Part shown: positions 1 through 64,000 of the stretch, piece after piece
Layout: the number at the start of each line of letters is the position of its first letter
Position numbering within the stretch: the stretch's first letter is position 1
Assembly (NCBI RefSeq): GCF_013167455.1
Contig: NZ_CP038328.1
Direction: 5' to 3' (one strand)
DNA from: Escherichia coli O157:H7
GTDB lineage: Bacteria > Pseudomonadota > Gammaproteobacteria > Enterobacterales > Enterobacteriaceae
Length of the DNA stretch: 64,000 nucleotides
Position numbers and translations under genes: made by a program
The notes under the pieces: generated by a model
The model's input: the letters and a program-made list of their open reading frames with translations, nothing else
What the model was told of the DNA's origin: nothing
Database searches by the model: none

Positions 1-1536
1 AATCAGCGCCTTATCGAAACGGCGGATACCAGTCTGCTGGTGTTGCCGGAGTTTCTGGGATTATTGCTGCTGTTGATGGCAGTCACTCTCGGATCGCAAC
101 TGGCGCTCACCACTTTGGGGCATCACTTCGTTTACCGACTGCGTAGTGAATTTATCAAGCGGATTCTGGATACTCACGTCGAGCGCATTGAACAACTCGG
201 TAGCGCCTCGTTGCTGGCGGGATTAACCAGCGATGTGCGCAATATCACCATTGCTTTTGTGCGTCTGCCGGAACTGGTGCAGGGGATCATTCTCACTATC
301 GGTTCAGCGGCGTATCTGTGGATGCTGTCGGGCAAAATGTTGCTGGTAACGGCTATCTGGATGGCAGTCACCATCTGGGGCGGTTTTGTGCTGGTGGCGC
401 GGGTGTACAAACATATGGCGACCCTGCGTGAAACCGAAGACAAGCTGTACACGGATTTTCAAACTGTACTTGAAGGGCGCAAAGAGCTGACTCTGAACCG
501 GGAACGCGCCGAGTATGTGTTTAACAACCTCTACATTCCTGATGCGCAAGAGTATCGCCATCATATTATTCGCGCAGACACCTTCCATCTTAGTGCCGTG
601 AACTGGTCAAACATCATGATGCTGGGCGCTATCGGCCTGGTGTTCTGGATGGCGAACAGTCTCGGTTGGGCTGATACCAACGTTGCCGCGACCTATTCGT
701 TGACGCTTTTATTCCTGCGTACGCCGCTGCTTTCGGCGGTTGGCGCATTGCCGACGCTGCTGACGGCGCAGGTGGCGTTTAACAAGCTGAACAAATTCGC
801 GCTCGCGCCTTTCAAAGCAGAGTTTCCGCGCCCGCAGGCGTTTCCCAGCTGGCAAACGCTGGAGCTGCGTAACGTGACGTTTGCTTATCAGGATAACGCG
901 TTTTCCGTTGGTCCGATTAATCTCACCATCAAACGTGGCGAGCTGCTGTTTCTGATTGGCGGCAACGGTAGCGGAAAATCGACGCTGGCGATGTTGTTGA
1001 CGGGCTTGTATCAGCCACAAAGCGGCGAAATCTTGCTGGATGGCAAACCTGTCAGCGGCGAACAACCGGAAGATTATCGCAAACTGTTTTCGGCAGTGTT
1101 TACCGATGTCTGGCTGTTTGATCAACTGCTGGGGCCGGAGGGTAAACCCGCTAACCCGCAACTGGTTGAGAAGTGGCTGGCGCAGCTGAAAATGGCTCAT
1201 AAGCTTGAGTTAAGAAACGGGCGTATTGTTAACCTGAAGTTATCAAAAGGGCAGAAAAAACGCGTGGCGCTGTTGCTGGCGCTGGCAGAAGAACGCGATA
1301 TTATCCTGCTGGATGAATGGGCGGCGGATCAGGATCCACACTTCCGTCGTGAGTTTTATCAGGTGTTGCTGTCGCTGATGCAGGAGATGGGTAAAACTAT
1401 TTTCGCCATCAGTCATGATGATCATTACTTTATCCACGCCGACCGCCTGCTGGAAATGCGCAACGGGCAACTTAGCGAGCTGACGGGCGAAGAGCGCGAT
1501 GCCGCTTCGCGTGATGCCGTTGCCCGGACGGCATAA
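1..1536 (+). CDS. yojI: ABC exporter YojI (microcin J25 efflux type), 5' end outside window
   Basis: Frame 1 is open from base 1 to the stop at 1534-1536. TM region followed by Walker [10 protein letters not shown], signature LSKGQKKR, Walker B ILLLDEW. Lies upstream of mqo as in K-12. Confidence 0.9.
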
Positions 1537-1741
1537 TATTACGACGCTGACCTGGCGGACTGCTGCCGCCAGGTCAATATGCTAAAAATCCCTTCATTTC
1601 TAATAACCCTATAATTAATCAACGAAATTATAATGTTTCTAAAATTAGAATATAATTTATAAACATTATTTAAATGTTGTTACTTAAGTGTTACCGTTGA
1701 TGCCGCGCAAATCTCACCTGCAATAAAGCGACTAAAAGTAA

Positions 1742-3400
<1,659 letters not shown>

Positions 3401-3403
3401 TGA

Positions 3404-3528
3404 TGTGCCACATCCGGCATGGTATGCCGGATGTGGCGTATGCTGATAAGACGCGCCAGCGTCGCATCAGGCAACCGGCTCGGGCGTTAGATGTCGGATG
3501 CGGCGTGACCGCTTTATCCAACCTACGG
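3404..3528. repeat. REP/BIME-type extragenic palindromic units
   Basis: Between convergent mqo and eco. Hairpin CCACATCCGGCAT..ATGCCGGATGTGG plus two REP-like units (GATAAGACGCGCCAGCGTCGCATCAGGC; GATGTCGGATGCGGCGTGACCGCTTTATCCAACCTAC). Confidence 0.75.
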
Positions 3529-3549
3529 GGTGCCGCACTTCACGGCAGT

Positions 3550-4038
3550 TTAGCGAACTACCGCGTTGTCAATTTTCTCTTCCGCCTTCCAGACGCGGTA
3601 CTTCACATCTACATTGTCTGGCGTATACACCACGATCGGCAGCTTGCTGTTGTAACGCAGCATTCCAGTATCGCCCAGATACGCGGTGACAAATTTCTTC
3701 TCTTTCTTGCCATCCGGGCAGGCCATCATCGTGGAAACCGGCGAGCTAACTTTATCAAAGACATAATAATCATAGCCCCAGCCTTCCAGCGTTTTGCTTT
3801 CCAGCTTCCCGCCGAGACGATGCAAATTGCAATCGACTTCCAGCGTCTGACCGATTAACAGTTCTACTTTCAGGGTAGATTCATCTTCTTGCGGGGTTAA
3901 CTGAATCACCTGACGCTTCATGCCTTTTTCAGCTTGTGGATAAGGCGCGATTTTTTCCAGTGGCTGGACGCTCTCTGCCGCCCAGGCGGAAGTGGTGGCG
4001 AAAGCGGCAAACAATACTGCAGGTAGAATGGTCTTCAT
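3550..4038 (-). CDS. eco: ecotin, periplasmic serine protease inhibitor
   Basis: 162-aa ORF with signal peptide [20 protein letters not shown]. Sequence recalled as ecotin, including the reactive-site region [13 protein letters not shown]. Confidence 0.93.
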
Positions 4039-4296
4039 TTTTTGCTTTCCTTCTTCATTTATAGGTTTGCACCGATGATGTCGCTGAAGGTTAACATATT
4101 CATCAGATTTATTAATTTGCTTTATGAATAACTTAAAGAATATTCAGACAATTTTACCTGCTCTTTTAGTGTTAAATTCTGATGAGAGAGCAAACCAGCA
4201 GAAATATCTCTGGTGAATTAATCGCTATATAAATATATTTATAACCATTTGAAATGTGAGCAAAAGCCCGTTTTTGCCACGCTTCCCGCCACTCTT

Positions 4297-4310
4297 TTGA
4301 TCCTGCTACA
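4297..4310 (+). promoter_or_regulatory. FNR-type site upstream of napF
   Basis: TTGATcctgCTACA resembles the FNR consensus TTGAT-N4-ATCAA. About 140 bp upstream of the napF start, consistent with the described anaerobic napF promoter. Confidence 0.6.
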
Positions 4311-4315
4311 GGTTT

Positions 4316-4331
4316 TACCTCGATCGGGGTA
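4316..4331 (+). promoter_or_regulatory. NarP/NarL 7-2-7 heptamer pair upstream of napF
   Basis: TACCTCG-AT-CGGGGTA is an inverted heptamer pair of TACYYMT type, directly downstream of the FNR-like site. Confidence 0.6.
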
Positions 4332-4444
4332 TGCATCTTTGACACATCCTTTAATATCTTAGCGGCTATAAAAATGGCTTATTAATTATGCGGTTTATTT
4401 GGTCGCTCTCAATTTTCAGAGCGCGTTAATGATGGAAGGTCAAT

Positions 4445-4939
4445 GTGAAGATTGATGCATCCCGTCGGGGCATACTCACTGGTCGCTGGCGCAAAGCCAG
4501 TAACGGTATCCGTCCGCCCTGGTCCGGTGATGAATCTCATTTTCTGACCCATTGCACCCGCTGCGACGCCTGTATTAATGCTTGTGAAAACAACATTCTG
4601 CAACGCGGCGCGGGCGGCTATCCGAGCGTTAATTTCAAAAATAACGAGTGCAGCTTCTGTTACGCCTGCGCGCAGGCTTGCCCCGAATCGCTATTTTCTC
4701 CGCGCCACACCAGGGCCTGGGATTTGCAGTTCACCATTGGGGACGCGTGCCTGGCGTATCAGTCAGTTGAATGCCGCCGCTGTCAGGATAGCTGTGAGCC
4801 AATGGCAATTATCTTTCGCCCGACGCTCTCCGGGATCTACCAGCCGCAACTTAATAGCCAACTTTGCAACGGATGTGGAGCATGTGCAGCCAGCTGTCCG
4901 GTATCAGCCATAACTGCGGAGTATCTCCATGCACACTAA
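4445..4939 (+). CDS. napF: ferredoxin-type protein NapF
   Basis: 164 aa, GTG start, several CxxCxxCxxxC iron-sulfur motifs. First gene of the nap cluster. Confidence 0.9.
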   Translation: MKIDASRRGILTGRWRKASNGIRPPWSGDESHFLTHCTRCDACINACENNILQRGAGGYPSVNFKNNECSFCYACAQACPESLFSPRHTRAWDLQFTIGDACLAYQSVECRRCQDSCEPMAIIFRPTLSGIYQPQLNSQLCNGCGACAASCPVSAITAEYLHAH

Positions 4940-5192
4940 CTGGCAAGTTTGCAGCCTGGTTGTGCAGGCCAAAAGCGAACGAATTTCAGACATCAGCACC
5001 CAACTGAACGCCTTTCCCGGCTGTGAAGTTGCTGTCAGCGACGCGCCGAGCGGTCAGTTGATTGTGGTGGTGGAAGCAGAAGACAGCGAAACGCTGATCC
5101 AAACCATTGAGTCAGTACGCAACGTAGAGGGCGTGCTGGCGGTGTCGCTGGTTTATCACCAGCAGGAAGAGCAAGGTGAGGAAACACCATGA
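4929..5192 (+). CDS. napD: NapA signal-peptide-binding chaperone NapD
   Basis: 87 aa. Overlaps the napF stop and the napA start (translational coupling). Synteny agrees. Confidence 0.9.
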
Positions 5193-7675
5193 AACTCAGT
5201 CGTCGTAGCTTTATGAAAGCTAACGCCGTTGCGGCCGCTGCGGCGGCTGCCGGTCTCAGCGTGCCGGGCGTTGCCCGCGCCGTTGTTGGTCAGCAGGAAG
5301 CCATTAAATGGGATAAAGCGCCGTGCCGTTTCTGCGGTACTGGTTGCGGCGTTCTGGTCGGAACGCAGCAGGGGCGTGTGGTGGCCTGTCAGGGCGACCC
5401 GGACGCACCGGTTAACCGTGGCCTGAACTGCATTAAGGGCTATTTCCTGCCCAAGATCATGTACGGTAAAGACCGTTTGACGCAGCCGCTGCTGCGTATG
5501 AAAAACGGTAAATATGACAAAGAAGGCGAATTTACCCCAATCACCTGGGATCAGGCCTTCGATGTGATGGAAGAGAAATTCAAAACCGCCCTGAAAGAAA
5601 AAGGGCCGGAATCGATCGGTATGTTCGGTTCTGGTCAGTGGACTATCTGGGAAGGTTATGCCGCGTCCAAGCTGTTTAAAGCGGGCTTCCGTTCGAACAA
5701 CATCGACCCGAATGCGCGTCACTGTATGGCGTCGGCAGTAGTTGGCTTTATGCGAACCTTTGGTATGGATGAGCCGATGGGCTGCTATGACGACATCGAG
5801 CAGGCTGACGCGTTTGTGCTGTGGGGCGCAAACATGGCGGAGATGCACCCGATCCTCTGGTCACGCATCACTAACCGTCGTCTCTCTAACCAGGACGTCA
5901 CCGTGGCGGTGCTTTCAACCTACCAGCATCGTAGCTTCGAGCTGGCGGATAACGGCATCATCTTTACGCCGCAATCTGACCTGGTGATCCTGAACTACAT
6001 CGCCAACTATATCATTCAAAACAATGCGATAAATCAGGACTTCTTCAGCAAGCACGTTAACCTGCGCAAAGGGGCGACGGACATCGGCTACGGTTTACGT
6101 CCGACCCATCCGCTGGAAAAAGCAGCGAAGAATCCGGGTTCTGACGCCTCCGAACCGATGAGCTTTGAAGATTACAAAGCCTTCGTTGCTGAGTATACGC
6201 TGGAAAAAACCGCTGAAATGACTGGCGTACCAAAAGATCAGCTGGAACAACTGGCGCAGCTGTATGCCGATCCGAACAAGAAAGTCATCTCCTACTGGAC
6301 GATGGGCTTCAACCAGCATACTCGTGGCGTGTGGGCCAACAACCTGGTCTACAACCTGCACCTGCTGACCGGCAAAATTTCCCAGCCGGGTTGCGGTCCG
6401 TTCTCCCTGACCGGGCAGCCTTCCGCGTGTGGTACTGCGCGTGAAGTGGGCACCTTTGCTCACCGTCTGCCTGCGGACATGGTGGTAACTAACGAGAAAC
6501 ATCGTGATATCTGCGAGAAGAAGTGGAATATCCCGAGCGGCACCATTCCGGCGAAAATCGGTCTGCATGCGGTAGCACAAGACCGTGCGCTGAAAGACGG
6601 CAAGCTGAATGTTTACTGGACCATGTGTACCAACAACATGCAGGCCGGGCCGAACATTAATGAAGAGCGTATGCCGGGCTGGCGCGATCCGCGCAACTTC
6701 ATCATCGTCTCCGATCCGTATCCGACAGTCAGTGCGCTGGCCGCCGACTTGATCCTGCCGACCGCAATGTGGGTAGAAAAAGAGGGGGCTTACGGTAACG
6801 CCGAACGCCGTACTCAGTTCTGGCGTCAGCAGGTACAGGCGCCAGGCGAAGCGAAATCGGACCTCTGGCAGTTAGTCCAGTTCTCCCGCCGCTTCAAAAC
6901 TGAAGAAGTATGGCCGGAAGAGCTGCTGGCGAAGAAACCGGAACTGCGTGGCAAAACGCTGTACGAAGTTCTGTATGCCACCCCCGAAGTGAGCAAATTC
7001 CCGGTATCCGAACTGGCGGAAGATCAGCTGAACGATGAATCCCGCGAGCTGGGCTTCTATCTGCAAAAAGGGCTGTTCGAAGAGTACGCATGGTTTGGTC
7101 GCGGTCACGGTCACGATCTCGCGCCGTTCGATGACTACCACAAAGCGCGCGGTCTGCGCTGGCCGGTGGTGAACGGTAAAGAAACGCAGTGGCGTTACAG
7201 CGAAGGTAACGACCCGTACGTGAAAGCGGGCGAAGGCTATAAGTTCTACGGTAAACCGGATGGTAAAGCGGTGATCTTCGCGCTGCCGTTCGAACCGGCG
7301 GCGGAAGCACCGGATGAAGAGTACGACCTGTGGCTCTCTACCGGACGCGTCCTGGAGCACTGGCACACCGGCAGTATGACTCGCCGTGTGCCGGAACTGC
7401 ACCGTGCCTTCCCGGAAGCGGTCCTGTTTATTCACCCGCTGGATGCGAAAGCGCGCGATCTGCGCCGTGGCGACAAAGTGAAAGTGGTTTCTCGCCGTGG
7501 CGAAGTGATCTCGATTGTCGAAACGCGCGGTCGTAACCGTCCGCCGCAGGGCCTGGTGTACATGCCGTTCTTCGACGCCGCACAGCTGGTTAACAAACTA
7601 ACGCTGGACGCGACCGATCCGCTCTCGAAAGAGACGGACTTCAAGAAGTGCGCGGTCAAACTGGAGAAGGTGTAA
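5189..7675 (+). CDS. napA: periplasmic nitrate reductase catalytic subunit NapA
   Basis: 828 aa. Twin-arginine signal [11 protein letters not shown]-terminal 4Fe-4S motif CRFCGTGCG, molybdopterin oxidoreductase architecture. Confidence 0.95.
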
Positions 7676-7681
7676 GCCATT

Positions 7682-8377
7682 ATGTCCCGGTCAGCGAAAC
7701 CTCAAAATGGTCGCCGCCGCTTTCTGCGCGATGTCGTTCGCACAGCAGGCGGGCTGGCTGCCGTGGGTGTGGCGCTGGGGTTACAACAGCAAACCGCACG
7801 CGCATCTGGCGTGCGGTTGCGCCCGCCCGGAGCCATAAACGAGAACGCCTTTGCCAGTGCCTGTGTGCGTTGCGGTCAGTGTGTTCAGGCTTGCCCTTAC
7901 GACACCTTAAAACTGGCGACGCTGGCCTCTGGCCTGTCGGCGGGCACGCCATATTTTGTCGCACGGGATATTCCTTGCGAAATGTGTGAGGACATTCCGT
8001 GCGCCAAAGTGTGCCCGAGCGGTGCGCTGGATCGTGAGATTGAATCGATCGACGACGCGCGGATGGGGCTGGTGGTACTGGTGGACCAGGAAAACTGTCT
8101 CAACTTTCAGGGGCTGCGCTGCGATGTTTGTTATCGCGAATGCCCGAAAATTGATGAGGCCATCACCCTGGAGCTGGAGCGCAACACGCGTACCGGTAAG
8201 CACGCCCGCTTTCTGCCGACGGTTCACAGCGACGCCTGTACCGGTTGCGGTAAGTGCGAAAAAGTATGCGTGCTGGAACAACCGGCAATCAAGGTGTTAC
8301 CGCTGTCACTGGCGAAAGGGGAGTTAGGTCACCATTACCGCTTCGGCTGGCTGGAGGGGAACAATGGCAAATCGTAA
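7682..8377 (+). CDS. napG: ferredoxin-type protein NapG
   Basis: 231 aa. Tat-like signal GRRRFLRD and four Cys-cluster ferredoxin motifs. Confidence 0.9.
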
Positions 8378-9227
8378 ACGTGACGCCGGGCGCGAGGCGC
8401 TGGAGAAAAAAGGCTGGTGGCGCAGTCACCGTTGGCTGGTGTTACGTCGCCTTTGTCAGTTCTTCGTGCTGGGGATGTTTTTGAGCGGTCCGTGGTTTGG
8501 TGTGTGGATCTTGCACGGCAACTATAGCAGTAGCCTGTTATTCGACACCGTTCCGCTGACCGATCCGCTGATGACGCTGCAAAGTCTTGCCAGTGGTCAT
8601 CTGCCTGCCACGGTGGCGTTGACCGGTGCGGTGATTATCACCGTGCTCTACGCCCTGGCAGGAAAGCGATTATTTTGCAGCTGGGTCTGCCCGCTGAACC
8701 CGATTACCGACTTAGCGAACTGGTTACGCAGGCGCTTTGACCTCAATCAGTCTGCGACGATCCCTCGCCACATTCGCTACGTGCTGTTGGTGGTCATTCT
8801 GGTGGGATCAGCCTTAACTGGCACGCTCATCTGGGAATGGATCAACCCCGTTTCCCTGATGGGGCGTAGCCTGGTAATGGGCTTCGGCAGCGGCGCGCTG
8901 CTTATTCTCGCGCTGTTTTTATTTGATCTACTGGTCGTTGAACACGGCTGGTGCGGGCACATTTGTCCGGTTGGCGCGCTGTATGGCGTGCTGGGTAGCA
9001 AAGGTGTGATTACCGTTGTGGCCAGCGATCGGCAGAAATGTAACCGCTGTATGGATTGTTTTCATGTTTGCCCGGAACCGCATGTGCTACGTGCCCCGGT
9101 GCTGGATGAACAAAGCCCGGTGCAGGTCACCAGCCGCGATTGCATGACGTGCGGTCGCTGCGTGGATGTCTGTTCTGAGGATGTATTTACAATAACTACA
9201 CGATGGAGTTCGGGAGCGAAATCATGA
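8364..9227 (+). CDS. napH: membrane ferredoxin-type protein NapH
   Basis: 287 aa. TM helices plus C-terminal CxxCxxCxxxCP motifs. Overlaps the napG end. Confidence 0.9.
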
Positions 9228-9673
9228 AAAGCCATGACCTGAAGAAAGCGCTGTGTCAATGGACGGCGATGCTGGCCCTGGTGGTAAGCGGCGCGGTTTG
9301 GGCGGCTAATGGCGTCGATTTTAGCCAGTCGCCGGAAGTATCCGGGACGCAGGAAGGGGCCATTCGGATGCCAAAAGAGCAGGATCGGATGCCGCTGAAC
9401 TATGTGAATCAGCCGCCAATGATCCCGCATAGCGTTGAAGGTTATCAGGTAACGACCAATACCAACCGCTGCTTGCAGTGCCACGGTGTCGAAAGCTATC
9501 GCACCACTGGCGCGCCGCGTATCAGTCCTACTCACTTTATGGACAGCGACGGCAAAGTGGGCGCGGAAGTGGCTCCGCGTCGTTATTTCTGTCTGCAATG
9601 TCACGTACCGCAGGCCGATACCGCGCCAATCGTGGGGAATACCTTTACCCCATCAAAAGGTTACGGGAAATAA
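9224..9673 (+). CDS. napB: periplasmic nitrate reductase diheme cytochrome c NapB
   Basis: I chose the internal start MKSHDLKK (149 aa) within track ORF 9203..9673. Signal peptide and two CxxCH motifs (CLQCH twice). Confidence 0.88.
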   Translation: MKSHDLKKALCQWTAMLALVVSGAVWAANGVDFSQSPEVSGTQEGAIRMPKEQDRMPLNYVNQPPMIPHSVEGYQVTTNTNRCLQCHGVESYRTTGAPRISPTHFMDSDGKVGAEVAPRRYFCLQCHVPQADTAPIVGNTFTPSKGYGK

Positions 9674-9682
9674 GAGGTTATT

Positions 9683-10285
9683 ATGGGAAATTCTGACCGT
9701 AAGCCTGGTCTGATTAAGCGCCTGTGGAAATGGTGGCGTACCCCCAGCCGTCTGGCGCTGGGGACGCTGCTGTTGATCGGTTTTGTCGGCGGCATCGTCT
9801 TCTGGGGCGGCTTTAACACTGGGATGGAAAAAGCCAATACCGAAGAGTTCTGCATTAGCTGCCACGAAATGCGTAACACGGTGTATCAGGAATACATGGA
9901 TTCCGTGCACTACAACAACCGTAGCGGCGTCCGTGCGACCTGTCCGGATTGTCACGTTCCGCACGAGTTTGTGCCGAAGATGATACGCAAGCTCAAAGCA
10001 AGTAAAGAGCTGTATGGTAAAATTTTTGGCGTTATTGACACGCCGCAGAAATTTGAAGCTCATCGTCTGACGATGGCACAGAATGAGTGGCGGCGCATGA
10101 AGGACAATAACTCGCAGGAGTGCCGTAACTGTCACAACTTCGAGTATATGGATACAACCGCCCAGAAATCGGTTGCCGCGAAGATGCATGACCAGGCGGT
10201 GAAAGATGGGCAAACCTGTATTGATTGCCATAAAGGGATAGCGCACAAGCTGCCCGATATGCGTGAAGTCGAGCCAGGTTTTTAA
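9683..10285 (+). CDS. napC: tetraheme cytochrome c quinol dehydrogenase NapC
   Basis: 200 aa. N-terminal TM anchor and four CxxCH motifs (CISCH, CPDCH, CRNCH, CIDCH). Confidence 0.93.
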   Translation: MGNSDRKPGLIKRLWKWWRTPSRLALGTLLLIGFVGGIVFWGGFNTGMEKANTEEFCISCHEMRNTVYQEYMDSVHYNNRSGVRATCPDCHVPHEFVPKMIRKLKASKELYGKIFGVIDTPQKFEAHRLTMAQNEWRRMKDNNSQECRNCHNFEYMDTTAQKSVAAKMHDQAVKDGQTCIDCHKGIAHKLPDMREVEPGF

Positions 10286-10297
10286 CAGGGTTATTGC

Positions 10298-10921
10298 GTG
10301 GGTATGCTTGAAGTCAGAGAGTTACTTTGTGAGCGGGATGAACGAACCTTATTTAGTGGCTTGTCATTTACGCTGAACGCAGGAGAGTGGGTACAAATCA
10401 CCGGTAGCAACGGCGCGGGGAAGACAACGCTTCTCCGTTTGCTGACGGGGTTGTCTCGCCCTGACGCAGGCGAGGTTCTCTGGCAAGGGCAGCCCTTGCA
10501 TCAGGTACGCGACAGCTACCATCAAAACCTGTTATGGATAGGCCATCAGCCGGGGATCAAAACCCGGCTGACGGCGTTAGAAAATCTGCACTTTTATCAT
10601 CGCGATGGCGATACCGCACAATGTCTGGAAGCCCTGGCGCAGGCCGGGCTTGCCGGATTCGAAGATATTCCGGTAAATCAACTTTCTGCCGGGCAACAAC
10701 GCCGCGTCGCTTTAGCGCGTCTGTGGCTGACCCGTGCCACGTTATGGATCCTCGACGAGCCTTTTACCGCGATTGACGTTAACGGCGTCGATCGTCTGAC
10801 CCAGCGTATGGCGCAGCATACAGAGCAGGGGGGGATTGTGATTCTCACTACCCACCAGCCGCTCAACGTTGCTGAAAGTAAAATTCGCCGCATTTCACTG
10901 ACGCAAACGAGGGCCGTATGA
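10298..10921 (+). CDS. ccmA: heme exporter ATP-binding protein CcmA
   Basis: 207 aa. Walker [10 protein letters not shown], signature LSAGQQRR, Walker B LWILDEP. Confidence 0.93.
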
Positions 10922-11580
10922 TGTTCTGGCGCATTTTCCGTCTTGAGCTGCGCGTAGCGTTTCGCCATAGCGCTGAAATCGCCAACCCGCTGTGGTTCTT
11001 CCTGATTGTAATTACCCTTTTTCCGCTCAGTATCGGTCCGGAGCCGCAACTGCTGGCACGTATTGCACCGGGCATTATCTGGGTTGCCGCGCTGCTTTCA
11101 TCCTTGCTGGCGCTGGAACGACTGTTCCGTGACGATTTGCAGGACGGCAGTCTTGAACAATTGATGTTGTTGCCGTTACCCTTGCCCGCCGTTGTGCTGG
11201 CGAAGGTGATGGCGCACTGGATGGTAACCGGTCTGCCGTTACTCATCCTTTCGCCACTGGTAGCAATGCTACTGGGAATGGATGTTTATGGCTGGCAAGT
11301 GATGGCGTTAACGCTACTGCTGGGAACGCCTACGCTTGGCTTTCTCGGTGCACCGGGCGTGGCGCTGACAGTGGGACTTAAGCGCGGTGGTGTGCTGCTC
11401 AGCATACTGGTGTTACCGCTGACTATCCCATTACTCATCTTTGCCACCGCCGCGATGGACGCGGCTTCTATGCATTTGCCCGTTGACGGGTATCTGGCAA
11501 TTTTAGGCGCGTTGCTGGCAGGCACCGCGACATTAAGTCCTTTTGCGACGGCGGCAGCGTTACGAATCAGCATTCAATAA
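10918..11580 (+). CDS. ccmB: heme exporter membrane protein CcmB
   Basis: 220-aa polytopic membrane protein. Overlaps the ccmA stop. Synteny agrees. Confidence 0.92.
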
Positions 11581-11621
11581 CGCTGGATTACTGATTTTTG
11601 TTCGAGTCTGGTATCGAAACT

Positions 11622-12359
11622 ATGTGGAAAACACTGCATCAACTGGCGATCCCACCACGGCTGTATCAAATCTGTGGCTGGTTTATACCGTGGCTGGCAA
11701 TTGCCAGTGTAGTCGTGCTTACCGTCGGCTGGATCTGGGGATTCGGCTTTGCTCCGGCTGATTATCAGCAGGGAAATAGCTACCGCATTATCTACCTGCA
11801 TGTGCCTGCGGCGATCTGGTCGATGGGCATTTATGCATCAATGGCGGTGGCGGCGTTTATTGGCCTTGTCTGGCAGATGAAAATGGCCAACCTGGCGGTG
11901 GCGGCGATGGCCCCCATTGGTGCCGTGTTTACCTTTATTGCCCTGGTTACCGGCTCTGCATGGGGAAAACCGATGTGGGGCACCTGGTGGGTATGGGATG
12001 CACGTCTGACTTCTGAACTGGTGCTGCTGTTTTTGTATGTGGGTGTGATTGCCCTGTGGCACGCCTTCGACGACCGCCGTCTGGCGGGCCGTGCGGCAGG
12101 TATCCTGGTGCTGATTGGCGTGGTGAATCTGCCGATTATTCATTACTCCGTGGAGTGGTGGAACACCCTGCATCAGGGATCAACGCGGATGCAGCAAAGT
12201 ATCGATCCGGCGATGCGTTCGCCGCTGCGCTGGTCGATTTTTGGCTTCCTGCTCCTCTCTGCCACGCTGACGCTGATGCGGATGCGTAATTTGATTTTGC
12301 TGATGGAAAAACGCCGTCCGTGGGTGAGTGAACTGATACTGAAAAGAGGCCGTAAATGA
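11622..12359 (+). CDS. ccmC: heme lyase/exporter subunit CcmC
   Basis: I chose the internal start MWKTLHQLA (245 aa). Contains the tryptophan-rich WGxxWxWD motif (WGKPMWGTWWVWDARL). Confidence 0.9.
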   Translation: MWKTLHQLAIPPRLYQICGWFIPWLAIASVVVLTVGWIWGFGFAPADYQQGNSYRIIYLHVPAAIWSMGIYASMAVAAFIGLVWQMKMANLAVAAMAPIGAVFTFIALVTGSAWGKPMWGTWWVWDARLTSELVLLFLYVGVIALWHAFDDRRLAGRAAGILVLIGVVNLPIIHYSVEWWNTLHQGSTRMQQSIDPAMRSPLRWSIFGFLLLSATLTLMRMRNLILLMEKRRPWVSELILKRGRK

Positions 12360-12565
12360 CCCCTGCATTTGCTTCCTGGAATGAATTTTTCGCAATGGGC
12401 GGTTACGCCTTTTTTGTCTGGCTGGCGGTGGTGATGACCGTTATTCCGCTGGTGGTTTTGGTCGTGCACTCGGTGATGCAGCATCGCGCAATTCTGCGTG
12501 GTGTGGCGCAACAGCGGGCGCGTGAGGCGCGTTTACGTGCTGCGCAACAGCAGGAGGCTGCATGA
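12356..12565 (+). CDS. ccmD: heme exporter small membrane protein CcmD
   Basis: 69 aa, single TM. Start and stop overlap the neighbouring genes. Confidence 0.88.
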
Positions 12566-13041
12566 ATATTCGCCGTAAAAACCGCTTGTGGATTGCCTGT
12601 GCCGTGTTGGCAGGGCTGGCGCTGACTATCGGTCTGGTGCTATATGCGCTGCGCTCGAATATCGATCTCTTTTATACGCCGGGGGAAATTCTCTACGGCA
12701 AGCGTGAAACTCAGCAGATGCCGGAAGTCGGTCAGCGTCTGCGCGTTGGCGGGATGGTGATGCCGGGTAGTGTGCAGCGCGATCCCAATTCGCTGAAAGT
12801 GACCTTCACCATTTACGACGCTGAAGGCTCAGTGGATGTCTCTTATGAAGGCATTTTGCCGGATCTGTTCCGTGAAGGGCAGGGCGTTGTGGTGCAGGGC
12901 GAGCTGGAAAAAGGCAATCATATCCTCGCAAAAGAAGTGCTGGCGAAACATGATGAAAACTACACGCCGCCAGAAGTTGAGAAAGCGATGGAAGCTAACC
13001 ACCGTCGCCCGGCGAGTGTTTATAAGGACCCAGCATCATGA
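12562..13041 (+). CDS. ccmE: periplasmic heme chaperone CcmE
   Basis: 159 aa. N-terminal anchor, OB-fold region and the conserved heme-binding region [12 protein letters not shown]. Confidence 0.93.
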
Positions 13042-14981
13042 TGCCGGAAATTGGTAACGGGCTGCTGTGCCTGGCGCTGGGAATTGCGCTGCTGCTGTCC
13101 GTGTATCCGCTATGGGGCGTGGCGCGCGGAGATGCGCGCATGATGGCGTCTTCCCGCTTGTTTGCCTGGCTGCTGTTTATGTCTGTGGCTGGCGCATTTC
13201 TGGTGCTGGTCAATGCTTTCGTGGTCAACGACTTTACCGTCACCTATGTTGCCAGCAACTCCAATACCCAGCTTCCGGTGTGGTATCGCGTGGCGGCTAC
13301 CTGGGGCGCACATGAAGGCTCACTGCTGCTGTGGGTGCTGCTGATGAGCGGCTGGACCTTTGCGGTGGCGATTTTTAGTCAGCGTATTCCGCTGGATATT
13401 GTGGCCCGCGTACTGGCGATAATGGGGATGGTCAGTGTCGGCTTTTTGCTGTTCATTCTCTTTACCTCTAACCCATTCTCACGCACGCTGCCGAACTTCC
13501 CGATTGAAGGGCGCGATCTTAACCCGCTGTTACAGGATCCGGGGCTGATCTTCCATCCGCCTCTGCTTTATATGGGGTACGTGGGTTTCTCGGTGGCGTT
13601 TGCTTTTGCCATTGCTTCTTTGCTGAGCGGGCGTCTGGACAGCACTTATGCGCGTTTTACTCGTCCGTGGACGCTGGCAGCGTGGATCTTCCTGACGCTC
13701 GGCATCGTGCTCGGTTCCGCATGGGCCTATTACGAACTCGGCTGGGGTGGCTGGTGGTTCTGGGATCCGGTAGAAAACGCCTCGTTTATGCCGTGGCTGG
13801 TGGGGACTGCGCTGATGCACTCACTGGCGGTCACTGAACAACGCGCCAGCTTCAAAGCGTGGACATTACTGCTGGCAATCAGTGCCTTCTCGTTGTGTCT
13901 GTTGGGGACTTTCCTCGTGCGTTCCGGCGTGCTGGTATCGGTACACGCGTTTGCGTCTGATCCGGCGCGCGGTATGTTTATCCTCGCCTTTATGGTGCTG
14001 GTGATTGGCGGTTCGCTGCTGCTGTTTGCCGCGCGTGGACACAAAGTTCGCTCACGCGTAAACAATGCGCTGTGGTCGCGGGAATCTTTGCTGTTAGCGA
14101 ACAACGTTTTGCTGGTCGCCGCGATGCTGGTGGTGTTGCTGGGGACGCTGCTGCCGCTGGTGCACAAGCAACTGGGACTGGGCAGTATTTCGATTGGCGA
14201 ACCGTTCTTCAACACCATGTTTACCTGGCTGATGGTGCCGTTTGCGCTACTGCTGGGTGTCGGTCCTCTGGTGCGCTGGGGGCGCGATCGCCCACGTAAA
14301 ATCCGCAATTTATTGATTATCGCCTTCATCTCTACGCTGGTGCTGTCTCTGCTGTTGCCGTGGCTGTTCGAAAGCAAAGTTGTGGCGATGACGGTGCTCG
14401 GCCTGGCAATGGCCTGCTGGATTGCGGTGCTGGCAATTGCGGAAGCTGCGCTACGTATTTCACGCGGCACGAAAACCACCTTCAGTTATTGGGGGATGGT
14501 GGCGGCTCACCTGGGGCTGGCAGTGACAATTGTTGGCATTGCCTTTAGCCAGAACTATAGCGTTGAGCGTGATGTGCGCATGAAGTCCGGCGATAGCGTC
14601 GATATTCATGAATATCGCTTCACCTTCCGTGATGTCAAAGAGGTGACTGGCCCGAACTGGCGTGGCGGTGTGGCGACTATCGGCGTAACGCGAGAGGGTA
14701 AACCGGAAACGGTGCTGTATGCGGAAAAACGTTATTACAACACTGCCGGGTCGATGATGACCGAAGCGGCAATTGACGGCGGCATCACGCGTGACCTGTA
14801 CGCCGCGCTCGGTGAAGAGCTGGAAAACGGCGCGTGGGCTGTGCGTCTTTACTACAAACCATTTGTTCGCTGGATTTGGGCGGGCGGGCTGATGATGGCG
14901 TTGGGCGGACTGCTGTGTCTGTTTGATCCTCGCTATCGTAAGCGCGTGAGCCCGCAAAAAACTGCGCCGGAGGCTGTATGA
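13038..14981 (+). CDS. ccmF: cytochrome c heme lyase subunit CcmF
   Basis: 647-aa polytopic membrane protein with a [11 protein letters not shown] tryptophan-rich motif. Confidence 0.93.
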
Positions 14982-15535
14982 AGCGCAAAGTATTGTTAAT
15001 TCCGTTGATTATCTTCCTGGCGATTGCCGCGGCGCTGCTGTGGCAGCTGGCGCGTAATGCCGAAGGGGATGATCCGACCAATCTGGAATCGGCGCTCATT
15101 GGCAAGCCTGTGCCGAAGTTTCGTCTCGAATCACTGGACAATCCGGGGCAGTTTTATCAGGCGGATGTGCTGACTCAGGGCAAACCAGTGCTGCTTAACG
15201 TCTGGGCGACCTGGTGTCCGACCTGCCGTGCGGAACATCAATATCTGAATCAGCTTTCTGCGCAGGGCATCCGCGTGGTCGGCATGAACTATAAAGACGA
15301 TCGCCAGAAGGCAATCAGCTGGCTGAAAGAGCTGGGCAATCCTTACGCGCTAAGCCTTTTTGATGGCGATGGCATGTTAGGGCTGGATCTCGGTGTCTAT
15401 GGCGCGCCAGAAACGTTTCTTATTGACGGCAACGGCATCATTCGCTATCGCCATGCGGGCGATCTCAATCCTCGCGTCTGGGAAGAAGAGATCAAGCCGC
15501 TGTGGGAGAAATACAGTAAGGAGGCCGCACAATGA
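14978..15535 (+). CDS. ccmG: thiol:disulfide interchange protein CcmG/DsbE
   Basis: 185 aa. TM anchor and thioredoxin motif WATWCPTC. Confidence 0.93.
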   Translation: MKRKVLLIPLIIFLAIAAALLWQLARNAEGDDPTNLESALIGKPVPKFRLESLDNPGQFYQADVLTQGKPVLLNVWATWCPTCRAEHQYLNQLSAQGIRVVGMNYKDDRQKAISWLKELGNPYALSLFDGDGMLGLDLGVYGAPETFLIDGNGIIRYRHAGDLNPRVWEEEIKPLWEKYSKEAAQ

Positions 15536-16584
15536 GGTTTTTATTGGGCGTGCTGATGCTGATGATCTCCGGCTCAGCGCTGGCGACCATCGACGTGTTG
15601 CAGTTTAAAGATGAAGCACAGGAACAACAGTTCCGTCAGCTCACTGAAGAACTGCGCTGCCCGAAATGCCAGAATAACAGCATTGCCGATTCCAACTCGA
15701 TGATTGCCACCGACCTGCGCCAGAAAGTGTATGAACTGATGCAGGAAGGCAAAAGTAAGAAAGAGATTGTCGATTATATGGTGGCGCGTTACGGCAACTT
15801 CGTCACTTACGATCCGCCGTTAACGCCGCTGACCGTGCTGCTGTGGGTGCTTCCGGTAGTGGCTATTGGTATTGGCGGTTGGGTCATATACGCCCGTTCG
15901 CGGCGTCGGGTACGCGTGGTACCGGAAGCGTTTCCTGAACAAAGCGTGCCGGAAGGTAAGCGTGCCGGATATGTTGTTTATCTGCCGGGTATTGTGGTGG
16001 CGTTAATTGTGGCTGGCGTCAGCTACTACCAGACTGGCAATTATCAGCAGGTGAAAATCTGGCAGCAGGCCACGGCACAGGCTCCGGCGTTGCTGGACAG
16101 GGCGCTGGATCCGAAAGCCGATCCGCTCAACGAAGAAGAGATGTCGCGCCTTGCGCTGGGGATGCGTACTCAACTGCAAAAAAATCCGGGAGATATAGAA
16201 GGTTGGATTATGTTGGGTCGCGTTGGCATGGCGCTGGGTAACGCCAGTATCGCCACCGATGCATACGCTACTGCGTATCGCCTCGATCCGAAAAACAGCG
16301 ATGCCACACTGGGTTATGCTGAAGCGTTGACACGTTCATCTGATCCCAACGACAACCGCCTCGGCGGCGAACTGCTGCGCCAGTTGGTGAGAACGGACCA
16401 TAGCAATATTCGTGTGTTAAGCATGTATGCGTTTAATGCCTTTGAGCAGCAGCGATTTGGCGAAGCCGTTGCCGCGTGGGAGATGATGTTGAAACTCTTA
16501 CCTGCCAACGATACTCGCCGTGCGGTGATTGAACGTAGTATCGCGCAGGCGATGCAACATTTGTCGCCGCAGGAGAGTAAATAA
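15532..16584 (+). CDS. ccmH: cytochrome c maturation protein CcmH
   Basis: 350 aa. LRCPKCQ motif followed by a TPR-like C-terminal half. Confidence 0.92.
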   Translation: MRFLLGVLMLMISGSALATIDVLQFKDEAQEQQFRQLTEELRCPKCQNNSIADSNSMIATDLRQKVYELMQEGKSKKEIVDYMVARYGNFVTYDPPLTPLTVLLWVLPVVAIGIGGWVIYARSRRRVRVVPEAFPEQSVPEGKRAGYVVYLPGIVVALIVAGVSYYQTGNYQQVKIWQQATAQAPALLDRALDPKADPLNEEEMSRLALGMRTQLQKNPGDIEGWIMLGRVGMALGNASIATDAYATAYRLDPKNSDATLGYAEALTRSSDPNDNRLGGELLRQLVRTDHSNIRVLSMYAFNAFEQQRFGEAVAAWEMMLKLLPANDTRRAVIERSIAQAMQHLSPQESK

Positions 16585-16620
16585 AAAGAGGCCCGATGGT
16601 GATGCCATCGGGCTATTTTT
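16585..16620. terminator. bidirectional rho-independent terminator between ccmH and narP
   Basis: GCCCGATGG-tgatg-CCATCGGGC stem flanked by an A-run and a T-run. The two flanking genes are convergent. Confidence 0.8.
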
Positions 16621-17266
16621 ATTGTGCCCCGCGTTGTTGCAGGAACAGAATGGTGGCTGCCACGCGTGAGCGGACATTGAGTTTGCGCAGTAGATTGCGA
16701 ATATGTACTTTTACTGTCTGCTCGGAAATATTCAACACCGAGGCAATCTGTTTATTTGACAGCCCCTGTGCCAGCTCGTGCAGAACATCCAGCTCGCGCT
16801 CCGTCAGCACGCTGAAGGGATCTTCTTCCGCGCCAAACATTTCACGTTCATGTAAGTACTGATTGACGCGTTCGCTAAAGACTTTGCTGCCTTTCGCTCC
16901 GGCACGAATCGCTTCCAGCAACACTTCCGGGTCGCTGTCTTTCAACAGATAACCGTCTGCGCCTGCGTCTATCAGTGCAAAGACATCGCTGGAGGCATCT
17001 GATACGGTCAGGATAATAATTTGCGCGGTAACGCCATCCCTGCGCAAGGCATTGAGGGTATCCAGGCCACTCATACCTTTCATATTGAGATCCAGCAAGA
17101 TCACGTCGATATCCAGTCTATTCGCCAGATCGATAGCACTCGCGCCGTCGCCCGCTTCGGCGACCACTTCAAAGCCAGGATCAAGCTCCAGTAACTGACG
17201 AACACCGCGTCGCATAAGTGGATGATCATCCACAATCATCACCTGAAAAGGCGTTGCTTCAGGCAT
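16619..17266 (-). CDS. narP: nitrate/nitrite response regulator NarP
   Basis: Internal start MPEATPFQVMIVDDHP (215 aa). Receiver domain plus LuxR-type HTH (LTERELDVLHELAQGLSNKQIA). Confidence 0.93.
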   Translation of the reverse strand: MPEATPFQVMIVDDHPLMRRGVRQLLELDPGFEVVAEAGDGASAIDLANRLDIDVILLDLNMKGMSGLDTLNALRRDGVTAQIIILTVSDASSDVFALIDAGADGYLLKDSDPEVLLEAIRAGAKGSKVFSERVNQYLHEREMFGAEEDPFSVLTERELDVLHELAQGLSNKQIASVLNISEQTVKVHIRNLLRKLNVRSRVAATILFLQQRGAQ

Positions 17267-17585
17267 AGTAGTCTCCTGAGGTTTTATTAGAATCATTATG
17301 TTTGAGCGTAGCGTTGGTAACGCTACCAGGCGCGTGAATGTTACCCCATTTTATGTATGGACATGTAGCGAAAACTACAACCTTGTCGTTCGCTTTGGCA
17401 TCATTTTCATTATAAAGACGGAATTTTGCATCAGCTTCTCATCAAGAAAAACAACTAAAAAATCAATCACAATACTTGTGCATTTCTTTAAACAGTTTTT
17501 AAAAACTGACTCCGGGTATGGAGCTATGGGTATTTTCTGTACCCAATGCTTTTAACTGCAATTAATTTCATAGGATGAAAGCTCA

Positions 17586-20177
17586 ATGCATCAATCTGGT
17601 TCTGTTTCTCTTTGTCGTTCCGCAATATCTGTTCTGGTAGCTACAGCGTTATATTCACCCATAGCATTGGCATCAACAGTTGAGTATGGTGAGACAGTTG
17701 ATGGTGTTGTCCTGGAAAAAGATATCCAGCTGGTTTATGGGACCGCCAATAATACGAAAATCAATCCTGGCGGAGAACAGCATATTAAAGAATTTGGTAT
17801 AAGTAGTAATACTGAAATTAACGGCGGGTATCAGTACATTGAAATGAATGGCACCGCAGAATACTCAGTATTAAATGATGGTTATCAAATTGTTCAAATG
17901 GGTGGCGCGGCAAACCAGACTACGCTCAATAATGGTGTGCTACAGGTTTATGGCGCAGCGAATGATCCCACGATTAAAGGCGGGCGCTTAATCGTTGAAA
18001 AAGATGGGATTACCGTCCTTGCCGCTATCGAAAAGGGAGGATTACTGGAGGTTAAAGAGGGGGGATTAGCGATTGCGGTAGATCAGAAAGCAGGCGGTGC
18101 TATTAAAGCAAGCACGCGGGTCATGGAGGTATTCGGAACAAACCGTCTCGGTCAGTTCGAAATCAAGAATGGTATTGCTAACAATATGCTGTTGGAAAAC
18201 GGCGGAAGTTTGCGAGTTGAAGAAAATGACTTCGCTTATAATACTACTGTAGATAGTGGCGGCTTACTGGAGGTTATGGATGGCGGGACTGCAACTGGCG
18301 TTGATAAAAAAGCAGGCGGAAAATTAATTGTCTCAACGAATGCGCTGGAAGTGAGTGGTACAAACAGTAAAGGCCAATTTAGTATAAAAGATGGTGTGTC
18401 AAAAAATTATGAACTGGATGATGGTTCCGGGCTTATTGTTATGGAGGACACGCAGGCCATTGACACTATCCTCGATGAGCATGCCACTATGCAATCGCTG
18501 GGAAAGGATACTGGTACGAGAGTGCAGGCAAATGCGGTATATGATCTCGGTCGATCAGATCAGAATGGAAGTATAACGTATTCCTCTAAAGCCATCTCTG
18601 AAAATATGGTTATCAACAATGGCCGCGCTAACGTCTGGGCTGGCACAATGGTTAACGTGTCAGTCAGAGGAAATGATGGCATTCTTGAGGTTATGAAGCC
18701 GCAAATAAATTATGCACCCGCAATGTTGGTGGGTAAGGTAGTGGTTTCTGAGGGCGCTTCTTTAAGAACGCATGGTGCCGTGGATACCAGCAAAGCGGAT
18801 GTTTCGCTCGAAAATAGCGCATGGACCATCATTGCCGATATCACTACGACGAACCAAAACACCCGCCTTAACTTAGCCAACCTTGCGATGTCTGGCGCAA
18901 ATGTGATTATGATGGATGAGTCAGTGACTCGTTCATCTGTGACGGCAAGTGCGGAAAATTTCACTACGTTGACCACCAATACCCTGTCGGGAAACGGCAA
19001 TTTTTATATGCGTACCGATATGGCGAATCATCAGAGCGATCAGCTCAACGTCACCGGTCAGGCAACAGGTGATTTCAAAATATTCGTGACGGACACCGGT
19101 GCCAGCCCGGCAGCAGGAGATAGCCTTACACTGGTAACAACGGGCGGCGGTGATGCTGCATTTACGTTGGGCAATGCCGGAGGCGTTGTTGATATCGGTA
19201 CGTATGAATATACCTTGCTGGATAATGGTAACCATAGCTGGAGTCTGGCAGAGAATCGCGCGCAAATTACCCCTTCAACCACTGATGTGCTGAATATGGC
19301 GGCCGCACAACCGCTGGTATTTGATGCAGAACTGGACACCGTGCGTGAGCGTCTTGGTAGCGTAAAAGGCGTTAGTTACGATACGGCGATGTGGAGTTCG
19401 GCAATTAACACCCGCAACAACGTGACCACTGATGCGGGAGCTGGTTTTGAGCAAACATTGACGGGCCTGACGCTCGGTATCGATAGCCGTTTCTCCCGTG
19501 AAGAAAGCAGCACAATTCGCGGCTTGTTCTTTGGTTACTCTCATTCTGATATTGGTTTTGATCGCGGCGGCAAAGGCAATGTCGATAGCTATACCCTGGG
19601 GGCTTATGCCGGTTGGGAGCATCAGAACGGTGCCTATGTTGATGGAGTGGTGAAAGTTGACCGTTTTGCCAACACCATCCATGGCAAGATGAGTAATGGG
19701 GCAACAGCGTTTGGCGATTACAATAGTAACGGCGCGGGTGCTCATGTCGAGAGCGGGTTCCGTTGGGTTGACGGATTGTGGAGTGTTAGACCCTATCTGG
19801 CCTTTACCGGCTTTACCACAGATGGTCAGGACTACACGTTATCAAACGGCATGCGCGCGGATGTGGGAAATACCCGGATATTACGCGCTGAAGCGGGAAC
19901 GGCGGTAAGCTATCACATGGACCTGCAAAACGGTACGACGCTGGAACCCTGGCTGAAAGCCGCCGTGCGTCAGGAATACGCCGATTCTAACCAGGTGAAA
20001 GTTAATGACGATGGCAAATTTAATAATGATGTGGCTGGAACCCGTGGCGTTTATCAGGCTGGGATAAGGTCATCGTTTACCCCGACGTTAAGCGGTCATT
20101 TGTCAGTCAGCTATGGCAATGGCGCAGGGGTAGAATCGCCGTGGAATACCCAGGCGGGTGTGGTCTGGACGTTCTGA
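17586..20177 (+). CDS. yejO: autotransporter (AIDA/pertactin-like passenger plus beta-barrel), intact YejO
   Basis: 863 aa. Signal peptide, repetitive Gly/Asn-rich passenger with two ~80-aa tandem repeats (GGLLEV..GG.A..VD.KAGG), and a C-terminal beta-barrel ending in ...GVVWTF. Confidence 0.85.
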   Translation: MHQSGSVSLCRSAISVLVATALYSPIALASTVEYGETVDGVVLEKDIQLVYGTANNTKINPGGEQHIKEFGISSNTEINGGYQYIEMNGTAEYSVLNDGYQIVQMGGAANQTTLNNGVLQVYGAANDPTIKGGRLIVEKDGITVLAAIEKGGLLEVKEGGLAIAVDQKAGGAIKASTRVMEVFGTNRLGQFEIKNGIANNMLLENGGSLRVEENDFAYNTTVDSGGLLEVMDGGTATGVDKKAGGKLIVSTNALEVSGTNSKGQFSIKDGVSKNYELDDGSGLIVMEDTQAIDTILDEHATMQSLGKDTGTRVQANAVYDLGRSDQNGSITYSSKAISENMVINNGRANVWAGTMVNVSVRGNDGILEVMKPQINYAPAMLVGKVVVSEGASLRTHGAVDTSKADVSLENSAWTIIADITTTNQNTRLNLANLAMSGANVIMMDESVTRSSVTASAENFTTLTTNTLSGNGNFYMRTDMANHQSDQLNVTGQATGDFKIFVTDTGASPAAGDSLTLVTTGGGDAAFTLGNAGGVVDIGTYEYTLLDNGNHSWSLAENRAQITPSTTDVLNMAAAQPLVFDAELDTVRERLGSVKGVSYDTAMWSSAINTRNNVTTDAGAGFEQTLTGLTLGIDSRFSREESSTIRGLFFGYSHSDIGFDRGGKGNVDSYTLGAYAGWEHQNGAYVDGVVKVDRFANTIHGKMSNGATAFGDYNSNGAGAHVESGFRWVDGLWSVRPYLAFTGFTTDGQDYTLSNGMRADVGNTRILRAEAGTAVSYHMDLQNGTTLEPWLKAAVRQEYADSNQVKVNDDGKFNNDVAGTRGVYQAGIRSSFTPTLSGHLSVSYGNGAGVESPWNTQAGVVWTF

Positions 20178-20238
20178 TAACAGACAATAAACAGGCCCTG
20201 ATGTGTCGCGGTCTGTTTATCGAATTAAATGCAGATAT

Positions 20239-20270
20239 AAAAAAACCAACCTTTACGGTTGGTTTTTTTG
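20239..20270. terminator. hairpin with A/T runs abutting attL (likely the ancestral proL terminator and yejO terminator)
   Basis: AAAAAACCAACC-ttta-cGGTTGGTTTTTTT sits 5 bp from the left direct repeat. Confidence 0.75.
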
Positions 20271-20275
20271 GGATT

Positions 20276-20292
20276 TTTGGTCGGCACGAGAG
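20276..20292. repeat. attL core (direct repeat of the tRNA-Pro 3' end)
   Basis: TTTGGTCGGCACGAGAG is identical to 29850-29866. Confidence 0.9.
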
Positions 20293-20353
20293 TAGTTTAA
20301 TTGAGTATGTAACTACATGATTTTAAATAATATGCTTGATTCAACTTTTAAAC

Positions 20354-20377
20354 CGTATAACTAAACGTATAACTAAA
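20354..20377 (+). promoter_or_regulatory. two tandem 12-bp arm-type repeats CGTATAACTAAA
   Basis: The same 12-mer occurs four more times at 29665-29720 next to the integrase gene. Typical arrangement for integrase arm-binding sites. Confidence 0.65.
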
Positions 20378-20559
20378 ATCATTTGCTGAAAAAGTGTACA
20401 ATTTAAATGCGAGTTTTCCTGTGGTAAAAGCTCCAACCGTAACGATGTTCGTTATGGTTGCCTTGATGGTCTGCGTGGTCATTATGACCATTCAGGATTT
20501 GAAGGGTGACGCTTCCGACTTCCTCAAATTGAGGTTTCCGAAAATATCAGCGGGTTAGG

Positions 20560-20633
20560 CCAGAGTGCAAATTTGCACTCTGGAACAATTCCAACCAGTA
20601 ATCAGCGCAATTTTGCGCTTTGCTTTAAGTTCA
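20560..20633. repeat. noncoding module A: 24-bp perfect palindrome plus conserved 28-mer
   Basis: CCAGAGTGCAAATTTGCACTCTGG at 20560-20583, then CGCAATTTTGCGCTTTGCTTTAAGTTCA at 20606-20633. The 28-mer is identical to 20825-20852. Confidence 0.8.
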
Positions 20634-20791
20634 GCGAGTAACCGAAGGCGGAATTACGCCCTCGGTACTCACATATGAGAAACGATATTTCTTCCACCGA
20701 TACCCTTTATTTGGGTATCGCGAGTAAGCCCCAAAATCTGGGTGTTACTCTTACTACCCAAACTACGGGTATTTTCCGTAATTTCATGGTC

Positions 20792-20852
20792 GAGTTGCAG
20801 ATCTGCAACTCACCCACCAGCCAACGCAATTTTGCGCTTTGCTTTAAGTTCA
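20792..20852. repeat. noncoding module B: 20-bp perfect palindrome plus conserved 28-mer
   Basis: GAGTTGCAGATCTGCAACTC at 20792-20811, then the 28-mer at 20825-20852. Same order as module A, 219 bp away. Confidence 0.8.
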
Positions 20853-20857
20853 ACCAG

Positions 20858-21139
20858 TTACCGCCGTAACCGCTCCGGCTTCTTCCAGTGGTACGTAATT
20901 TTTGCTTTTTCCCTGTACGTCTGCACGCGGCGACGGTAGGCCAGCATTTCAAGAACGCGGATCCGTATGTTGCGCATATCAACGCCATTAAGTTCTATAC
21001 CATCACGGCGCATCACCTCAGCAACCACACGCGCGTAATTTTCGGCGGTCACGCTGTACGGCTGCGCGGTTTTTTCGTCAGCCTGCTGGCTGATTCCGGC
21101 GACGCGGCGGATTAATCCCAGTATTTCGGCTTCTGTCAT
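20858..21139 (-). CDS. hypothetical protein (93 aa), last gene of the satellite late operon
   Basis: ATG preceded by GGTGGAG. Follows the capsid-like gene. I recognise no motif. Confidence 0.6.
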   Translation of the reverse strand: MTEAEILGLIRRVAGISQQADEKTAQPYSVTAENYARVVAEVMRRDGIELNGVDMRNIRIRVLEMLAYRRRVQTYREKAKITYHWKKPERLRR

Positions 21140-21180
21140 TTCTCCACCTGGTCAGCTATTAAACTGCGAAAATTTCGTAA

Positions 21181-22158
21181 TTATCCCGATACGGGGATCA
21201 CCATATCGGGATTGATGCCGGAAAAATCAGCTTTCGCCAGAACGGTGACGGCCTTATCGAGTTTTTGCCATCCGCAATAGGTGATTGCCCTGAACGCTGT
21301 AGCGTCATTCTGGAAAAGGCTAACCGCCCCTGATTCGGTTTTTATTACCGCCTCATCAGTTGGGGTTATAACCGTGGCTTCAACGTTAATAATCAGCTTT
21401 TGAGCGTCTATCAGCATCATGCGATCCGCCTGTTCGCTCACAATTACCGGTATTCTCAAAAGCTCTATCTGCCAGAACTCAGCATCAGTAAGCTGTAATG
21501 CGTTTTCTACGGGCAAGATTAGCGACGACGTGGAAAGCGTGTTACCGTTCGCTATGTGCTTTTTGAAAAGCTCTATGAAGTTTTCGGCCTCATCAGCACC
21601 ATTAAGCACGCCCTCAGGGGATACGCCAGCCACCTCCTGATCACTGGAAAGAAATTTTTTATCTATTTCTTTCACCGATTCCGATGTGATCAAGTCTCTG
21701 ATCGCTGAATTGGTGCCAGGGGTGCTAAATTTGATTAGCTCGTTATTCAGCATCACAATAGCGCCAAGTTTGCACAGTTTTAGCGCGCTTTCGTTTACTT
21801 CTCCCTCTTTGACAGGGATTTCTTCTGCTTCTTTAAGCCATTTACTACCCTTGCCTGATATTGACTGCAATTTTGCGCCAAACGGAAGATTAAGCGCGCT
21901 GCTGATTAGCTTGCCTGGTACAGACTGCGAAAAAATATATTCTCCAAGCTCTCTTACTATCGGCTCTGCCACCAGCGACGGCATATTATCCGTAGTCATT
22001 CCGGCAATAATGGATTTTTCAAGAAATTTCGATACTGCCGGATCATTTCTTTTCGTCATCTCTATAGCGTCTGCATGGCTGAATTTACACGATGTAAGCA
22101 CGCTGGCGGCGCGAACTGCCGAAACGCCTTTCATGTTTTTAGAAATCATCTTCTTCAT
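21181..22158 (-). CDS. HK97-fold major capsid protein homolog (Phage_capsid-like), lone copy
   Basis: 325 aa. The pattern ...W..E.EEIPV....ES.L...KLGAIV.L.NEL......IRDLI......D..FL......P.G.LNG ... IPVIVSE......LID..... ...LFQNDATAFRA... matches my recollection of the PF05065/HK97 gp5 family layout. Confidence 0.7.
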   Translation of the reverse strand: MKKMISKNMKGVSAVRAASVLTSCKFSHADAIEMTKRNDPAVSKFLEKSIIAGMTTDNMPSLVAEPIVRELGEYIFSQSVPGKLISSALNLPFGAKLQSISGKGSKWLKEAEEIPVKEGEVNESALKLCKLGAIVMLNNELIKFSTPGTNSAIRDLITSESVKEIDKKFLSSDQEVAGVSPEGVLNGADEAENFIELFKKHIANGNTLSTSSLILPVENALQLTDAEFWQIELLRIPVIVSEQADRMMLIDAQKLIINVEATVITPTDEAVIKTESGAVSLFQNDATAFRAITYCGWQKLDKAVTVLAKADFSGINPDMVIPVSG

Positions 22159-22300
22159 CCTCCTGGAAGCACGGGTTTAGTGTTTCGTGAAAATATGGCA
22201 TCAGAACAGCGGCGGCCTGTAACCGTATTTCGGTCGGCTGCTGCTTGTCGTTCATGATTTCCGTGAGTACATCAATAGGGTCTGTGATGTATTCGCTCAT
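22139..22300 (-). CDS. small protein (53 aa) with TerS C-terminal-like helix
   Basis: Not in the track (under 60 aa). ATG at 22300 with GAGG 9 nt upstream. Overlaps the capsid-like start. The motif IRLQAAAVLMPYFH resembles, from memory, a conserved C-terminal segment of small terminase proteins. Confidence 0.5.
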   Translation of the reverse strand: MSEYITDPIDVLTEIMNDKQQPTEIRLQAAAVLMPYFHETLNPCFQEDEEDDF

Positions 22301-22311
22301 AGTTCGCTACC

Positions 22312-22800
22312 TCAGTGTTTTAAGTCTGTTGGTGGCTTAGGGATGGGGAACCGATTTGAGTAGACACTAGCGGCATTGAGTTTTTTAACCTCTTTTTTCC
22401 CAATGCTGCCGATCTTGCGGTGGGTGAACTGGGCCAGCTTAAACGCGGCATCTAAAGCCAGTTTTGGATCTGTGTCCATGTTGTCAATCAGTATCCTGCC
22501 CATTGCTTTGATGGGGTCGGGTAGGCCGTTATCCATCATCTCAATGGTGTTAATTGATGCCCGTTCCGGTGTAACTTTTTCGGTAACTTTCTTTGTAACT
22601 TTTTTCGGTTTTGTAACCTGAAAAGTTACATCAGAAGTTACAGCCTTAAGATACTTTTTCACCTCAGGATCGTTGGATAGCTGCCAGCCTTTAACCCTTG
22701 CGGTCTTTTCGCTGTATCCAGCATGTATAGCGGCTTCCGTGGGATTTGCGCCCCTTGATAACGCATCAGCAAACCGCTTTTTTTTGGTCGTTAATGCCAT
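22312..22800 (-). CDS. terminase small subunit-like protein (Terminase_2-type N-terminal HTH)
   Basis: I chose the internal start MALTTKKKRFADALSRGANPTEAAIHAGYSEKTARVKGWQL (162 aa) with GAGG upstream. The N-terminus fits the TerS HTH pattern L..K...F......N...AA..AGYS..TA. Contains a KKVT repeat tract. Confidence 0.75.
   Translation of the reverse strand: MALTTKKKRFADALSRGANPTEAAIHAGYSEKTARVKGWQLSNDPEVKKYLKAVTSDVTFQVTKPKKVTKKVTEKVTPERASINTIEMMDNGLPDPIKAMGRILIDNMDTDPKLALDAAFKLAQFTHRKIGSIGKKEVKKLNAASVYSNRFPIPKPPTDLKH
22571..22641. repeat. array of GTAACTTT motifs (four direct, two inverted) inside the TerS-like gene
   Basis: GTAAC at 22571, 22583, 22595 (12-bp phasing) and 22613. Inverted GTTAC at 22625 and 22637. 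Confidence 0.8.
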
Positions 22801-22824
22801 GCAAAAACCTCGTTTTGAGGGGGT

Positions 22825-22845
22825 GTAACTTTTCGTGTAACTTTT
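22825..22845. repeat. two more GTAACTTTT motifs, 12 bp apart, in the 5' UTR of the TerS-like gene
   Basis: GTGTAACTTTT at 22823 and 22835. Noncoding, 25-45 bp upstream of the ATG at 22800. Confidence 0.8.
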
Positions 22846-22927
22846 TTGAAAAGCAAAATTTTCTACGAATGAGACGGGGGGCGGTGTCCAGGGCGATCGA
22901 CTTTCCGGCCGGAACACTCCCCCCCTG

Positions 22928-23089
22928 TCATTGCTCACCGAGTAACGAGATCAGGCCTTCAACTTCATCACTCAGCTTGTTTATTCGTGTCTCAAGCTCT
23001 GCGATCTTTTCCATCAATGGCGCTATGGTGTCTCTTGTTTCCTCGCCAATGGCTTTAATGATGCTTGCCTCGCGTTCTGTGATAGCCAT
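22928..23089 (-). CDS. small coiled-coil protein (53 aa), hypothetical
   Basis: Not in the track. ATG at 23089, sequence MAITEREASIIKAIGEETRDTIAPLMEKIAELETRINKLSDEVEGLISLLGEQ. Starts 4 bp after the stop of the preceding ORF. Confidence 0.45.
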   Translation of the reverse strand: MAITEREASIIKAIGEETRDTIAPLMEKIAELETRINKLSDEVEGLISLLGEQ

Positions 23090-23092
23090 TGT

Positions 23093-23287
23093 TTACGCCT
23101 CACTTGTTGCAATGCCCAGGCGTTCGCGTAACAGTACGCGCGCAAGATGCCCTATTGTTGGTGTTGCCGCCCTGCCGTAGATACCTGATTCATTCATCCG
23201 GCGCACAATATCGAACTGCAACTTTTTAAGCTCGTTAAGGATTTCATGATCAATCATCACGGTAGCGCTTTGCTTTATCTCTTCCAC
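23093..23287 (-). CDS. small ribbon-helix-helix-like protein (64 aa), first gene of the late operon
   Basis: GTG start with GGAG 8 nt upstream. Beta-strand TVMID followed by two helices (HEILNELKKLQFDIVRR; TIGHLARVLLRERL), suggesting an RHH fold. Confidence 0.5.
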   Translation of the reverse strand: MEEIKQSATVMIDHEILNELKKLQFDIVRRMNESGIYGRAATPTIGHLARVLLRERLGIATSEA

Positions 23288-23375
23288 TTTGTTTTCTCCA
23301 GATACTTATCATTGCATAACCAGTATTTTCGATAGATTATCATTAATTAACCATCTTTGAAGATATATGAGATCG

Positions 23376-23399
23376 AAAAAAAGCCGGATTGCTCCGGCT
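23376..23399 (-). terminator. rho-independent terminator ending the replication operon
   Basis: On the minus strand, AGCCGGA-GCAA-TCCGGCT followed by TTTTTTT. Confidence 0.8.
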
Positions 23400-23417
23400 A
23401 TGTGCTCACTTCTTCGG

Positions 23418-23657
23418 TTATTCTCCAGCGCTTTTAACGTTGATGGTTGTTACCTGTTCCGCTTCGGCAATCTCCCGTTCTGTCAGCGTGGCAAAGTTTG
23501 CCGCCGCTGTGGTCATGAATGCGCTTATCAGTTCGGGATGTGCTTTCGCATATCCTTCCCCGGCGTTGCGGTCGATGATTTTTATCGACACCCTTAACCA
23601 GTGTTCCGTCAAATCAAGGGCGTGCGATTGTGATTTTTTTGTGTGCTTCGCTGTCAT
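23418..23657 (-). CDS. hypothetical protein (79 aa)
   Basis: ORF between the origin and the terminator. No motif recognised. Confidence 0.5.
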   Translation of the reverse strand: MTAKHTKKSQSHALDLTEHWLRVSIKIIDRNAGEGYAKAHPELISAFMTTAAANFATLTEREIAEAEQVTTINVKSAGE

Positions 23658-23702
23658 AGGCTTTATCTCACAGCAGTAAATTAAAATTTTTGCGTTTTAA
23701 CC

Positions 23703-23931
23703 CTTCACCTGTTCACCTTTTGATATTTTATCTTTTAATTCATAATGTTAAGGGGTGAACAGTTTCACAAAAACTATTCACCAACTATTCACCACTGTTC
23801 ACCCTTGAAGCTCAATAAACAATCAAAAAGGTGAACAGTGAATAGTTTGGTGAACAGTTCATAAATAACTGTTCACCCTATAATATACTGATATAAAAGA
23901 TATTTATGACAGGGTGAACAGTGGTGAACAG
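23703..23931. promoter_or_regulatory. replication origin: about 11 iterons CTGTTCACC/GGTGAACAG flanking an AT-rich core
   Basis: Iterons at 23709, 23754, 23774, 23785, 23795, 23830, 23849, 23869, 23913 and 23923, plus degenerate copies. AT-rich stretch at 23880-23910. Immediately downstream of the primase-helicase gene. Confidence 0.8.
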
Positions 23932-23944
23932 TTATTCCATAAGT

Positions 23945-25762
23945 TTAATTTTTGCTATCGTCATTAGTGACCGATACACATGACGGCATCCAGTCTTCTG
24001 ATTCCTCCGTCAGTGTCACGTTTGAACGCAAACCGTGCTTCGTTTTCCGTTTCATATACTCCCTGCCATATTCCGCCATTGCCCCCGGCATATCTTTACC
24101 GAAGCGCGTCAGTGTTACAGGTTTACCGAATCCGTGTGCCCTCATATATGCCAGATAGGCGTGATAAAGATACCTGCGCGGACTGAACGGAATAATTTCG
24201 GCATTACCCACTAACAGACCATCACACATTACCGACGACATGAGATAGCCGCAGAAGTCCACCAGCGAATCGCCCTCGCGTTTTATCACCAGAGCTTCTT
24301 CTGATTTCTGCTGCTCATACAGCAGGCGTTTAGCTTCGTCCTGGTCAGAAAAACGAGTAAGCAGGTGGCGAATCACAACCGCCAGCTCTCCTTCTATTTT
24401 TTCTGCCAGCATGGGGTCGCGTTCGTTTTCCGGTACAACCTCCGAAAAATTGAATATCACCCGACGACGTGAAATCCCCCCGCTGCGGTCACTGAATGAC
24501 ATGGCGTTATTGTTCACCGCCAACACTACCGCCTGAATGCGTGTTGAGTAGGGGGCTTTATGCTTCGGGTCGATTGCCACCTTGTCACCGCCTGTAATGG
24601 CCTTAATTCCTGCGCCATCACCAGCGTAACGGGTCATATCCGGCATGATAATCAGCGAAAAGCCAACCACTAACGCGCGTTCCCTGGCATCTTCCAGCGC
24701 CTTCATGCTTGCCGATACCGTGTTGGCCTTACCCGCCAGCATGGTGCAAATCTCCGCCATCACGCTTTTACCACTTCCCCCTGGACCTGTTACCTCAATG
24801 AATAACTGCCAGTCGTACCGGTTCGCCAGCACCATGAATAATGCAGCCAGTACGCGATCCGCCTTGCGGTCATTCTCAGCCACCGAACGGCGTAACCACT
24901 TCCAGAAATTCGGCGCATGTGTTGCCAGCGTTTCCCCCTCTGCTGGTGGGCTGAAAGGTAATTCACTGGCAATTAACAACCAGTCGTTTTTGTTATGCTC
25001 CCGAAAATCGCCTGTCCGGGTATCAAAAACACCGTTACTGAATCCAATCAGGTTACGGGCTGTATTCCCCATTACAGGCAAACTTAACTTCATGGTATCG
25101 ACCGCCGATTTAATGGCGTTCTGCGAATAGCTGATCTCCGCATCAATGAAAATCTGTGCCATAGCTCGCTGTAATTCTTTATCCTGTACTGGCTCCCATA
25201 CAACGCCGTTGTAATAGTGAACAGTGTCAGAGTCAGCATGAATCGCCAGTTCACCGCCATAATGTGCCAGGAGAACTTCGCCGCGTTGACTTGCTCCCAT
25301 CTGGTTAAGCGCCAGTGATGAAGCGTTATCGTCTTTTACCCGCTCTTTTTTCTTTACAGGCAGTTCAACTACCTTTTTCTTTTCCGCCTGCTCTGCCCGT
25401 TCACGTTCCAGATATTCGCGCCAGTTCTCCCGTTTCTGGCTGTGCATTCCTTCAGGGTAATAATCAGCATCCCTGACACCTGCCGCTGCCAGTTTCTGCC
25501 CGATGGTATTAACAAGCCCCGAACGCAATAACCCCGCCTGATAGAGACGCACGCGATAGCGTCCGTCCGGTACGATTTGCAGGTTGTCCAGTTCGGCAAG
25601 TTGTTGCTCTCCAAGCCAGACAGGTGGCACGTTATCGCCAGCCAGTCGCCCGTCCTGTTCCTGCCACTGCTTCGCATGTGCCCACGCATCACTACCCGCA
25701 AAAATGATGACTTCCGTCATTTTGTCACGTGGCTGGTGTTTTAAATTTGGCGCTTTTTTCAT
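23945..25762 (-). CDS. P4 alpha-like / D5-type SF3 primase-helicase (pri-rep)
   Basis: 605 aa from the ATG at 25762 (GGAGAG upstream; ATGA overlap with the upstream ORF stop). Walker A GPGGSGKS, D5_N-like region and P4-family primase C-terminal pattern. Confidence 0.8.
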   Translation of the reverse strand: MKKAPNLKHQPRDKMTEVIIFAGSDAWAHAKQWQEQDGRLAGDNVPPVWLGEQQLAELDNLQIVPDGRYRVRLYQAGLLRSGLVNTIGQKLAAAGVRDADYYPEGMHSQKRENWREYLERERAEQAEKKKVVELPVKKKERVKDDNASSLALNQMGASQRGEVLLAHYGGELAIHADSDTVHYYNGVVWEPVQDKELQRAMAQIFIDAEISYSQNAIKSAVDTMKLSLPVMGNTARNLIGFSNGVFDTRTGDFREHNKNDWLLIASELPFSPPAEGETLATHAPNFWKWLRRSVAENDRKADRVLAALFMVLANRYDWQLFIEVTGPGGSGKSVMAEICTMLAGKANTVSASMKALEDARERALVVGFSLIIMPDMTRYAGDGAGIKAITGGDKVAIDPKHKAPYSTRIQAVVLAVNNNAMSFSDRSGGISRRRVIFNFSEVVPENERDPMLAEKIEGELAVVIRHLLTRFSDQDEAKRLLYEQQKSEEALVIKREGDSLVDFCGYLMSSVMCDGLLVGNAEIIPFSPRRYLYHAYLAYMRAHGFGKPVTLTRFGKDMPGAMAEYGREYMKRKTKHGLRSNVTLTEESEDWMPSCVSVTNDDSKN

Positions 25763-26058
25763 TTCTGCTCTCTCCACGCGGCAATCATGTTTTTCAGTTC
25801 CTGTAGTTTTTTATCAACATCCATACATGGCACATGGTTATTTCTGGAAGGCGGGATTTCCCGCCTGAATCTGCTAATAAAGATCTCCACGTTCAGCGAA
25901 CTATGAAATGAATAGCCATCACGAATAAAATACACACGGTCAAACATCAGTTCTTTTACCGTTACTCTGTTACCGTTCTTATCCAGATAAATAGCGCCGG
26001 GGATAATTTTTGGGTGTGCATAACCGCTGGCAGTCAAGCCAGATAAATATGTTCTCAT
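25759..26058 (-). CDS. hypothetical protein (99 aa), DUF4222-like pattern
   Basis: AIYLDKNGNRVTVKELMFDRVYFIRDGY fits, from memory, the Y.D..G..V.V....V.F.R.GY pattern of small enterobacterial prophage proteins. Translationally coupled to pri-rep. Confidence 0.55.
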   Translation of the reverse strand: MRTYLSGLTASGYAHPKIIPGAIYLDKNGNRVTVKELMFDRVYFIRDGYSFHSSLNVEIFISRFRREIPPSRNNHVPCMDVDKKLQELKNMIAAWREQK

Positions 26059-26064
26059 GATTAT

Positions 26065-26385
26065 TTATCCCCGATTTGAATCAGTATTCGCTTTCTTTAT
26101 GGCATTTAATGCATCTGTGGCATTTTCAATGGTGCACCGTAACGAAATATTAAACTGTCCAAGCATTGCCAGTAACAAACCGATATTACCCATATCAATG
26201 CGCATGACCTTTTCGTCATAGTCCTCATTTTCTGACGCATGCCACATCAGGCTACCAATTGACGCAACAGCCATTGATATATTGTCAGTAGCCCCATCCG
26301 CAGCGGAATAAACCTTTTTAGCAATATCATGCTCACAGTTAAAATGCGGATTAATCAGGTACTGGTAATTTGACATATCAGGCAT
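26065..26385 (-). CDS. hypothetical protein (106 aa)
   Basis: I chose the internal start MPDMSNYQ. Its ATG overlaps the stop of the Icd-like ORF (ATGCCTGA). Occupies the position P4 gives to cnr, between the immunity region and alpha. This is positional only. Confidence 0.55.
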   Translation of the reverse strand: MPDMSNYQYLINPHFNCEHDIAKKVYSAADGATDNISMAVASIGSLMWHASENEDYDEKVMRIDMGNIGLLLAMLGQFNISLRCTIENATDALNAIKKANTDSNRG

Positions 26386-26566
26386 GGCACACCCCCTGAC
26401 GAATACGGGCGGCGAATACAGCAACACAACCGGACGGGCAACGGCTACGCGCTTCGCGTTCCGTCCAGGCGGTTACGTGGATGATTTGATGTTCTGACGC
26501 GCCAAAGATGATAAAGCGCCAGAGAAAGGCGGTTTGAGAATGTACAAGGGTAGGGATAGTAGCCAT
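26378..26566 (-). CDS. Icd-like (host cell division inhibitor family) small protein, 62 aa
   Basis: Start MATIPTLVHSQTAFLWRF...TEREARSR with a strong SD GAGGAGG. The sequence pattern is recalled from Icd-like proteins annotated in P4-like islands. Confidence 0.65.
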   Translation of the reverse strand: MATIPTLVHSQTAFLWRFIIFGASEHQIIHVTAWTEREARSRCPSGCVAVFAARIRQGVCHA

Positions 26567-26935
26567 GTTGGCAGCCTCCTCAGTGTGGTTAAGATAACCG
26601 CCACCGGAAACGCCAATTTCGCTGGTGGCGGACTGTACAGGGTTGGCGTAACCGGACACTGAAGAAACCGGCGCGGATTGCTCCGCCCCCGTACAGCCCA
26701 CCATTGATAAGGTGTGACTATGCGGCACAAAAAAACACGCGGGGCGCGTGTTATGCGCTTCAGTTTTGCCCAGGACGCCAATCCCGGCACCCGTTTTATG
26801 AGGTGCGCGGGAATCATAGCTATTTTCGACACTGGCGATCAACTGGTTTTTTTCTCCGATATTCAGGGCCAGAAAACGCCACACAAAGGCCGTTTGTGTG
26901 TGTACAAGGTGTGGTATATGATTTACGGCAACCAT
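26378..26935 (-). CDS. upstream Icd-like paralog ORF (start 26935) that stays in frame through the terminator, the RNA and the second Icd-like ORF
   Basis: AGGAG SD plus ATG at 26935. The N-terminus MVAVNHIPHLVHTQTAFVWRF parallels the 62-aa ORF. There is no stop until 26378. Whether the long product is made is doubtful. Confidence 0.3.
   Translation of the reverse strand: MVAVNHIPHLVHTQTAFVWRFLALNIGEKNQLIASVENSYDSRAPHKTGAGIGVLGKTEAHNTRPACFFVPHSHTLSMVGCTGAEQSAPVSSVSGYANPVQSATSEIGVSGGGYLNHTEEAANMATIPTLVHSQTAFLWRFIIFGASEHQIIHVTAWTEREARSRCPSGCVAVFAARIRQGVCHA
26623..26702 (-). ncRNA. candidate C4/CI-type antisense immunity RNA (tRNA-like, RNase P-substrate-like)
   Basis: On the minus strand, a 16-bp closing helix GGUGGGCUGUACGGGG/CCCUGUACAGUCCGCC has 3 G-U pairs that would be A-C mismatches on the other strand. 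It is followed by 3' ACCA. Inside are a GCAA-tetraloop hairpin and a 5-bp hairpin whose 12-nt loop UUUCUUCAGUGU is complementary to the downstream SD region. Confidence 0.55.
26729..26751 (-). terminator. rho-independent terminator upstream of the candidate RNA
   Basis: On the minus strand, ACACGCG-CCC-CGCGUGU followed by UUUUUUU. Confidence 0.75.
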
Positions 26936-27008
26936 AACGGCTCCTAGTTTACGTTGTTGGTTAGAAGCCCTGCGAGTGGTAACGACACTTGCGGGGCTTT
27001 GTCTTTTC
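26929..27008 (+). ncRNA. candidate cis-antisense sRNA covering the SD/start of the upstream Icd-like ORF
   Basis: Promoter-like TTGTGT-17-TATGAT at 26894-26922. A strand-specific 14-bp hairpin at 26965-26999 has 2 G-U pairs on the plus strand only and is followed by UGUCUUUUC. Confidence 0.3.
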
Positions 27009-27026
27009 ATCGATTACCTTGATAAA

Positions 27027-27108
27027 GGTGTCAGCCACTATATTAGTAACAGGTGTCAGCCACGTCAATAGTGTTTTTCCGTTTTCTTGTGTGTATACTG
27101 TCAGCCAC
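27027..27108. promoter_or_regulatory. three direct operator repeats (G)GTGTCAGCCAC
   Basis: Copies at 27027-27038, 27052-27063 and 27099-27108. Two overlap the minus-strand early promoter and one overlaps the -10/TSS of the RHH gene promoter. Confidence 0.7.
27040..27068 (-). promoter_or_regulatory. sigma70-type early promoter of the satellite (TTGACG-17-TAATAT)
   Basis: On the minus strand, -35 TTGACG (27068-27063), a 17-bp spacer and -10 TAATAT (27045-27040). Directed toward the icd-like/pri-rep operon. Confidence 0.65.
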
Positions 27109-27129
27109 CTAATAACGAGGAAATCAGAT

Positions 27130-27309
27130 ATGGCAACAAAAGCAGTTAATGCAAAATCCAAAAAGCTTGAGGCTCGAGTACCACACGCAATAGCTGATGC
27201 TGTAGAAAATTTAAAGGAAGATGGCGAAAGTACAGGGCAATTTATCGTTTCGGCACTTGAAGGCGAGATCAAACGCCGCCAGCGCCGCAAGGCCAAAGAA
27301 TCAGAATAA
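27130..27309 (+). CDS. Arc/Mnt-like ribbon-helix-helix repressor (59 aa)
   Basis: Internal start with GAGGA SD. KKLEARVPHAIADAVENLKEDGESTGQFIVSALEGEI fits the Arc-type pattern (beta-strand ..L..R.P, helix, G.S...., helix). Divergent from the early operon. Confidence 0.65.
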   Translation: MATKAVNAKSKKLEARVPHAIADAVENLKEDGESTGQFIVSALEGEIKRRQRRKAKESE

Positions 27310-27366
27310 TCACTATCAGCGCCGTGGTGTGAGGTATTACGGCGCATTGCTATGCAGGACAACACA

Positions 27367-27540
27367 ATGACCGATAAAGAATTGACCAAAACATTATCAC
27401 CGGCACGGAAAAGACGGCGCAGAAAGATAGAGCATGAATCAGAAAGATTCGCACCATGTGCTTTTGCCCTTGAGCAATTCCTTAAAGAGTACAGGGAAAA
27501 GCGCTCATTGCAGGTATGGCAACGAACTGAACCAGACTGA
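27367..27540 (+). CDS. small arginine-rich protein (57 aa), hypothetical
   Basis: I prefer the second ATG because AGGA lies 7 nt upstream. Contains SPARKRRRRKIEHESER. Co-oriented with the RHH gene and followed by a terminator. Confidence 0.45.
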   Translation: MTDKELTKTLSPARKRRRRKIEHESERFAPCAFALEQFLKEYREKRSLQVWQRTEPD

Positions 27541-27635
27541 TTGCATTGCCCACCAGCCTGATAGCGGCTATCATCCCCGTGCTTATGTTTGGGATCACAT
27601 ACACATAAGGCGCAGCGGGTTAATTGTTCAGAAAG

Positions 27636-37901: not shown

Positions 37902-38246
37902 GTGACTTCATTACAACTCTCAATCGTCCATCGACTGCCGCAGAACTATCGCTGGTCTGCTGGTTTCGCAGGTTCGAAGGTTGAACCGATTCCGCAAAAT
38001 GGACCGTGCGGTGACAACAGCCTGGTGGCGCTTAAATTGCTTAGCCCGGATGGTGATAATGCATGGTCGGTGATGTATAAACTAAGCCAGGCGTTAGGCG
38101 ACATCGAAGTTCCATGTTCGGTGCTGGAGTGTGAAGGTGAGCCGTGCCTGTTTGTAAATCGCCAGGACGAGTTTGCTGCAACATGCCGATTGAAAAATTT
38201 TGGTGTGGCAATTGCCGAACCCTTTTCAAACTACAATCCTTTTTAA
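37902..38246 (+). CDS. yejG: uncharacterized protein YejG
   Basis: 114 aa, GTG start. Synteny between bcr and yejF. Confidence 0.85.
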
Positions 38247-38249
38247 GCG

Positions 38250-39839
38250 TCAGCTCAACGCCAGTAGCTGACGCGTATACTCCTGCTGCGGTGTGGCAAA
38301 CACGCGCGCGCACGGTCCTTGTTCCACTACTTCCCCTTGTCGCAGTACGATAACCTGATGACATAACGCGCGGACAACGTGCAAATCGTGGCTGATAAAC
38401 AAATAGGCCAGTTGATGCTTTTGTTGCAATGATTTCAATAGCGTCAATATTTGCGCCTGTACCGTTTTGTCGAGTGATGATGTCGGTTCATCAAGTATGA
38501 TCAGCGAGGGCTTAAGAATTAATGCCCTGGCAATCGCAATACGTTGTCGCTGACCACCAGAGAACTCCGCCGGATAACGGTGGCGTGTTTCAGGATCTAA
38601 TCCCACTTCATGCATCACGTCTATCACTTGTTGTTCGCGTTGTGCGGCAGAAAGCGTCGGCTGGTGAACCCGTAAGCCTTCCTCAATAATCTGCAAAACG
38701 TTGAGTCGTGGGTTGAGCGAGGAGTTTGGATCCTGAAATACCACCTGAATGCGATGACGAATAGGTAACAGCTGGCGGCGATTTAAATTTTGCAGTGGCT
38801 GACCGTCAAAGATGATGCTGCCCTGAGAATTAATCAGTCGCAGCAGCGCCAGTCCCGTCGTGCTTTTCCCGGAACCGGACTCGCCCACTAAACCCAGTGT
38901 TTCACCCGCTCGTAGCGTAAAACTGATGTTTTTCACCACCACATTATGATCCACAATGCGCTTCAAAATCCCTTTGCGAATGGGGAAGGCAACCTGAAGC
39001 TGTTCAACATCCAGCAACGTTGAGGCAGGTTCTGGCAACGGCACTGGATCGCCTGACGGTTCACTGTTGAGTAGCTTTTGTGTGTAAGGATGAGTGGGTG
39101 AGGCAAATAGCGTAGCGGCGTAATTTTGCTCGACACAGCGACCGTTTTGCATTACCGCCACGCGGTGGGCCAGTTTTCTGACAATGCTGAGGTTATGAGT
39201 AATAAACAGCATGCCCATATTCAACTCGCCTTGCAGTTCGCGCAACAGCTGTAAAATCTGCGCCTGGACAGAGACGTCCAGTGCGGTGGTCGGTTCATCG
39301 GCAATTAATAATTCCGGTCGCGTTAACAGCGCCATCGCAATCATCACCCGCTGGCGTTCGCCGCCGGAGAGCTGATGCGGATAATCTGTCAGCCGTTTTG
39401 CCGCCTGGCGGATACCAACGCGATCAAGGCAGTTAAGAATTTCGCCACGAGCCGCTTCCCGACGCATCCCGCGGTGGAGTGAAAGCACTTCATAAAGCTG
39501 TTTTTCCAGGGTATGCAATGGATTTAACGACACCATCGGCTCTTGAAAAATCATGGCGATCTTATTACCGCGTACACCGCGCAACGTTTGGTCGCTGGCA
39601 TGAAGCAGCGATTCGCCATGAAAACGAATATCGCCGGAGAGATATTCAACCGGCGGGGAAGGGAGCAGGCGTAAAATTGACAGCGCGGTAACGCTTTTGC
39701 CTGAACCTGACTCACCCACCAGCGCCAGCGTTTCGCCAGCCTCAATCTGTAGTGAAACATCATTGACTACTGTACGTACGGTTTGCTGATGGCGAAAACC
39801 CACCGACAAATCTTCAATCGCTAACAGAGTTTGCGTCAT
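38250..39839 (-). CDS. yejF: oligopeptide/microcin C ABC importer, fused double ATPase YejF
   Basis: Internal start MTQTLLAIEDLSV (529 aa). Two Walker A motifs (GESGSGKS twice). Confidence 0.92.
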   Translation of the reverse strand: MTQTLLAIEDLSVGFRHQQTVRTVVNDVSLQIEAGETLALVGESGSGKSVTALSILRLLPSPPVEYLSGDIRFHGESLLHASDQTLRGVRGNKIAMIFQEPMVSLNPLHTLEKQLYEVLSLHRGMRREAARGEILNCLDRVGIRQAAKRLTDYPHQLSGGERQRVMIAMALLTRPELLIADEPTTALDVSVQAQILQLLRELQGELNMGMLFITHNLSIVRKLAHRVAVMQNGRCVEQNYAATLFASPTHPYTQKLLNSEPSGDPVPLPEPASTLLDVEQLQVAFPIRKGILKRIVDHNVVVKNISFTLRAGETLGLVGESGSGKSTTGLALLRLINSQGSIIFDGQPLQNLNRRQLLPIRHRIQVVFQDPNSSLNPRLNVLQIIEEGLRVHQPTLSAAQREQQVIDVMHEVGLDPETRHRYPAEFSGGQRQRIAIARALILKPSLIILDEPTSSLDKTVQAQILTLLKSLQQKHQLAYLFISHDLHVVRALCHQVIVLRQGEVVEQGPCARVFATPQQEYTRQLLALS

Positions 39840-39840
39840 G

Positions 39841-40866
39841 CTACACCGCCTTATTAGGATCAAATGCGTCGCGGACGGCTTCACCAATAAAGATCAGCAA
39901 AGACAATAATATCGCCACCGACAAGAAGGCGGTGATCCCAAGCCACGGAGCCTGAAGGTTATTTTTCCCTTGTAACAGCAGTTCACCGAGTGACGGTGAA
40001 CCGAGCGGCAGACCGAAGCCGAGGAAATCGAGTGAGGTCAGGGTGGTGATCGAACTACATAAAATAAACGGTAAAAAGGTGAGGGTAGCGACCATTGCAT
40101 TCGGCAACATATGACGCAGAATAATACTGCGATCGCTGACGCCAAGCGCCTGTGCCGCGCGGATGTAGTCGAAATTGCGGGTACGTAAAAACTCCGCCCG
40201 CACCACGCCGACCAGACTCATCCAGCCAAATAAGACAGTAATTGCCAGCAGCCACCAGAAGTTAGGTTGCACAACGCTGGAAAGCAGAATAATCAAAAAC
40301 AGCGTTGGCATCCCCGACCATACTTCAATAAAGCGCTGCCCCCAGAGATCGACCTTACCGCCGTAATAGCCTTGTAGCGCCCCCGCCAGCACGCCCATCA
40401 CGCTGGAACAGAGAGTCAGCATCAGGCCAAACAGAACCGAGATCCGCGTGCCATAGAGAATACGTGCCAGCACATCGCCGCCGTTGGCATCCGTTCCCAG
40501 CCAGTTTTGCCGGGAGGGGGGAGAAGGGAAGGGCTTATCGGTAGCAAAGTTGATACTGGTAGCACCAAAGCGAATCGGTGCCCACAGTACCCAGCCATTA
40601 TTTTCCAGCCGTTGTTTCAGCCACGGGTCCTGATAATCAGCCTGACTTGCCAGCGGGCCGCCAAAATCGCTTTCGCTGTAGTTTTTCAACAACGGGAAAT
40701 ACCAACTGCCGTCATAACGCACCAGCAACGGTTTATCGTTGGCGATAAGTTCAGAACACAAACTCAAACCAAACAAAACGAGGAAAATCCATAACGACCA
40801 GTAGCCGCGACGGTTATGGCGAAAACGCGCCCAACGGGCCTGATTGACGGGGTTGAGTCGCGACAT
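39841..40866 (-). CDS. yejE: ABC importer permease YejE
   Basis: 341 aa. BPD-type permease. Contiguous with yejB and yejF. Confidence 0.92.
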   Translation of the reverse strand: MSRLNPVNQARWARFRHNRRGYWSLWIFLVLFGLSLCSELIANDKPLLVRYDGSWYFPLLKNYSESDFGGPLASQADYQDPWLKQRLENNGWVLWAPIRFGATSINFATDKPFPSPPSRQNWLGTDANGGDVLARILYGTRISVLFGLMLTLCSSVMGVLAGALQGYYGGKVDLWGQRFIEVWSGMPTLFLIILLSSVVQPNFWWLLAITVLFGWMSLVGVVRAEFLRTRNFDYIRAAQALGVSDRSIILRHMLPNAMVATLTFLPFILCSSITTLTSLDFLGFGLPLGSPSLGELLLQGKNNLQAPWLGITAFLSVAILLSLLIFIGEAVRDAFDPNKAV

Positions 40867-41960
40867 TAACGTCCCTCAAAATCTATACGCGGATCGACCA
40901 GCGTATAGCTGATATCACTGACAATATTCAGCAGCAGGCCAATCAGGGTGAAAATATACAAGGTACCAAACATTACAGGATAATCGCGCGAGACGGTCGC
41001 TTCGTAGCCCAGTAAGCCAAGACCATTGAGTGAAAACATCACCTCAATCAGCAGCGAGCCGGTAAAAAACATGCTGATAAACGTCGCCGGAAAACCGGCA
41101 ATCACCAGCAGCATGGCGTTGCGGAACACATGTTTCCAGAGAATATTTTTTTCACTTACCCCTTTCGCACGCGCGGTCACCACGTATTGCTTGCGTACTT
41201 CATCAAGGAATGAGTTTTTTGTCAGCATAGTCAGCGCCGCAAAGCCACCAATCACCGTCGCCAGCACCGGCAGCGTGATATGCCACAGATAATCGGTGAT
41301 TTTCTGATACCACGGCAGCGAATCAAAGTTAGCGGAAACCAGGCCGCGTAGAGGGAACAGGTCGAAATAGCTGCCGCCTGCGAAGAAGACAATCAGCAGG
41401 ATGGCAAACAAAAAGGCCGGAATGGCGTAGCCGATGATGATAAATGCGCTACTCCAGACGTCAAAGCGGCTCCCATTATAAACAGCTTTGCGAATGCCTA
41501 ACGGAATCGACACCAGATAGATAATCAGCGTGCTCCACAATCCGAGGGTGATGGAAACCGGCAGACTGTCTTTAATCAGCGTCAGCACCGAGGCGCTGCG
41601 AAACAGGCTATCGCCAAAATCAAAGCGGATGTAGTCCCAGAGCATTTTGAAGTAACGTTCGTGGATCGGCTTATCGAAACCGTAGCGATGAGTGATCTCG
41701 GCGATCACTTCTGGATCTAATCCGCGTCCGCCACGGTAATTACTGTCGCTGATATTACCGACGCCCGTTTGCGCATGGCTGGCGCGAACGCCTTCACCGC
41801 CTGCGCCGGGTAATACTCCGGCATTACCAAACTCAATGGCGGCGATGGCCTGGTCGACCGGACCGCCAGGCGCAATTTGCACGATGAAAAAGTTGATAGT
41901 GATAATCGCCCATAACGTTGGGATCACCAGCAACAGACGGCGAATCAGATAAGCGCCCAT
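40866..41960 (-). CDS. yejB: ABC importer permease YejB
   Basis: 364-aa permease. Synteny agrees. Confidence 0.92.
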
Positions 41961-43775
41961 CTACTCTCCCTGTTGTCTGGCTGACGGCAGTTTGGCCGCT
42001 TTATTAACATCATACCACCAGGTATCGATACCCAGACTGTAAACAGGGCGCACAGCGGGTTGGGAGAATTTATCCCACCAGGCGAGACGGTCTTCCGCCA
42101 TGTACCACATTGGCAGCATGTAATAATTCCACGTTAATACGCGATCCAGTGCTCGCCCTAACGGCAGTAATTTTTCTTTATTTCCCTGCGCGGCAATAAT
42201 TTGGTTGATCAGCGAGTCGATAACCGGGCTTTGCACGCCGGGGGCATTATAAGTGGAATTGATATATTCCGATGACCAGGAAATCTGTAAATCGGAACTG
42301 GGCCACGGCATCGCCCGCCATAGGCGCGGCATCATGTCATAGTCGCGACTGCGCATGCGGTTGGTGATTTGCGAGTGATCCACCTTGCGAATGTCCATGT
42401 TGATACCCAGCCGTTGCAGGCTGTGCTGGAACGGCAATACCCACTGACTATTGCTGCTTGCAGGAAGCAATAATTCAAAGCTGAGCGGCTGACCCGTAGT
42501 GGCATTAACGCGTTGCTGACCTTTCAGCACCCAGCCCGCTTCGTTGAGAAGTTTGTCGGCTTTTAACAGGTTGTCACGATCGTAGCCATCGCCTTTCGAT
42601 ACCGGCGGCTGGTAGATTTGTGTGAAGACTTCTGGCGGTAAATCTTTTTTCATTGGTGCCAGAAGCACCAGCTCCGCGGCGTCGGGGTAATTTCTGGCCG
42701 CGTATTCGGTATTCTGAAAATAACTGTTCGTGCGACTCCAGGCATTGTAAAACAACGCCTTGTTCATCCATTCAAAGTCAAAGGCGAGGGTGATTGCTTC
42801 CCGGACCCGGCGATCGCTGAATACCGGACGTTGGATATTAAACGCCAGCCAGCGCGTATCCTGGGCTGATTCGTTCTTTTGCTCATCTTTGATGATGTAT
42901 TTTTTATCGAAATTTTTACCGCTATAGCGTGTGGCCCAGTTTTTGGCGTCGTTTTCCATACGCAAATCAAAGGCACCTGCTTTAAACGCTTCAAAGGCGA
43001 CATTATCATCGAGGTAATAATCGTAGCGAATGGTGTCGAAATTCCAGCGTCCACGGTTTACCGGTAAGTTTGCTGCCCAGTAATCTTTCACGCGGGAATA
43101 GACAATATTTTGCCCCATTTTCCAGGACGTAATTCGGTACGGACCACTGGCAAGCGGAGGCGTGGCGAGCGGATCGCTAAGTTTGTGATCCTTCCAGTAC
43201 TTTTCTGGAAATACCGGCAGCGAAAACAGACTCAACATATCTTCTTTGCCGGGTTTAGCTAACTCAATGCGCACGGTTAACGGCGCAATGGCTTTGACGG
43301 TGGTGCCTTTGTAGACCAGACGAAATTGCGGCACGCCTTCAGTCATAAATTTTTGAAAAGTAAACTCTACATCGCGGGCAGTAATGGGCGAACCATCATG
43401 AAAACGGGCGCGAGGATTAATAGCGACCTCCACCCAGGAATAATCGTCAGCATAGCGTGCGCTTTCAGCAATCAGCGGGTAATAACTGCCTGGTTCGTCA
43501 TCGGAAGTCGTAAATAGCGTGTCGTACAGCTGCTCGGTGCGTGCGCCCGGGTTGCCGCGCAGTGCATAGCGGTTGAAATTATCGAAGGTACCGAGGGCTG
43601 ACAACGTTATCTGCCCACCTTTTGGCGCGGCGGGGTTCACATAATCAAAATGGTTGAAATTAAACGCGTACCGGGGTTCGCCCAGCACGGCAAAGGCATA
43701 GCTTTCCTTGATAGCCTGCGCCTGCGCACCAAAGGTGAACAGAGCGATAAACAGCAGCAGTATGCGCACAATCAT
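41961..43775 (-). CDS. yejA: periplasmic oligopeptide/microcin C-binding protein YejA
   Basis: ATG start [19 protein letters not shown] (604 aa; the track ORF begins 2 codons earlier at TTG). Family 5 solute-binding protein. Confidence 0.9.
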
Positions 43776-43856
43776 CTGCAACGGATTTCCTTTTACTCAT
43801 CATTAGCCGCAATCCGGCATGCTTTCACTATGAATAATAAGGGACGTAAGCACACC

Positions 43857-45413
43857 TTACCACTGCGGCGTATACGGTTTCTTCAGCCAGCGGACAAAAT
43901 CGTCCAGCGGTAACGGGCGACTAATCCAGTAGCCTTGCATGAAATTAACGCCGCGTTCGCTTAGCCATCGCGCCTGTTCCGGCGTTTCGACCCCCTCAGC
44001 AACCGTCAGCATATTGAGGCGTTTCGCCAGCGTCAGCACCGCGTCAAGTACGGGTGAAGTGATCGTTTCCGTACCGATGGCGTTGATAAATCCACGGTCA
44101 ATTTTCAGATAATCGAGCGTAAAACGCTCAAGATAGATAAGCGCGCTGTGCCCGGTGCCGAAGTCATCAATAGCAATTTCTACGCCGACCGAGTGCAGCC
44201 AGGCGAAGAGTTGTGTGGCTTCTTGCTCTTTCAGCATATCGCGCTCGGTAATTTCCAGCACAATCTGGAAATGGTGTGCGGGTAGGGAAGTGAGCAGTTT
44301 CTGGATATTTGCTTTAAAGCTTTCGCTGTGCAGATGGTCCGGCGCAATGTTAATGCCAAATTTGACGCCTACCGGCAGCACTTTTTCTAATTCTGCGGCA
44401 TCGCGGGCAATTAACTCAAACAGGTGCTGAGTCAGCGGCACAATCATCTTTTGCGATTCGGCAAAGTTAATGAAGGCATCCGGGGGAATTTCTCCCGCGA
44501 CAGGATGCCGCCAGCGTAGCAGTACTTCCAGGCCCGTTACTCGCAAAGCTTGTGTATCCACCACCGGTTGATACGCCACGTAAAATTGTTCGCGCTTGAT
44601 GGCGGTCATGATTTCTCTGCCGGGGCGCATACGTACGCTCATCAGGTAATAGCAGAGCAGGCCAACGACAGTTCCACTCATGCCGCCCAGTAAAAATGCG
44701 TACCACACATCGTTCCATGTCCAGTCATCTGCATAAAGCCGAACGGTCAGAGGAATGCCCGCAATTTTAGTTTCACGGACTGGCATGTCGGTTAATTCGT
44801 TAACGTTCATCAAACGTGAAGAAAAGGTAGATAGCGCAGTATTGCCAATAATGAGGGCGACGCCATCGTAATCTTCCTGCCGTGAGCTATAAAAGAGAGA
44901 AGGCGTCAGGTTGAGATTCAGAGCGGCAAAGACGCCGCTATTTTTCAGCAAAGGGTTGCGATACCAGATGACGATTGCGGGTTTGTTCGGCACCATCGGC
45001 GTGCCGGGTAAGATCGCCATATCGACATTTTTATTAATGTCGAGCGCAGGAATCAATTCATTGAGTGGAATGTCCATCTCACCGGTCGCAGATGAACAGA
45101 ATGTTTTTTTATCTTTCACCAGCACAAACGTTCGGACATTCATGCTAAACGCCGCGCGGGCGGTCAGTTCGGGGTTAGCTTGCTTGCATGTATCTAAGGT
45201 CAGCGGCTGGAGCCGGTCAGTAGTGGATTTCAGGTCGGCAAAATAGGTATCGAGATACTTTTGTACGTCGGTAATCAGTGTGTCGTATTTGACTTCGTGC
45301 TTATGCCAGGCCACTAAAAACTGAAGGCAGCTCACCAGTATCGCAATCATTACGCCTGCAACAATGCAGGTAAGCAGGAGCTTACGTCCAGAATTGGGAG
45401 CGCGTATGAACAT
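43857..45413 (-). CDS. pdeN: membrane c-di-GMP phosphodiesterase PdeN (Rtn), EAL domain
   Basis: 518 aa. Two TM helices flanking a periplasmic domain, and a C-terminal EAL domain (EVLLRW, QIVLEITE, DDFGTG). Confidence 0.9.
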   Translation of the reverse strand: MFIRAPNSGRKLLLTCIVAGVMIAILVSCLQFLVAWHKHEVKYDTLITDVQKYLDTYFADLKSTTDRLQPLTLDTCKQANPELTARAAFSMNVRTFVLVKDKKTFCSSATGEMDIPLNELIPALDINKNVDMAILPGTPMVPNKPAIVIWYRNPLLKNSGVFAALNLNLTPSLFYSSRQEDYDGVALIIGNTALSTFSSRLMNVNELTDMPVRETKIAGIPLTVRLYADDWTWNDVWYAFLLGGMSGTVVGLLCYYLMSVRMRPGREIMTAIKREQFYVAYQPVVDTQALRVTGLEVLLRWRHPVAGEIPPDAFINFAESQKMIVPLTQHLFELIARDAAELEKVLPVGVKFGINIAPDHLHSESFKANIQKLLTSLPAHHFQIVLEITERDMLKEQEATQLFAWLHSVGVEIAIDDFGTGHSALIYLERFTLDYLKIDRGFINAIGTETITSPVLDAVLTLAKRLNMLTVAEGVETPEQARWLSERGVNFMQGYWISRPLPLDDFVRWLKKPYTPQW

Positions 45414-45593
45414 GATTCCGTTAATTTCCTGAAATTACGACAACATTTAAAAGATAACAATGACCGGACTATAGCCTGGATCAAGACGCGGAAACATCAT
45501 TTTCTCTGATGAATGAAAACAAAAAAGCACTGCCTAAACAGTGCTTTCAGTTAACTCGTCAGGATAGCCAAGGGATTGCATCCAAACGGTTTA

Positions 45594-46160
45594 TTAGCTG
45601 CGGCTGAGAACCCGGCGTGCTTCGTTGTAACGCTTCTTCCAGTACGGTTCATTCATGCTGGAAATAATAACACCACTGCTGGTGGAAGCATGGACAAACT
45701 GATTGTTGCCGATATAAATACCGACATGGCGTCCCGTTGAACCGGCACGGAACAGAACTAAATCACCCGTACGCAAATTACTGCGGGAAACAGATTTACC
45801 CATTTCCTGCTGTTCGTAAGTCGAACGCGGAAGTTCTAAGCCAAATTGCTCACGGAATGTACGCTGTACGAAACCAGAACAATCGATACCTTTTTTAGTG
45901 CTGCCGCCCAGACGATAACGTACGCCTTTCCAGTCAGCATACTGATCCATAATTCGCGATTTTACGTCGACATTACGAACCAGGTTTTCAAATTCATCCT
46001 GAGAAGCTTGCAGTGATGATGTTTCACTACCCACTGCACGTGTCTCAGGATGCATATTCTTTGCGGTGTTATTTGCACTACATGCAGAAAGCAGAACCGC
46101 TACTGCAATCGCGGGGATCCCGCGCAAGATATATCTCAAAATCGGTTGAGATTTGACCAT
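45594..46160 (-). CDS. mepS: NlpC/P60 murein DD-endopeptidase lipoprotein MepS (Spr)
   Basis: 188 aa. Lipobox LLSAC and the NlpC/P60 catalytic Cys context GIDCSGFV. Confidence 0.93.
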
Positions 46161-46572
46161 GTTGTTTGTTTTCCCTTGAAGTCCTTAACGACAAATATCG
46201 TTATAAAAAAAATGCCAAGCGACACGAGACTAATTACCAGGGCATGTTGAAACAATTCCTTAAGGCCAAATCTGTGGACTAACGCACAAAATTATATGCT
46301 GTGAGGATAATCTACCGCCGAGGCAAAACGAGTTCGAGATTACCCGATTGGTGCGGTCTTGGCGAGCGGTTTTACATGATTTTTTATAAGAAAAAGTGAT
46401 ACAGAAAGTTAATAAGCGGGATTGGTCAATTAAAGTACGATTGAGTGAAATGCATGCAATCCATTCATTTACTTAGAGAATGATTTTTGCTTTCGATGGA
46501 TGAAAGCACGGTGCGCATCATCAGGATTATCCTCACTATAAAAATAAACCTGATGATGTTAAGTACTGTGAG

Positions 46573-47286
46573 TTATTTGTTTTGGAAATGTTTGTTTTTT
46601 CCCGGTAGTGATTTGTCAAAAAAGGTGATTAATCGATCACTTAATGGCGTCAGCAACACCCAGGGCAAACCGATCAATATCACGGTCATCGAACCGACAA
46701 TGATGTCAGTAAACCAGTGTGCGCCAATCATTACTCTGGGAAACGCAAAAACCACAAAAATAATAAGGGCGATAAGACCTGCAACTTTGCCGAAATAACG
46801 CCACATGAATGCCGAAAAAATAAGCAGCATCATGCCGTGATCGCCGGGAAAGCTATCTCGTGAGGCATCTTTCGTGGGGACAGAGAGCAGTTCGCTGACG
46901 CGGTTAATATCGGTAAAAGTCAATGTTGGGCTGGCCCGTTTTACAGGAATTAATGCCTGACCCAGCTGGTTTAATACCACTGCAGTTAATAGCATGACCA
47001 GACCAATAATCACGATACGTCGTCTGCCTGGGGCGTTTTCTTTCAGCCAGAAACTCAGCATCAACATTCCCATTGCCAGCAGTGAACAACCGTCGAAAGC
47101 GCGATTGTTGGTCAATGCAACCAGCCACAAAAAGGCCTTACTTTCGACCAGTTTCTGATTAAAGAAATAAAAAATATCCGCATCAATCGGCAACCAGAAT
47201 CCATGATTAACGGGAATATACCAGGAAAGAAACAGCGCGAGGCCGACAATATTCAACAACACTATTTGCGGCAAATTTTTAATCAT
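46573..47286 (-). CDS. lpxT: lipid A 1-diphosphate synthase LpxT (YeiU), PAP2 family
   Basis: Internal start MIKNLPQIVLLNIVG (237 aa). PAP2 motifs (SFPGDH, HWFTD). Confidence 0.9.
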   Translation of the reverse strand: MIKNLPQIVLLNIVGLALFLSWYIPVNHGFWLPIDADIFYFFNQKLVESKAFLWLVALTNNRAFDGCSLLAMGMLMLSFWLKENAPGRRRIVIIGLVMLLTAVVLNQLGQALIPVKRASPTLTFTDINRVSELLSVPTKDASRDSFPGDHGMMLLIFSAFMWRYFGKVAGLIALIIFVVFAFPRVMIGAHWFTDIIVGSMTVILIGLPWVLLTPLSDRLITFFDKSLPGKNKHFQNK

Positions 47287-47324
47287 ATTTTCTCTAATTA
47301 TCTTACTGAAAAACGCAGGCAACC

Positions 47325-48311
47325 TTACGCGGTAGTCGCTAAACGAAGCTTCAACAGCGCGCTCTGCAAGGCATTCCAGTCAGCTTCGCTGCTGGAAATC
47401 AGCTCAATACGGCTGTCCGGTGGCGCAACGTTTTGCGTTTCAATGTGCAGGTCATCGCCCTGACGGTTGATTCGCACCAGCCCTTCGGGAATACGCAGCA
47501 CGCCTTTGACGCGTTCCACCGGTGCAAGTCGCGCCCATTCCAGAATGCCAATGGTGTCGAATACCGTATCAGCGTCGAATATCCAGCCGCAGGCCTGATG
47601 TCCTTGTCCACTGTTCAGACTGCGACGCCAGCGTTGATGCTCTGGCAGGCTTAACGCTGCTAACCCTTTTTTCACGACATGCTGATGAGAATGCGCGGCG
47701 CTGGCGGGCAACTCGGCTAAATTGTGACGCGGCAAATCCAGAAGATGACCGGCAACTTTCCCATGCTCACTGTGAATTAATTGCCGATCGCCACCATTTT
47801 GCTGCCACCAGCGCTGTAGCGCTTGCTCGCTTTCAGGTGTCGCACGGTCGGATTTATTGGCGACAATGATGTCTGCGGCAGCCAGCTGGTCACGGAAGTT
47901 TTCATTGCTGGCGCTTTTTTCGTCCAGCAGCAGGCGTGGATCGAGAATGCACAACGTGGCGCGCAGATCTATCCACGGTTCATAGACTGGTGCGGTTAAC
48001 AGATCGAGGATCTGTTTCGGATGGCCCAGCCCAGTCGGCTCTATCAACAAGCGGTCTGGTTTTCCCTGACGCAGTAAGGTATTCAACCCTACCTGCATGG
48101 GTAAACCATTAACGCAGCACATGCAGCCGCCGGGGATCTCTTTCAGCAGTGCGCCGCTATCGGCGAGCAAAGCACCATCAATTCCGACTTCCCCAAATTC
48201 ATTAACCAGTACCGCCCATTTTTCGTTGGGATCTTTATGGGCTAACAGATGAAGAATCGACGTGGTTTTCCCGCTGCCGAGAAAACCGGTGATGAGGTTG
48301 GTCCTGGTCAC
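47325..48311 (-). CDS. yeiR: COG0523 zinc-associated GTPase YeiR
   Basis: 328 aa. P-loop GFLGSGKTT and the CxCC motif GGCMCC. Confidence 0.92.
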   Translation of the reverse strand: MTRTNLITGFLGSGKTTSILHLLAHKDPNEKWAVLVNEFGEVGIDGALLADSGALLKEIPGGCMCCVNGLPMQVGLNTLLRQGKPDRLLIEPTGLGHPKQILDLLTAPVYEPWIDLRATLCILDPRLLLDEKSASNENFRDQLAAADIIVANKSDRATPESEQALQRWWQQNGGDRQLIHSEHGKVAGHLLDLPRHNLAELPASAAHSHQHVVKKGLAALSLPEHQRWRRSLNSGQGHQACGWIFDADTVFDTIGILEWARLAPVERVKGVLRIPEGLVRINRQGDDLHIETQNVAPPDSRIELISSSEADWNALQSALLKLRLATTA

Positions 48312-48428
48312 AACAGCTCCGCAATACTCTGGTAAGTTAACTGAGCGTTAATCCTGGCTAAAAACGGCAGAAAAGAGAAGGGGAGAGCGGACGAAGGCGA
48401 GCTTCATCCGCTTTAACCGCAGAAATCG

Positions 48429-49895
48429 TTAAATTTTGAGGGTGTTTAATAGCGCCTGATGCGCGCCGAATTGTGCGATTTGTTGCCGGGCTTGTTCGAT
48501 GGCCTGCACAAAATGCGGGTTATCTGGCAGATCATCACCGAAAACTTCACGCAGGGAAAGCAGGGCGGTGACGCGTTGCTCACTGATGCTGCCCGCAACA
48601 AGATCGCGAATTTTATCGCTAAGCGGATCGCGAACATCAATGGCATTTCCGGCATCATCAACGCCGCTGACGTAACGCATCCAGCCTGCAACGCCTAATG
48701 CCAGCAACGACCAGTCCGTTTCGCGCCCCAGATGTATGCGAATACCTGCCAGCATGCGTTGCGGTAATTTCTGGCTGCCATCCATCGCGATTTGCCAGGT
48801 CTTACGTTTCAGCGCCGGATTAGCAAAACGTGCAATTAACTTATCCGCATATTGTGTTAAATCGACATCTTTAATCCGCAGTGTCGGCGCTTGCTCATCC
48901 AGCATTAATGTTCTGGCGGCATGGCGAAATGCGCGATCCTGCATGCAATCACTGATATGGGCGAATCCTGAGAGGTAACCCAGATAAGCGAGAAAAGAGT
49001 GGCTGCCATTAAGCATCCGCAGTTTCATCTCTTCCCATGGCAGGACATCATTCACCATTTGTACACCTGCGACTTCCCAGGCAGGACGCCCAGCGACGAA
49101 GTTATCTTCCACCACCCACTGGATAAACGGTTCGCAGCTAATCGCGCAGGGATCATTTACCCCCAGATGCTGGCTGATTTCTGCCAGTGATTCGTCGGTT
49201 GCAGCCGGAACAATGCGGTCGACCATGGTTCCCGGAAAACTGACGTGTTCTTTTATCCACCCGGCGAGTTCTGGCGAACGTTTTTCTGCCATTCCCAGCA
49301 CCGCGTTTTTCACCACATGGCCATTGTCGGGAATATTGTCGCAGGAGAGCACGGTAAACGGTGTAAGGCCGCGCTCACGGCGGCGTTTCAGTGCTTCGAC
49401 GAGAATACCCGGTGCGGAGTGAGGTTCTTCAGGGGTTTGTAGATCGTGAATAATCCGCGGATTGCTGGTGTCGAGTGCACCGGTGGCCGGGTCAATACAA
49501 TAGCCTTTTTCGGTAATCGTCAGGGAAACAATTGCCACCTGTGGCTCGCAAAATTTCTCAATAATTGCCGCTAAGGAATCCAGTTTTGCATTCAGGCATT
49601 CGTGAACGGCACCGACAATTATCGCCTGATTGCCGTCCGCCCCTTTCTCCAGCACGGTATATAAATGGTTCTGTGCGCGGAGCTGGCTCATCAGTTGATC
49701 ACCGCTGAACAAGCTGATTTCACAGATCCCCCAGTCGCCGCCCTGGGCATTCAGCACACGATCGGTCAGTAACGCCTGATGTGCGCGGTGAAAGGCTCCA
49801 AAGCCAAAATGAACGATACGTGATTGCAACTGCTGGCGATCGTAGCGTGGAGCGTGTACATGATGCGGGAGCGTAACGGAGGCGATTGTATTCAT
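48429..49895 (-). CDS. yeiQ: mannitol dehydrogenase-family oxidoreductase YeiQ
   Basis: Internal start MNTIASVTLPHH (488 aa). GFGAFHRAHQ NAD-binding motif. Confidence 0.9.
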   Translation of the reverse strand: MNTIASVTLPHHVHAPRYDRQQLQSRIVHFGFGAFHRAHQALLTDRVLNAQGGDWGICEISLFSGDQLMSQLRAQNHLYTVLEKGADGNQAIIVGAVHECLNAKLDSLAAIIEKFCEPQVAIVSLTITEKGYCIDPATGALDTSNPRIIHDLQTPEEPHSAPGILVEALKRRRERGLTPFTVLSCDNIPDNGHVVKNAVLGMAEKRSPELAGWIKEHVSFPGTMVDRIVPAATDESLAEISQHLGVNDPCAISCEPFIQWVVEDNFVAGRPAWEVAGVQMVNDVLPWEEMKLRMLNGSHSFLAYLGYLSGFAHISDCMQDRAFRHAARTLMLDEQAPTLRIKDVDLTQYADKLIARFANPALKRKTWQIAMDGSQKLPQRMLAGIRIHLGRETDWSLLALGVAGWMRYVSGVDDAGNAIDVRDPLSDKIRDLVAGSISEQRVTALLSLREVFGDDLPDNPHFVQAIEQARQQIAQFGAHQALLNTLKI

Positions 49896-50117
49896 AGGAG
49901 TCATGTCTTAGTAACGATTAATTAACAATGACAGTGTAAAGTTATATGACAGCAATTGAAATTGGTCTGGATTGTTAATGCGATGAAGTGTGAGGGCGAT
50001 CAATCAACGAGTGAAAATTGAGGGCGTAAGGTGTTCAGGAAGCGCAAAATAGAAGATTGGTATAATAAATTAAAAAAGGGACAGCCTGAGCTATCCCTTT
50101 TCTGCATGCGGCTGAAG

Positions 50118-50690
50118 TTAGTCAGCACGCCCCATATAACGGCGTTCTTCGATATGGATACGAATTTTTTCGCCCGGGCTTAAGTATTCTGGTACCTGAA
50201 TCACCAGACCAGTGCTCAATGTCGCCGGTTTGTTACGGGCGCTGGCAGATGCCCCTTTGATGCCTGGTGCGGTTTCAACGATTTCCAGATCAACGGTCTG
50301 CGGCAGCTCAAGCGCCAGCAGTTGACCGTCCCAGGTCAGCACCTGCATGTCCGGCATGCCGCCCTCTGGCATAAACAGCAACTCTTCTTCAATCTGATCT
50401 TTGGTGAAGGTATACGGGGTATAGTCTTCTTTATCCATAAAGACATATTCGTTGCCATCGACATAGGAGAAGTCAACGTAACGGCGGGTCAGCGTCACGG
50501 TGTCAACGATATCATCTCCTTTGAAACGCTCTTCTACTTTCAGCCCGGTACGGACATCAGAAAAACGCATTTTGTACAGCGTAGCGGCACCGCGGGCAGT
50601 GGGCGACTGAATATCAATGTCCTTAACCAGCAGCAGTTTGCCGTTGTAATTCAGTACCATACCTTTTTTAATTTCGTTCGCTCTTGGCAT
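50118..50690 (-). CDS. yeiP: elongation factor P-like protein YeiP (EfpL)
   Basis: Internal start [22 protein letters not shown] (190 aa). EF-P fold pattern. Confidence 0.92.
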
Positions 50691-50844
50691 CGAAAAATTC
50701 CTGTAGTCGAAAATGTCAAAAATATCGCGACAAAGTACTCGCGACGAGCCTTTCGGGCAAGTGGTATTCGCACTTTTGCTGGTGCAAAAAAGGTGGTACT
50801 GTGCGCGCTCATCAATCCGGTGGTTAACCTTAAGAGAACAACGT

Positions 50845-51099
50845 ATGGAATGCCGTCCGGGTTGCGGGGCGTGTTGCACTGCCCCTTCAATTTCCAGCCC
50901 TATTCCCGGTATGCCAGATGGCAAGCCCGCCAATACGCCCTGCATTCAGCTTGATGAACAGCAACGCTGTAAAATTTTCACCTCGCCACTGCGGCCGAAA
51001 GTCTGTGCAGGCTTACAAGCCAGCGCTGAAATGTGCGGTAACTCGCGTCAGCAGGCAATGACCTGGCTTATCGATCTGGAAATGCTGACCGCGCCTTAA
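50845..51099 (+). CDS. yeiW: cysteine-cluster protein YeiW (UPF0153)
   Basis: Internal start [18 protein letters not shown] (84 aa). Its end overlaps the end of convergent setB. Confidence 0.8.
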
Positions 51100-52277
51100 A
51101 CATCTTTAATCCGCAGTAAGCAAAACAGAGTGGCGATAATCATCACCATCGCAAACCAGAACACAGCGTGATAATTCCAGATCTCGGCGACGATGCCCGC
51201 CACTGATCCCGCGATGATCCAGCCCACGCGCGACGTGTTGGTATAGAGCGTGGTGGCTGAACCTGCCTGACCGGGCATCAGATCCTGAAAATAGAGCATC
51301 CCGATACCGCCCAGAATGCCAATAAAAATAGCATTTAGCAGCTGCAAGCCCAACAGAATGACAGGAGAATGCGCCATCAGCATTCCTGCGTAAAAACAGA
51401 CGCCACCCACGGCAGCAACGCGCATTAAGAAACGCTTACCCAGACGTTTGGCGAAATATCCGGCAATCAACATGGTCGGGATTTCCAGCCCGGCGGCGGT
51501 CCCCATCATCACACCGGCCAGTTTCTCGGGAAGATGGAGTTCGTTGATAATAAATAGCGGCATGTTGATGATGTACAGGCTGTTCGAGCCCCACATCAAT
51601 GTACAAATGACAAACAGCAGCAGCGTATCGCGACGGTTACGGCGCGGCGCTTCAACCGTGCCGGTCGCCAGCGGAAGCTCTTTTTGCATCGACGGTAAAA
51701 ACAGCCACACCATCACGCCGCAAACAATAAATGCTACCGCTGCGCTCAGATACATTACCGTAAAGCTGAAACCCATCGCTAAGGCATAAGCCAGCGGTGG
51801 GCCAATGACCCATGCCAGTGAAACCTGAGCGCGTAAAAAAGAGCTGAACATCACCGCCTCACGTCCGGTTTTGTCGGCATGTTCACGGGCAAGGGCAAAC
51901 ATTTGCGGGTTAGCGGTCGAGCCAAAGCTGCTAAGAAAGACGCCAACGAATAGCAAAACAAAGTAGTTGCGATTCCAGGCAAAAAGGGTGCAGGCCAGCA
52001 CGCCTAACAGGCAGCAAAAGACAATCAGCGATTTGCGATCGCCGCGCTTATCAGAGCGCCCGGCGAGAAACTGACTCACCAGAACCCCAATGACAGCGCT
52101 GCCGGTAAAGAAGAATCCCACCATCGCCGGACGGGCATGTACTTCATCGGTAAGAAAAATACTGAGTGTCGGGGTTTGCAGAGCGCCCGCAATACCGGTG
52201 AGAAAGGCAACGATTAAAAACGCCGTCGAGGTCAGGTCAAACGATTTCGCGCTGGAGACTGCGGGGGAGTTATGCAT
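51096..52277 (-). CDS. setB: MFS sugar efflux transporter SetB
   Basis: 393 aa, 12-TM MFS protein. Synteny next to fruB. Confidence 0.9.
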
Positions 52278-52544
52278 GCTGGTCGATCACTGGAAGAGGA
52301 AGACGCGGAGTTTACGCTGCTTGTCAGAAAATAAACAGACAGCGAAATCAAAAGCGCCACGAATAATCAAAATGCCATTTCACTGTTGCTGATTGGCTGC
52401 TGACGCTGCTGAAATGAAATTGCTGATAACGGATTTTCCCATCAGCAATTAGGAAAAATGACAAAAAATTGTGCAGCACATCAAACTTTTGCTCATAACT
52501 TTACGGCTTTCCTTGCGTGCTGAAACAGAAGTATTATGCTTTCT

Positions 52545-52556
52545 TGAAACGTTTCA
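52545..52556. promoter_or_regulatory. Cra (FruR) operator-like palindrome upstream of fruB
   Basis: TGAAACGTTTCA is a perfect palindrome matching the Cra box core. Confidence 0.7.
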
Positions 52557-52609
52557 GCGCGATCTTGTCTTTAACCCTAAGCCAGGTTGGCGCTTTTTTT
52601 CTCATAGAA

Positions 52610-52623
52610 GCTGAATCGTTTCA
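52610..52623. promoter_or_regulatory. second Cra operator-like site
   Basis: GCTGAATCGTTTCA matches the Cra consensus GCTGAAWCGWTTCA type. Lies 22 bp upstream of the fruB ATG. Confidence 0.7.
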
Positions 52624-52644
52624 ATTCAGCAAGAGAGGAGAACT

Positions 52645-53775
52645 ATGTTCCAGTTATCCGTACAGGACATCCATCCGGGCGAAAAGGCCGGAGACAAAGA
52701 AGAGGCGATTCGCCAGGTCGCTGCGGCGCTGGTGCAGGCCGGTAATGTAGCAGAAGGCTACGTCAATGGCATGCTGGCGCGCGAACAGCAAACCTCAACG
52801 TTCCTCGGCAATGGTATTGCTATTCCACACGGCACTACCGACACCCGCGATCAGGTGCTGAAAACCGGCGTTCAGGTATTTCAGTTCCCGGAAGGCGTCA
52901 CCTGGGGTGACGGTCAGGTAGCGTACGTAGCGATCGGTATTGCTGCCAGCTCGGATGAGCATCTGGGCCTGCTACGCCAGCTGACCCACGTACTGAGCGA
53001 TGATTCCGTTGCTGAACAACTGAAGTCAGCAACAACAGCAGAAGAACTTCGCGCATTGCTGATGGGCGAAAAGCAGAGTGAGCAGCTGAAGCTCGACAAC
53101 GAAATGCTGACGCTGGATATCGTCGCCAGCGATCTGCTGACTCTTCAGGCGCTGAACGCTGCGCGTCTGAAAGAGGCGGGGGCAGTTGACGCCACTTTCG
53201 TCACCAAAGCCATCAATGAACAACCGCTGAACCTCGGACAGGGTATCTGGCTGAGCGATAGCGCCGAAGGCAATCTGCGTAGCGCAATTGCGGTAAGCCG
53301 TGCGGCAAATGCTTTTGATGTGGACGGCGAAACGGCAGCCATGCTGGTGAGTGTGGCGATGAATGACGATCAGCCCATTGCGGTTCTTAAGCGTCTCGCT
53401 GATTTGTTGCTCGACAATAAAGCTGACCGCTTGCTGAAAGCGGATGCGGCAACGTTGCTGGCGCTGCTGACCAGCGATGATGCGCCGACCGACGACGTGT
53501 TAAGCGCGGAGTTTGTGGTGCGCAATGAACACGGCCTGCATGCTCGTCCAGGTACCATGCTGGTCAACACCATTAAACAATTTAACAGTGATATTACCGT
53601 GACAAACCTTGATGGCACCGGCAAACCGGCAAACGGACGTAGTCTGATGAAAGTTGTGGCACTTGGCGTTAAGAAAGGTCATCGCCTACGCTTTACCGCC
53701 CAGGGTGCAGATGCTGAACAGGCGCTGAAAGCAATCGGCGACGCTATCGCTGCTGGTCTTGGGGAGGGCGCATAA
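52645..53775 (+). CDS. fruB: fructose PTS diphosphoryl transfer protein FruB (IIA-M-FPr)
   Basis: 376 aa. IIA-Fru domain (GIAIPHG) and a C-terminal HPr-like domain (GLHARPG). Confidence 0.94.
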
Positions 53776-54713
53776 TGAGCAGACGTGTTGCTACTATCAC
53801 CCTTAATCCGGCTTATGACCTTGTTGGTTTCTGCCCGGAAATTGAACGCGGCGAAGTGAACCTGGTGAAAACCACCGGTCTGCATGCGGCGGGTAAAGGC
53901 ATCAACGTGGCCAAAGTATTAAAAGACCTGGGAATTGATGTCACCGTTGGCGGCTTCCTCGGTAAAGACAATCAGGATGGTTTTCAGCAACTGTTCAGCG
54001 AGCTGGGCATTGCCAACCGTTTCCAGGTTGTACAGGGGCGCACCCGAATTAACGTTAAGCTGACGGAAAAAGACGGCGAAGTGACCGACTTCAACTTCTC
54101 GGGTTTTGAAGTCACCCCCGCCGACTGGGAACGCTTTGTGACTGATTCTCTGAGCTGGCTCGGTCAGTTCGATATGGTCTGTGTCAGCGGAAGCTTACCG
54201 TCAGGCGTCAGCCCGGAAGCGTTCACCGACTGGATGACTCGCCTGCGTAGTCAGTGCCCTTGCATTATCTTTGATAGTAGCCGTGAAGCGTTAGTAGCAG
54301 GTTTGAAAGCGGCACCGTGGCTGGTGAAACCTAACCGCCGCGAGCTGGAAATCTGGGCAGGCCGTAAACTGCCTGAAATGAAAGATGTGATTGAAGCTGC
54401 GCATGCGCTGCGTGAACAAGGTATTGCGCATGTCGTTATTTCACTGGGTGCCGAAGGCGCGCTTTGGGTTAATGCCTCCGGCGAATGGATCGCCAAACCA
54501 CCGTCAGTCGATGTCGTAAGCACCGTTGGCGCAGGGGATTCTATGGTTGGTGGCCTGATTTATGGCTTGCTAATGCGTGAATCCAGTGAACACACACTGC
54601 GTCTGGCGACTGCTGTTGCAGCCCTGGCGGTAAGTCAAAGCAATGTGGGTATTACCGATCGTCCGCAGTTGGCCGCAATGATGGCGCGCGTCGACTTACA
54701 ACCTTTTAACTGA
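53775..54713 (+). CDS. fruK: 1-phosphofructokinase
   Basis: 312 aa, PfkB family (GAGDSMVGG). Confidence 0.94.
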   Translation: MSRRVATITLNPAYDLVGFCPEIERGEVNLVKTTGLHAAGKGINVAKVLKDLGIDVTVGGFLGKDNQDGFQQLFSELGIANRFQVVQGRTRINVKLTEKDGEVTDFNFSGFEVTPADWERFVTDSLSWLGQFDMVCVSGSLPSGVSPEAFTDWMTRLRSQCPCIIFDSSREALVAGLKAAPWLVKPNRRELEIWAGRKLPEMKDVIEAAHALREQGIAHVVISLGAEGALWVNASGEWIAKPPSVDVVSTVGAGDSMVGGLIYGLLMRESSEHTLRLATAVAALAVSQSNVGITDRPQLAAMMARVDLQPFN

Positions 54714-54729
54714 CAGCAGGAGAGGCATA

Positions 54730-56421
54730 ATGAAAACGCTGCTGATTATTGACGCTAATCTCGGTCAGGCACGCGCCTATATGGCGAAGACCCTGCTGGG
54801 CGCGGCGGCGCGAAAAGCAAAACTGGAAATCATCGACAATCCGAACGACGCAGAAATGGCGATTGTTCTCGGTGATTCCATCCCGAATGACAGCGCGCTG
54901 AACGGTAAAAATGTCTGGCTGGGCGATATTTCCCGGGCAGTTGCGCACCCTGAGCTGTTCCTGAGTGAAGCCAAAGGCCATGCGAAACCTTACACTGCGC
55001 CGGTCGCTGCGACAGCACCGGTTGCCGCCAGCGGTCCGAAACGCGTAGTTGCGGTGACTGCTTGCCCGACTGGCGTAGCACACACCTTTATGGCGGCTGA
55101 AGCCATTGAAACCGAAGCGAAAAAACGTGGCTGGTGGGTGAAAGTTGAAACCCGTGGTTCTGTTGGCGCGGGTAATGCAATCACTCCCGAAGAAGTAGCC
55201 GCAGCGGATCTGGTGATTGTGGCGGCAGATATCGAAGTGGATCTGGCGAAATTTGCTGGTAAACCGATGTATCGCACCTCTACCGGTCTGGCGCTGAAGA
55301 AAACCGCGCAGGAACTGGATAAAGCGGTTGCTGAAGCAACGCCGTATGAACCGGCGGGCAAAGCTCAAACGGCGACCTCTGAAGGTAAGAACGAGAGTGC
55401 AGGCGCATACCGTCACTTGCTGACGGGCGTCTCTTACATGCTGCCGATGGTCGTTGCAGGTGGTCTGTGTATCGCGCTTTCTTTTGCTTTTGGTATCGAA
55501 GCGTTTAAAGAGCCGGGTACGTTGGCAGCGGCGCTGATGCAGATTGGTGGTGGTTCAGCCTTTGCGCTGATGGTGCCGGTACTGGCAGGTTATATTGCCT
55601 TCTCCATTGCCGATCGTCCGGGTCTCACGCCGGGTCTGATTGGCGGTATGCTGGCGGTCAGCACCGGTTCTGGCTTCATTGGCGGTATTATTGCGGGCTT
55701 CCTGGCTGGTTACATTGCGAAGTTAATCAGTACGCAACTGAAACTGCCACAGAGTATGGAGGCGCTGAAACCGATCCTGATCATTCCGCTAATTTCCAGT
55801 CTGGTGGTCGGTCTGGCGATGATCTACCTGATCGGTAAACCGGTTGCTGGCATTCTCGAAGGGTTGACTCACTGGCTGCAGACCATGGGGACTGCGAATG
55901 CGGTTCTGCTGGGGGCGATCCTCGGTGGCATGATGTGTACTGACATGGGCGGTCCGGTAAATAAAGCAGCGTACGCATTCGGTGTGGGTCTGCTGAGTAC
56001 TCAAACCTATGGCCCGATGGCGGCGATTATGGCGGCAGGTATGGTGCCACCGCTGGCAATGGGTCTGGCAACAATGGTGGCGCGTCGCAAATTTGACAAA
56101 GCGCAGCAGGAAGGTGGCAAAGCCGCTCTGGTTCTTGGTCTGTGCTTTATTTCGGAAGGTGCAATTCCTTTTGCTGCTCGTGATCCGATGCGTGTGCTGC
56201 CGTGTTGTATCGTTGGTGGGGCGCTGACTGGCGCAATCTCAATGGCGATTGGTGCGAAACTGATGGCACCGCACGGTGGTCTGTTTGTTCTGCTGATCCC
56301 TGGCGCTATTACGCCGGTACTGGGTTACCTGGTAGCAATTATTGCCGGTACGCTGGTGGCGGGTTTGGCCTATGCCTTCCTGAAACGTCCGGAAGTGGAC
56401 GCAGTAGCGAAAGCCGCGTAA
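54730..56421 (+). CDS. fruA: fructose PTS IIB'BC component
   Basis: 563 aa. Duplicated IIB region (ACPTGVAHTFMAAE) plus a IIC membrane domain. Confidence 0.94.
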   Translation: MKTLLIIDANLGQARAYMAKTLLGAAARKAKLEIIDNPNDAEMAIVLGDSIPNDSALNGKNVWLGDISRAVAHPELFLSEAKGHAKPYTAPVAATAPVAASGPKRVVAVTACPTGVAHTFMAAEAIETEAKKRGWWVKVETRGSVGAGNAITPEEVAAADLVIVAADIEVDLAKFAGKPMYRTSTGLALKKTAQELDKAVAEATPYEPAGKAQTATSEGKNESAGAYRHLLTGVSYMLPMVVAGGLCIALSFAFGIEAFKEPGTLAAALMQIGGGSAFALMVPVLAGYIAFSIADRPGLTPGLIGGMLAVSTGSGFIGGIIAGFLAGYIAKLISTQLKLPQSMEALKPILIIPLISSLVVGLAMIYLIGKPVAGILEGLTHWLQTMGTANAVLLGAILGGMMCTDMGGPVNKAAYAFGVGLLSTQTYGPMAAIMAAGMVPPLAMGLATMVARRKFDKAQQEGGKAALVLGLCFISEGAIPFAARDPMRVLPCCIVGGALTGAISMAIGAKLMAPHGGLFVLLIPGAITPVLGYLVAIIAGTLVAGLAYAFLKRPEVDAVAKAA

Positions 56422-56578
56422 TAAAAGGTGTGTTACAGGGCAGAAATTTACTGCCCCGTATCATTGGATGAGCGCAAAGAGAATGACCGGTTTGTGAATG
56501 TAATTTTATGAATTTAAATGGTTTTATCTTTCAGTAGAAACCTGAAACGTTCATCAAACACTAAGGTTATTTCCTCAA

Positions 56579-56604
56579 GGGCAGATTCTTTTCTGCCCTT
56601 TTTT
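56579..56604 (+). terminator. rho-independent terminator downstream of fruA
   Basis: GGGCAGA-ttcttt-TCTGCCC followed by TTTTTT. Confidence 0.8.
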
Positions 56605-56844
56605 AGTGTTCATGTTCTGTGCATCCCGTCACAAATTCCTCGCTTTTGTAATTCAGGCATTTAATCGCATTTTGTGAGCCTGCTCAAATCTGCCCGCTTT
56701 GCCTCTCTGGCGGCAATTTACTTTACGTAAAACATGCATACTATGAGCACATGTTTAAATATGAACACATGTTTAAACCGTCTTTGCAGTATCTATATCC
56801 TTGTGGATTGACAGGGTTGGTAATTTTTTACCAGAGGACGTGCT

Positions 56845-57786
56845 ATGCGCGAAAAGGATTATGTCGTAATTATAGGCTCGGCGAATATTGATGTCGCCGG
56901 ATATTCACATGAATCATTAAATTATGCGGATTCAAATCCAGGTAAAATAAAATTTACGCCTGGTGGGGTAGGGCGCAATATTGCACAAAACCTGGCGTTG
57001 CTGGGTAATAAAGCCTGGCTACTGAGCGCCGTAGGCAGTGATTTTTATGGCCAATCGCTGCTAACGCAAACCAATCAATCTGGCGTTTATGTCGATAAAT
57101 GCCTGATTGTGCCGGGAGAAAATACGTCGAGCTATTTATCATTACTCGATAATACCGGTGAAATGCTGGTTGCTATAAATGACATGAATATTAGCAACGC
57201 TATTACAGCTGAATATCTCGCACAGCACCGTGAATTTATTCAGAGGGCAAAGGTCATTGTCGCGGACTGTAATATCAGTGAAGAGGCACTGGCATGGATT
57301 CTGGATAATGCTGCCAACGTACCCGTATTTGTCGATCCGGTTTCCGCGTGGAAATGCGTCAAAGTACGCGAGCGATTAAGTCAAATCCATACTCTCAAGC
57401 CAAACCGCCTTGAAGCGGAAACCCTGAGTGGGATTGCGCTGTCAGGGCGTGAAGATGTGGCAAAAGTTGCTGCCTGGTTCCATCAACATGGCCTGAACCG
57501 ACTGGTATTGAGCATGGGCGGCGACGGCGTTTATTACAGCGATATCAGCGGTGAAAGTGGCTGGTCTGCGCCGATCAAAACCAATGTTATTAATGTTACC
57601 GGAGCGGGCGATGCCATGATGGCGGGACTTGCTTCGTGTTGGGTAGACGGAATGCCGTTTGCCGAATCTGTTCGTTTCGCACAGGGATGTTCGTCAATGG
57701 CGCTCTCCTGTGAATACACCAATAACCCCGATTTATCGATTGCCAACGTTATATCGTTAGTGGAGAACGCAGAATGTCTGAATTAA
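56845..57786 (+). CDS. psuK: pseudouridine kinase (YeiC)
   Basis: 313 aa, PfkB family (TGAGDAMMAG). Confidence 0.9.
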   Translation: MREKDYVVIIGSANIDVAGYSHESLNYADSNPGKIKFTPGGVGRNIAQNLALLGNKAWLLSAVGSDFYGQSLLTQTNQSGVYVDKCLIVPGENTSSYLSLLDNTGEMLVAINDMNISNAITAEYLAQHREFIQRAKVIVADCNISEEALAWILDNAANVPVFVDPVSAWKCVKVRERLSQIHTLKPNRLEAETLSGIALSGREDVAKVAAWFHQHGLNRLVLSMGGDGVYYSDISGESGWSAPIKTNVINVTGAGDAMMAGLASCWVDGMPFAESVRFAQGCSSMALSCEYTNNPDLSIANVISLVENAECLN

Positions 57787-58712
57787 AAATTTCCCCTGAA
57801 TTATTACAAATTTCCCCGGAAGTGCAGGACGCTTTAAAAAACAAAAAACCGGTTGTGGCGCTGGAATCGACCATTATTTCTCACGGGATGCCGTTCCCAC
57901 AAAATGCCCAGACCGCAATTGAAGTAGAAGAAACTATTCGTAAACAGGGCGCAGTACCTGCCACTATCGCCATTATTGGCGGCGTGATGAAAGTGGGTTT
58001 AAGCAAAGAAGAAATTGAATTACTGGGTCGTGAAGGGCATAACGTGACTAAAGTTAGTCGTCGCGATTTACCTTTTGTCGTTGCCGCAGGAAAAAATGGT
58101 GCAACCACCGTGGCTTCAACGATGATTATTGCGGCGCTTGCCGGAATTAAAGTATTTGCCACCGGCGGAATTGGTGGTGTTCATCGAGGGGCGGAACATA
58201 CCTTCGATATTTCTGCCGATTTGCAAGAACTGGCAAATACTAATGTCACCGTTGTTTGTGCCGGGGCGAAATCTATTCTCGATTTAGGATTAACCACTGA
58301 GTATTTAGAAACCTTCGGTGTGCCGTTAATTGGCTATCAGACTAAAGCGCTACCTGCGTTTTTCTGCCGTACCAGCCCGTTTGACGTCAGCATTCGTCTC
58401 GACAGCGCCAGTGAAATTGCCCGTGCAATGGCGGTGAAATGGCAAAGCGGGCTGAACGGTGGCCTCGTGGTAGCGAACCCGATCCCGGAACAGTTTGCGA
58501 TGCCAGAACACACTATCAATGCGGTGATCGATCAGGCGGTAGCTGAAGCTGAAGCGCAGGGTGTTATTGGTAAAGAAAGTACGCCATTCCTGCTGGCGCG
58601 CGTTGCTGAGCTGACCGGCGGTGACAGCCTGAAATCCAACATCCAGCTTGTGTTCAACAACGCCATTCTGGCGAGCGAAATTGCCAAAGAATATCAGCGT
58701 CTCGCGGGTTAA
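57774..58712 (+). CDS. psuG: pseudouridine-5'-phosphate glycosidase (YeiN)
   Basis: 312 aa, IndA-family pattern. Overlaps the psuK end. Confidence 0.9.
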   Translation: MSELKISPELLQISPEVQDALKNKKPVVALESTIISHGMPFPQNAQTAIEVEETIRKQGAVPATIAIIGGVMKVGLSKEEIELLGREGHNVTKVSRRDLPFVVAAGKNGATTVASTMIIAALAGIKVFATGGIGGVHRGAEHTFDISADLQELANTNVTVVCAGAKSILDLGLTTEYLETFGVPLIGYQTKALPAFFCRTSPFDVSIRLDSASEIARAMAVKWQSGLNGGLVVANPIPEQFAMPEHTINAVIDQAVAEAEAQGVIGKESTPFLLARVAELTGGDSLKSNIQLVFNNAILASEIAKEYQRLAG

Positions 58713-58805
58713 TTTCTGACGGGCAGAAAGCCGTCGCCCGTACTCATCAAACATACCGAAACCTGGCGCTGACGCCGGGTTTACTGGCATGAAGGGAAAA
58801 TCATT

Positions 58806-60056
58806 ATGGACATAATGAGAAGTGTTGTGGGGATGGTGGTGTTACTGGCAATAGCATTTCTGTTGTCAGTGAATAAAAAGAGCATCAGTTTGCGTACGGT
58901 TGCAGCCGCACTACTGCTGCAAATTGCTCTTGGTGGCATCATGCTCTATTTTCCGCCGGGAAAGTGGGCTGTAGAACAGGCGGCATTAGGCGTTCATAAA
59001 GTGATGTCTTACAGTGATGCTGGTAGCGCCTTCATTTTTGGTTCGCTGGTCGGGCCGAAAATGGATGTCCTCTTTGACGGTGCGGGTTTTATCTTCGCCT
59101 TTCGCGTACTTCCGGCGATTATCTTCGTCACTGCGCTCATTAGTCTGCTGTACTACATTGGCGTGATGGGGCTGCTGATTCGCATCCTTGGCAGCATTTT
59201 CCAGAAAGCCCTCAACATCAGCAAAATCGAATCTTTTGTCGCAGTCACCACTATTTTCCTCGGGCAAAATGAGATCCCGGCGATCGTTAAACCGTTTATC
59301 GATCGCATGAATCGAAACGAGTTGTTTACGGCTATTTGTAGCGGGATGGCGTCCATTGCTGGTTCGATGATGATTGGTTATGCCGGAATGGGCGTACCAA
59401 TTGACTACCTGTTGGCGGCATCGCTGATGGCGATCCCCGGCGGTATTTTGTTTGCACGTATTCTTAGTCCAGCAACCGAGCTTTCGCAGGTCACGTTTGA
59501 AAATCTGTCGTTCAGCGAAACGCCGCCAAAAAGCTTTATCGAAGCAGCGGCGAGCGGTGCGATGACCGGGCTGAAAATCGCCGCTGGTGTGGCGACGGTG
59601 GTAATGGCATTTGTGGCAATTATTGCGCTGATCAACGGCATTATCGGCGGAATTGGCGGCTGGTTTGGCTTCGCCAATGCTTCTCTGGAAAGTATTTTTG
59701 GCTATGTGCTGGCACCGCTGGCGTGGATCATGGGTGTGGACTGGAGTGATGCCAACCTTGCGGGTAGCCTGATTGGGCAGAAACTGGCGATTAACGAATT
59801 CGTCGCTTACCTGAGTTTCTCCCCATACCTGCAAACGGGCGGCACGCTGGAAGTGAAAACCATTGCGATTATCTCCTTTGCGCTTTGTGGTTTTGCTAAC
59901 TTTGGTTCTATCGGTGTTGTCGTTGGGGCATTTTCGGCTATTTCGCCAAAACGCGCACCGGAAATCGCTCAGCTTGGTTTACGGGCGCTGGCAGCAGCAA
60001 CGCTTTCCAACCTGATGAGCGCGACCATTGCCGGGTTCTTTATTGGTCTGGCGTAA
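58806..60056 (+). CDS. psuT: NupC-family nucleoside (putative pseudouridine) transporter (YeiM)
   Basis: 416-aa polytopic CNT-family protein. Close paralog of the ORF at 61996..63246. Confidence 0.9.
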   Translation: MDIMRSVVGMVVLLAIAFLLSVNKKSISLRTVAAALLLQIALGGIMLYFPPGKWAVEQAALGVHKVMSYSDAGSAFIFGSLVGPKMDVLFDGAGFIFAFRVLPAIIFVTALISLLYYIGVMGLLIRILGSIFQKALNISKIESFVAVTTIFLGQNEIPAIVKPFIDRMNRNELFTAICSGMASIAGSMMIGYAGMGVPIDYLLAASLMAIPGGILFARILSPATELSQVTFENLSFSETPPKSFIEAAASGAMTGLKIAAGVATVVMAFVAIIALINGIIGGIGGWFGFANASLESIFGYVLAPLAWIMGVDWSDANLAGSLIGQKLAINEFVAYLSFSPYLQTGGTLEVKTIAIISFALCGFANFGSIGVVVGAFSAISPKRAPEIAQLGLRALAAATLSNLMSATIAGFFIGLA

Positions 60057-60070
60057 TGCTCAATTTGTAG

Positions 60071-60108
60071 ACCGGATAAAACGCATCAAGCGTTGCATCC
60101 GGCAATCG
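60071..60108. repeat. REP element
   Basis: GACCGGATAAAACGCATCAAGCGTTGCATCCGGCAATC. Confidence 0.7.
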
Positions 60109-60126
60109 CGCTATTGCAAATAATTT

Positions 60127-60786
60127 TTACTGCATCATCCCGGAGAATTTATTCTCCGGGTCCATCTCCAGTGCCAGCCCTGACAACTGCTTTCTGTTTT
60201 TAATTAGATATCCTTTCTTGCTTTTAATTAATAAACCGTCGTGAATGAATTGCGCGAGAACATATAAAAGATGTCGATAAGAAACGCCTAAATACTCTGC
60301 CGCTTGCGTATGCTTTTCGTGATAAAGATCACCTTCTTGTGAGAGTAATATAAATGCTGCCAGGCGATTCACTAACGGAAATGATTGATTCTGAGTTAAA
60401 GAAACAATATTACGATAATTTTTATGACTTAAGGTGACGCAAAGTTTTCGTAAAAATAGGGTGTCGTTTAATAACAGCGGACGGTAATGTTTCATAGGGA
60501 GCGCAAGGCACCAACACTCTTCAATAGCCTGTACCGCACGCGGTTCATGGTCTTTATCGATTAACTCAATCTCACCAATAAAACAGGGGGCGGCAAAGAA
60601 ATCGATCAGCGACACGCGACCATTAGCTAGCGTGGCGTAAAGCCTGGCGCGGCCTCGCGTCAGGTAAAACAGCCAGGACGGCTGTTGCCCTTCCTGCACA
60701 ATGTAGTCACGCGCTAAAAAATGAAACAGCCGCGTATCGGCTGAAACATCCGTTAAAAAGCAATCCTTAAACGCGGATTCACTCAT
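60127..60786 (-). CDS. yeiL: CRP/FNR-family regulator YeiL
   Basis: Internal start [11 protein letters not shown] (219 aa). cNMP-binding-like domain plus a C-terminal HTH ([16 protein letters not shown]). Confidence 0.88.
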
Positions 60787-60954
60787 CAATTGCTGCTTAA
60801 GATCATTATTGTGGATTTCTTTCACGATGTTTATCCGCTATGAGATTTCTCATATTTAGCATACGTACGCTGTTGTTAAGATTCAATCATCGGCCCGATC
60901 GAAATTTCTTTGCTGTAGAAAAAATAACGCAACTGGAAACAGAGGAAATAAACA

Positions 60955-61896
60955 ATGGAAAAGAGAAAAATTATTCTGGATTGTGATCCGGGTCATGATG
61001 ATGCTATTGCTATAATGATGGCGGCGAAACATCCGGCAATAGATTTATTAGGCATCACTATTGTAGCGGGTAATCAGACGCTTGATAAAACATTAATTAA
61101 TGGCCTGAATGTTTGCCAGAAACTGGAGATTAATGTTCCGGTTTATGCGGGGATGCCACAACCCATTATGCGGCAACAAATCGTTGCCGATAATATTCAC
61201 GGTGATACCGGACTGGATGGCCCGGTATTCGAGCCGCTGACCCGCCAGGCAGAAAGCACTCATGCGGTGAAATACATCATTGATACCCTGATGGCAAGCG
61301 ATGGCGATATCACTCTGGTGCCGGTTGGTCCGCTTTCAAATATCGCGGTGGCAATGCGTATGCAACCCGCGATCCTGCCCAAAATCCGTGAAATTGTGCT
61401 AATGGGCGGCGCTTACGGTACAGGCAACTTCACGCCATCTGCCGAGTTCAACATCTTTGCTGACCCGGAAGCCGCACGCGTGGTGTTCACCTCTGGCGTT
61501 CCATTAGTGATGATGGGCCTCGATCTCACCAACCAGACCGTTTGCACCCCGGACGTGATTGCACGAATGGAAAGGGCAGGCGGCCCTGCCGGAGAGCTGT
61601 TCAGCGACATCATGAACTTCACTCTCAAAACCCAGTTCGAAAACTACGGCCTGGCTGGCGGCCCGGTGCACGACGCCACCTGCATCGGTTATCTGATTAA
61701 CCCTGATGGCATTAAAACCCAGGAGATGTACGTCGAAGTGGACGTCAACAGTGGCCCTTGTTATGGGCGTACCGTCTGCGACGAGCTGGGCGTTCTTGGC
61801 AAGCCCGCTAATACCAAAGTCGGCATCACTATTGATAGCGACTGGTTCTGGGGCTTAGTCGAAGAGTGCGTGCGCGGCTACATCAAAACCCATTAA
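60955..61896 (+). CDS. rihB: pyrimidine-specific ribonucleoside hydrolase RihB (YeiK)
   Basis: 313 aa with the DCDPGHDDA nucleoside hydrolase motif. Confidence 0.94.
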
Positions 61897-61995
61897 GTGT
61901 TGATAACAAGCCGGGCCGGTATCGCAAGATGCAGGCCTGGCTATTTCTGATGGGCAGAAAGCCGTCGCCCAATATGACATGAAGAGATAATCACT

Positions 61996-63246
61996 ATGGA
62001 TGTCATGAGAAGTGTTCTGGGAATGGTGGTATTGCTGACGATTGCGTTTTTACTGTCAGTAAACAAGAAGAAGATCAGCCTGCGTACCGTTGGCGCGGCG
62101 TTAGTGTTACAGGTCGTGATTGGCGGCATTATGCTTTGGTTACCGCCAGGGCGTTGGGTCGCTGAAAAAGTCGCTTTTGGTGTGCATAAAGTGATGGCGT
62201 ACAGCGACGCGGGTAGCGCATTTATCTTCGGTTCTCTGGTCGGACCGAAAATGGACACCTTATTTGATGGCGCAGGATTTATCTTTGGTTTCAGGGTATT
62301 ACCGGCAATTATCTTCGTCACTGCACTGGTGAGTATTCTCTACTACATCGGTGTGATGGGGATTTTAATTCGCATTCTCGGCGGTATATTCCAGAAAGCA
62401 TTAAATATCAGCAAGATTGAGTCATTCGTCGCGGTCACTACCATTTTCCTCGGGCAAAACGAAATTCCGGCGATTGTGAAGCCCTTTATCGATCGGCTGA
62501 ATCGCAATGAATTATTTACAGCGATTTGTAGCGGCATGGCCTCGATTGCTGGTTCGACAATGATTGGTTATGCCGCACTGGGCGTGCCTGTGGAATATTT
62601 GCTGGCGGCATCGTTAATGGCGATCCCCGGGGGGATCTTGTTTGCCCGCCTGCTAAGCCCGGCTACGGAATCTTCGCAGGTTTCTTTTAATAACCTCTCT
62701 TTCACCGAAACACCGCCAAAAAGCATTATTGAAGCCGCCGCGACAGGGGCAATGACCGGGCTGAAAATCGCCGCAGGTGTGGCGACAGTAGTGATGGCAT
62801 TCGTCGCCATCATTGCGTTAATTAACGGTATTATCGGCGGCGTTGGCGGCTGGTTTGGTTTTGAACATGCCTCGCTGGAGTCCATTGTAGGTTATCTGCT
62901 GGCCCCACTGGCGTGGGTAATGGGTGTTGACTGGAGTGATGCGAATCTTGCCGGGAGTTTGATTGGACAGAAACTGGCAATAAATGAATTTGTCGCTTAT
63001 CTCAATTTCTCACCCTATCTGCAAACGGCTGGCACTCTGGATGCTAAAACCGTGGCGATTATTTCCTTCGCGTTGTGCGGTTTCGCTAACTTTGGTTCTA
63101 TCGGGGTGGTGGTGGGGGCGTTTTCTGCGGTTGCGCCACACCGTGCGCCGGAAATCGCCCAGCTTGGTTTACGCGCGCTGGCGGCGGCGACACTTTCTAA
63201 CCTGATGAGTGCCACCATTGCCGGGTTCTTTATTGGTTTAGCGTAG
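61996..63246 (+). CDS. nupX: NupC-family nucleoside permease NupX (YeiJ)
   Basis: 416 aa. Paralog of psuT, aligning over the full length with visibly high identity (not computed). Confidence 0.9.
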   Translation: MDVMRSVLGMVVLLTIAFLLSVNKKKISLRTVGAALVLQVVIGGIMLWLPPGRWVAEKVAFGVHKVMAYSDAGSAFIFGSLVGPKMDTLFDGAGFIFGFRVLPAIIFVTALVSILYYIGVMGILIRILGGIFQKALNISKIESFVAVTTIFLGQNEIPAIVKPFIDRLNRNELFTAICSGMASIAGSTMIGYAALGVPVEYLLAASLMAIPGGILFARLLSPATESSQVSFNNLSFTETPPKSIIEAAATGAMTGLKIAAGVATVVMAFVAIIALINGIIGGVGGWFGFEHASLESIVGYLLAPLAWVMGVDWSDANLAGSLIGQKLAINEFVAYLNFSPYLQTAGTLDAKTVAIISFALCGFANFGSIGVVVGAFSAVAPHRAPEIAQLGLRALAAATLSNLMSATIAGFFIGLA

Positions 63247-63260
63247 TGTGCGATTTATGA

Positions 63261-63297
63261 GCCGGATAAGATGCGGTCAAGCGTCGAATCCGGCAAC
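63261..63297. repeat. REP element
   Basis: GCCGGATAAGATGCGGTCAAGCGTCGAATCCGGCAAC. Confidence 0.7.
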
Positions 63298-63301
63298 ATT
63301 G

Positions 63302-64000
63302 TTACACCATTGGCACTAATGAAAGCGCGTTATCGGCAGACAGGGTAGGGTTGTTTAAGCTGCCGCTGGCGCGTGAAATTGCCGCGCAGGCCATCGCAAA
63401 ACGGGCGCTGTCACGGAAATTGTTTCCTTCCAGAAAGCTATATACCAGGCCCGCCATAAAACCATCGTCAGCACCAAAACTGTCTACTGTCGTATGCGCT
63501 GGTGCGGTCAGCAAAAATTGTTCTCCATCCTTTTCGCTGCAATAAACTGACTCATCGGGCAAATAAACAAACAGTTGCTGAACACCTTGCTGATGCAACG
63601 CATTCACTGCAGCATTACGGTCAGCATCGCTGGTGATCGCCTGTCCCCATAAAATTTCCAGCTCCGGTAAAGTGGGTTTCAGGGTGTGAATATGCGCCAG
63701 CCAGTGTTTGATTTTGCCCGCTTTGAATTCTGAAACGGTATCGACAAACACCGGGATCTCACCAGCGAGGGTAAAGACCCATTCCAGCGCCTCGGCTGTC
63801 AGGTTGCAATCAGCCAGTACCACGCCCGCATGACGAAGTAAATCGCGCGACCCGTTCAATAATTGCGGCGATAACTGTTCCAGCAGATGGGTATCGTTAA
63901 TCGCCAGCACGGTTTCATCGTCTCGATTGGCAATTGCCAGATACGTCGATGTGCTTTGACCATGTAAACGAACGCAGCCGGAGACATTCACGCCGGCGCG
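63302..64000 (-). CDS. yeiI: PfkB-family sugar kinase YeiI, N-terminus outside window
   Basis: The frame stays open to the window edge. C-terminal pattern GADDGFMAG. Synteny after nupX. Confidence 0.85.
   Translation of the reverse strand, partial: RAGVNVSGCVRLHGQSTSTYLAIANRDDETVLAINDTHLLEQLSPQLLNGSRDLLRHAGVVLADCNLTAEALEWVFTLAGEIPVFVDTVSEFKAGKIKHWLAHIHTLKPTLPELEILWGQAITSDADRNAAVNALHQQGVQQLFVYLPDESVYCSEKDGEQFLLTAPAHTTVDSFGADDGFMAGLVYSFLEGNNFRDSARFAMACAAISRASGSLNNPTLSADNALSLVPMV

Follow-up and report, generated by a model that had tools for sequence, protein, structure and literature searches.

The non-coding DNA that closes the att-distal end of a P4-like satellite in Escherichia coli O157:H7 may best be read, at a probability that we put at roughly 40%, as a recombination-shuffled array of palindromes and IHF-type boxes that would act at the level of DNA, as a platform for proteins to bind, namely IHF and possibly regulators of helper phages. 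The array has a defined anatomy, recurs family-wide in related islands, carries its core in a strongly biased orientation, shows compensatory change in its small hairpins and is homologous to modules within phage Rha/Roi genes and to a palindrome at KilA-N loci. From these features we infer binding of IHF and of other proteins, and a biological role.

Position of the tail in the satellite

The window (the whole 64,000-nt stretch of DNA that was analysed) holds a 9.6-kb P4-like/PICI satellite integrated at tRNA-Pro, which was delimited by the att repeat, the tRNA gene and gene order.

20276-20292: att-distal copy of the 17-nt att direct repeat TTTGGTCGGCACGAGAG, end of the island
29850-29866: second att copy; the exact 17-mer is present in both
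29852-29928, minus strand: tRNA-Pro, its 3' end overlapped by the att copy at 29850-29866
20351-20374, plus strand: tandem AACCGTATAACT/AAACGTATAACT repeats, inside the integrase-specific arm 20293-20403
20858-21139, minus strand: 93-aa gene (phrog_1561), the last late-operon gene in all PICI subtypes examined

The positions of the att repeat place the duplicated region that drew attention to this DNA between the last island gene (20858-21139, minus strand) and the att-distal junction. The non-coding tail spans 20293-20857, from the att repeat to the 93-aa gene. The first-pass annotation was right about this setting: the DNA is non-coding, has the look of a cis-acting region and closes a satellite on its att-distal side. 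Genes for a Terminase_2-family TerS and a capsid-family protein adjoin the tail, and in the circular form of the island the tail lies immediately downstream of the late operon. The arm 20293-20403 has matches only in L004, L005, L008 and L057, all of them islands with the same att site, and we infer that its AACCGTATAACT/AAACGTATAACT repeats are putative arm-type Int sites.

The 93-aa gene is a genuine coding gene, with substitutions by codon position of 2275/1518/4403. Its protein matched nothing among PDB sequences, in Pfam or in PADLOC, its AF2 model (pLDDT 70.6, three helices) gave no fold match and no recognisable DNA-binding fold, and a scan of genome contigs with the protein returned one locus only. 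As the first-pass annotation had held, no ORF with a coding signature lies within 20394-20869: Pfam has no match for the 54-aa and 64-aa ORFs, and the plus-strand ORFs at 20394-20558 and 20675-20869 have no family match and lack third-position bias. Coding on the strand antisense to the 93-aa gene was rejected on the same two grounds. In the 64-aa frame, substitutions between the window and L003 (read by eye from alignments) fall 2/5/3 by codon position.

Anatomy of the tail

Every element that had been described earlier was recovered, in place or at most 1 nt off. The tail is laid out as follows.

20435-20459, plus strand: hairpin AACCGTAACGA-tgt-TCGTTATGGTT with one plus-strand G.T pair; opens the shared tail
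20476-20490: S1-type module palindrome TGGTCATtATGACCA
20517-20559, plus strand: module M0, with palindrome CCTCAAATTGAGG (20522-20534), linker TTTCCGAAAAT and core ATCAGCGGGTTAGG (20546-20559)
20560-20583: Pal A, CCAGAGTGCAAATTTGCACTCTGG, 24 bp, perfect 12+12
20604-20643, plus strand: module M1 (unit A, gene-end copy), with hairpin AGCGCAAttTTGCGCT (20604-20619), 28-mer (20606-20633) and degenerate core TTCAGCGAGTAACC (20630-20643)
20641-20666: hairpin ACCGAAGGCG-gaatta-CGCCCTCGGT
20696-20816: conserved core block, about 120 nt, with hairpins at 20698-20720, about 20724-20752 and 20755-20771, and Pal B
20792-20811: Pal B, GAGTTGCAGATCTGCAACTC, perfect 10+10
20814-20821, minus strand: Chi GCTGGTGG, the same site as the unit B box CCCACCAG
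20824-20862, plus strand: module M2 (unit B, resident gene-end copy), with hairpin, 28-mer (20825-20852) and core TTCAACCAGTTACC (20849-20862)

The two identical 28-mers CGCAATTTTGCGCTTTGCTTTAAGTTCA reported at 20606-20633 and 20825-20852 are indeed present, and they are embedded in a longer direct repeat of 53 nt (83% identity) whose copies lie 219 nt apart. The boxes noticed earlier, CCAACCAG in unit A and CCCACCAG in unit B, were found 5' of their 28-mers; that of unit A is not a Chi. A Chi-based protection role was considered and rejected: although Chi is enriched in the related tails, it does not keep one orientation there, and a single Chi, on the minus strand, is present in this window. 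The 93-aa gene ends inside the M2 core, which covers its stop codon (TAA; TTA on the plus strand, 20858-20860). At 20641-20666 the single plus-strand A.C mismatch becomes a G.U pair on the minus strand, as had been noted; among relatives the conserved kernel of this hairpin is GGCGGAATTCCGCC, and in L003-type islands the same hairpin module is found across the core block, on the opposite side.

The density of hairpins and the fold scores are beyond chance. Seven perfect hairpins with a stem of at least 6 bp occur in 20420-20870, against a window-wide 1.0 +/- 1.07 per 450 nt, and the fold z-scores are -11.2 on the plus and -11.6 on the minus strand.

A family of modules in related islands

Related tails are mosaics of modules of about 45 nt, each composed of a variable palindrome of 11-14 nt, a linker and an ATCAA-N4-TTA core, and both the order and the copy number of the modules vary between islands. 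The same pieces appear rearranged and in different numbers in L003, L004, L007, L009, L023, L030, L067 and L115; the S1 slot is occupied elsewhere by TAATCATAATGATTA, GTGATTATCATCAC or GGTCATCATGACC, and in L009 and L023 a stretch of about 132 nt is repeated in tandem. In L005, which has the same att site and the same annotated order of terS and capsid genes, 20559-21150 is missing and the break falls exactly after the M0 core, while in L200 a deletion has one end in the middle of Pal A and the other in the middle of the M1 hairpin. There is no module that all islands possess, so the array gives no sign of a single essential function.

Across 48 distinct tails, where counts are inflated because the loci were fetched with module-derived patterns, the core ATCAR-N4-TTASS lies 104 times one way and 0 times the other, and the strict IHF consensus is split 78 to 7 by orientation and reaches 2.33 per kb, 23-fold above the background of 0.10 per kb. 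In alignment columns ATCA and TTA are invariant and the N4 between them is free. In 65 modules (28 distinct sequences) the core is preceded, at a distance of 7-13 nt, by a perfect stem of 5 bp or more, compared with 5% of random positions. Core-to-core distances favour multiples of 3 (38/68).

With a cut-off of 90% identity, the core block of this window occurs in 12% of complete E. coli genomes (654 of 5426), and EcCICFT073/Nissle-type tails are without it. It is 92-100% conserved, while the adjoining gene is 86-90% identical in several pairs.

Compensatory change and the fate of the palindromes

The first-pass annotation had taken the two perfect palindromes, which differ in sequence, as a sign of compensatory change. 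Such change does occur in this family of tails, in the small hairpins; it does not connect Pal A with Pal B, which are different modules and not co-varying forms of one site. Among the relatives Pal A decays one-sidedly, with pair-breaking changes in L067, L197 and L198 and loss of one half in L200, and Pal B is invariant in all related tails. A scan with a 16-mer of Pal A gave chance matches only and no informative occurrence elsewhere. The core block likewise shows no covariation in related tails; being invariant, it and Pal B are uninformative on compensatory change.

Compensatory swaps are seen in the hairpin of the 28-mer module and its relatives (GCGCAA/TTGCGC against GCTCAA/TTGAGC, CCTCAA/TTGAGG against CCTGCA/TGCAGG, and others). 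In the small S2 hairpin, subject to the choice of sequences, double changes affect 5 of 6 pairs and 96.4% of cells are paired, compared with 74% in shuffles, none of 500 of which reached as high a value. This hairpin thus appears to be a structure kept by compensatory change, although in a DNA palindrome such change can arise through template-switch mutation with no need of selection.

Similarity to phage antirepressor genes

Palindrome-plus-core modules, in several allelic forms, are also found within the Rha/Roi genes of lambdoid and Stx phages. M0 is the module with the closest match inside phage roi genes, at 33/36 nt to HK620 roi and, over 30 nt (roi nt 122-151), 96.7%. Three further module variants of PICIs match other Rha-family alleles of Stx phages, and each allele retains a palindrome though the encoded amino acids differ. 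The HK620 Roi protein has the domains Phage_pRha and ANT, and a viral scan with Roi yielded 80 near-identical loci. In L115 the junction between a 5' fragment of roi and PICI sequence falls exactly at a module. For the 28-mer subtype, phages offered no counterpart at E <= 1. The Pal B palindrome (18-22 bp) recurs within genes that encode a KilA-N domain; at other KilA-N genes it lies upstream, at a distance of about 130-150 bp. We rejected a decayed full-length Rha or KilA-N pseudogene as the source of the tail, for similarity in protein and DNA is restricted to the modules.

Roi reportedly binds a site within its own gene, beside an IHF site, in the 1996 work of Clerget and Boccard. Regulation of Rha-family genes by IHF is mentioned in a passage of PMC4936722 that cites Henthorn & Friedman 1995. 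Our literature search on the sequences themselves found nothing relevant.

Proposed organization and function of the array

The two units are copies of one gene-end module of about 45-53 nt, in which the hairpin GCGCAAttTTGCGC is followed by a T-rich linker and then by a degenerate core, TTCAAC-N2-GTTACC. The resident one is copy B, overlapping the stop codon of the 93-aa gene, and copy A is an internalised duplicate that still bears a ...GTAACCG remnant; the duplication, presumably produced by unequal or illegitimate recombination between such modules, flanks the separately conserved block of about 120 nt that holds Pal B. The gene-end module itself belongs to a family defined by a small palindrome, about 11 nt and an ATCAA-N4-TTA(S)(S) box. 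Such boxes, together with the other hairpin modules, make up the whole tail, from the last late gene to attP/att, in P4-like PICIs of E. coli.

The conserved core, with ATCA and TTA fixed and N4 free, is a putative IHF site, and the neighbouring palindromes may be sites for dimeric DNA-binding proteins or cruciform-prone elements. We scored as the IHF feature the consensus WATCAANNNNTTR with an A/T-rich 5' flank. The M0 core with its preceding T, TATCAGCGGGTTA, is one mismatch away from this consensus; M2 has two mismatches and M1 about four, and the strict consensus has no match in the tail of this window. The degenerate cores of both 28-mer modules here, GTTCAGCGAGTAA and GTTCAACCAGTTA, count against the IHF reading. 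Moreover, one sequence-specific protein cannot read all the differing palindromes of one array, and the uniform orientation of the cores could be a mere outcome of their origin by tandem duplication.

A further proposal, which we consider unlikely, is that the tail forms a library of mimic operators for DNA-binding proteins of the helper antirepressor families, with Rha/Roi-type boxes accompanied by an IHF site and with Pal B as a KilA-N-associated palindrome. If this were true, several palindrome alleles in one array would allow regulators from different helpers to be bound, and a satellite at high copy could titrate these regulators, which would amount to interference, or use their arrival as a cue. 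As a corollary, Rha-domain genes would hold a palindrome-plus-IHF operator that co-varies with the amino acids encoded there.

Alternative explanations

The tail may instead be recombination debris without a function of its own, assembled from fragments of antirepressor genes and from duplicated 3' ends of the 93-aa gene; we rate this as improbable but not negligible, and at equally modest odds its palindromes would persist or become "perfected" by template-switch mutation (quasi-palindrome correction). Breakpoints of the mosaic at module edges, the L115 fusion of a roi 5' fragment to PICI DNA, internal M copies that still bear traces of the final codons of the 93-aa gene, the absence of each module from some island and the decay of Pal A among relatives all agree with it, and the spacing bias of the cores fits an origin from coding sequence. 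It accounts less well for the fact that only the palindrome-plus-core unit of about 45 nt, and not the flanking coding sequence, is common to the phage genes, for a hairpin-to-core distance that is fixed across 28 sequence variants, for ATCA and TTA staying invariant while N4 varies, and for a core block better conserved than the neighbouring gene in several pairs. The hairpins could also act in RNA, as stabilisers or a processing platform in the 3'-UTR of the late operon (minus strand) or as weak terminators or small RNAs (plus strand), which seems to us rather doubtful. Fold z-scores near -11 on both strands, the compensatory pairs of the small hairpins and the place of the tail directly 3' of the late operon in the circular form are what such a role would lead one to expect. 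Imperfect hairpin variants have plus-strand G.T and A.C pairs in a ratio of 4 to 1 (by-eye reading), M1 is terminator-like on the plus strand, and weak plus-strand terminator-like sites lie at 20604-20619 and 20755-20771, while the second 28-mer copy does not score. The minus strand, however, has no terminator-like site, and wobble pairs disagree on the strand, those at 20435-20459 and in the L197 change pointing to one and that at 20641-20666 to the other. The stems are short with centres of 1-4 nt, conservation is highest in a core that looks single-stranded and fits a DNA-binding consensus, the core block is without covariation, and the identical type of module is embedded in protein-coding roi genes. 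The pair of small RNAs suggested by the first-pass annotation also lacks support: Rfam 15 has no match to 20293-20860 at the gathering threshold (E <= 10 gives sub-threshold noise only), no sigma-70-like promoter was scored in 20100-21400, and the G.U evidence is discordant between strands.

An operator pair, in which a single dimeric regulator would recognise TGCA-N4-TGCA in Pal A and Pal B and control the 93-aa gene or int, is in our judgement very improbable. The motif occurs in both palindromes and nowhere else in the island, YGCAA-N2-TTGCR has 5 matches against 1.08 expected, 3 of them within the tail, and Pal B is invariant; but Pal A is not conserved and is missing from most tails that bear Pal B, the two palindromes occupy non-homologous positions, and the promoter regions of the island are all free of such a site. 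The earlier operator reading keeps a measure of support where Pal B is concerned, given the recurrence of this palindrome within or close to KilA-N antirepressor genes. The tail as a packaging site (pac or cosB-like) for the small terminase of the island, with repeats and IHF-type bends wrapping DNA round TerS, strikes us as a long shot. In its favour we counted the Terminase_2-family TerS and capsid-family genes beside the tail, and the combination of repeats with IHF sites, which recalls lambda cosB and P1 pac, as well as the two cos sites of EcCICFT073 (PMC6092414, PMC6739421). The lambda cosN GGGCGGCGACCT with flanking cosQ has no match in the island, the tail having been searched to 2 mismatches, while the same search found two perfect copies each in L003 and L004; the P22 pac consensus AAGATTTATCTG (from PMC10996546), compared by eye, is not matched either. 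EcCICFT073-type islands whose two lambda-like cos sites lie elsewhere still hold modules, and the tail is common to four packaging modules (TerS with capsid, Rpp with cos, ClpP-capsid with DUF1441, and neighbouring TerL). L005 keeps the att site and the terS-plus-capsid order without units A and B. The cos/pac role suggested earlier for the units is not supported. A P4-type origin or crr was rejected because the ten TGTTCACC type I iterons lie at 23709-23931, directly 3' of the primase gene, and none in 20293-20857. Integron attC, IS200/IS605, oriT and HUH-type hairpin-plus-cleavage elements, judged by architecture only, were set aside as the island lacks a matching enzyme; we know of no nic site that the tail resembles.

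Comparison with known systems

How Gram-negative PICIs sense or interfere with helper phages is partly understood, and the known cases are Rpp and the cos sites. The analysis adds a family-wide non-coding array at the end of the satellite, whose units match cis-elements embedded in the antirepressor genes of helpers (roi/rha, kilA-N). This connects satellites, in a way that is open to experiment, with phage regulators of a class that is still poorly understood, and it accounts for the strong mosaicism of this end of the island. Even if the array were debris only, it would still record recurrent exchange of satellites with the lambdoid nin/antirepressor region.

The cos1/cos2 sites of EcCICFT073 and lambda cosB (R sites, IHF site I1) resemble the tail in being cis-acting, repeated, IHF-associated and near PICI packaging genes, and duplicated sites are already known in PICIs (PMC6092414, PMC6739421). 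However, the EcCICFT073-type cos sites flank rpp, apart from the tail modules, and the tail here has neither cosN nor cosQ. With P4 the island shares a P4-like replicon; all 10 iterons of the island lie outside the tail, unlike an ori/crr arrangement. In P4, crr is a direct repeat pair far from ori.

By architecture only, the tail is like the BIME-1/RIP (RIB) elements of E. coli, which are extragenic, stand after the last gene of an operon and form a mosaic of palindromic units and conserved IHF-consensus linkers in variable order and copy number. The satellite modules occur nowhere but in the tails of satellites and the antirepressor genes of phages, whereas BIMEs are dispersed over the chromosome, and the satellite palindromes are far shorter; to our knowledge the modules do not resemble the REP consensus. 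Plasmid centromere arrays (F sopC, P1 parS) likewise place, after a small gene, direct repeats of about 43-45 bp each with an inverted repeat, and P1 parS also includes an IHF site. The satellite tail differs from them in its differing palindromes per tail, in the lack of a ParA-type gene and in a 93-aa protein with no recognisable DNA-binding fold.

The Roi/IHF site in lambdoid roi is like the satellite module in its unit of about 45 nt, built of a 13-nt palindrome, about 11 nt and ATCAA-N4-TTAGG; its identity with the published sites is presumed. The 28-mer subtype of this window, unlike M0, is without a counterpart in phages. In the phages the module is a single copy within Rha-domain coding sequence, whereas satellites carry 1-5 non-coding copies in tandem orientation.

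Island organization and the tail

The window lies in the E. coli narP-yejO-proL region and carries a 9.6-kb island bounded by a 17-nt direct repeat (20276-20292 and 29850-29866), the att repeat, which overlaps the 3' end of tRNA-Pro. Every island gene is on the - strand, including the following.

28392-29651, - strand, integrase
27689-27895, - strand, AlpA
26621-26806, - strand, C4 and isrK RNAs (Rfam hits)
25759-26058, - strand, DUF4222
23945-25777, - strand, primase/helicase
22312-22938, - strand, TerS (Terminase_2 family)
21181-22158, - strand, capsid-family protein
20858-21139, - strand, 93-aa gene (phrog_1561)

An Icd-like gene adjoins the C4 antisense RNA and isrK (26621-26806), and this set is a P1/P4-type immunity module in an island with a PICI-like late region (PICIs being phage satellites). 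Ten P4-type iterons (CTGTTCACC/GGTGAACAG) lie in both orientations at 23709-23931, directly downstream of the primase gene, and are absent from the rest of the island. These iterons form the replication origin of the island, which has a P4-like replicon; the tail was thus rejected as an origin.

The tail is the 565 bp of non-coding sequence between the last gene and att, and it contains the duplicated units. We read it as a DNA-level array of protein-binding modules, built and reshuffled by recombination, in which each module would consist of an IHF-type core and an adjoining palindrome. Its first 110 nt (20293-20403) are common only to islands at the same att site and are taken to be a putative integrase arm, while the sequence from about 20420 on is also present in islands at other sites. 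A complete island of the same family was deposited as a circular 'plasmid' record of 10,790 bp (NZ_CP148328.1), which may be the excised episomal form. The order there is 93-aa gene, tail, attP and int, on one strand and co-directional. The tail might also have a role in insulation or regulation of int.

The 93-aa gene is clearly coding (pairwise differences of 2275/1518/4403 by codon position). Its product belongs to a narrow enterobacterial family (37 clusters at 50% identity) with an invariant C-terminus, YxWKKPERLRR, and no fold relative of it was detected. Among the late-region genes of EcCICFT073, c1503 (RppA) was the sole inhibitor of lambda (PMC6739421). The antisense codon-aligned frame of the 93-aa gene (20888-21115, +) is open in 24/24 variants, and in L004, an EcCICFT073-type locus, it continues across the tail without a stop for 200 codons; its variation by codon position is non-coding, and it was rejected as a gene.

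Anatomy of the duplicated units

The first-pass annotation described two units, each with a perfect palindrome and a shared 28-mer, in a non-coding region between the last late gene and att. This anatomy was reproduced in the sequence: Pal A is a perfect 24-bp palindrome at 20560-20583, Pal B a perfect 20-bp one at 20792-20811, and the identical 28-mers (20606-20633 and 20825-20852) are 219 nt apart, inside a 53-nt direct repeat of 83% identity with the same spacing. The + strand ORFs of the tail have neither a family match nor third-position bias and were rejected as genes. One of them (20394-20558, +) encodes a hydrophobic peptide, ...ALMVCVVIMTIQDL...LRFPKISAG, with a similar frame in L004. 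A weak third-position bias (7/5/4), together with 'conservation' that arises from a palindromic module of the S1 type and the module M0 (20517-20559), makes it unlikely to be a gene. The unit B box CCCACCAG (20814-20821) is Chi (GCTGGTGG) on the - strand; 1-3 Chi sites within ~0.4-1.1 kb, mostly on the + strand, occur in the tails of L001, L003, L004, L009, L054 and others, and their orientation varies among islands.

The 28-mer consists of the hairpin, linker and core start of one module subtype, and the last copy of this subtype overlaps the 93-aa stop codon in every case. The end of this gene, ...CGG CGG TAA, reads GTTACCGCCG on the + strand, and remnants of it (GTAACCG, GTTACCGCGCCG, GTTACCGCCAGC) are retained in internal copies. 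The duplicated units are two copies of the gene-end module.

Module mosaic across islands

Tails were collected from complete E. coli genomes and viral-contig scans and then compared. They proved to be mosaics of short modules, which differ between islands in order and in copy number. The commonest module has a variable palindrome of 11-14 nt, a linker of ~11 nt (TTTCCGAAAAT, TTTGCTTTAAG, ATTGTGAATA and others) and then a conserved core, ATCAAC-N2-GTTA(C/G)(C/G). The exact two-unit layout of the window was found, at >=80% query coverage, in only 22/5426 genomes. L009 and L023 carry 2 or 3 module copies, in a tandem unit of ~132 nt. An island with the same att site and the same terS-plus-capsid gene order (L005 and many O157:H7 strains) is without 20559-21150, its breakpoint being exactly where the M0 core ends. 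In L200, a deletion has joined Pal A and the hairpin of M1, the unit A copy (20604-20643), at their midpoints. From these tandems and breakpoints, unit A is a copy of the gene-end module that has become internal, and recombination between modules would explain the duplication.

Inter-core distances are biased to multiples of 3 (38/68 distinct segments from 87 distinct tails, the segments not being independent), including the 84 and 219 nt of the window, which hints that the modules may descend from in-frame coding repeats.

Conservation of the core and hairpin

Among 48 distinct tails, at loci retrieved with module-derived patterns, the module core occurs 104 times in the + sense of the window and 0 times in reverse; the strict IHF consensus WATCAANNNNTTR is split 78 vs 7 by orientation, and its density is 2.33 per kb where the background has 0.10. 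Across 14 aligned module variants, the columns that never vary are ATCA and TTA on either side of a free N4, exactly the positions that the IHF consensus constrains. This conservation pattern suggests that IHF binds the module cores. As a caveat, the cores of the window itself are degenerate (TATCAGCGGGTTA, GTTCAGCGAGTAA, GTTCAACCAGTTA) and its tail holds no strict IHF consensus. The palindrome-to-core spacing is fixed across 65 modules, among which the hairpin takes 28 different sequences; such a hairpin is found at only 5% of random positions.

The first-pass annotation had proposed aligning homologous islands for co-variation of the palindrome arms. The small module hairpins do show it, with compensatory double changes in 5/6 pairs (13-nt register) and paired cells at 96.4% vs 74% in shuffles (0/500 reach the observed value), figures to be read with the caveats that some sequences were selected for having hairpins and that template-switch mutation can perfect DNA palindromes without selection. 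The large palindromes do not. Pal A carries one-sided, pair-breaking changes in three loci (L067, L197, L198) and is half-deleted in L200, and Pal B is constant in all related tails compared.

Modules inside phage antirepressor genes

Phage matches of the tail fall solely inside roi/antirepressor genes. M0 matches HK620 roi, whose product has a Phage_pRha domain and, after it, an ANT domain, at 33/36 nt over codons 41-52, and counterparts of three more PICI-tail module variants lie in other Rha-family alleles, from Stx and lambdoid phages. These alleles differ in the encoded residues, yet each retains a palindrome, maintained through compensatory changes, and then ATCAAYRRSTTAGG.

Residues and palindromes of Rha-family alleles
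HK620 roi, LPQIEV, CCTCAAATTGAGG
Stx2_14040, LPPMGI, CCCCCAATGGGG
Stx2_EH2201, SAPMAN, CGCCAATGGCG
CP-1639 roi, LPALQV, CCTGCATTGCAGG
L082, LPPMEV, CCTCCAATGGAGG

The palindrome and IHF-consensus box lie at codons ~41-56 of Rha-domain genes (roi, 'DNA-binding protein') of lambdoid/Stx phages (L006 1201-1245; L202, L203 and L204 ~700-745; L082/L098). The similarity between tails and genes is limited to gene nt 108-168; therefore the tails are not decayed whole Rha/Roi genes. The 28-mer subtype had no counterpart in the phage comparison. IHF regulation of Rha-family genes is reported (PMC4936722).

The tail of a small AlpA/PerC-bearing element (L115 12400-12720) shares 44 identical nt with roi, a stretch that reaches 5' beyond the palindrome and is fused at a module to PICI-type sequence. 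Past the junction come two further modules of the Rha type and one palindrome like Pal A; the element looks like a phage-satellite recombinant.

The palindrome of Pal B (18-22 bp) occurs within the coding sequence of KilA-N domain genes, as the codons for ELQICNS (L211 5504, L214 483, L255 6386), and ~130-150 bp upstream of others (L206 1231, L243 2452, L247 1523). The upstream copies lie ~20 nt past the terminator of an RNA gene that by eye looks c4-like (promoter, hairpin, T-run), an immI-like arrangement. That helper Rha/Roi- or KilA-N-type proteins bind the palindromes, making the tail a decoy or sensor array, is a speculative and rather unlikely extension of our reading.

Alternative readings

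Functionless recombination debris heads the four rivals that we weighed; the fixed hairpin-to-core spacing across tails speaks against it. An RNA-level role comes next. The stretch 20420-20870 has 7 perfect hairpins (stem >=6 bp) in 450 nt vs 1.0 +/- 1.07 elsewhere in the window, and fold z values against shuffled sequence are -11.2 (+ strand) and -11.6 (- strand). An sRNA pair nevertheless found no support: the tail has no Rfam match, scanning found no promoter-like site, and wobble pairs are contradictory as to the RNA strand. The hairpin at 20641-20666, which has a single A.C mismatch on the + strand as first described, indicates the - strand, whereas 20435-20459 and the L197 variant indicate the + strand. 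A block of ~120 nt including Pal B (20696-20816) is present at >=90% identity in 654/5426 complete E. coli genomes and was not found in the EcCICFT073/Nissle-type tail; double changes occur in 0/42 of its predicted pairs, its variation being too low for a test. The viral contig L225 has two Pal B copies with partial blocks (9563 and 9997, 434 nt apart), and therefore this block can also be duplicated.

A pac site is the third rival. Of the suggested cos/pac identities, a lambda-type cos site was rejected, because the island has no cosN; the modules also persist in islands with cos elsewhere. In each of L003 and L004 (EcCICFT073-type) the 93-aa gene is accompanied by two perfect lambda-like cos sites, which flank an rpp-like gene in L004 and lie just past the 93-aa gene in L003, in agreement with the published cos1/cos2 of EcCICFT073 (PMC6092414, PMC6739421). 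Both islands still retain the 93-aa gene and modules. Nor is the tail tied to one packaging system, as it is common to islands with TerS+capsid, Rpp+cos, ClpP-capsid fusion+DUF1441 and a neighbouring TerL. The last rival is an operator pair. The proposal that Pal A and Pal B are co-varying forms of one site fell with the one-sided changes in Pal A and the invariance of Pal B; the two are not variants of one site. Scan matches to the 16-mer core of Pal A were taken as chance only.

Comparison with known systems

No description of the tail array was found in the PICI papers examined or in a literature search with sequences. The array resembles BIME/RIP elements, in which palindromic units are combined with IHF sites, in architecture only. 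An architectural likeness is also seen with the intragenic Roi/IHF site of phages, where Roi reportedly binds within its own gene, beside an IHF site, as Clerget and Boccard are said to have described in 1996.

Follow-up and report, generated by a model that had tools for sequence, protein, structure and literature searches.

A solitary HK97-fold capsid homolog in an EcCI11128-type satellite of Escherichia coli O157:H7 and its candidate helper class

The stretch of Escherichia coli O157:H7 DNA analyzed here (64,000 nucleotides; hereafter the window) carries a ~9.6-kb Type-A Gram-negative PICI of the EcCI11128 type at tRNA-Pro, and the capsid gene of this island encodes a genuine homolog of HK97-fold capsid proteins. 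The gene is already known, as the catalogued "capsid morphogenesis" gene of a published E. coli satellite type, and because its class is catalogued it adds little as a discovery. Its interest lies in a convergence: the capsid gene, TerS and a cos-like element point to one helper class, which makes the function of a TerS-encoding PICI capsid gene testable. Much of this candidate helper class carries Shiga-toxin genes; if the satellite interferes with or rides on Stx phages, the yield and spread of toxin phages could be affected. By analogy with Ccm of SaPIbov5, co-assembly with the helper capsid protein and redirection of capsid size is a plausible role, and the best inference for this homolog.

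A Type-A island at tRNA-Pro

The island comprises int, an alpA-like gene, a primase gene with iterons, terS, a 53-aa ORF and the capsid gene, all in the same direction, and its att repeats are spaced 9.6 kb apart, within the range of roughly 8-12 kb that characterizes Gram-negative PICIs. The following features frame the capsid and packaging genes:

20269..20300, no strand: distal att repeat that copies the tRNA-Pro 3′ end in degenerate form (81%) and marks the yejO-side island end, detected as a direct repeat against 29843-29874
20353..20378, no strand: 26-nt perfect direct repeat CCGTATAACTAAACGTATAACTAAAA, with its partner at 29696-29721
20858..21139, minus strand: final island gene, encoding 93 aa (PHROG 1561, E 3.9e-54)
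23754..23942, no strand: GGTGAACAGT iterons directly downstream of the primase gene, a putative satellite replication origin
23945..25777, minus strand: primase/helicase of the P4 primase family (D5_N, DUF5906, Pox_D5)
26378..27010, minus strand: Ash/Icd-like region, with C4 antisense RNA (26621-26708) and isrK (26730-26806)
27689..27895, minus strand: AlpA-like regulator, a 68-aa ORF
28392..29651, minus strand: tyrosine integrase (Arm-DNA-bind_3, Phage_int_M, Phage_integrase)
29852..29928, minus strand: tRNA-Pro(GGG), the integration target, adjoining the integrase gene

PICIs at the yejM-luxR site have a published "att site core", TTTGTAGTTATACGTTTGTAGTTATACGG (Table S1, PMC6092414); the perfect repeat CCGTATAACTAAACGTATAACTAAAA is a variant of it and resembles its reverse complement. 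The position of the iterons agrees with the PICI ori rule (PMC6092414), and PGAP calls an Icd-like protein at the matching place in one relative (L001). The 68-aa ORF matched Phage_AlpA below the gathering cutoff (E 0.0028; 17.9 bits against 21), while its position and size fit an AlpA regulator; its homologs are annotated by PGAP as HTH regulators, and the Hafnia homolog carries PF05930. Many E. coli PICIs end in a homolog of the 93-aa gene, and the EcCI18098 ORF17 primer encodes the same C-terminus; the gene may be the rdgR of the literature. When a 2081-nt query was searched, 1210 genomes matched, only 219 of them with ≥80% coverage, and most other listed matches were to the 93-aa gene alone.

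EcCI11128/EcCI11368.1 occupies the same site, tRNA-Pro between yejM and yejO/narP (yejM-luxR) (Fillol-Salom et al. 2018, ISME J, PMC6092414 Table S1). EcCI11128 has an integrase of the same family and the same module of terS, 53-aa ORF and capsid gene, the last being 98% identical. It replicates with a RepA-family helicase, whereas the island here has a D5/P4-type primase, so that this module has been swapped; the present island further differs in its extra 93-aa terminal gene and in a capsid allele frameshifted at the last codon.

"Capsid morphogenesis" genes are a core component of PICIs in SatelliteFinder (PMC10085698), and a capsid gene is present in 21 of the 29 reference Gram-negative PICIs (PMC10111431), which removes the earlier note's premise that SaPIbov5 Ccm was the sole precedent for a solitary capsid homolog in a satellite. 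That note had also observed that no other head gene accompanies the capsid homolog and that the element is therefore not a cf-PICI. Pfam and PHROG scans bear this out, with no portal, protease, connector, TerL, tail or lysis gene among the island ORFs. The cf-PICIs (Alqurainy et al. 2023) likewise have their own HK97-fold capsid protein and TerS, but they also encode a protease, portal, head-tail adaptor, connector and TerL, all of which the island lacks. Features in common with P4-like satellites are limited to the integrase, AlpA-like regulator, P4-family primase, Icd/Ash region and C4 RNA; the P4 genes sid, psu, delta and epsilon had no Pfam or PHROG match in the island. Encapsulin, P4-like and cf-PICI readings were rejected on gene content.

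The capsid homolog consists of the HK97 shell part alone

The gene at the center of this analysis is a single ORF:

21181..22158, minus strand: HK97-fold major-capsid homolog, the PICI "capsid morphogenesis" gene (Pfam, PHROG, AlphaFold2, Foldseek)

Residues 103-303, including the LFQNDATAFRA segment, matched PF05065 (Phage_capsid) at 28.4 bits against a cutoff of 24.2, in line with the family assignment in the earlier note. PHROG major-head families 617 and 10 also matched (E 2e-10 and 2e-8). NCBIfam TIGR01554 scored just under its cutoff (26.5 against 27.5) and was therefore left out as membership evidence. The AlphaFold2 model (pLDDT 83.6, pTM 0.82; spine helix 147-169) has a complete predicted HK97 fold preceded by a helical N-terminal region of ~80 residues. 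Foldseek returned 253 matches in the PDB at E ≤ 1e-3, and the best 50 of the 253 were all capsid or encapsulin shells, led by Bxb1 (E 1.5e-11) and followed by 80alpha/SaPI1, the SaPIbov5 procapsid, T5 and HK97.

Residues 10-316 align with residues 291-638 of a 645-aa phage Peptidase_S78:capsid polyprotein. The satellite protein is thus the HK97 shell part alone: it begins at helper residue ~291 and lacks the helper's protease and scaffold. No long delta, protease or scaffold domain is present in this alignment, as had been supposed for the first and last of these. In a sequence profile search of the PDB at E ≤ 1, the capsid proteins of 80alpha, Bxb1 and T5 were recovered and no SaPIbov5 Ccm chain (7rwz). 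The suggested kinship with Ccm accordingly does not extend to sequence; the absence of a match argues for independent origins and for a resemblance by analogy, at the level of the fold only.

The satellite capsid proteins are 45-50% identical across satellites of Escherichia, Hafnia, Serratia and Arsenophonus and have evolved with a dN/dS of 0.10-0.16. Identity to helper capsids, the embedded helper's own capsid included, is just 25-26%. Taken together, the low identity to helpers, the conservation across genera and the dN/dS indicate an old, selected, satellite-specific capsid lineage. A word-indexed homolog search had given only 8 matches and was redone by alignment and an exhaustive search of representatives.

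The ORF is 325 aa long, as opposed to the canonical 307 aa of the family, because of an upstream ATG and a 1-nt deletion in an A-run. The true start is probably Met4 at 22149, as in homologs. The deletion, in the A-run at 21232-21234, converts the terminal ...AKS* into ...AKADFSGINPDMVIPVSG* and adds 16 non-canonical residues to the C-terminus. It is absent from all matches listed among the 219 other E. coli carriers of the gene, these matches each spanning 1121 nt for the 1120-nt query. The frameshifted C-terminus may impair the capsid protein, and the deletion could also be a sequencing error.

Packaging genes and the candidate helper class

Upstream of the capsid gene lies a compact set of packaging features:

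22139..22300, minus strand: 53-aa ORF, paralog of the TerS central helical hairpin by PHROG 641, hhalign and AlphaFold2
22312..22803, minus strand: terS, small terminase subunit (Pfam Terminase_2 E 2.6e-10; PHROG 641 E 3.6e-43)
22571..22644, minus strand: AAAGTTAC/GTAAC repeats clustered within terS and phased at 12 nt, candidates for cosB- or pac-like sites of TerS binding
22825..22844, minus strand: a further pair of AAAGTTAC repeats in the interval from the cos-like core to the start of terS
22850..22935, minus strand: conserved non-coding cos-like element, G7 run ... ACCGCCCCCC ... CTCTCA ... AGAAAA (blastn, alignment)
22928..23287, minus strand: two small ORFs of 53 and 64 aa, kept by related satellites upstream of terS
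23382..23399, minus strand: terminator-like hairpin followed by a T-run, dividing the replication from the packaging module

The terS gene is complete, lies directly upstream of the 53-aa hairpin ORF and encodes 162 aa from the PGAP start used in relatives. Its product has an N-terminal HTH and a C-terminal third closely resembling TerS of Stx-phage-type helpers; against Stx1_14040 TerS the overall identity is 47%, and higher in that third. Of 7 AAAGTTAC matches in the window, 6 fall inside 275 nt, with 1.8 expected for the whole 64 kb. The helper counterpart of these repeats is GTTAAC, in five copies. For the two small ORFs at 22928-23287, Pfam, PHROG and NCBIfam returned no family.

From its conservation and position, the element at 22850-22935 is a candidate cos. 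Helper-type phages have this element in the matching place, flanked by the HNH gene and terS, and the island copy was aligned with those of two phages and three other satellites; local blastn gave 82% identity over 56 nt (E 6e-7). Only 78 of 50,697 phage records matched, nearly all of them Stx-converting phages. A fixed-spacing pattern matched Serratia loci only, because the spacing within the element varies, and alignment and blastn were used instead.

The capsid ORF overlaps the 53-aa hairpin ORF by 20 nt (11 nt from Met4); the earlier note had described the two as translationally coupled. This small protein matched PHROG 641, the TerS family, at E 1e-6, and hhalign placed it against TerS residues 108-148 with a probability of 97.2% (E 4e-11); AlphaFold2 predicts a helix (8-17), a turn and a second helix (23-41). 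It has neither the HTH domain nor the TerL-side tail and ends in an acidic tail. BLASTP against either TerS gave no match, and the relationship was detected by profile methods only. The ORF is present in every related satellite, kept at the same position in 7 loci, with a dN/dS of about 0.18-0.22. By profile comparison it is an extra TerS-hairpin paralog: its TerS-like nature, recognized before, stands, while its reading as a piece of a split terminase falls with the intact 162-aa TerS immediately upstream. In the embedded pair, the 53-aa protein of L007 scores 75 against helper TerS and 45 against the satellite's own TerS. The E. coli protein scores 30 against Stx1-type TerS and 37 against its own island TerS; its hairpin resembles the Stx-type hairpin only weakly, and a different phage TerS scores better. 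Since mimicry of helper TerS is seen for L007 and not for the E. coli island against Stx1-type TerS, a role as a decoy of helper TerS is weakly suggested at most.

The helper-class head module reads HNH-TerS-TerL-(S78 protease:capsid fusion)-portal and belongs to lambdoid phages, mostly Stx-converting. The capsid homolog matches 112 phage records. Three independent features of the island, the capsid homolog, TerS and the cos-like element, thus lead to the same small set of phages as the candidate helper class. A single prophage has two satellites with the triad of TerS, 53-aa protein and capsid homolog (L007 and L008), one inserted in its TerL gene and the other in its S78:capsid gene, and a third satellite with this triad lies directly upstream of an S78:capsid-portal module. 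L007 and L008, and probably L010, correspond to the helper-embedded PICIs of Mageeney et al. 2023 (PMC10111431): their insertion points are late genes of the helper, and they have the capsid gene in common with the island in the window. These embedded relatives target the TerL gene and the S78:capsid fusion gene, whereas the island in the window is at a chromosomal tRNA.

Candidate mechanism and rival explanations

Capsid remodelling or interference is the field's default hypothesis for PICI capsid genes (PMC6092414, PMC10085698), and PmCI172, which carries a capsid homolog, makes small capsids (PMC6092414). The TerS-encoding E. coli PICIs EcCIIHE3034 and EcCI18098 were not mobilised by resident prophages (PMC6092414). 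In the literature found, no helper is reported for TerS-encoding Gram-negative PICIs, and no functional study addresses EcCI11128 and the other named relatives or a link between PICIs and Stx helpers. Among Gram-negative PICIs, the capsid gene has been knocked out only in EcCICFT073 (c1499), and that gene belongs to another family, resembling lambda E; without it lambda still failed to form normal plaques, i.e., interference was kept, and capsid deletion and insertion mutants were still transferred (PMC6092414; PMC10111431).

Our best overall explanation, in which we place roughly even confidence, joins an EcCI11128-type PICI capsid gene to a mechanism of helper hijack and size redirection. 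Once the helper is induced, the island would excise and replicate from its primase and iterons. The island TerS would bind the satellite-specific AAAGTTAC repeats beside the cos-like core common to helper and island and, through its helper-like C-terminus, would recruit the helper's TerL and HNH protein. The capsid paralog would co-assemble with the helper polyprotein, the source of protease and scaffold, into a smaller mixed shell, one that would fit one or two 9.6-kb genomes and be too small for the ~50-60 kb helper; its T number is not predictable from sequence. A Ppi- or Rpp-like effect on terminase assembly is the probable role of the co-translated 53-aa hairpin paralog of TerS. The outcome would be helper interference and satellite transfer, as with Ccm for SaPIbov5. 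More tentatively, EcCI11128-type PICIs could be parasites specialized on lambdoid phages, Stx-converting and related ones, that have an S78 protease:scaffold:capsid fusion. Their hijack module would have three parts, namely cosB-like repeats with a TerS that plugs into helper TerL/HNH, a free TerS-hairpin mini-protein, and a scaffold-less capsid paralog of ancient divergence, co-assembling with the helper polyprotein into small satellite-only capsids.

Ccm (Carpena 2016, PMC5052747; Hawkins 2021, PMC8569155) likewise stands alone in its satellite as an HK97-fold paralog of the helper capsid protein, and that satellite has a cos site (here cos-like). Its N-terminal domain is shorter than that of the helper (delta 1-87 in Ccm, 1-128 in CP), and the homolog described here is also shortened; the packaging module of the SaPIbov5 helper includes an HNH protein, as in the candidate helper class. 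The two differ in that the helper capsid here is a protease:scaffold:capsid fusion and that of SaPIbov5 a delta-domain capsid protein, and in that the present island, unlike SaPIbov5, encodes its own TerS. Moreover, the function of Ccm has been demonstrated (pentamers in T=4 shells), whereas the homolog here is known from sequence and predicted structure. EcCICFT073, with lambda E-/D-like capsid and decoration genes (c1499/c1500), is also a Gram-negative PICI with a lone capsid homolog. It has cosN in common with its helper while the cosB region differs, much like the cos-like core and the repeats of our island. Its capsid is nevertheless of another, lambda gpE-like family, its helpers are lambda and phi80, Rpp takes the place of a full TerS, experiments show its capsid gene to be dispensable, and packaging is in full-size heads. 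The SaPI pac-type module (TerS-S, Ppi and CpmA/CpmB) similarly has one late operon for the satellite's TerS, an accessory protein of small size and a determinant of capsid size. However, CpmA/CpmB are scaffold-like rather than paralogs of a capsid protein, the 53-aa TerS-hairpin paralog has no relationship to Ppi, and packaging is headful, whereas the island here appears cos-type.

The capsid paralog could act by interference only, as a dominant-negative poison of helper procapsid assembly that protects the host population and builds no functional satellite capsids, with the island packaged as multimers in full-size heads. A capsid homolog without protease and scaffold would suit such a poison, purifying selection fits it equally well, and EcCICFT073 is packaged in phage-sized capsids (PMC6092414). 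We nevertheless consider it unlikely, as the capsid gene always comes in a packaging module together with terS and a cos-like site, and the capsid homolog carrier PmCI172 makes small capsids. A lesser chance goes to a dispensable back-up copy, a captured helper late gene that would replace a capsid gene broken by embedded integration and would have little role at a chromosomal site. Mageeney et al. proposed this for helper-embedded PICIs, the EcCICFT073 capsid knock-out is tolerated (both PMC10111431), and one related satellite does sit inside the helper S78:capsid gene. Yet identity between the protein and the capsid to be replaced is just 26%, and the protein has neither the protease nor the scaffold of that capsid; the sister satellite in TerL carries the same capsid gene and not a TerL gene; the lineage has been kept across genera at a dN/dS of about 0.1; and the window's island lies at a tRNA, not in a prophage.

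We regard as improbable, more so than a back-up copy, that the satellite protein alone forms a whole small shell, like a reduced cf-PICI that draws portal, terminase and tails from the helper. The predicted fold is complete, with its ~80-residue helical N-terminal region, encapsulin-like self-assembly is known for HK97-fold proteins, and encapsulins are among the Foldseek matches. The island, however, has no protease, portal, connectors or TerL. Moreover, protease and capsid protein of the helper form one covalent fusion, so that co-assembly should be the only way for this protease into a shell. Least of all do we expect a decaying remnant without function in the source strain, a very remote prospect. 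It would account for a homopolymer deletion that alters the C-terminus and is absent from the matches listed among the 219 other E. coli genomes. Against it, the deletion leaves the rest of the frame intact, identity to relatives is 98%, purifying selection acts on the family, and the deletion could be a sequencing error.

If helper hijack with size redirection is correct, size redirection by a capsid paralog would be shown for the first time in Gram-negative bacteria, and Stx-phage production in EHEC would have a natural brake. Carriers of the satellite are mainly O26, O111 and O157 STEC genomes. A helper-type head gene occurs in 23% of E. coli genomes, and the island and a helper-type prophage were found together, among the matches listed, in at least two genomes, an anecdotal count.

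A capsid homolog with the HK97 fold

The capsid homolog and a 53-aa ORF lie at the 3′ end of a 9.6-kb island. Both of the following ORFs are present as the earlier note described them:

21181-22158 (-), capsid homolog ORF, 325 aa
22139-22300 (-), 53-aa ORF, resembling the TerS hairpin

The capsid homolog scored 28.4 bits against Pfam PF05065 (gathering threshold, 24.2; residues 103-303) and matched PHROG major-head families 617 and 10, while its score for TIGR01554 in NCBIfam fell slightly below the cutoff. An AlphaFold2 model built from a 48-sequence alignment (pLDDT 83.6, pTM 0.82) comprised ~84 residues of short N-terminal helices, an E-loop region of lower confidence, a spine helix (147-169), and then P- and A-domain strands. 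The best Foldseek PDB matches to this model were all HK97-fold shells (best E, 1.5e-11), with Bxb1, 80alpha/SaPI1, the SaPIbov5 procapsid, T5, HK97, and encapsulins at the top. The HK97 fold is thus present by AlphaFold2 and Foldseek.

The canonical length in this family is 307 aa, and the extra length has two sources. An in-frame ATG lies upstream, homologs beginning at the residue equivalent to Met4, and the A-run at 21232-21234 carries a deletion of 1 nt (A3, not A4), a frameshift in the last codon that converts the C-terminus ...AKS* to ...AKADFSGINPDMVIPVSG*. The added tail of the 325-aa form had low pLDDT. Among the matches listed from the 219 E. coli genomes with the gene, all gene-region matches spanned 1121 nt against the 1120-nt query, and none of the E. 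coli relatives listed carried the deletion. The A3 allele may be genuine, or it may reflect a sequencing error in the homopolymer.

An exhaustive search identified 569 relatives at E ≤ 1e-3, ~12 of which were close short forms (311-332 aa); the remainder were mostly long, at ~450 aa (scaffold-capsid) or ~640-740 aa (Peptidase_S78- or ClpP-capsid fusions). E. coli phage relatives in the phage collection were Stx1a-, Stx2-, Stx2a-, and Stx2c-converting and PPompW-type phages, and residues 10-316 of the capsid homolog aligned to 291-638 of their 645-aa polyprotein at 25% identity. Because this segment excludes the Peptidase_S78 domain (48-153) of the polyprotein, whose Phage_capsid domain spans 386-635, the satellite protein is the shell module only. 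Capsid identity was 26% between a satellite and the prophage embedding it and 45-50% between satellites of different genera. The triad (TerS, 50-54-aa ORF, 311-325-aa capsid) was syntenic in 7/7 loci examined across four genera, with dN/dS of 0.10-0.16 for the capsid in unsaturated comparisons and 0.18-0.22 for the small ORF. Judged by sequence comparison, the capsid homologs form an old, selected, satellite-specific lineage, neither a recent capture nor a decaying remnant.

The packaging module and its probable helpers

Profile-profile comparison mapped the 53-aa ORF to TerS residues 108-148 (97.2% probability, E 4e-11), the two having in common the motif DP..L..IMN......R..AA..L..Y.H. Modeled by AlphaFold2 as a helix-turn-helix hairpin with a disordered acidic tail, the ORF has neither the TerS HTH domain nor the GKK...F..PP..KH tail. 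Each member of this small family scored higher against a bona fide prophage TerS (from L007, a helper-embedded satellite locus) than against the TerS of its own satellite, and the E. coli ORF weakly resembled the Stx-type TerS hairpin. By analogy with Ppi or Rpp, the ORF may act in terminase assembly or interference, a suggestion that is reasonable though weak; alternatively, the product could be a mini-scaffold of the adjacent capsid protein.

The island TerS was 47% identical to that of the Stx-converting/PPompW-type phages, the C-terminal third matching most closely. Just upstream of terS, a non-coding element at 22850-22935 (-) (G7 run ... ACCGCCCCCC ... CTCTCA ... AGAAAA) is conserved in these phages, in which the HNH gene and terS flank it, and also in Hafnia, Arsenophonus, and Serratia satellites. 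It occurred in only 78 of 50,697 phage records, essentially the same phages as the capsid relatives. Downstream of this element the phage has GTTAAC x5; the island instead carries AAAGTTAC x2 and, in terS, a phased cluster of the repeats, which there encode a KKVT repeat linker. Six of the seven window matches of the repeat fall within these intervals:

22571-22644 (-), inside terS, AAAGTTAC/GTAAC repeats in 12-nt phase, candidate TerS-binding sites
22825-22844 (-), upstream of terS, the same repeats, likewise candidate TerS-binding sites

This layout suggests that cosN is shared and cosB specific to the element, 22850-22935 being a candidate cos site.

On one metagenomic contig (ENA ERZ15232907 NODE_13), a single prophage holds two triad satellites (L007, 1-13400; L008, 1-14100), both encoding one and the same capsid paralog of 322 aa. 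One interrupts TerL at about codon 91 (1-91 / 102-553); the other sits in the S78:capsid gene, which it divides at about codon 224 (224 / 431 aa). In Arsenophonus, one contig places the triad immediately upstream of an S78:capsid-portal module. In E. coli, 1,250 of the 5,426 genomes carried the helper-type head gene, and STEC genomes had as many as 7 copies; at least two accessions among the matches listed carried both it and the island module, an anecdotal co-occurrence. Capsid, TerS, cos-like element, and physical linkage converge on one probable helper class, namely lambdoid phages with an HNH-TerS-TerL-(S78 protease:capsid fusion)-portal head module.

A possible capsid-remodelling role

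The earlier note had proposed a remodelling function like that of SaPIbov5 Ccm, or interference. This interpretation was supported in part: its structural calls (HK97 fold, no long delta/scaffold domain, no other head gene) held up, and the Ccm-like role is plausible by analogy. Upon helper induction, the island would excise and replicate; satellite TerS would bind its own repeats beside the shared cos core, its helper-like C-terminus recruiting helper TerL and HNH. The scaffold-less capsid paralog would co-assemble with the helper polyprotein, the sole source of protease and scaffold, biasing shell geometry toward a small capsid. Scaling by volume from a T=7 head of ~50 kb, we estimate capacities of ~20 kb for T=4 (two island copies) and ~14 kb for T=3. 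As precedents, Ccm supplies the pentamers in the T=4 shells of SaPIbov5 (PMC8569155), and PmCI172 carries a capsid homolog and makes small capsids (PMC6092414). Against the small-capsid model, however, the strains that have been tested showed no mobilisation of TerS-type E. coli PICIs (PMC6092414), and the EcCICFT073 capsid gene, which belongs to another family, is dispensable (PMC10111431; PMC6092414).

Relation to published PICIs and island anatomy

PICIs at yejM-luxR with a matching att core, EcCI11128 included, appear in Table S1 of Fillol-Salom et al. 2018 (PMC6092414). In the strain 11128 RefSeq record, EcCI11128 carries terS, a 53-aa ORF with no differences from that of the window, and a "phage major capsid protein" identical to the window's at 301/307 positions (98%); in place of the window's primase it has a RepA helicase. 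A capsid gene was counted in 21 of the 29 reference Gram-negative PICIs (Mageeney et al. 2023, PMC10111431). Capsid morphogenesis is among the PICI core components of de Sousa et al. (PMC10085698), in whose work elements with all five components are mostly from E. coli. At 95-99% identity, we found the TerS/53-aa/capsid module in 219 of the 5,426 complete E. coli genomes; the carriers among the matches listed were mostly O26, O111, and O157 STEC. As a recognised PICI core component, nearly identical to that of a published reference island, the capsid gene has little novelty; the new lead is the probable helper class and the recognition of cos, TerS, mini-TerS, and capsid as a unit.

The replication module is swapped between otherwise similar same-site islands (window 23945-25777 versus 5719-7119 of the related locus L011): the window's island and its relative L001 have a D5/P4-type primase, and EcCI11128 and many STEC strains a RepA-family helicase.

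Island boundaries and additional features are as follows:

29852-29928, tRNA-Pro(GGG), one island boundary
20269-20300, degenerate repeat of the tRNA 3′ end, other island boundary
26989-27309 (+), YlcI/YnfO-family gene, between alpA and the Ash/Icd region
27352-27540 (+), 62-aa ORF, between alpA and the Ash/Icd region
26621-26708 (-), C4 antisense RNA, Rfam 77.6 bits, within the Ash/Icd-like region
26730-26806 (-), isrK RNA, Rfam 66 bits, within the Ash/Icd-like region

The order is integrase, AlpA-like regulator, Ash/Icd region with C4 and isrK RNAs, DUF4222 gene, D5/P4-type primase, GGTGAACAGT iterons, three small ORFs, TerS, 53-aa ORF, capsid homolog, and 93-aa ORF, all genes lying on the minus strand except the two small plus-strand ORFs. 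Portal, protease, connector, TerL, tail, and lysis genes were absent from the island genes. Together, C4 and isrK give this PICI an RNA module for immunity or regulation in the style of P4/P1.

A perfect 26-nt direct repeat (20353-20378 / 29696-29721), each copy with two CGTATAACTAAA units, lies just within both island ends and corresponds, in variant form, to the "att core" that has been published for yejM-luxR PICIs; because the tRNA-derived repeat lies farther out, it may instead represent integrase arm-type sites. A 53-nt direct repeat (83%; 20592-20644 / 20811-20863) duplicates sequence around the 3′ end of the 93-aa gene and is possibly the leftover of a second, decayed satellite end.

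Sigma-70-like promoter matches numbered 0 in 20200-24000, versus 5.9 ± 2.1 in shuffles, and a terminator-like hairpin (23382-23399 (-)) lies just ahead of the packaging module; speculatively, this is compatible with late expression by read-through or antitermination. Beside the island, the autotransporter gene yejO (17586-20177 (+)) is an intact 863-aa ORF in the window; the annotations of both related genomes inspected call it a pseudogene, with an internal stop or frameshift.

Follow-up and report, generated by a model that had tools for sequence, protein, structure and literature searches.

A small terminase gene (terS) in the window, by which we mean the whole 64-kb stretch of Escherichia coli O157:H7 DNA, carries a short motif repeated several times both within its codons and in the DNA just upstream. 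This arrangement raises the question of what the motif is for, and whether it is maintained for the sake of the protein, the message or the DNA itself.

Read on the minus strand, which is the sense strand of terS, the motif is (A)AAAGTTACA. The exact 8-mer GTAACTTT occurs seven times in the window when both strands are counted, compared with a mean of 1.76 and a maximum of 6 in shuffled sequences; none of 100 shuffles reached seven copies. Six of the seven copies are located inside 280 bp (22571-22844). On the plus strand, three start at 22571, 22583 and 22595, spaced 12 bp apart, and two more, at 22825 and 22837, have the same spacing; one lies on the minus strand at 22622-22629. The seventh window copy is at 36989. 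A weaker copy, GTAACC, is found at 22613, and inverted copies are found at 22621 (AAAAGTTAC) and 22633 (AGAAGTTAC). Tandem Repeats Finder reported 12-bp arrays at 22571-22609 and 22823-22845. The clustering is also evident with the 7-mer AGTTACA, which occurs 7 times in 64 kb against 7.3 expected from base composition; six of these are in the 280-bp cluster, and the other ~63.7 kb of the window holds just one. Every copy listed in the preliminary description of this locus, with its phasing and its inverted members, was found in its place.

In total, the window holds eight copies at the locus, two of them non-coding and six within terS codons 53–77. The non-coding copies are the leader copies noted earlier, and they do lie in non-coding DNA, 22-46 bp 5' of the ATG. 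We refer to them as proximal sites P1 (AAAAAGTTACA, 22836..22846, minus strand, 36-46 bp 5' of the ATG) and P2 (GAAAAGTTACA, 22824..22834, minus strand, 24-34 bp 5' of the ATG). The position of P2 is kept in all loci examined that belong to the same TerS clade, named clade B below. The distal sites inside terS begin with two inverted copies, followed by four direct ones, of which the first is weak and the last three keep the 12-bp pitch. Both inverted copies are read on the plus strand: D1 (AGAAGTTACAG, 22633..22643) codes A-V-T-S, and D2 (AAAAGTTACAT, 22621..22631) codes D-V-T-F. The direct copies lie on the minus strand. The weak copy D3 (CAGGTTACA, 22612..22619) codes Q-V-T, and D4 (AAAAGTTACA, 22594..22603), D5 (GAAAGTTACC, 22582..22591) and D6 (AAAAGTTACA, 22570..22579) each code K-V-T. 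All six internal copies are in frame 0 and specify Val-Thr. The peptide that they encode is AVTSDVTFQVTKPKKVTKKVTEKVTP, which bears out the KKVT/EKVT repeat described before.

The terS gene occupies 22312..22800 on the minus strand (ATG 22800, stop 22312) and encodes 162 residues, with an SF6/SPP1-type helix-turn-helix domain (1–56), a linker (57–84) and a helical core (96–126). The protein matches Pfam Terminase_2 (PF03592) over residues 3-57 with 42.4 bits (cut-off 26.1), and PHROG 641 over its full length (1.5e-43). An AlphaFold2 model contains an N-terminal four-helix domain with pLDDT 80-89 and a helical core, while the linker has pLDDT <50 and is predicted to be disordered. In a Foldseek comparison, the N-terminal domain superimposes on the SF6 DNA-binding domain 4zc3 with a TM score of 0.87 and an rmsd of 1.5 Å. 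By its helix-turn-helix domain and predicted core, the window TerS is a small terminase of the Terminase_2 / SF6-SPP1 G1P type. Since the internal copies fall in codons 53–77 and the linker spans 57–84, the protein segment that they specify is probably disordered.

Two further minus-strand genes follow terS. Directly after it, a 53-aa ORF (22139..22300) resembles the TerS core without the DNA-binding domain and matches PHROG 641 positions 89-125 (1.1e-06); counterparts of 49-51 aa follow clade-B terS genes in four other loci (L207, L208, L210 and L010). The next gene, at 21181..22158, encodes a 325-aa capsid-family protein (Pfam Phage_capsid, 1.3e-06) that is distantly homologous to the major-capsid domain found in helper-type phages. 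It shows 23-25% identity to the protease/capsid fusions of a 2851-type phage and a Hafnia prophage.

These genes belong to an element of ~9.6 kb (20276..29866, minus strand) inserted at tRNA-Pro(GGG), whose gene lies at 29852-29928. A 17-bp direct repeat, TTTGGTCGGCACGAGAG, bounds the element at 20276-20292 and 29850-29866. The genes run in the order integrase, Ash-family protein, DUF4222 protein, D5-type primase, small ORFs, cos, terS, 53-aa ORF, capsid homolog and 93-aa ORF; the integrase is a P4-type tyrosine integrase. No large terminase, portal, tail or lysis gene was found in the 9.6 kb, and terS and the capsid homolog are the sole phage morphogenesis genes. In its size, integrase, primase, att repeats and missing genes, the island has the make-up of a Gram-negative PICI-type satellite (PMC6092414). 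Of 5,426 complete E. coli genomes, 219 contain the packaging segment (window 21100-23700) at ≥80% coverage, and the island-bearing genomes listed include O157:H7, O111 and O145 strains. O157:H7 PV15-279 carries the same island at another chromosomal site. Additional matching places were seen in 8 of the 11 listed island-bearing genomes, which is the sole hint at co-occurrence with prophages of the phage-type clade A introduced below.

Upstream of terS, at 22858..22925 on the minus strand, we located a cos region composed of a G7 run, GATCG, CTGGACACCGCCCCCCGTCTCA and an A-tract. It aligns with the intergenic region between the HNH endonuclease gene and terS in three TerS clades, and it is ~80-83% identical to the matching prophage region in E. 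coli genomes. Its conserved core is the box GGACACCGCCCCCCGTCTCA (22870..22889, minus strand), a 20-mer identical to the one in the HNH–terS gap of the Stx phage 2851. This gap contains GGGGGGG...GATCGCTCCGGACACCGCCCCCCGTCTCACGCAGAGAAAAAATT, and the island counterpart at 22858-22925 closely matches it.

The function of the box is indicated by the related phage Lys8385Vzw. Its record, MT225100.1, ends with ...GGACACCGCCCCCCCT and starts with CTCACGCAG, which means that the record was linearised inside the box; it starts directly after the box and reaches terS 185 bp on. PhageTerm called Lys8385Vzw a cos phage with 3' cohesive ends of the sequence CGCCCCCCCT (PMC7946995). Because the record ends in the box and PhageTerm assigned a cohesive end, we regard the box as the nick site of the 2851/Lys8385Vzw phage group. 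The island counterpart of the reported end is a predicted 10-nt 3' cohesive end, CGCCCCCCGT, at 22874-22883 on the minus strand.

The preliminary description had proposed a recognition site of either pac or cosB type, and the two halves of this proposal fared differently. The cosB half agrees with the place of the array beside a conserved cos box. A pac (headful) site as in P22, SPP1 or P1 is ruled out by the conserved nick box, the 10-nt 3' ends of the relative and the HNH genes beside terS in related phages. The island packaging system is thus read as cos-type, given the HNH gene beside terS in relatives and the cohesive end that PhageTerm mapped in one of them. Two other readings of the cos region were rejected. 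The dyad of its G-run and C-run is not an intrinsic terminator, as it has no T-run and folds no better than shuffles (z = -0.8). The HK97 cos is not similar to the box and is no sequence homolog of it.

The nearest phage TerS proteins, at 44-47% identity, come from 2851-type (Pankowvirus) Stx-converting phages, with the gene order HNH endonuclease, 294-bp gap, terS, terL and protease/capsid fusion. We scanned viral contigs with a degenerate form of the box, added other fetched loci and dereplicated them, obtaining 130 distinct box-plus-terS segments. These fall into three TerS clades, and the box is common to all three. Clade A (2851 type, 81 segments) has five GTTAAC upstream of terS in 80 segments and four in one, with no GTTAC/GTAAC there and neither motif in the gene. 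Clade B (window type, 12 segments) has one to six GTTAC/GTAAC upstream, with a stray GTTAAC in one segment, and three to six in the gene, with one GTTAAC in two segments. In clade C (36 segments), GTTAAC spans the start codon (ATG/GTG TTA ACA, coding M-L-T) and often appears again in the linker of the gene (PVVN). The viral-contig scan gave mainly near-identical E. coli islands and clade-A phages, and further clade-B diversity came from exact-protein look-ups. A protein-pattern scan of genome contigs with the TerS alignment gave no confirmed relative.

All 12 distinct clade-B loci, which include phages and satellites of E. coli, Hafnia and Salmonella, carry AAAGTTACA both upstream of terS and in the linker. 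When 12 cos regions are aligned, the three clades have their first motif copy in one shared column, as AAAAGTTACAC in clade B, CAGTTAACATGTTAACTG in clade A and GTGTTAACRTGTTAACAG in clade C. The core of AAAGTTACA is one base pair apart from the GTTAAC of the phages. Therefore, the kind of motif present goes with the TerS clade, and the nick box is common to all clades, with the limit that clade A is essentially a single lineage of close relatives, so that few independent events underlie the covariation.

Taken together, it is probable that the AAAGTTACA copies are binding sites of the island's own small terminase, forming a cosB-like array of a cos-packaged satellite. The array has three features expected of cosB: it adjoins the nick on the terS side, which is the side packaged first; it consists of multiple conserved copies; and its element covaries with TerS while the nick is shared. 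The earlier suggestion of a terminase recognition site gains support from this location, as the array lies directly downstream of the cos box and at the alignment position of the GTTAAC copies in relatives, a placement consistent with such a role. The same description had regarded the TerS and its array as specific to the island. This does not hold, as a complete Hafnia prophage has the same pair of TerS and motif. That the island might redirect the large terminase of a helper, as the description also suggested, is plausible.

The comparisons show the motif cluster, its conservation as DNA, its positional homology to the phage arrays, its covariation with the TerS clade and the identity of the cos box. 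From these we infer that TerS binds the sites, that they serve packaging and which phages may act as helper, and we propose the following order of events. After replication, the helix-turn-helix domains of a TerS oligomer would bind two groups of sites. The proximal pair, which begins 28 bp past the predicted cut at 22874, would be bound 28-50 bp downstream of the nick. The distal cluster, in which four direct copies at 12-bp pitch come after two inverted ones, would be bound ~230-305 bp downstream. Bound TerS would then position the large terminase and HNH endonuclease of a helper on the adjoining cos box, and packaging would run from cos into terS. Co-resident 2851-type phages have GTTAAC and a TerS of another clade, so the island pair would possess its own specificity on a shared cut site.

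As to the helper, the island nick box is that of the clade-A phages, while clade-B TerS in E. coli occurred in satellite-like loci only, with no phage record in our collection. This suggests that the island may use the large terminase and HNH endonuclease of E. coli clade-A phages but recognise its own array. Between a clade-A phage and the clade-B Hafnia phage, the large terminases are 64% identical. The C-terminal tails of TerS differ (...KH in clade B and ...LVVNN... in clade A), which makes the compatibility of a clade-B TerS with a clade-A large terminase uncertain.

An alternative is that the sites form a regulatory operator, at which TerS or another protein controls transcription or translation of terS and the capsid gene. 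The invariant copy near the clade-B start codon, described below, would fit autoregulation, and the equivalent motif of clade C overlaps the start codon itself. However, the nearest copy in clade A is ~98 bp from the start, yet the position of the first copy relative to the cos box is kept. A promoter scan found no sigma-70-like promoter in 22500-23400, and in complete phages terS lies within the late operon, between the HNH gene and terL. An operator also leaves unexplained the four to six additional copies located 160-230 bp inside terS. We consider this explanation unlikely, although it is the best placed of the alternatives to a terminase-binding array.

We then asked at which level the motif is conserved, using 8 non-redundant loci of clade B, whose TerS proteins are 56-65% identical to that of the window. 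They come from E. coli, Hafnia, Salmonella and unassigned contigs, and include a complete Hafnia alvei prophage (HNH, terS, terL, protease/capsid fusion and portal) as well as satellite-like loci of E. coli that carry an HNH gene themselves. Each locus holds 4-11 copies. Upstream, AAAGTTACAC is found at 29-36 bp 5' of the start codon in all eight loci. In the linker, all 32 Val-Thr pairs are coded GTT/GTA-AC. Among the inverted copies, 12 of 14 have GTA-ACT with a preceding codon that ends in T, whether this codon specifies S, R, A, D, G or L, and the T completes AGTTACA on the opposite strand. Elsewhere in terS, invariant residues and four-fold-degenerate sites use 2-5 different codons. The claim of selection at the DNA level is supported by these observations. 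No homolog among the eight loci keeps the peptide while lacking the motif or the upstream copies, which was the check attached to that claim. As the distal sites fall in DNA for a linker predicted to be disordered, the Val-Thr repeats of TerS would be largely a by-product of the DNA motif.

These data bear on a second explanation, in which slippage generated a (KKVT)n peptide where the linker tolerates it and the upstream pair of copies arose by chance. The number of 12-bp units does vary among near-identical E. coli islands, with 8 aa missing in P0003 and 4 aa in P0004, and some copies are therefore probably recent duplications. Slippage alone does not account for the non-coding copies kept in every clade-B locus, which number six in the E. 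coli locus L007, including an inverted pair, within a 240-bp spacer. Nor does it account for inverted copies that hold their flanking bases through synonymous choice when synonymous sites elsewhere are free, or for the single AGTTACA in the rest of the window where about seven were expected window-wide. We regard slippage as a very improbable origin of the array as a whole.

An equally improbable explanation is that the motif acts as RNA, through a hairpin in the terS mRNA or through pairing with the leader copies, and so controls translation or stability. The internal array folds at -26.3 kcal/mol (z = -3.78 against shuffles), but such a fold follows from any inverted DNA repeat, and the 311-nt leader-plus-gene fold is unremarkable (z = -1.7). 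What is conserved is the sequence and not merely the pairing, which leaves no compensatory changes that could be counted, and single and directly repeated copies are conserved as well. An Rfam search gave no family match, with just sub-threshold microRNA noise.

The least credible explanation, integrase/excisionase arm-type sites or replication-origin iterons, draws on the P4-type integrase of the island and on several metagenome-assembled genomes of proteobacteria, in which the pattern GTAACT-N(9-24)-AAAGTTAC-N4-AAAGTTAC directly precedes P4-type integrase genes. However, the att-proximal repeats at both ends of the island are a different motif (CGTATAACTAAA), the distance from the array to the ends of the island is ~2.3 kb on one side and 7 kb on the other, and the Hafnia prophage has its array between HNH and terS and far from any integrase gene. 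PICI origins adjoin the primase gene (PMC6092414), whereas in the island three small ORFs separate the primase gene from the array. An exact-pattern scan of genome contigs for the architecture of the array returned 27 loci, none of them in Enterobacterales, and those examined are beside integrase genes. Because arrays of the same motif adjoin integrase genes in other phyla, the motif by its sequence does not suffice to identify a terminase site.

Returning to the terminase-binding array, the separate elements can be combined into one picture, which we put forward tentatively. Satellites common in Shiga-toxin-producing E. coli might keep the exact nick box and cohesive end of the resident Stx phages and swap the recognition half for a clade-B TerS and a AAAGTTACA array, placed mostly in linker codons where it dictates Val-Thr, and in this way take over the large terminase and HNH endonuclease of the phage. 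By the known strategies, satellites combine a TerS of their own with pac (SaPIs), copy the cos of the helper (SaPIbov5 and, presumably, E. coli 11capE) or use Rpp with a divergent cosB (EcCICFT073). Our literature searches found no description of the motif, of a 2851-type cosB, or of a cos satellite that encodes a full-length TerS together with the array matching it. For E. coli satellites, two strategies are known already, copying the helper cos and Rpp. If our reading is true, a full TerS with its own cosB beside a helper-identical cosN would be the third.

Several consequences would follow. The difference between AAAGTTACA and GTTAAC, together with candidate TerS residues, would provide a simple and testable specificity code for the widespread HNH-type cos phages, a group that includes Stx1a- and Stx2c-converting phages. 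The locus would also be a clear case of dual coding, in which a protein-binding DNA motif shapes the sequence of its own binding protein. Moreover, the reading is relevant to how islands are mobilised among Shiga-toxin-producing E. coli and to the design of transducing particles with orthogonal cos/TerS pairs.

A functional parallel is found in phage lambda, whose cosB comprises the R3, R2 and R1 elements bound by gpNu1. Lambda and phage 21 share the nick site and differ in TerS-specific cosB elements. As in lambda, the island has short repeats that lie past cosN and ahead of terS, on the end packaged first, and, as between lambda and phage 21, each TerS type goes with its own element sequence although cosN is common. 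Unlike lambda, the island TerS has a helix-turn-helix of the Terminase_2/SF6 type and does not belong to the gpNu1 family, the motif is another one, and most copies lie inside terS. The island-type cos also has a 10-nt 3' overhang and is HNH-associated. No IHF site was identified at the island array.

In SPP1, the pacR binding boxes lie within the terS gene. The island resembles SPP1 and SF6, in which G1P binds pacL and pacR, in the DNA-binding fold of TerS and in having candidate sites inside terS. In contrast to SPP1, where headful packaging starts from one imprecise pac cut, the island has a conserved cos box, and the cohesive end is mapped in a relative. SaPI1 and SaPIbov1 are similar in that the satellite carries its own TerS homolog, and the SaPI TerS directs the helper large terminase to satellite DNA. 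These islands use headful pac packaging in Gram-positive hosts, whereas the cos of the island described here joins a nick box identical to that of the helper-type phages to an orthogonal, cosB-like array.

Among HNH phages, HK97 offers a parallel in layout, with a single 15-bp TerS site located 15-29 bp from the cut (PMC11331095). The order HNH, cos, terS, the 10-nt 3' overhangs and a TerS site (putative in our case) a few tens of bp past the cut, by an A-tract and shortly before terS, are common to both systems (PMC11331095). The TerS and cos of HK97 are unrelated in sequence to those of the island, and the island motif, unlike the HK97 site, is repeated.

The E. coli PICI EcCICFT073 has a helper-like cosN/cosQ and its own cosB, which is read by the satellite protein Rpp (PMC6739421). 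Our island is likewise an E. coli satellite with a helper-like cosN, its own putative cosB and a satellite-encoded DNA-binding protein. However, Rpp is not a terminase subunit and forms a heterocomplex with a lambda-type TerS, while the island protein is a full-length TerS of another family. An identity with Rpp (RppA/RppC) was considered and rejected, as phmmer on all PDB sequences gave weak matches to TerS DNA-binding domains and none to Rpp. SaPIbov5, finally, is a cos-packaged satellite of HNH phages with a diverged capsid homolog (Ccm); the island has such a homolog too and is probably packaged in the same manner. SaPIbov5 relies on the helper's own cos and has no terS, whereas the island pairs its own terS with its own array of sites.

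The number of distal sites, the motif copies that lie in the linker codons of the island's small-terminase gene terS (22312-22800, minus strand), is not fixed. In A1, our alignment of the TerS proteins, the copy number of the 12-bp unit encoding KKVT differs from that of the window (22570-22603) by 8 residues in P0003 and by 4 in P0004. Because this unit varies between E. coli islands sharing >90% identity elsewhere, we conclude that the number of distal sites changes by slippage.

Clade C, the third TerS clade, comprises L105, L108, L112, L128 and other viral contigs. Here, GTTAAC overlaps the start codon, where ATG/GTG TTA ACA is read as Met-Leu-Thr, and it appears again in the linker, where GTT GTT AAC encodes Val-Val-Asn. 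Sometimes a further GTTAAC is found at the C-terminal LVVNN. The overlap with the start codon and the recurrence in the linker demonstrate that the embedding of sites in terS codons is not peculiar to clade B, the TerS type of the window.

Comparing the clades revealed about ten TerS positions at which clade B shares no residue with clade A (the phage 2851 type) or clade C. One of them is residue 39 (codon 22684-22686), which follows the invariant Lys-Gly of the helix-turn-helix. Every clade-B protein, paired with GTTAC sites, has Trp, Cys or Tyr here; clades A and C, paired with GTTAAC sites, have Ser. Since no residue is shared there, the sequences point to residue 39 as a candidate specificity determinant.

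Directly 3' of terS, a 53-aa ORF (22139-22300, minus strand) resembles the TerS core, matching PHROG 641 at positions 89-125 without the DNA-binding domain. An ORF of 49-51 aa follows clade-B terS at the same position in the phage-like contig L207, where it precedes terL, and in the satellite-like contigs L208, L210 and L010. The product of the 53-aa ORF might be incorporated into the TerS oligomer or cap it.

Clade-B terS also occurs in another type of satellite-like locus in E. coli (L007, 6616-6858, and L008), adjoining a type III secretion locus. This type carries its own 162-aa HNH gene, followed by the cos box (the conserved nick-site sequence), a 240-bp spacer with six non-coding AAAGTTACA copies, the clade-B terS itself and the gene for a capsid homolog of 281 aa. 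Two Salmonella contigs, L009 and L010, have an identical clade-B TerS (P0012) and an identical upstream region. One of them has a satellite-like arrangement, with ORFs of 51 and 309 aa behind the P0012 gene. The other encodes a protease/capsid fusion and a portal protein a few kb further downstream and may represent a satellite adjoining or inside a prophage.

Scanning genome_contigs (596 Gb) for the exact architecture GTAACT-N(9-24)-AAAGTTAC-N4-AAAGTTAC yielded 27 matches (L216-L242) versus about 0.5 expected by chance, none of them in Enterobacterales. The array lies directly 5' of P4-type integrase genes in the three proteobacterial loci whose flanking ORFs we examined (L223, 3627-3665; L228, 1315-1354; L233, 5280-5319), and loci from Akkermansia, Bacteroidaceae and Clostridia show the architecture as well. 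Such arrays seem to form a family of their own, as yet unexplained.

A 17-bp direct repeat (20276-20292 and 29850-29866) that overlaps the 3' end of tRNA-Pro(GGG) delimits the island. Repeated CGTATAACTAAA elements, some inverted, lie close to both ends, at about 20355-20385 and about 29660-29720, with two copies on one side and four on the other. They differ from the terS motif and are probably arm-type sites of the integrase.

The 325-aa capsid-family protein (21181-22158, minus strand) has diverged from the capsid domains of helper-type phages, with only 23-25% identity to those of the protease/capsid fusions in both candidate helper types, the 2851-type phage and the clade-B Hafnia prophage. 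Its position and divergence recall Ccm of SaPIbov5, the size-redirecting capsid homolog.

Follow-up and report, generated by a model that had tools for sequence, protein, structure and literature searches.

Host island and genes at the locus

The window, by which we mean the whole 64-kb stretch of DNA analysed, contains a 9.6-kb island delimited by copies of the tRNA-Pro(GGG) 3′ end at 20269–20300 and 29843–29874; in E. coli the island lies between yejM and yejO, at tRNA-Pro. Read along the minus strand, the island starts with an integrase (34% identical to P4 Int), a small ORF, a weak AlpA-like HTH gene (17.9 bits, below the cut-off) and an icd′ fragment, before which a YlcI/YnfO gene lies divergently on the plus strand. 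There follow an isrK-type element, a C4-type RNA and an icd-like gene, and beyond these a 120-aa ORF, a DUF4222 gene, a primase, further small ORFs, a Terminase_2 small subunit gene (terS) and an HK97-type capsid gene. Upstream of the RNA module there are the icd′ remnant and also a second promoter.

The icd-like gene (26378–26566, minus strand) encodes 62 aa beginning MATIPT and scores 57 bits on the NCBIfam profile NF033153 (Icd-like), in agreement with the assignment made in a preliminary description of this region. It is the first gene of an operon that continues with the 120-aa ORF, the DUF4222 gene and the P4-alpha-like primase, a D5-type protein (25777–23945, minus strand; Pfam D5_N, Pox_D5 and DUF5906) with 51% identity to P4 alpha over 452 aa.

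When P4 proteins were used as tblastn queries, alpha and int were found, and homologues of sid, delta, psu or epsilon were absent from the 64-kb window. A P4-like satellite in the SatelliteFinder sense has psu, delta and sid in addition to int and alpha, and only the latter two are present here. What the locus does offer is the set of features expected of a Gram-negative PICI, namely an island of roughly the usual size (about 10–15 kb) at a tRNA site with int, a weak AlpA, primase, terS and capsid. Since sid, delta, psu and epsilon are lacking, we class the island as a PICI-type relative that has P4-type integration, replication and immunity modules. At only 9.6 kb the island may be defective, in which case the RNA module could be a relic.

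An antisense RNA of the C4/CI family

Scanning the 64-kb window with Rfam gave a match to RF01695 (‘C4 antisense RNA’) at 26708–26621 on the minus strand, covering model positions 1–87 of 87 with 77.6 bits against a GA of 45 (E = 1.9e-13). The preliminary description had proposed a C4/CI-type RNA here and had named the Rfam covariance model as a check, and the full-length match bears the proposal out. Other Rfam matches that appeared at a permissive threshold (mir-1824, HCV_ARF_SL, R1162 and gyrA) were far below their thresholds and were treated as chance.

The RNA is closed by a helix of 16 bp, three of them G-U, between GGUGGGCUGUACGGGG (26702–26687) and CCCUGUACAGUCCGCC (26642–26627), to which both the minimum free energy (MFE) fold and Rfam add a 17th pair (U-A). 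ACCA (26626–26623) stands directly 3′ of this helix. Enclosed are a tetraloop hairpin, GCGGA-GCAA-UCCGC (26686–26673), and hairpin 2, where a GCCGG/CCGGU stem displays the 12-nt loop UUUCUUCAGUGU (26667–26656). The helix with its G-U pairs, the ACCA and both inner hairpins had been described before and are present as placed then, and folding 26708–26621 returns that same structure as the MFE, which is also the Rfam consensus. Its energy is −46.9 kcal/mol (z = −5.2), a value matched by none of 200 dinucleotide shuffles. Folding of the complementary strand is less favourable (−35.6 kcal/mol, z = −2.2), so the C4 structure is strand-specific, again as had been claimed. The features by which Rfam C4 is recognized are found together at this locus: the covariance score, the ~17-bp helix with two hairpins, targets for two recognition elements (a′ and b′, see below) and an upstream a1/b1 copy of these targets.

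An acceptor-like helix followed by ACCA, in an island integrated at a tRNA gene, might also be taken for a degenerate tRNA, a tRNA-like att remnant or a chance GC-rich hairpin. However, the Rfam tRNA model has no match at the position where the C4 model reaches 77.6 bits, ARAGORN finds only the tRNA-Pro at 29852–29928, and the att repeats (20269–20300 and 29843–29874) are far from the RNA. Neither the shuffling result nor the helix covariation in relatives (see below) is compatible with chance or decay, and we give this explanation next to no credence.

With the termini of the P1 and P4 RNAs as guide, the mature C4/CI RNA is predicted to extend from about 26703/26702 to 26623, giving a species of ~80 nt with an ACCA end. 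Homology suggests that its 5′ end would be produced by RNase P excision from the operon transcript, and features resembling an RNase P substrate are visible in the acceptor-like helix and the 3′ ACCA. This tail is not universal, being carried by roughly half of the relatives, while ACCC or other tails occur in about a third.

Upstream of the C4 RNA, an isrK-type element (the equivalent of P4 seqA and of P1 a1b1) occupies 26730–26806 on the minus strand, with a full-length match to RF01394 (66 bits, GA 50). It consists of two hairpins followed by an intrinsic terminator, identified in a terminator scan (stem 26752–26734 plus U7). The loop of its second hairpin holds a1, UUGGCGU (26781–26775), and b1, AAACUGAAG (26766–26758), is complementary to b′. 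In a permissive scan, RF03163 c4-a1b1 (‘a1, b1 targets of C4’) overlaps the element with 21 bits, below its GA of 46.7. A consensus scan placed a sigma-70-like candidate promoter, TTGATC-18 nt-TATGAT (9/12 matches), at 26842–26813 on the minus strand; the end of its −10 hexamer lies 7 nt upstream of the isrK-type element, which is the position of P4 PLE and of the P1 c4 promoter, and sequence and position suggest that it may function as such. The C4 RNA sits 3′ of a good intrinsic terminator and its synthesis hence depends on read-through, a point that counts against the module as proposed. Neither the promoter nor the a1/b1 copy within the isrK-type element had been noted in the preliminary description.

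Recognition elements and their covariation in relatives

The precursor fold and duplex calculations reveal a two-part recognition, in which the hairpin-2 loop (b′) and a junction segment (a′) each have a complementary target in the leader of the same operon. The b′ loop (26656–26667) pairs with both b1 and b2, the latter being ACACUGAGGAGG (26575–26586, minus strand), which includes the Shine–Dalgarno sequence (SD) of the icd-like gene. In the b′/b2 duplex 12 of 12 nucleotides pair, nine by Watson–Crick and three by G-U pairs, and the ATG (26566) comes 8 nt further on; that the three G-U pairs lie at the SD end counts against the proposed model. Across both strands (~128,000 positions), only four other 12-mers pair fully with the b′ loop when the loop's own DNA complement is excepted, so a target site within 100 nt is not expected by chance. 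The second element, a′ (ACGCCAA, 26643–26649, minus strand), is complementary to a1 and to a2 (UUGGCGU, 26610–26616, minus strand). It is located in the multiloop junction, where it may or may not be accessible, a further point against the proposed model. Element a′ and its a2 target are additions to the preliminary description.

Calculated duplex energies are −14.7 kcal/mol for b′/b2, −10.3 kcal/mol for both a′/a2 and a′/a1, and −8.8 kcal/mol for b′/b1. An RNAduplex comparison of the 33-nt core with random 104-nt windows had a high background (mean −22 kcal/mol) and was uninformative, and we therefore relied on covariation at fixed offsets.

The a2 target lies in the loop of an alternative hairpin (26598–26631, minus strand), formed by CCGCCACC (26631–26624) and GGUGGCGG (26605–26598). 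This hairpin uses the 3′ arm of the C4 closing helix and is mutually exclusive with it. It may gate C4 folding or 3′-end formation, or it may present a2.

Relatives were collected by two pattern scans of a viral-contig collection (at least 120 loci each) and from E. coli and phage loci, yielding 165 distinct instances. Because they were selected by pattern, from the matches listed (at least 120 loci per scan), these instances are a sample of related sequences rather than independent events. An alpha-like primase lies ~1.8 kb downstream in 67 of them, and sid, delta or psu are neighbours in 40; those with neither are probably phages or truncated loci.

First, the fold itself is maintained by compensatory change. 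When 106 distinct C4 sequences were aligned, standard base pairs filled 98.5% of the cells that belong to the proposed structure, compared with 31–49% in slid controls, and two-sided changes are seen in 18 of the 27 helix pairs. Five pairs in hairpin 2 are invariant, as the scan patterns fixed the stem of that hairpin. Second, the recognition elements change together with their targets. The 165 instances fall into many specificity classes (at least 44 b′ loops and at least 22 a′ junctions, in many combinations), and the best complementary site stands at a fixed place, b2 ~53 nt and a2 ~23 nt downstream of the core. For b1/a1 the offsets lie upstream, at about −97/−112 in one sub-group and about −136/−151 in the other. 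Positions 5–11 of the b′ loop pair with b2 in 96–100% of the 165 instances, using 3–6 pair types per position, and positions 4–11 pair with b1 in 93–100%; the ~22 a′ classes covary with both a2 and a1. When a loop was tested against the leader of another class, pairing scores were much lower. Of the 165 instances, 155 have the SD within b2 and 124 have the ATG at the 8-nt spacing; MAT is the usual start of the ORF.

The alternative hairpin is also retained, with a 9-bp stem in 118 of 165 relatives and with a2 inside its loop in 162. The cross-instance control did not discriminate in this case, the arms being conserved, and the claim of conservation therefore rests on covarying pairs of arms such as GCUAUCGCC/GGCGAUAGC in P4. 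Of the earlier proposals, the pairing of all 12 loop nucleotides with the SD region at 26586–26575 is thus not only present but kept through ~44 different loop sequences, the 8-bp alternative pairing (26631–26624 with 26605–26598) is present and conserved in relatives, and the suggestion that homologues be searched for covariation in the closing helix was answered by abundant compensatory change.

A natural variant brings these relationships together. In the island of E. coli NCTC9112, which is 95.8% identical over the region, a′ reads AGGCUAA in place of ACGCCAA, and a1 and a2 both read UUAGCCU where the island in the window has UUGGCGU, making a three-way compensatory variant.

This pattern of variation also bears on a protein-coding interpretation, under which an ‘Ash family’ or P4 eta-like ORF would extend across isrK and C4 as far as icd, and its protein would be what is conserved. 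A single 210-aa ORF (27010–26378, minus strand) does span the whole module, PGAP annotates an ‘ash family protein’ pseudogene at this place, and residues 65–158 of the ORF, the translated isrK-C4-leader, match Pfam PF10554 Phage_ASH with 62 bits. Furthermore, among 160 relatives, 135 (84%) have no stop across C4 in the reading frame shared with icd, whereas the corresponding numbers for the two remaining frames are 38 and 68, and P4 carries a nested eta/kil pair. The variation, however, obeys RNA pairing, both in the 18 helix pairs with two-sided compensation and in the intermolecular covariation of loop and target. Encoded residues vary freely with the loop variants, junction lengths differ among relatives by single nucleotides that would shift any frame, and the ‘ash’ CDS is itself flagged as incomplete by PGAP. 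The unprocessed transcript may also be translated, as for P4 eta, alongside the RNA function, which such translation leaves unexplained; we consider it very unlikely that a protein accounts for the conservation.

Known systems and a proposed mechanism

A close parallel for the operon is phage P4 (NC_001609), where the Rfam scan places isrK at 8692–8615 and the C4 model at 8507–8420, the latter being CI RNA. A UUCACAGGAGG site precedes the Icd-like kil ORF, which scores 76 bits on NF033153. Aligning the 62-aa Icd-like ORF with P4 Kil by BLASTP returned no alignment, and the link between the two therefore rests on the profile they have in common and not on pairwise similarity. Order and strand in P4 (PLE-seqA-cI-seqC-kil/eta-alpha) are those of the island, with isrK, C4, a two-part target, the Icd-like ORF and the primase, and the alternative hairpin is found in P4 too (GCUAUCGCC/GGCGAUAGC), again with a2 as part of the loop. 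The recognition sequences of P4 differ from those of the island (b′ UAUCCUGUGAAG, a′ UUCUCAC), and unlike P4 the island has terS and HK97-type capsid genes in place of sid, delta and psu.

P1 and P7 immI (a1 b1-c4-a2 b2-icd-ant) shares with the island the RNA family, the a′/b′ recognition and the placement of b2 over the icd ribosome-binding site. In a P1-like punavirus the Rfam scan again gives isrK and C4, followed by CGUCUAAGGAGG and an Icd starting MATIPT, the same N-terminus as in the island; the closing helix, GGUGGGCUGUAUGGGG, is nearly the same as well. Differences from P1 are that replication genes (DUF4222, primase) rather than an antirepressor lie 3′ of icd, and that the module is part of a 9.6-kb island and not of a 95-kb plasmid prophage. 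Since the P4 and P1-like layouts match, the 64-kb window carries the classical module promoter-a1/b1 and terminator-C4/CI-a2/b2-icd/kil, and the C4/CI-type identity proposed at the outset is upheld by the presence of the same layout in P4 (CI) and in the P1-like phage (C4).

In both P1 and P4, an icd or kil gene that is not translated leads to premature termination, and the downstream genes stay off. RNase P and Rho reportedly take part in these phages, the former in processing and the latter in termination. We consider it highly probable that the region serves a P4-related satellite island as its RNA-based immunity module, with P4 seqA-cI-seqC-kil and P1/P7 a1b1-c4-a2b2-icd as homologues. On the P1 and P4 precedent, transcripts would start from the promoter at 26842–26813, and part of them would stop at the isrK-type terminator, yielding a short a1/b1 RNA. 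From the transcripts that read through, the ~80-nt C4/CI RNA with its tRNA-acceptor-like helix would be cut out, with RNase P, by homology, generating the 5′ end. The exposed b′ loop and the a′ junction would then pair with b2 and a2, both of which lie in the operon's own leader, and the b′-b2 duplex would cover the SD of the icd/kil-like gene and block its translation. As P1 and P4 suggest by analogy, a leader left untranslated would be subject to premature Rho-dependent termination, keeping the DUF4222 and alpha-like primase replication genes off and thereby conferring a sequence-specific immunity. That the repression would act in trans is suggested by homology and by the allele-specific covariation of the recognition elements. 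The upstream a1/b1 copy, pairing with the C4 elements in cis (in the precursor) or in trans (as the short RNA), could act as competitor or modulator, as has been shown for IsrK of Gifsy-1.

In Salmonella Gifsy-1 (isrK-orf45 (STnc1160)-anrP), a terminated RNA of the isrK model is followed by a stretch, conserved in nucleotide sequence and processed to ~80 nt, whose pairing partner is the central part of IsrK (PMC4825925). This pairing corresponds to that of a1/b1 with a′/b′ in the precursor fold of the island. Unlike in the island, the gene controlled in Gifsy-1 is an antirepressor, and the effect studied there is a positive one, IsrK in trans activating the ORF downstream at the level of translation; this effect responds to the central IsrK mutations G28A and G31A and to compensatory changes in ‘orf45’ (PMC4825925). 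Positive control of this kind could in principle be the main output here as well, the short a1/b1 RNA opening an inactive leader in trans to turn on icd and the genes behind it, with C4 serving mainly as the cis-inhibitory partner. The presence of a complete isrK model with its terminator would fit such a role, as does the 281-nt precursor fold, in which a1/b1 is paired with b′/a′ of C4. In P4 and P1, however, immunity is exerted in trans by the C4/CI RNA itself (PMC4825925, PMC3632133), and the SD-overlapping b2 provides the best-conserved pairing (96–100% at loop positions 5–11). We think it possible but rather unlikely that positive control is the principal output, and the two modes are not exclusive of one another.

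A further question raised by the immunity module is how it came into its present setting. The island retains an icd′ remnant, and a sister island in E. coli O111 lacks isrK-C4, its icd being intact at the place of the remnant. This is the basis for a reading in which the whole cassette was transferred in one piece, through recombination within icd, to a capsid/terS PICI-type island that otherwise has a different leader, in which a′ and b′ assort independently to give a large combinatorial range of immunity specificities, and in which the resulting code possibly governs cross-talk between satellites and helper prophages. Taken as a whole we regard this scenario as improbable.

The RNA at this locus is a C4/CI-family antisense RNA of a P4-related satellite island, and both the family and its occurrence on such islands have already been described. 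Gram-negative PICIs and helper-embedded PICIs (HE-PICIs) are islands of the same general type (int, AlpA-like regulator, primase, terS and capsid), and relatives of CI and seqA were detected in several of them with the Rfam C4 and isrK profiles (Mageeney et al. 2023, PMC10111431). This homology was also discussed by Hershko-Shalev et al. 2016. PMC4825925 summarizes the P4 CI/seqA/seqC mechanism as well as STnc1160, a processed species of ~80 nt that lies 3′ of IsrK, and the phrase ‘IsrK-C4 immunity system of P4’ is used in PMC3632133. With this homology and the occurrence in PICIs published, our finding is a correct rediscovery of a catalogued RNA and breaks no fundamentally new ground: C4/CI RNAs, the a/b targets they recognize and the occurrence of such RNAs both in P4-like elements and in Gram-negative PICIs are all on record. 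The mobility of the cassette and the size of the a′/b′ specificity repertoire may be what novelty is left, as they may not have been described systematically before. The added value is comparative and modest: a clean natural three-way compensatory variant and, across the family, the conservation of both recognition elements and of the a2-presenting hairpin through many specificity classes. For annotation, the broken ‘ash family protein’ of the NCBI pipeline would be replaced by an RNA immunity module, and the gene that follows would be the regulated Icd/Kil-like gene of the satellite's replication operon.

Island ends and chromosomal setting

The island is bounded by att sites at window positions 20269–20300 and 29843–29874, where the 3' end of tRNA-Pro is imperfectly repeated. 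Just inside each end lies a copy of an exact 26-nt repeat, CCGTATAACTAAACGTATAACTAAAA (20353–20378 and 29696–29721), and these copies may represent arm-type sites of the integrase. Two ordinary chromosomal features on the minus strand, the ribosomal-protein L25 (rplY) leader (33644–33669) and tRNA-Pro(GGG) (29852–29928), allowed us to assign the window to the yejK-yejM-proL-yejO-narP-ccm region of E. coli.

Variation in the C4 recognition elements

Comparison of the island of E. coli NCTC9112 (locus L002, 5300–5520) with window positions 26790–26600 reveals a natural compensatory variant in an island that is otherwise 95.8% identical: the C4 element a' changes from ACGCCAA to AGGCUAA, and its upstream and downstream complementary sites, a1 and a2, both change from UUGGCGU to UUAGCCU. 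This three-way change probably reflects a different immunity specificity. Allelic differences also occur within a single viral contig (L136), where two C4 genes on the minus strand (9706–9796 and 11018–11108), 1.3 kb apart, differ in both b' and a'. The pair may be tandem immunity modules or belong to adjacent elements.

The icd' remnant and its upstream region

Upstream of the module, the minus strand carries a partial Icd-like gene (icd', 26850–26952) consisting of a Shine-Dalgarno sequence, an ATG (26934) and the first ~25 codons. At the equivalent position in the sister island of E. coli O111:H11 (L124, 3100–3400) icd is intact, and isrK-C4 is absent. Taken together, the two arrangements suggest that the isrK-C4 cassette was gained by a swap, or lost, through recombination within icd. 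Just upstream of the icd' Shine-Dalgarno sequence is a 15-bp hairpin followed by CUUCUAACCAACAACG (26964–27000); since this hairpin is present in the O111 island lacking isrK-C4 as well, it may form the leader of another control system for icd. Further upstream, between icd' and the divergent YlcI/YnfO gene, two direct repeats of the form AGGTGTCAGCCAC(N)...AGT, 25 bp apart (27026–27072), overlap a second promoter-like site (27068–27040, minus strand) and look like candidate operators for a regulator.

Coding potential and the Ash family

Across the C4-to-icd interval of 160 related loci, the reading frame of the icd ATG stays open, with no stop codon over the whole C4 gene, in 84%, far more often than either of the other two frames. 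Such openness could stem from an eta-like nested gene, or merely from shared ancestry. In the window (26537–26818, minus strand) and in two of the comparison loci, L001 (6091–6504) and L002 (5259–5504), the isrK-C4 RNAs are overlain in the NCBI pipeline's annotation by a CDS, marked incomplete, for an 'ash family protein'. The translated isrK-C4 region is exactly what Pfam PF10554 (Phage_ASH) matches (62 bits). While a P4 eta-like translation of this region is a possible alternative, PF10554 may largely represent a translated non-coding RNA locus.

Follow-up and report, generated by a model that had tools for sequence, protein, structure and literature searches.

The box AACUGAAG, found on the minus strand in the leader of a replication operon of Escherichia coli O157:H7, is the known upstream target site of the C4/CI antisense RNA. 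It is real and functional-looking, and belongs as an ordinary member to a system that is well described; it is called seqA in P4 and b1 in P1 and forms part of the IsrK RNA. The analysis of the 64,000-nucleotide stretch of DNA (the window) settles the annotation of this region: the replication-operon leader of the island carries a complete IsrK-C4 (seqA-CI) module with four target sites, of which the box is one. With high probability the module is P4-type immunity itself, a seqA-CI RNA system carried on a P4-related satellite island. The result is confirmatory, since knowledge of the system in P1, P7 and P4 goes back to the 1990s, Rfam families exist for it and the IsrK link has been published. 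The elements of the RNA module are as follows.

26806-26730, minus strand: IsrK-like leader/short RNA (the 'seqA RNA' of P4), matched by Rfam isrK RF01394
26781-26775, minus strand: a1 site UUGGCGU, displayed by the hairpin 2 loop of IsrK; duplex with the C4 junction -11.9 kcal/mol
26765-26758, minus strand: box (b1/seqA-type) AACUGAAG, complementary to CUUCAGU, the core of the C4 loop
26758-26744, minus strand: candidate alternative hairpin GCGC/GCGC, predicted by RNAfold of the nascent RNA, -5.7 kcal/mol
26752-26729, minus strand: intrinsic terminator with 8-bp stem, CCC loop and U-run, from terminator scan and fold
26708-26621, minus strand: C4/CI-type antisense RNA, matched by Rfam C4 RF01695
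26616-26610, minus strand: a2 site UUGGCGU, beginning 5 nt past the 3′ end of the C4 match; duplex -10.8 kcal/mol
26586-26575, minus strand: b2/seqC-type box ACACUGAGGAGG, which spans the Shine-Dalgarno sequence in front of the icd/kil-like gene; duplex -15.0 kcal/mol

The Rfam C4 model matched the antisense RNA over its full length (model positions 1-87 of 87) with 77.6 bits, the gathering score being 45. The MFE fold of the RNA (-46.9 kcal/mol) reproduced the Rfam consensus structure, with a long closing stem, hairpin 1, hairpin 2 displaying the 12-nt loop UUUCUUCAGUGU (26667-26656), and the single-stranded junction ACGCCAA (26649-26643). A preceding sequence-only reading of this DNA had noted the complementarity between the box and this loop, and it was reproduced when the coordinates were recomputed: ACUGAAG (26764-26758) is the exact complement of the loop core CUUCAGU (26664-26658). 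The distance between the box and the terminator stem, given there as 7 nt, is 6 nt (CGCAUA). The duplex between the b1 box and the C4 loop has 7 Watson-Crick pairs and an energy of -8.8 kcal/mol, which places it among the weakest of the 29 loop classes; the b1 duplex of P1 is nearly the same (-8.7 kcal/mol). At the downstream b2 box all 12 loop bases can pair, 9 of them in Watson-Crick and 3 in G-U pairs. The layout of P4 seqA, seqB and seqC that had been suggested, one loop target beside an upstream terminator and another on a Shine-Dalgarno sequence, is thus present.

A second complementary pair had been missed in that reading. The C4 junction ACGCCAA is complementary to UUGGCGU, which occurs on both sides of C4 as a1 and a2. 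The junction, a1 and a2 vary jointly in P1, P4, L025, L054 and L109; a1 co-varies with the junction in all five, the a1/junction pairs being UUGGAAC/GUUCCAA in L054 and UUAGCGU/ACGCUAA in L025.

The significance of the 7-nt match was assessed from its frequency in the window and by comparison of homologues. Counting both strands, the 64-kb window contains 11 copies of ACTGAAG, compared to 5.6 ± 2.4 in shuffled sequences, and the chance of one copy on the correct strand within ~300 nt is roughly 2-3%. Taken alone, the window counts are no more than suggestive, and it is the homologue comparison that decides against chance. The homologue set comprised 29 distinct loop sequences from related loci. 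Upstream, a loop complement of 8-9 nt is present at a constant offset, and one of 9-10 nt lies on the Shine-Dalgarno region. The cognate upstream target was the best partner for 24 of the 29 loops and the cognate downstream target for 27. At the upstream target the mean duplex energy was -12.5 kcal/mol, as against -7.4 kcal/mol for shuffled loop-target assignments. Covariation of the boxes with the loop, which the sequence-only reading had named as a check, was borne out at both targets: in neither case did any of 20,000 permutations reach the observed mean. A functionless chance match, which the 11 copies in the window would otherwise accommodate, was rejected on the fixed position and the covariation in 29 loop classes, together with the annotation of the same site in P1 and its presence in P4; its probability is next to nil.

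The comparison with a close relative (L015) shows where the changes fall. The backbones are 84% identical and the differences are concentrated in b1, the loop and b2. The loop/box triplet is the determinant of immunity specificity, and for this reason it is highly variable between elements. A by-product of the comparison is a natural set of 29 or more specificity types, across which joint variation links the loop to its upstream and Shine-Dalgarno boxes; such a set could serve orthogonal RNA repressor design or the immunity typing of satellites and prophages.

Upstream of C4, the Rfam isrK model was matched over its full length (1-77 of 77) at 26806-26730 with 66 bits (gathering score 50), the terminator and U-tail included. 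The RNA consists of hairpin 1, hairpin 2 displaying a1, the box-bearing linker and the terminator; in its MFE fold hairpin 1 and the terminator are formed and the box is unpaired. The position of the box relative to a1 and the terminator is the same as that of P1 b1 and of the P4 seqA box UUCACAGG. Membership in the Rfam family c4-a1b1 (RF03163) was also considered and rejected, as the score at 26819-26767 was 21.2 bits and the threshold of 46.7 bits was not reached. The -10/5′ segment and hairpin 1 account for the shortfall; the a1 hairpin does align, and the a1 hairpin and b1 logic are still present.

The terminator is built from the stem arms AACACGCG (26752-26745) and CGCGUGUU (26741-26734) around the loop CCC (26744-26742), with a T-run to 26729. 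The terminator scan recovered it with 8 pairs, 5 of them G-C, and a hairpin energy of -9.7 kcal/mol. The earlier description of a clean intrinsic terminator holds, except that its run of 7 U counts the last U of the stem, leaving 6 U past a 7-bp stem. We infer that this terminator forms the 3′ end of the short IsrK-like RNA, as the counterpart of the P4 terminator after seqA. A terminator lies within a few nucleotides 3′ of the box in 27 of the 29 loop classes, with differing stem sequences.

The promoters, reading frames and host element surrounding the module are the following.

26842-26813, minus strand: promoter-like site TTGATC-18 nt-TATGAT, directly 5′ of the IsrK-like RNA, from a consensus scan
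27068-27040, minus strand: promoter-like site from the scan, within GTGGCTGACAC repeats (27072-27026; repeat family D9)
26566-26378, minus strand: icd/kil-like small ORF of 62 aa, the first translated gene 3′ of C4, read from the ATG at 26566
27010-26378, minus strand: 210-aa open frame (eta-like nested gene) running through IsrK and C4 into icd/kil; Pfam Phage_ASH
20269-29928: host island of 9.6 kb at tRNA-Pro(GGG), bounded by tRNA 3′-end repeats at 20269-20300 and 29843-29874

The promoter-like site at 26842-26813 lies directly 5′ of the IsrK-like RNA, which places the box ~42-49 nt into a short RNA. The box had been described as falling inside a leader of ~300 nt, and it does not lie deep in it. 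In homologues the same place is occupied by TTGATT...TACACT. The spacing between the -10 hexamer and a1 is 32 nt both here and in P1 (P1c4 -10 at 48218-48223; a1 at 48255), and judged by its sequence the site appears to correspond in position to P4 PLE and to the P1 promoter P1c4. The other promoter-like site, at 27068-27040, faces a divergent YlcI/YnfO-like gene (27130-27309, plus strand) and may be equivalent to P4 PLL. We infer that this locus uses a promoter, a 3′ end at the terminator and C4 processing in the manner of its relatives.

The icd/kil-like ORF aligns with the P4 kil region, and a 95.9%-identical E. coli locus annotates it as 'host cell division inhibitor Icd-like protein'. The replication genes come next: the ORFs 3′ of icd/kil encode a 120-aa protein without a Pfam match, a DUF4222 protein and a D5-type primase-helicase. 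Further island genes are an integrase (28392-29651), the P4 alpha-like primase-helicase (23945-25777), a small terminase subunit and a capsid-like gene. Over 452 aa, the island replicase and P4 alpha share 51% identity (E = 1e-162).

The 210-aa frame raises the question of whether the box is kept for the eta/Ash-like protein and not for RNA pairing. The frame is open across the RNA region in 76 of 94 loci, whereas the remaining two are open in 28 and 3; with its P4 counterpart it shares 32% identity (E = 1e-7), and Pfam Phage_ASH matches it with 62 bits. That match, however, spans aa 65-158, the IsrK and C4 region, and the extent of the Pfam family is exactly that of the two RNA elements. The box is moreover hypervariable and changes in step with the loop and b2, which are 90-180 nt away. 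A protein-coding constraint is thus a very improbable explanation for the box. There is an annotation problem at this place, as the RefSeq calls of an 'ash family protein' and a partial 'Icd-like' pseudogene overlie the RNA genes.

In P1 and P4, the C4/CI RNA is cut out of the leader. At the present locus, the promoter-like site at 26842-26813 would yield the IsrK-like RNA with a1, the box and the terminator, and read-through transcripts would carry C4 (26708-26621), followed by a2, b2, the icd/kil-like gene and the replication genes. Pairing of the C4 loop and junction with a2 and b2 would block icd/kil translation and switch the replication operon off by polarity, resulting in immunity. By analogy with the known systems, silencing of the operon in this way quite probably takes place here. 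In addition, C4 could pair with a1 and b1 on the nascent leader and increase termination at the adjacent terminator, and would thereby limit its own synthesis. In P4, efficient termination at t1, located after seqA, reportedly needs both CI RNA and seqA. Extended by analogy to this locus, C4-raised termination is slightly favoured.

The short terminated IsrK-like RNA may itself act on C4. With its a1 and b1 sites it would titrate or compete for C4, so that the icd/kil ribosome-binding site is opened. Such a role is compatible with C4-raised termination and, by analogy, the chances for and against it at this locus appear even. Titration/competition has been shown for the IsrK of Gifsy-1 (PMC4825925). 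It could also be the only role of the short RNA. The terminator would then just define a trans-acting IsrK-like RNA, C4 would have no effect on termination, and the RNA would use its box and a1 on the C4 element, in the read-through transcript or in free C4, to open the icd/kil ribosome-binding site. In Gifsy-1, mutants and compensatory changes show short IsrK to be a trans-binding partner of the downstream element and an activator of orf45/anrP translation (PMC4825925); the full-length isrK match with its terminator and U-tail, as well as a predicted read-through fold in which a1/b1 lie on C4 in cis, fit this model at the present locus. The model leaves the closeness of the terminator to the box in 27 of 29 classes unexplained, and it runs against the CI RNA- and seqA-dependent termination said to occur in P4. 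Nucleotides 47-60 of Gifsy-1 IsrK, furthermore, are not complementary to orf45 (PMC4825925). An activator or decoy function alone is thus a plausible account, at somewhat less than even probability, and it is compatible with the preferred explanation of the module without being exclusive of it.

The same fold bears on a further possibility. In the MFE structure of the 252-nt read-through RNA, a1 and b1 are paired in cis with the C4 loop and junction. This predicted pairing matches 'structure A' of the Gifsy-1 isrK-orf45 RNA, which is backed by compensatory mutants (PMC4825925). The a1/b1 pair could therefore serve mainly to engage the C4 of its own precursor, holding the precursor fold until processing by enzymes of the RNase P or RNase E type or until release, with the terminator being incidental. 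C4 folded alone, however, has a very stable structure (-46.9 kcal/mol), and this is the one that Rfam shows as conserved. P4 genetics, too, is said to identify seqA as an immunity target in trans: single seqA or seqC mutants reportedly remain sensitive to immunity, and the double mutants are virulent. A guide for folding or processing in cis is accordingly an unlikely main function of the a1/b1 pair.

If C4 does raise termination, the effect on the terminator may run via an alternative hairpin of 4-5 bp, whose formation box-bound C4 would stop. In the candidate hairpin at this locus, GCGC at 26758-26755, starting from the last box base, pairs with GCGC at 26747-26744, which comprises the end of the 5′ terminator arm and the first loop base. 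The hairpin and the top of the terminator are mutually exclusive, with an overlap at this locus of just 3 of the 8 terminator-arm bases. An equivalent hairpin is found in most classes (for example GCGC/GCGC here, GGCG/CGCC in P4, UGCGG/CCGCA in P1 and GGCGG/CCGCC in L109), the strongest being those of P1 and L109. In an alignment of 30 sequences its partners lie in different registers between classes; one consensus structure cannot describe them all, and a folding test of cognate versus chimeric sequences was used instead. The cognate sequences gave -5.70 kcal/mol and the chimeras -5.07 kcal/mol, a modest difference, with 272 of 20,000 permutations reaching the observed mean.

The alternative hairpin may link occupancy of the box to the terminator. 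This is the sole possibly new lead of the analysis, and its support from folding is modest. The closeness of box and terminator may reflect a shared riboregulatory switch, to our knowledge undescribed across the family. In such a switch the alternative hairpin would delay folding of the terminator and C4 on the box would prevent the hairpin, making a family-wide, RNA-gated intrinsic terminator that works without a protein factor. In this full form the proposal is rather doubtful. Were it true, each of the dozens of immunity types would have its private RNA-gated terminator, because the box is hypervariable. The lead offers a testable idea of the means by which intrinsic termination could be increased by an antisense RNA.

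Among known systems, the immI region of P1 and P7 has an order identical to that of this locus and near-identical spacing. The sites here follow one another as a1-b1-c4-a2-b2-icd, the order annotated in phage P1, with target pairs both 5′ and 3′ of C4 and the downstream b site on an icd-like ribosome-binding site. In P1, a1 and b1 are 7 nt apart, c4 begins 66 nt past b1, a2 lies 3 nt past c4 and 10 nt separate the end of b2 from the icd ATG. P1 b1, likewise of 7 nt (GUUAGUG), has a terminator-like hairpin after it, and in both systems the gene after b2 is Icd-like. The P1 c4 region is matched by the Rfam models too. Its upstream region scores 51 bits with c4-a1b1, above the threshold, and 35 bits with isrK, below it, which is the reverse of the situation here. 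The P1 loop has 11 nt and the present one 12. The downstream cargo also differs, being the antirepressor (ant) in P1 and the replication operon here; no Ant or KilA domain was found in the ORFs downstream of icd.

In Gifsy-1, IsrK has been called a structural homolog of seqA RNA and STnc1160 has been compared with CI; IsrK is complementary to a downstream element (PMC4825925). The link of IsrK to seqA and of C4 to CI RNA has already been published (Barquist 2013; Hershko-Shalev 2016). As predicted for this locus, the short Gifsy-1 RNA ends at its own terminator and a C4-like element lies in the read-through. The Gifsy-1 module controls the antirepressor and, indirectly, the antiterminator AntQ, whereas the module described here precedes a replication operon of the P4 type. 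In the model published for Gifsy-1, the emphasis is on short IsrK as an activator and not on the C4-like RNA as a repressor. Constitutive co-expression of STnc1160 failed to relieve IsrK toxicity, a result that runs against the authors' suggestion that IsrK inactivates an STnc1160 termination factor (PMC4825925). The same IsrK/C4 module occurs in Stx and other lambdoid phages, and a similarity search recovered it in 319 phage records. One phage record annotates isrK and C4 side by side. A search of the literature on PICI or satellite surveys gave nothing relevant on the module.

The closest relation is to P4. The sequence-only reading had held the sequences to be unrelated to those of P4, and this part of it does not stand. 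The P4 CI RNA (NC_001609 8507-8420) scores 74.9 bits on the Rfam C4 model, and P4 seqA plus terminator (NC_001609 8692-8615) scores 60.8 bits on isrK. Since P4 matches the same two models, the locus goes beyond a similar geometry and represents the P4 immunity module itself; an analogous but unrelated arrangement was rejected on the same ground. On c4-a1b1, P4 reaches 44.1 bits (gathering score 46.7). The two elements differ in specificity, the loop being UUUCUUCAGUGU here and UAUCCUGUGAAG in P4, and the junction ACGCCAA here and UUCUCAC in P4. From the terminator to the ATGG motif of C4 there are 30 nt here and 118 nt in P4. The N-terminal 320 aa of P4 alpha have no similar stretch in the island replicase, none of the helper-exploitation genes sid, delta and psu was found among the ten ORFs scanned, and the small terminase subunit and capsid-like gene of the island are not annotated in P4. 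In both elements, an open frame runs through the RNA region (eta in P4) and the integrase lies beside a tRNA gene. The present module is situated in the leader of an alpha-type primase-helicase operon with nested eta/kil-like frames. P4 shows the same succession as this locus: the box (UUCACAGG in P4), a gap (8 nt in P4), the terminator, CI, a2, and a box on the Shine-Dalgarno sequence of a kil/icd-like gene, which in P4 encodes 65 aa.

The minus strand was read from 27200 to 26200 and every coordinate was recomputed. The sequence-only reading had placed a box complementary to the loop of a candidate antisense RNA beside an intrinsic terminator, and its coordinates for box, terminator and loop were correct. 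The U7 it assigned to the terminator counts the final stem U, and the gap between box and stem is 6 nt (CGCAUA) rather than 7.

Features of the module in the window
26842-26813, minus strand: promoter-like site TTGATC-18 nt-TATGAT (consensus scan), directly upstream of the isrK match
26819-26767, minus strand: c4-a1b1 (RF03163) match, 21.2 bits, threshold 46.7
26806-26730, minus strand: isrK (RF01394), full-length, 66 bits, threshold 50
26765-26758, minus strand: box AACUGAAG, the b1 site before the terminator (sequence read)
26752-26745, minus strand: terminator 5′ arm AACACGCG, followed by a CCC loop
26741-26734, minus strand: terminator 3′ arm CGCGUGUU, with a U-run to 26729
26708-26621, minus strand: C4 antisense RNA (RF01695), full-length, 77.6 bits, threshold 45

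The candidate RNA is a C4-family RNA, since the full-length Rfam match lies above threshold. Likewise, the full-length isrK match identifies an IsrK-family RNA, with the box as its linker and the terminator as its 3′ hairpin. In the same Rfam scan the c4-a1b1 match fell below its curated threshold. From the end of the -10 hexamer of the promoter-like site to a1, the upstream target of the C4 junction, is 32 nt, the same as from the annotated P1c4 -10 to a1 in P1.

The terminator has 8 pairs, 5 of them G-C (consensus scan). The C4 hairpin, GCCGG-UUUCUUCAGUGU-CCGGU, carries a 12-nt loop (26667-26656), and ACUGAAG in the box is, as claimed, the exact complement of the loop core CUUCAGU. Taken alone, this 7-mer is weak evidence; 11 copies occur on the two strands of the window, compared with 5.6 +/- 2.4 in shuffles.

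Computed duplexes revealed four sites complementary to C4. The loop forms 7 Watson-Crick pairs with the box at 26764-26758 (-8.8 kcal/mol). At ACACUGAGGAGG (26586-26575), which covers the Shine-Dalgarno of an ORF with its start at 26566, the whole 12-nt loop is engaged through 9 Watson-Crick and 3 G-U pairs (-15.0 kcal/mol). Only this pair of loop targets had been noted earlier; a second pair, complementary to the single-stranded junction ACGCCAA (26649-26643), had been overlooked. The junction pairs with UUGGCGU at 26781-26775, displayed by the second IsrK hairpin in its loop (-11.9 kcal/mol), and with UUGGCGU at 26616-26610 (-10.8 kcal/mol), which begins 5 nt beyond the C4 match on its 3′ side. 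On the target side the junction complement precedes the loop complement, as it should if the pairing with C4 is antiparallel.

To follow the sites across homologs, IMG/VR was scanned for the invariant segments of C4 hairpin 2 and of the junction, with any loop sequence allowed, and 120 loci were obtained. Across 100 unique loci, almost every loop is matched by two boxes; the few that seem to be exceptions pair via G-U. The upstream box is perfectly complementary over 8-9 nt and sits at a constant offset relative to the hairpin (-91 to -96, or -134/-135); the downstream box is a 9-10-nt complement at +87/88 whose end lies in the Shine-Dalgarno. With P1, P4 and the window added, 29 distinct loops entered a permutation test. 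The cognate upstream target was best for 24 of the 29 loops (mean -12.5 kcal/mol, against -7.4 for non-cognate targets) and the cognate downstream target for 27 of the 29 (-14.1 against -6.7 kcal/mol). For either target none of 20,000 permutations reached the observed mean, a figure which is not a true probability because the sequences are related. The boxes thus co-vary with the loop, as the earlier P4-like reading predicted. A chance match is ruled out by three separate sites that track each other through 29 states, and a protein-coding explanation by the same tracking.

Deviations from the usual junction ACGCCAA are matched by changes in both a-sites: locus L054 has GUUCCAA with UUGGAAC, L025 has ACGCUAA with UUAGCGU, and the a-sites of L109, P1 and P4 are likewise changed to match. 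Locus L015, a close relative, has 84% backbone identity with the window, the differences being concentrated in b1, loop and b2. Some IMG/VR contigs (L013, L047, L088) contain two C4 modules with different loops. The loops of L088 (GTTCTCTTGCGA and GTTCTATTGTGA) and L013 (TTTCCTTGATCG and GTTCTATGTTGA) each have their own matching boxes; such contigs may hold tandem or co-resident elements of differing immunity type.

An intrinsic terminator lies a few nt past the box in 27 of the 29 loop classes, a count that leaves out the P1 hairpin after b1, which has a longer loop; among the 29 classes scanned, L025 lacks a terminator after the box. Stem sequences vary from class to class (GACGCG, AACCGC, AACACGCG, AGCCGC), indicating that the hairpin and not its sequence is maintained. 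The terminator belongs to the design of the module. A second architecture class (L010, L012, L016, L018, L029, L042, L074 and others) has about 40 nt extra between the IsrK terminator and C4, which puts the box at -134 instead of -95. This insert includes a conserved CACCC-TTTTTT-(C/G)GGCG segment. The P4 terminator-C4 spacer is longer still, at 118 nt.

What is observed is that both RNAs belong to known families, that four sites complement C4 and co-vary with it, and that a terminator is conserved; the following scheme is drawn by homology. C4 would occlude the icd/kil ribosome-binding site, and the replication operon would be shut off via polarity. On a1/b1 of the nascent leader, C4 would increase termination at the adjoining terminator, and is therefore proposed to curb its own synthesis. 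The short IsrK-like RNA could compete for C4. In P4, Sabbattini et al. in 1995 reportedly identified both seqA and seqC as CI targets by genetics. Briani et al. in 2000 are said to have described a Rho-independent terminator between PLE and cI, at which efficient termination requires CI RNA and seqA, in vitro too, and which reportedly serves CI autoregulation.

When the nascent RNA was folded to the terminator loop, a small alternative hairpin was found in almost every class. In it, the final base(s) of the box, together with the 3-4 nt that follow, pair with the end of the terminator 5′ arm and the loop. Registers vary by class, and hence there is no strict column covariation. The hairpin is strongest in P1 and L109.

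Alternative hairpins, with energy and terminator-arm bases engaged
Window, minus strand: GCGC 26758-26755 with GCGC 26747-26744, -5.7 kcal/mol, 3 of 8
P4: GGCG with CGCC, -5.7 kcal/mol, 3 of 6
L013b and L055b: GAGC with GCUC, -5.4 kcal/mol, 1 of 7
L072: AACGC with GCGUU, -5.1 kcal/mol, 2 of 6
P1 (L121 18274-18288): UGCGG with CCGCA, -7.0 kcal/mol, 5 of 6
L109: GGCGG with CCGCC, -9.5 kcal/mol, 4 of 6

Cognate 5′ segments with their own terminator gave -5.70 kcal/mol, compared with -5.07 for chimeras, and 272 of 20,000 permutations reached the observed mean. In the folding model, C4 on the box would block the alternative hairpin and release the terminator. This may explain RNA-dependent termination; support is modest, and it is a lead rather than a finding.

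An open frame of 210 aa (26378-27010, minus strand) spans the IsrK-like RNA and C4 and extends into the icd/kil-like gene. Its identity with the corresponding P4 frame (eta/kil arrangement) is 32%. Of 94 related loci, 76 keep this frame open across the RNA region, compared with 28 and 3 for the other two frames. Its Pfam Phage_ASH match (aa 65-158) covers exactly both RNA elements. The Phage_ASH family may therefore partly reflect RNA conservation. RefSeq labels pieces of the frame 'ash family protein' and partial 'Icd-like' pseudogenes. Nested eta/kil genes were reportedly described by Forti et al. in 1999.

Further upstream, the start of an ORF (26860-26934, minus strand; MVAVNHIPHLVHTQTAFVWRF...) with its own Shine-Dalgarno-like AGGAG resembles the start of the icd/kil-like ORF (MATIPTLVHSQTAFLWRF...). 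The 5′ end of icd/kil seems to have been partially duplicated here, ahead of the RNA module; the E. coli homolog is annotated as a truncated Icd-like pseudogene. A hairpin with a 15-bp stem, GAAGCCCTGCGAGTGG...CTTGCGGGGCTTT (26964-27000), lies between the upstream promoter-like site and ATG 26934; it is terminator-like with a weak T-tail on the plus strand and has no U-run on the minus strand. Between the divergent YlcI/YnfO-like gene (27130-27309, plus strand) and the leader, two tandem AGGTGTCAGCCAC copies (27026-27047 and 27051-27072, with a third by eye at about 27097-27106) surround a promoter-like site (27068-27040) and look like operators for a regulator.

An island of E. coli NCTC9112, with yejM/tRNA-Pro on one side and a series of satellite-type genes on the other, shares 95.9% identity with this region. 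The island edges in the window are tRNA-Pro 3′-end repeats (20269-20300 and 29843-29874), imperfect at 81% over 32 nt. Just inside each end is a perfect 26-nt direct repeat, CCGTATAACTAAACGTATAACTAAAA (20353-20378 and 29696-29721), probably integrase arm-type sites. Its genes specify an integrase, a DUF4222 protein, a small terminase subunit, a capsid-like protein and a D5-type primase-helicase that shares 51% identity with P4 alpha across 452 residues. Just past the 3′ end of the primase-helicase ORF, GGTGAACAGT repeats are clustered (23754-23937), some direct and others as an inverted pair; the cluster is likely the island replication origin (iterons). Sequence similar to the leader region was found in 1,896 of 5,426 complete E. 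coli genomes, and the IsrK-C4 stretch in 319 phage records, one of which has 'C4 antisense RNA' annotated beside 'isrK Hfq binding RNA'.

P1 has the identical feature order with almost equal spacing; its b1, GUUAGUG, is 7 nt like that of the window, and a terminator-like hairpin then follows.

P1 features (GenBank annotation)
48255-48261: a1
48269-48276: b1
48343-48419: c4
48423-48429: a2
48452-48459: b2
48470: icd start

In Gifsy-1, short IsrK terminates at its own terminator and read-through gives the isrK-orf45-anrP mRNA, from which STnc1160 (~80 nt) is processed; compensatory mutants support pairing of IsrK, both in cis and in trans, to the downstream element (Hershko-Shalev et al. 2016, PMC4825925). 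The authors termed IsrK a structural homolog of P4 seqA RNA, and suggested that STnc1160 might behave like CI at the IsrK terminator (Hershko-Shalev et al. 2016, PMC4825925). The correspondence of IsrK to seqA and of C4 to CI RNA is thus in print (Barquist et al. 2013; Hershko-Shalev et al. 2016). The c4 and c4-a1b1 motifs were listed by Weinberg et al. 2010 (PMC2864571).

The observation of a box beside a terminator is confirmed and its P4-like interpretation supported; the sequence-only reading underestimated the tie to P4 when it took the sequences to be unrelated. P4 CI RNA (8507-8420) scores 74.9 bits on the Rfam C4 model, and the isrK model gives 60.8 bits for seqA with the next terminator (8692-8615); an unrelated look-alike is ruled out by these matches. 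The P4 loop UAUCCUGUGAAG complements UUCACAGG before the terminator and UUCACAGGAGG on the Shine-Dalgarno of a 65-aa kil-type ORF, and the junction UUCUCAC has its complement GUGAGAA on both sides. Because P4 matches both models and has corresponding boxes and junction sites, the window module is the P4 immunity module proper, differing in specificity. The IsrK-C4 immunity system is already known; the points of interest beyond it are the alternative hairpin, as a lead, and the orderly set of specificity data.

Follow-up and report, generated by a model that had tools for sequence, protein, structure and literature searches.

Gram-negative PICIs were described in 2018 as unidirectionally transcribed islands without a clear repressor, a difference from the Gram-positive islands that was called a mystery (PMC6092414). 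AlpA is the published activator of these islands, and AlpA overexpression alone induces EcCICFT073 (PMC6092414). In the Gram-positive SaPIs, a small divergent regulator, Stl or Rpr, is located between the int module and the xis/replication operon, a placement similar to that of the gene described here (PMC6092414).

Among the other described systems with which this locus can be compared are the immunity region of P4, the immI region of P22 with its RHH proteins Mnt and Arc, and the omega repressor of pSM19035. Stl and Rpr are larger HTH proteins that are inactivated by helper-phage proteins, and P4 possesses, besides its RNA immunity, the Vis regulator. The P22 operators are single palindromes of 17–21 bp that are bound by tetramers. 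Omega, also an RHH protein, recognizes short repeats in either orientation, binding contiguous 7-bp heptads cooperatively.

An earlier note on the DNA analysed here proposed that an RHH-type gene preceded by three direct repeats controls a divergent promoter pair. Its view of Gram-negative PICIs as dependent on AlpA, with no divergent repressor, agrees with the published account (PMC6092414).

The satellite island and its neighborhood

Two att repeats, at 20269-20300 and 29843-29874, delimit a satellite island of about 9.6 kb in the window, a 64-kb stretch of Escherichia coli O157:H7 DNA. In its size, integrase and att sites, alpA, primase and packaging/capsid genes, the island has the gene content of a Gram-negative PICI, a class defined by Fillol-Salom et al. 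(2018) as about 10-15 kb in size, and its organization is PICI-like rather than P4-like. The features of its right-hand part are as follows, from the tRNA leftwards.

29852-29928: tRNA-Pro(GGG), adjoining the island; the att cores match the 3' part of this tRNA
28392..29651, minus strand: tyrosine integrase gene, adjoining tRNA-Pro(GGG)
27689..27895, minus strand: AlpA-like HTH gene (weak PF05930 match; HTH/AlpA-family regulator in related records)
27630..27662, plus strand: terminator-like hairpin with a T-run, between the unit of the RHH gene and the 57-aa ORF and the convergent alpA
27367..27540, plus strand: 57-aa ORF in the same direction as the RHH gene (62 aa if translated from the alternative ATG at 27352)
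27130..27309, plus strand: gene with an ATG start for a 59-aa predicted RHH protein of the YlcI/YnfO family (NF041551, phrog_949, AF2)
26964..27000, minus strand: conserved stem-loop within the leftward 5' leader
26730..26806, minus strand: isrK-like RNA in the leftward leader (66 bits, gathering score 50)
26621..26708, minus strand: C4 / P4-CI-like antisense RNA (77.6 bits, gathering score 45)

An 83-aa ORF lies between the integrase and the AlpA-like gene in the leftward reading from the tRNA, and after the RNAs the minus-strand run continues through the icd-like/ash region, DUF4222, a D5-type primase (23945-25777), terS and a major-head homolog. As the earlier note maintained, the RHH gene and the ORF that follows it are the only well-supported plus-strand genes of the island; the PGAP annotation of a related E. 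coli record, whose regulatory region is 100% identical, lists the YlcI/YnfO gene as the sole plus-strand CDS in the island. The module thus placed, between the int-alpA module and the replication module, occupies the same location in Gram-negative PICIs and cf-PICIs. Unlike in the islands with Stl or Rpr, AlpA activation operates in parallel here.

The region resembles P4 immunity in its strong leftward early promoter, its C4/isrK-type RNAs and its primase operon, with an AlpA/Vis-like HTH gene upstream. P4 differs in that no RHH gene or boxes are found between vis (ORF88) and PLE, and the window island differs from P4 in carrying terS and a capsid homolog in a PICI-like organization. No RHH gene was found in P4, either in the P4 region examined or by tblastn of phage records. 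The earlier statement that P4 uses only RNA immunity is therefore right in that P4 has no such gene but leaves Vis out of account.

In the window, a C4-type RNA is found together with a seqA-type target downstream of the early promoter, as in P4, the isrK-like element being a relative of P4 seqA (PMC10111431). The layering of a protein repressor on RNA immunity, which the earlier note considered distinctive, is real in the window but is not conserved. C4 and isrK were detected in the window, in its close relative L001 and in just 2 of the 27 other loci scanned, one Salmonella island (L070) and one further E. coli island (L076); neither was detected in EcCICFT073 and 25 other RHH-bearing loci. 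With C4/isrK in so few relatives, we rejected the combination as a general architecture.

Several other features of the island were noted. The RF02996 int-alpA RNA is present between int and alpA in L020, L021, L026, L040, L045, L061, L063 and L070 and was not detected at the gathering score in the window. Directly downstream of the primase gene, TGGTGAACAGTT occurs twice (23848-23868 and 23922-23942); we take its core, GGTGAACA, to be the reverse complement of the P4 type-1 ori repeat, and the repeats may be the replication origin of the island. A perfect 26-nt repeat, CCGTATAACTAAACGTATAACTAAAA, lies inside both island ends (20353-20378 and 29696-29721), its copies probably being arm-type sites of the integrase. 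Short repeats of the GGTGTAACTTTT type within terS (22568-22605 and 22822-22847) encode reiterated KVT(K/E)KVT. PGAP annotates truncated minus-strand pseudogenes between alpA and the RHH gene (27305-27674 in the window, 6084-6531 in L076), labeled “hypothetical” in the window and “Icd-like” in FORC_069; a leftward unit that once ran without a break from alpA to icd may have been interrupted by the RHH cassette. A long “ash-family” ORF on the minus strand (26378-27010) overlies C4 and isrK and includes the similar segments HTQTAFVWRF and HSQTAFLWRF, which probably arose because the RNA elements themselves were duplicated and not as parts of a real protein.

Three boxes over two divergent promoters

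The intergenic region upstream of the RHH gene contains two divergent promoters, the leftward early promoter PL, which reads TTGACG-17-TAATAT in a consensus scan of the minus strand, and the promoter of the RHH gene, PR, along with three copies of a short box.

27063..27068, minus strand: PL -35, TTGACG (consensus scan; TTGAnn with 4–6 of 6 matches in 52/52 related loci)
27040..27045, minus strand: PL -10, TAATAT (consensus scan; TAnnnT 17–18 bp from the -35 in 49/52 related loci)
27094..27099, plus strand: PR -10, TATACT; the -35 is weak or indistinct
27117-27122, plus strand: RBS, GAGGAA, ahead of the RHH gene ATG at 27130
27028..27038, plus strand: box O1, GTGTCAGCCAC, directly downstream of the leftward -10 and over the predicted leftward start (~27033)
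27053..27063, plus strand: box O2, GTGTCAGCCAC, occupying the PL spacer and abutting or overlapping the -35
27098..27108, plus strand: box O3, CTGTCAGCCAC, overlapping the PR -10 and the predicted rightward start (~27106)

A pattern search of the 64-kb window found exact TGTCAGCCAC three times on the plus strand (27029-27038, 27054-27063 and 27099-27108), within 80 bp, and no further exact copies, with an arithmetic chance expectation of about 0.12 copies for both strands of the 64 kb. When one mismatch was allowed, 15 matches were obtained versus 3.7 expected, a number reached in 0 of 100 shuffles. Copies 1 and 2 extend to GGTGTCAGCCAC (27027-27038 and 27052-27063), and a repeat search returned a 22-nt pair at 27026-27047 and 27051-27072. 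The three direct decamers, two of them extended, are thus where the earlier note had reported them, and the coordinates bear out their placement in the PL spacer, over the PL start and over the PR -10 and start.

The box consensus is 11 bp long, GTG-N5-CAC. O3, which has C and T bases in common with TATACT, is for that reason an imperfect box, its first base being C instead of G. The arrangement goes beyond chance, the three-box layout recurring in 52 non-redundant loci from other genera. In a pattern search of the window, neither the C4 nor the isrK segment contained the box or its complement.

For PR, 37 of the 52 related loci have TATACT, and in 42 the hexamer most like a -10 starts 36 bp ahead of the RHH ATG. 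The -35 regions of PL (27063-27068) and PR (~27071-27076) are adjacent. At the far end of the rightward unit, the hairpin at 27630..27662 would terminate transcription of the RHH gene and the 57-aa ORF; its minus-strand version has no good T-run. On the leftward side, the leader stem-loop shows compensatory changes in 7 of 10 predicted pairs and is followed by a small hairpin in which the first leftward ORF (MAD.QHTQTRP...) has its RBS and ATG. The equivalent regions of L002-L076 also contain a GC-rich stem-loop like that in the leader region at 26935-27000, and on the plus strand the leader stem-loop has the form of an intrinsic terminator oriented towards the RHH promoter.

The 59-aa protein and its predicted fold

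The 59-aa protein matches the NCBIfam family NF041551 (YlcI/YnfO; 60.6 bits with a cut-off of 30, E 1.1e-16) and phrog_949 (E 3e-23), which has no assigned function, and PGAP names the identical protein as YlcI/YnfO family in related records. No Pfam match was found for the window protein at E up to 1, nor any match to Arc (PF03869) or RHH_1 among the 42 family members scanned; a sequence search of the PDB found no match, and a Foldseek search with the predicted structure gave no significant PDB match.

The AF2 model, a monomer computed from an alignment of 42 homologs, has a pLDDT of 88, with residues 11-18 extended and confidently placed and helices at 19-28 and 35-58, that is, the beta-alpha-alpha order over ~45 residues that is found in the MetJ/Arc/CopG superfamily. 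The turn G32-E33-S34-T35 is invariant or nearly so in the 42 homologs, and G32-E33-S34 fits the G-x-S/T/N turn between helix A and helix B that we take to be a typical RHH feature. The predicted structure thus supports an RHH fold. A profile alignment with Arc by hhalign is weak (probability 11.6%); in this alignment, K12, E14 and R16 lie opposite Arc Q9, N11 and R13, the base-contacting residues of Arc. R16 is invariant in the 52 related loci and near-invariant in the alignment of 42 homologs, a constancy that it shares with the ends of the boxes. The C-terminal part of the protein is a basic helix without a toxin-binding extension. Of the earlier assignment to an Arc/Mnt-type RHH, the fold is supported by the AF2 prediction, but membership in the Arc/Mnt family is not supported by sequence, given the lack of a Pfam match.

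An exhaustive profile search of 1.84 billion representatives yielded just 94 matching clusters, and the matches from named organisms are Enterobacterales without exception. A tblastn search of 50,697 phage records gave no match to the 59-aa protein, so that the gene is not recognizable as a phage gene. The YlcI/YnfO (DUF3950) proteins of the DLP12 and Qin prophages belong to the same NF041551 family and have the same size, with weak direct similarity to the window protein; in E. coli K-12, ylcI of DLP12 (L079 6252-6446) is divergent from nohD (terminase small subunit) at a distance of ~390 bp and is not located at an early promoter. In the literature searched, we found no functional description of YlcI/YnfO/DUF3950, of the RHH gene or of the boxes, the gene being mentioned merely as gene content of Enterobacter cf-PICIs.

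Box cores and strand residues change together

We gathered 67 loci from other species, plus Salmonella, Klebsiella and E. coli loci, and used 52 non-redundant ones, from satellites of Enterobacterales, for comparison. In nearly all loci, the boxes lie about 99-112, 77 and 32 bp upstream of the RHH ATG, O2 being fixed at 77 bp, with a TTGAnn -35 abutting box 2, TAnnnT 17-18 bp further and TATACT 36 bp upstream of the ATG. Across the 52 loci, column entropy is at its minimum at the GTG/CAC ends and in the promoter hexamers and at its maximum in the N5 cores. The cores fall into 19 classes, with one core common to the three boxes of each locus, and the three cores change in concert between loci. 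O1 is inverted in many loci, including the commonest class (GTGAAATACAC) and several others, which is compatible with a pseudo-symmetric DNA binder, and the O1-O2 spacing varies (22, 25 or 35 bp), which counts against a fixed cooperative tetramer geometry.

Among 55 protein positions, the class of the boxes is best predicted by residue 14 (AMI 0.79) and residue 12 (0.71), and (12,14) is the best of the 1485 position pairs (AMI 0.92, ARI 0.95), with the other protein positions and the neighboring genes as an internal control, the loci being linked units and the statistics ignoring the tree. Five-residue windows that include the strand reach ARI values of 0.80-0.90, compared with 0.05-0.64 for windows elsewhere. 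These values serve as an internal check on linkage: the boxes are linked to all parts of the gene to the same degree, yet the strand alone tracks them. The covariation of the core with residues 12 and 14 supports the view that the boxes behave as operators of the 59-aa protein.

The Xenorhabdus loci have the same boxes and strand as the window, together with integrases that are 20-25% identical to that of the window and primases that are ~50% identical; no AlpA was detectable in them using the window AlpA as the query. By these comparisons, box class does not track the neighboring AlpA, integrase and primase genes.

The module is common: of 5426 complete E. coli genomes, at least 701 have a relative at the DNA level; one E. 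coli relative is a cf-PICI-like island. We also considered whether co-resident islands always differ in specificity and rejected the idea: 19 of 20 pairs differ, but ~89% would be expected by chance.

A close parallel in protein type is P22 immI, where Mnt and Arc share with the window protein an RHH fold, recognition through a beta-ribbon (both predicted here) and operators overlapping promoter elements. Like Mnt, the window protein is encoded divergently from the promoter that it is predicted to repress and is predicted to be autoregulated, and, as in P22 immI, an antisense RNA layer is sometimes found in the operon that would be repressed. There is, in contrast, no significant sequence relationship with Mnt or Arc (no Pfam Arc match; hhalign 11.6%), and the operators are not arranged as in P22 but consist of three 11-bp boxes, direct or inverted and separated by 22-45 bp, in a satellite rather than a phage. 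Compared with the omega sites, the window boxes are 11 bp long and dispersed.

The same module in EcCICFT073

The RHH module is nevertheless present, unrecognized, in the model island in which no clear repressor was seen (PMC6092414). EcCICFT073 (NC_004431.1) encodes a 59-aa YlcI/YnfO protein, C_RS30120, between alpA and the Icd-like gene; the gene, whose locus tag was added later, is oriented against int, alpA and the early genes. The upstream region reads GGTGTGGCCCAC ... GGTGTGGCCCAC-GTCAA ... TATACTGTCCCCCAC, and the protein strand is KSQALKARVPH. When the window is aligned with EcCICFT073, the leader hairpin is almost the same in both, as is the segment that begins in the final third of the RHH gene and includes the 57-aa ORF. 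The sequences diverge in the operator region and over the first two thirds of the RHH coding sequence, with box cores and strand residues changing in parallel. The pattern is that of a naturally swapped specificity cassette.

Since AlpA overexpression alone induces EcCICFT073, an island with the same module (PMC6092414), the “master switch” of the earlier note is not supported, any repression must be overridable, and the 59-aa protein may merely fine-tune expression.

Proposed regulation

We consider the 59-aa protein to be, with a probability of roughly 0.7, an immunity-type RHH repressor of PL, the early icd-like/primase promoter, that would also be autoregulated. Since the boxes keep their places over PL and PR from locus to locus, the best reading is that of the earlier note, which predicted repression of the early genes together with autoregulation. 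The layout, the predicted fold and the protein-DNA covariation are what the analysis shows; binding, repression, autoregulation and the manner of override are what we infer from them.

Under this model, an RHH dimer would put its N-terminal beta-ribbon into the major groove of an 11-bp GTG-N5-CAC box, with residues 12 and 14 reading the variable core and R16, possibly along with the N-terminal arm, reading the constant ends. O1 and O2 bracket the PL -10, so that their occupancy would exclude RNA polymerase, and the silencing of PL would keep the icd-like/DUF4222/primase operon, that is, the satellite replication module, switched off. Once the protein became more concentrated, its binding to O3, over the PR -10 and start, would provide negative autoregulation. 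In the quiescent state, the PR operon, with its variable downstream cargo, would be the unit that is expressed, and the module as a whole would be an exchangeable immunity cassette with many specificities.

Induction most likely works through overriding repression. The simplest route, which is speculation, is AlpA-driven leftward transcription that would read past the hairpin at 27630-27662, cross the RHH gene in antisense and enter the early operon; another would be some anti-repressor. A bolder version of the model, which we advance tentatively and at clearly less than even odds, is that Gram-negative PICIs and cf-PICIs, EcCICFT073 included, have in the RHH protein the global immunity repressor that had been missing, with at least 19 groups that would not cross-react, a code of two residues and 5 bp, and override or shut-off when a helper phage induces the island through AlpA.

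Alternative explanations

The repressor model fits the conservation pattern better than any of the four alternatives that we considered. The strongest of these, itself unlikely, is that the protein binds the boxes but has chiefly an activator or promoter-choice role, either stimulating its own PR from O2 (at about -48) or acting as Mnt does at Pant/Pmnt; silencing of the early genes would in this case come from the absence of AlpA and from RNA immunity. Some RHH proteins, for example, AmrZ, both activate and repress, the PL and PR -35 regions are adjacent, and the poor -35 of PR suggests that this promoter may need help. These points, and the sufficiency of AlpA for induction (PMC6092414), have to be set against the classical occlusion positions of the boxes, with O1 and O2 bracketing the PL -10 and O3 over the PR -10 and start, which are conserved.

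It is less probable that the boxes are sites of another factor, such as AlpA, primase/initiator iterons, the integrase or a helper-phage protein, and that the RHH gene is an unrelated neighbor. AlpA is indeed the experimentally shown regulator of such islands (PMC6092414), but the same boxes occur alongside highly divergent AlpA, integrase and primase proteins, and the best predictors of box class are RHH residues 12 and 14; moreover, the arm-type repeats (20353-20378 and 29696-29721) and the P4-type iteron-like repeats (23848-23942) differ from the boxes in sequence and location.

A toxin-antitoxin pair, in which the RHH protein would be the antitoxin and autoregulator of the 57-aa ORF and the boxes would be solely autoregulatory, appears more improbable still. 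Homologs of the 57-aa ORF, with 64-98% identity, were found in E. coli and Shigella only; they have an invariant ERFAPCAFALE core and an Arg/Lys-rich N-terminus and match phrog_21027, which has no assigned function, and PGAP calls the ORF a CDS in CFT073 and not in the closest relative of the window. Instead of a conserved cognate toxin, the gene downstream of the RHH gene differs between islands or is absent: no homolog of the 57-aa ORF lies beside the RHH gene in 73 related loci, Salmonella loci have genes of the TumE (PF20126) and HVO_A0114 (PF25212) families in this position (L070 7336-7963), and in Klebsiella loci there is no gene between the RHH gene and the convergent alpA. The basic C-terminal helix, in place of a toxin-binding extension, also speaks against such a pair, as does the conserved location of O1 and O2 on the early promoter, which is divergent from the RHH gene. 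Its restriction to E. coli and Shigella and its absence beside the RHH gene in the 73 loci led us to reject the 57-aa ORF as a partner or toxin. The ORF is probably cargo of the PR operon, which, with the TumE and HVO_A0114 genes downstream of the RHH gene in Salmonella islands, may be a cargo slot. An AntA gene lies near the TumE and HVO_A0114 genes in the Salmonella islands.

The least probable alternative, pairing of box 1 in the leftward leader with box 3 in the rightward leader as antisense control in the manner of P4 seqA/seqB or the P1 C4-target, draws on the C4/isrK-type RNAs that the element also carries and on the complementarity of the two 5' leaders over 10-11 nt that follows from the direct orientation of the window boxes, but was rejected because box 2 has the same core in an untranscribed promoter spacer, box 1 and box 3 have opposite orientations in several classes, the commonest one (GTGAAATACAC) among them, whereby the complementarity is lost, and the C4 and isrK segments contain neither the box nor its complement.

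Implications for Gram-negative PICIs

What is new here is a repressor/operator-type module of the RHH kind, uncharacterized and so far unrecognized in the control region of Gram-negative PICIs: a conserved divergent RHH gene with matched operators, at the place that Stl/Rpr occupies in the Gram-positive islands. Because EcCICFT073 also has the module (C_RS30120), strains and reporters that are already available would allow the candidate repressor to be tested directly. If the RHH protein is indeed a global repressor of these islands, the picture of unidirectional, activator-only elements would need revision. With their number and variety, the box/residue classes constitute a compact natural data set for the RHH recognition code and a possible source of orthogonal repressor/operator pairs for engineered PICI vectors.
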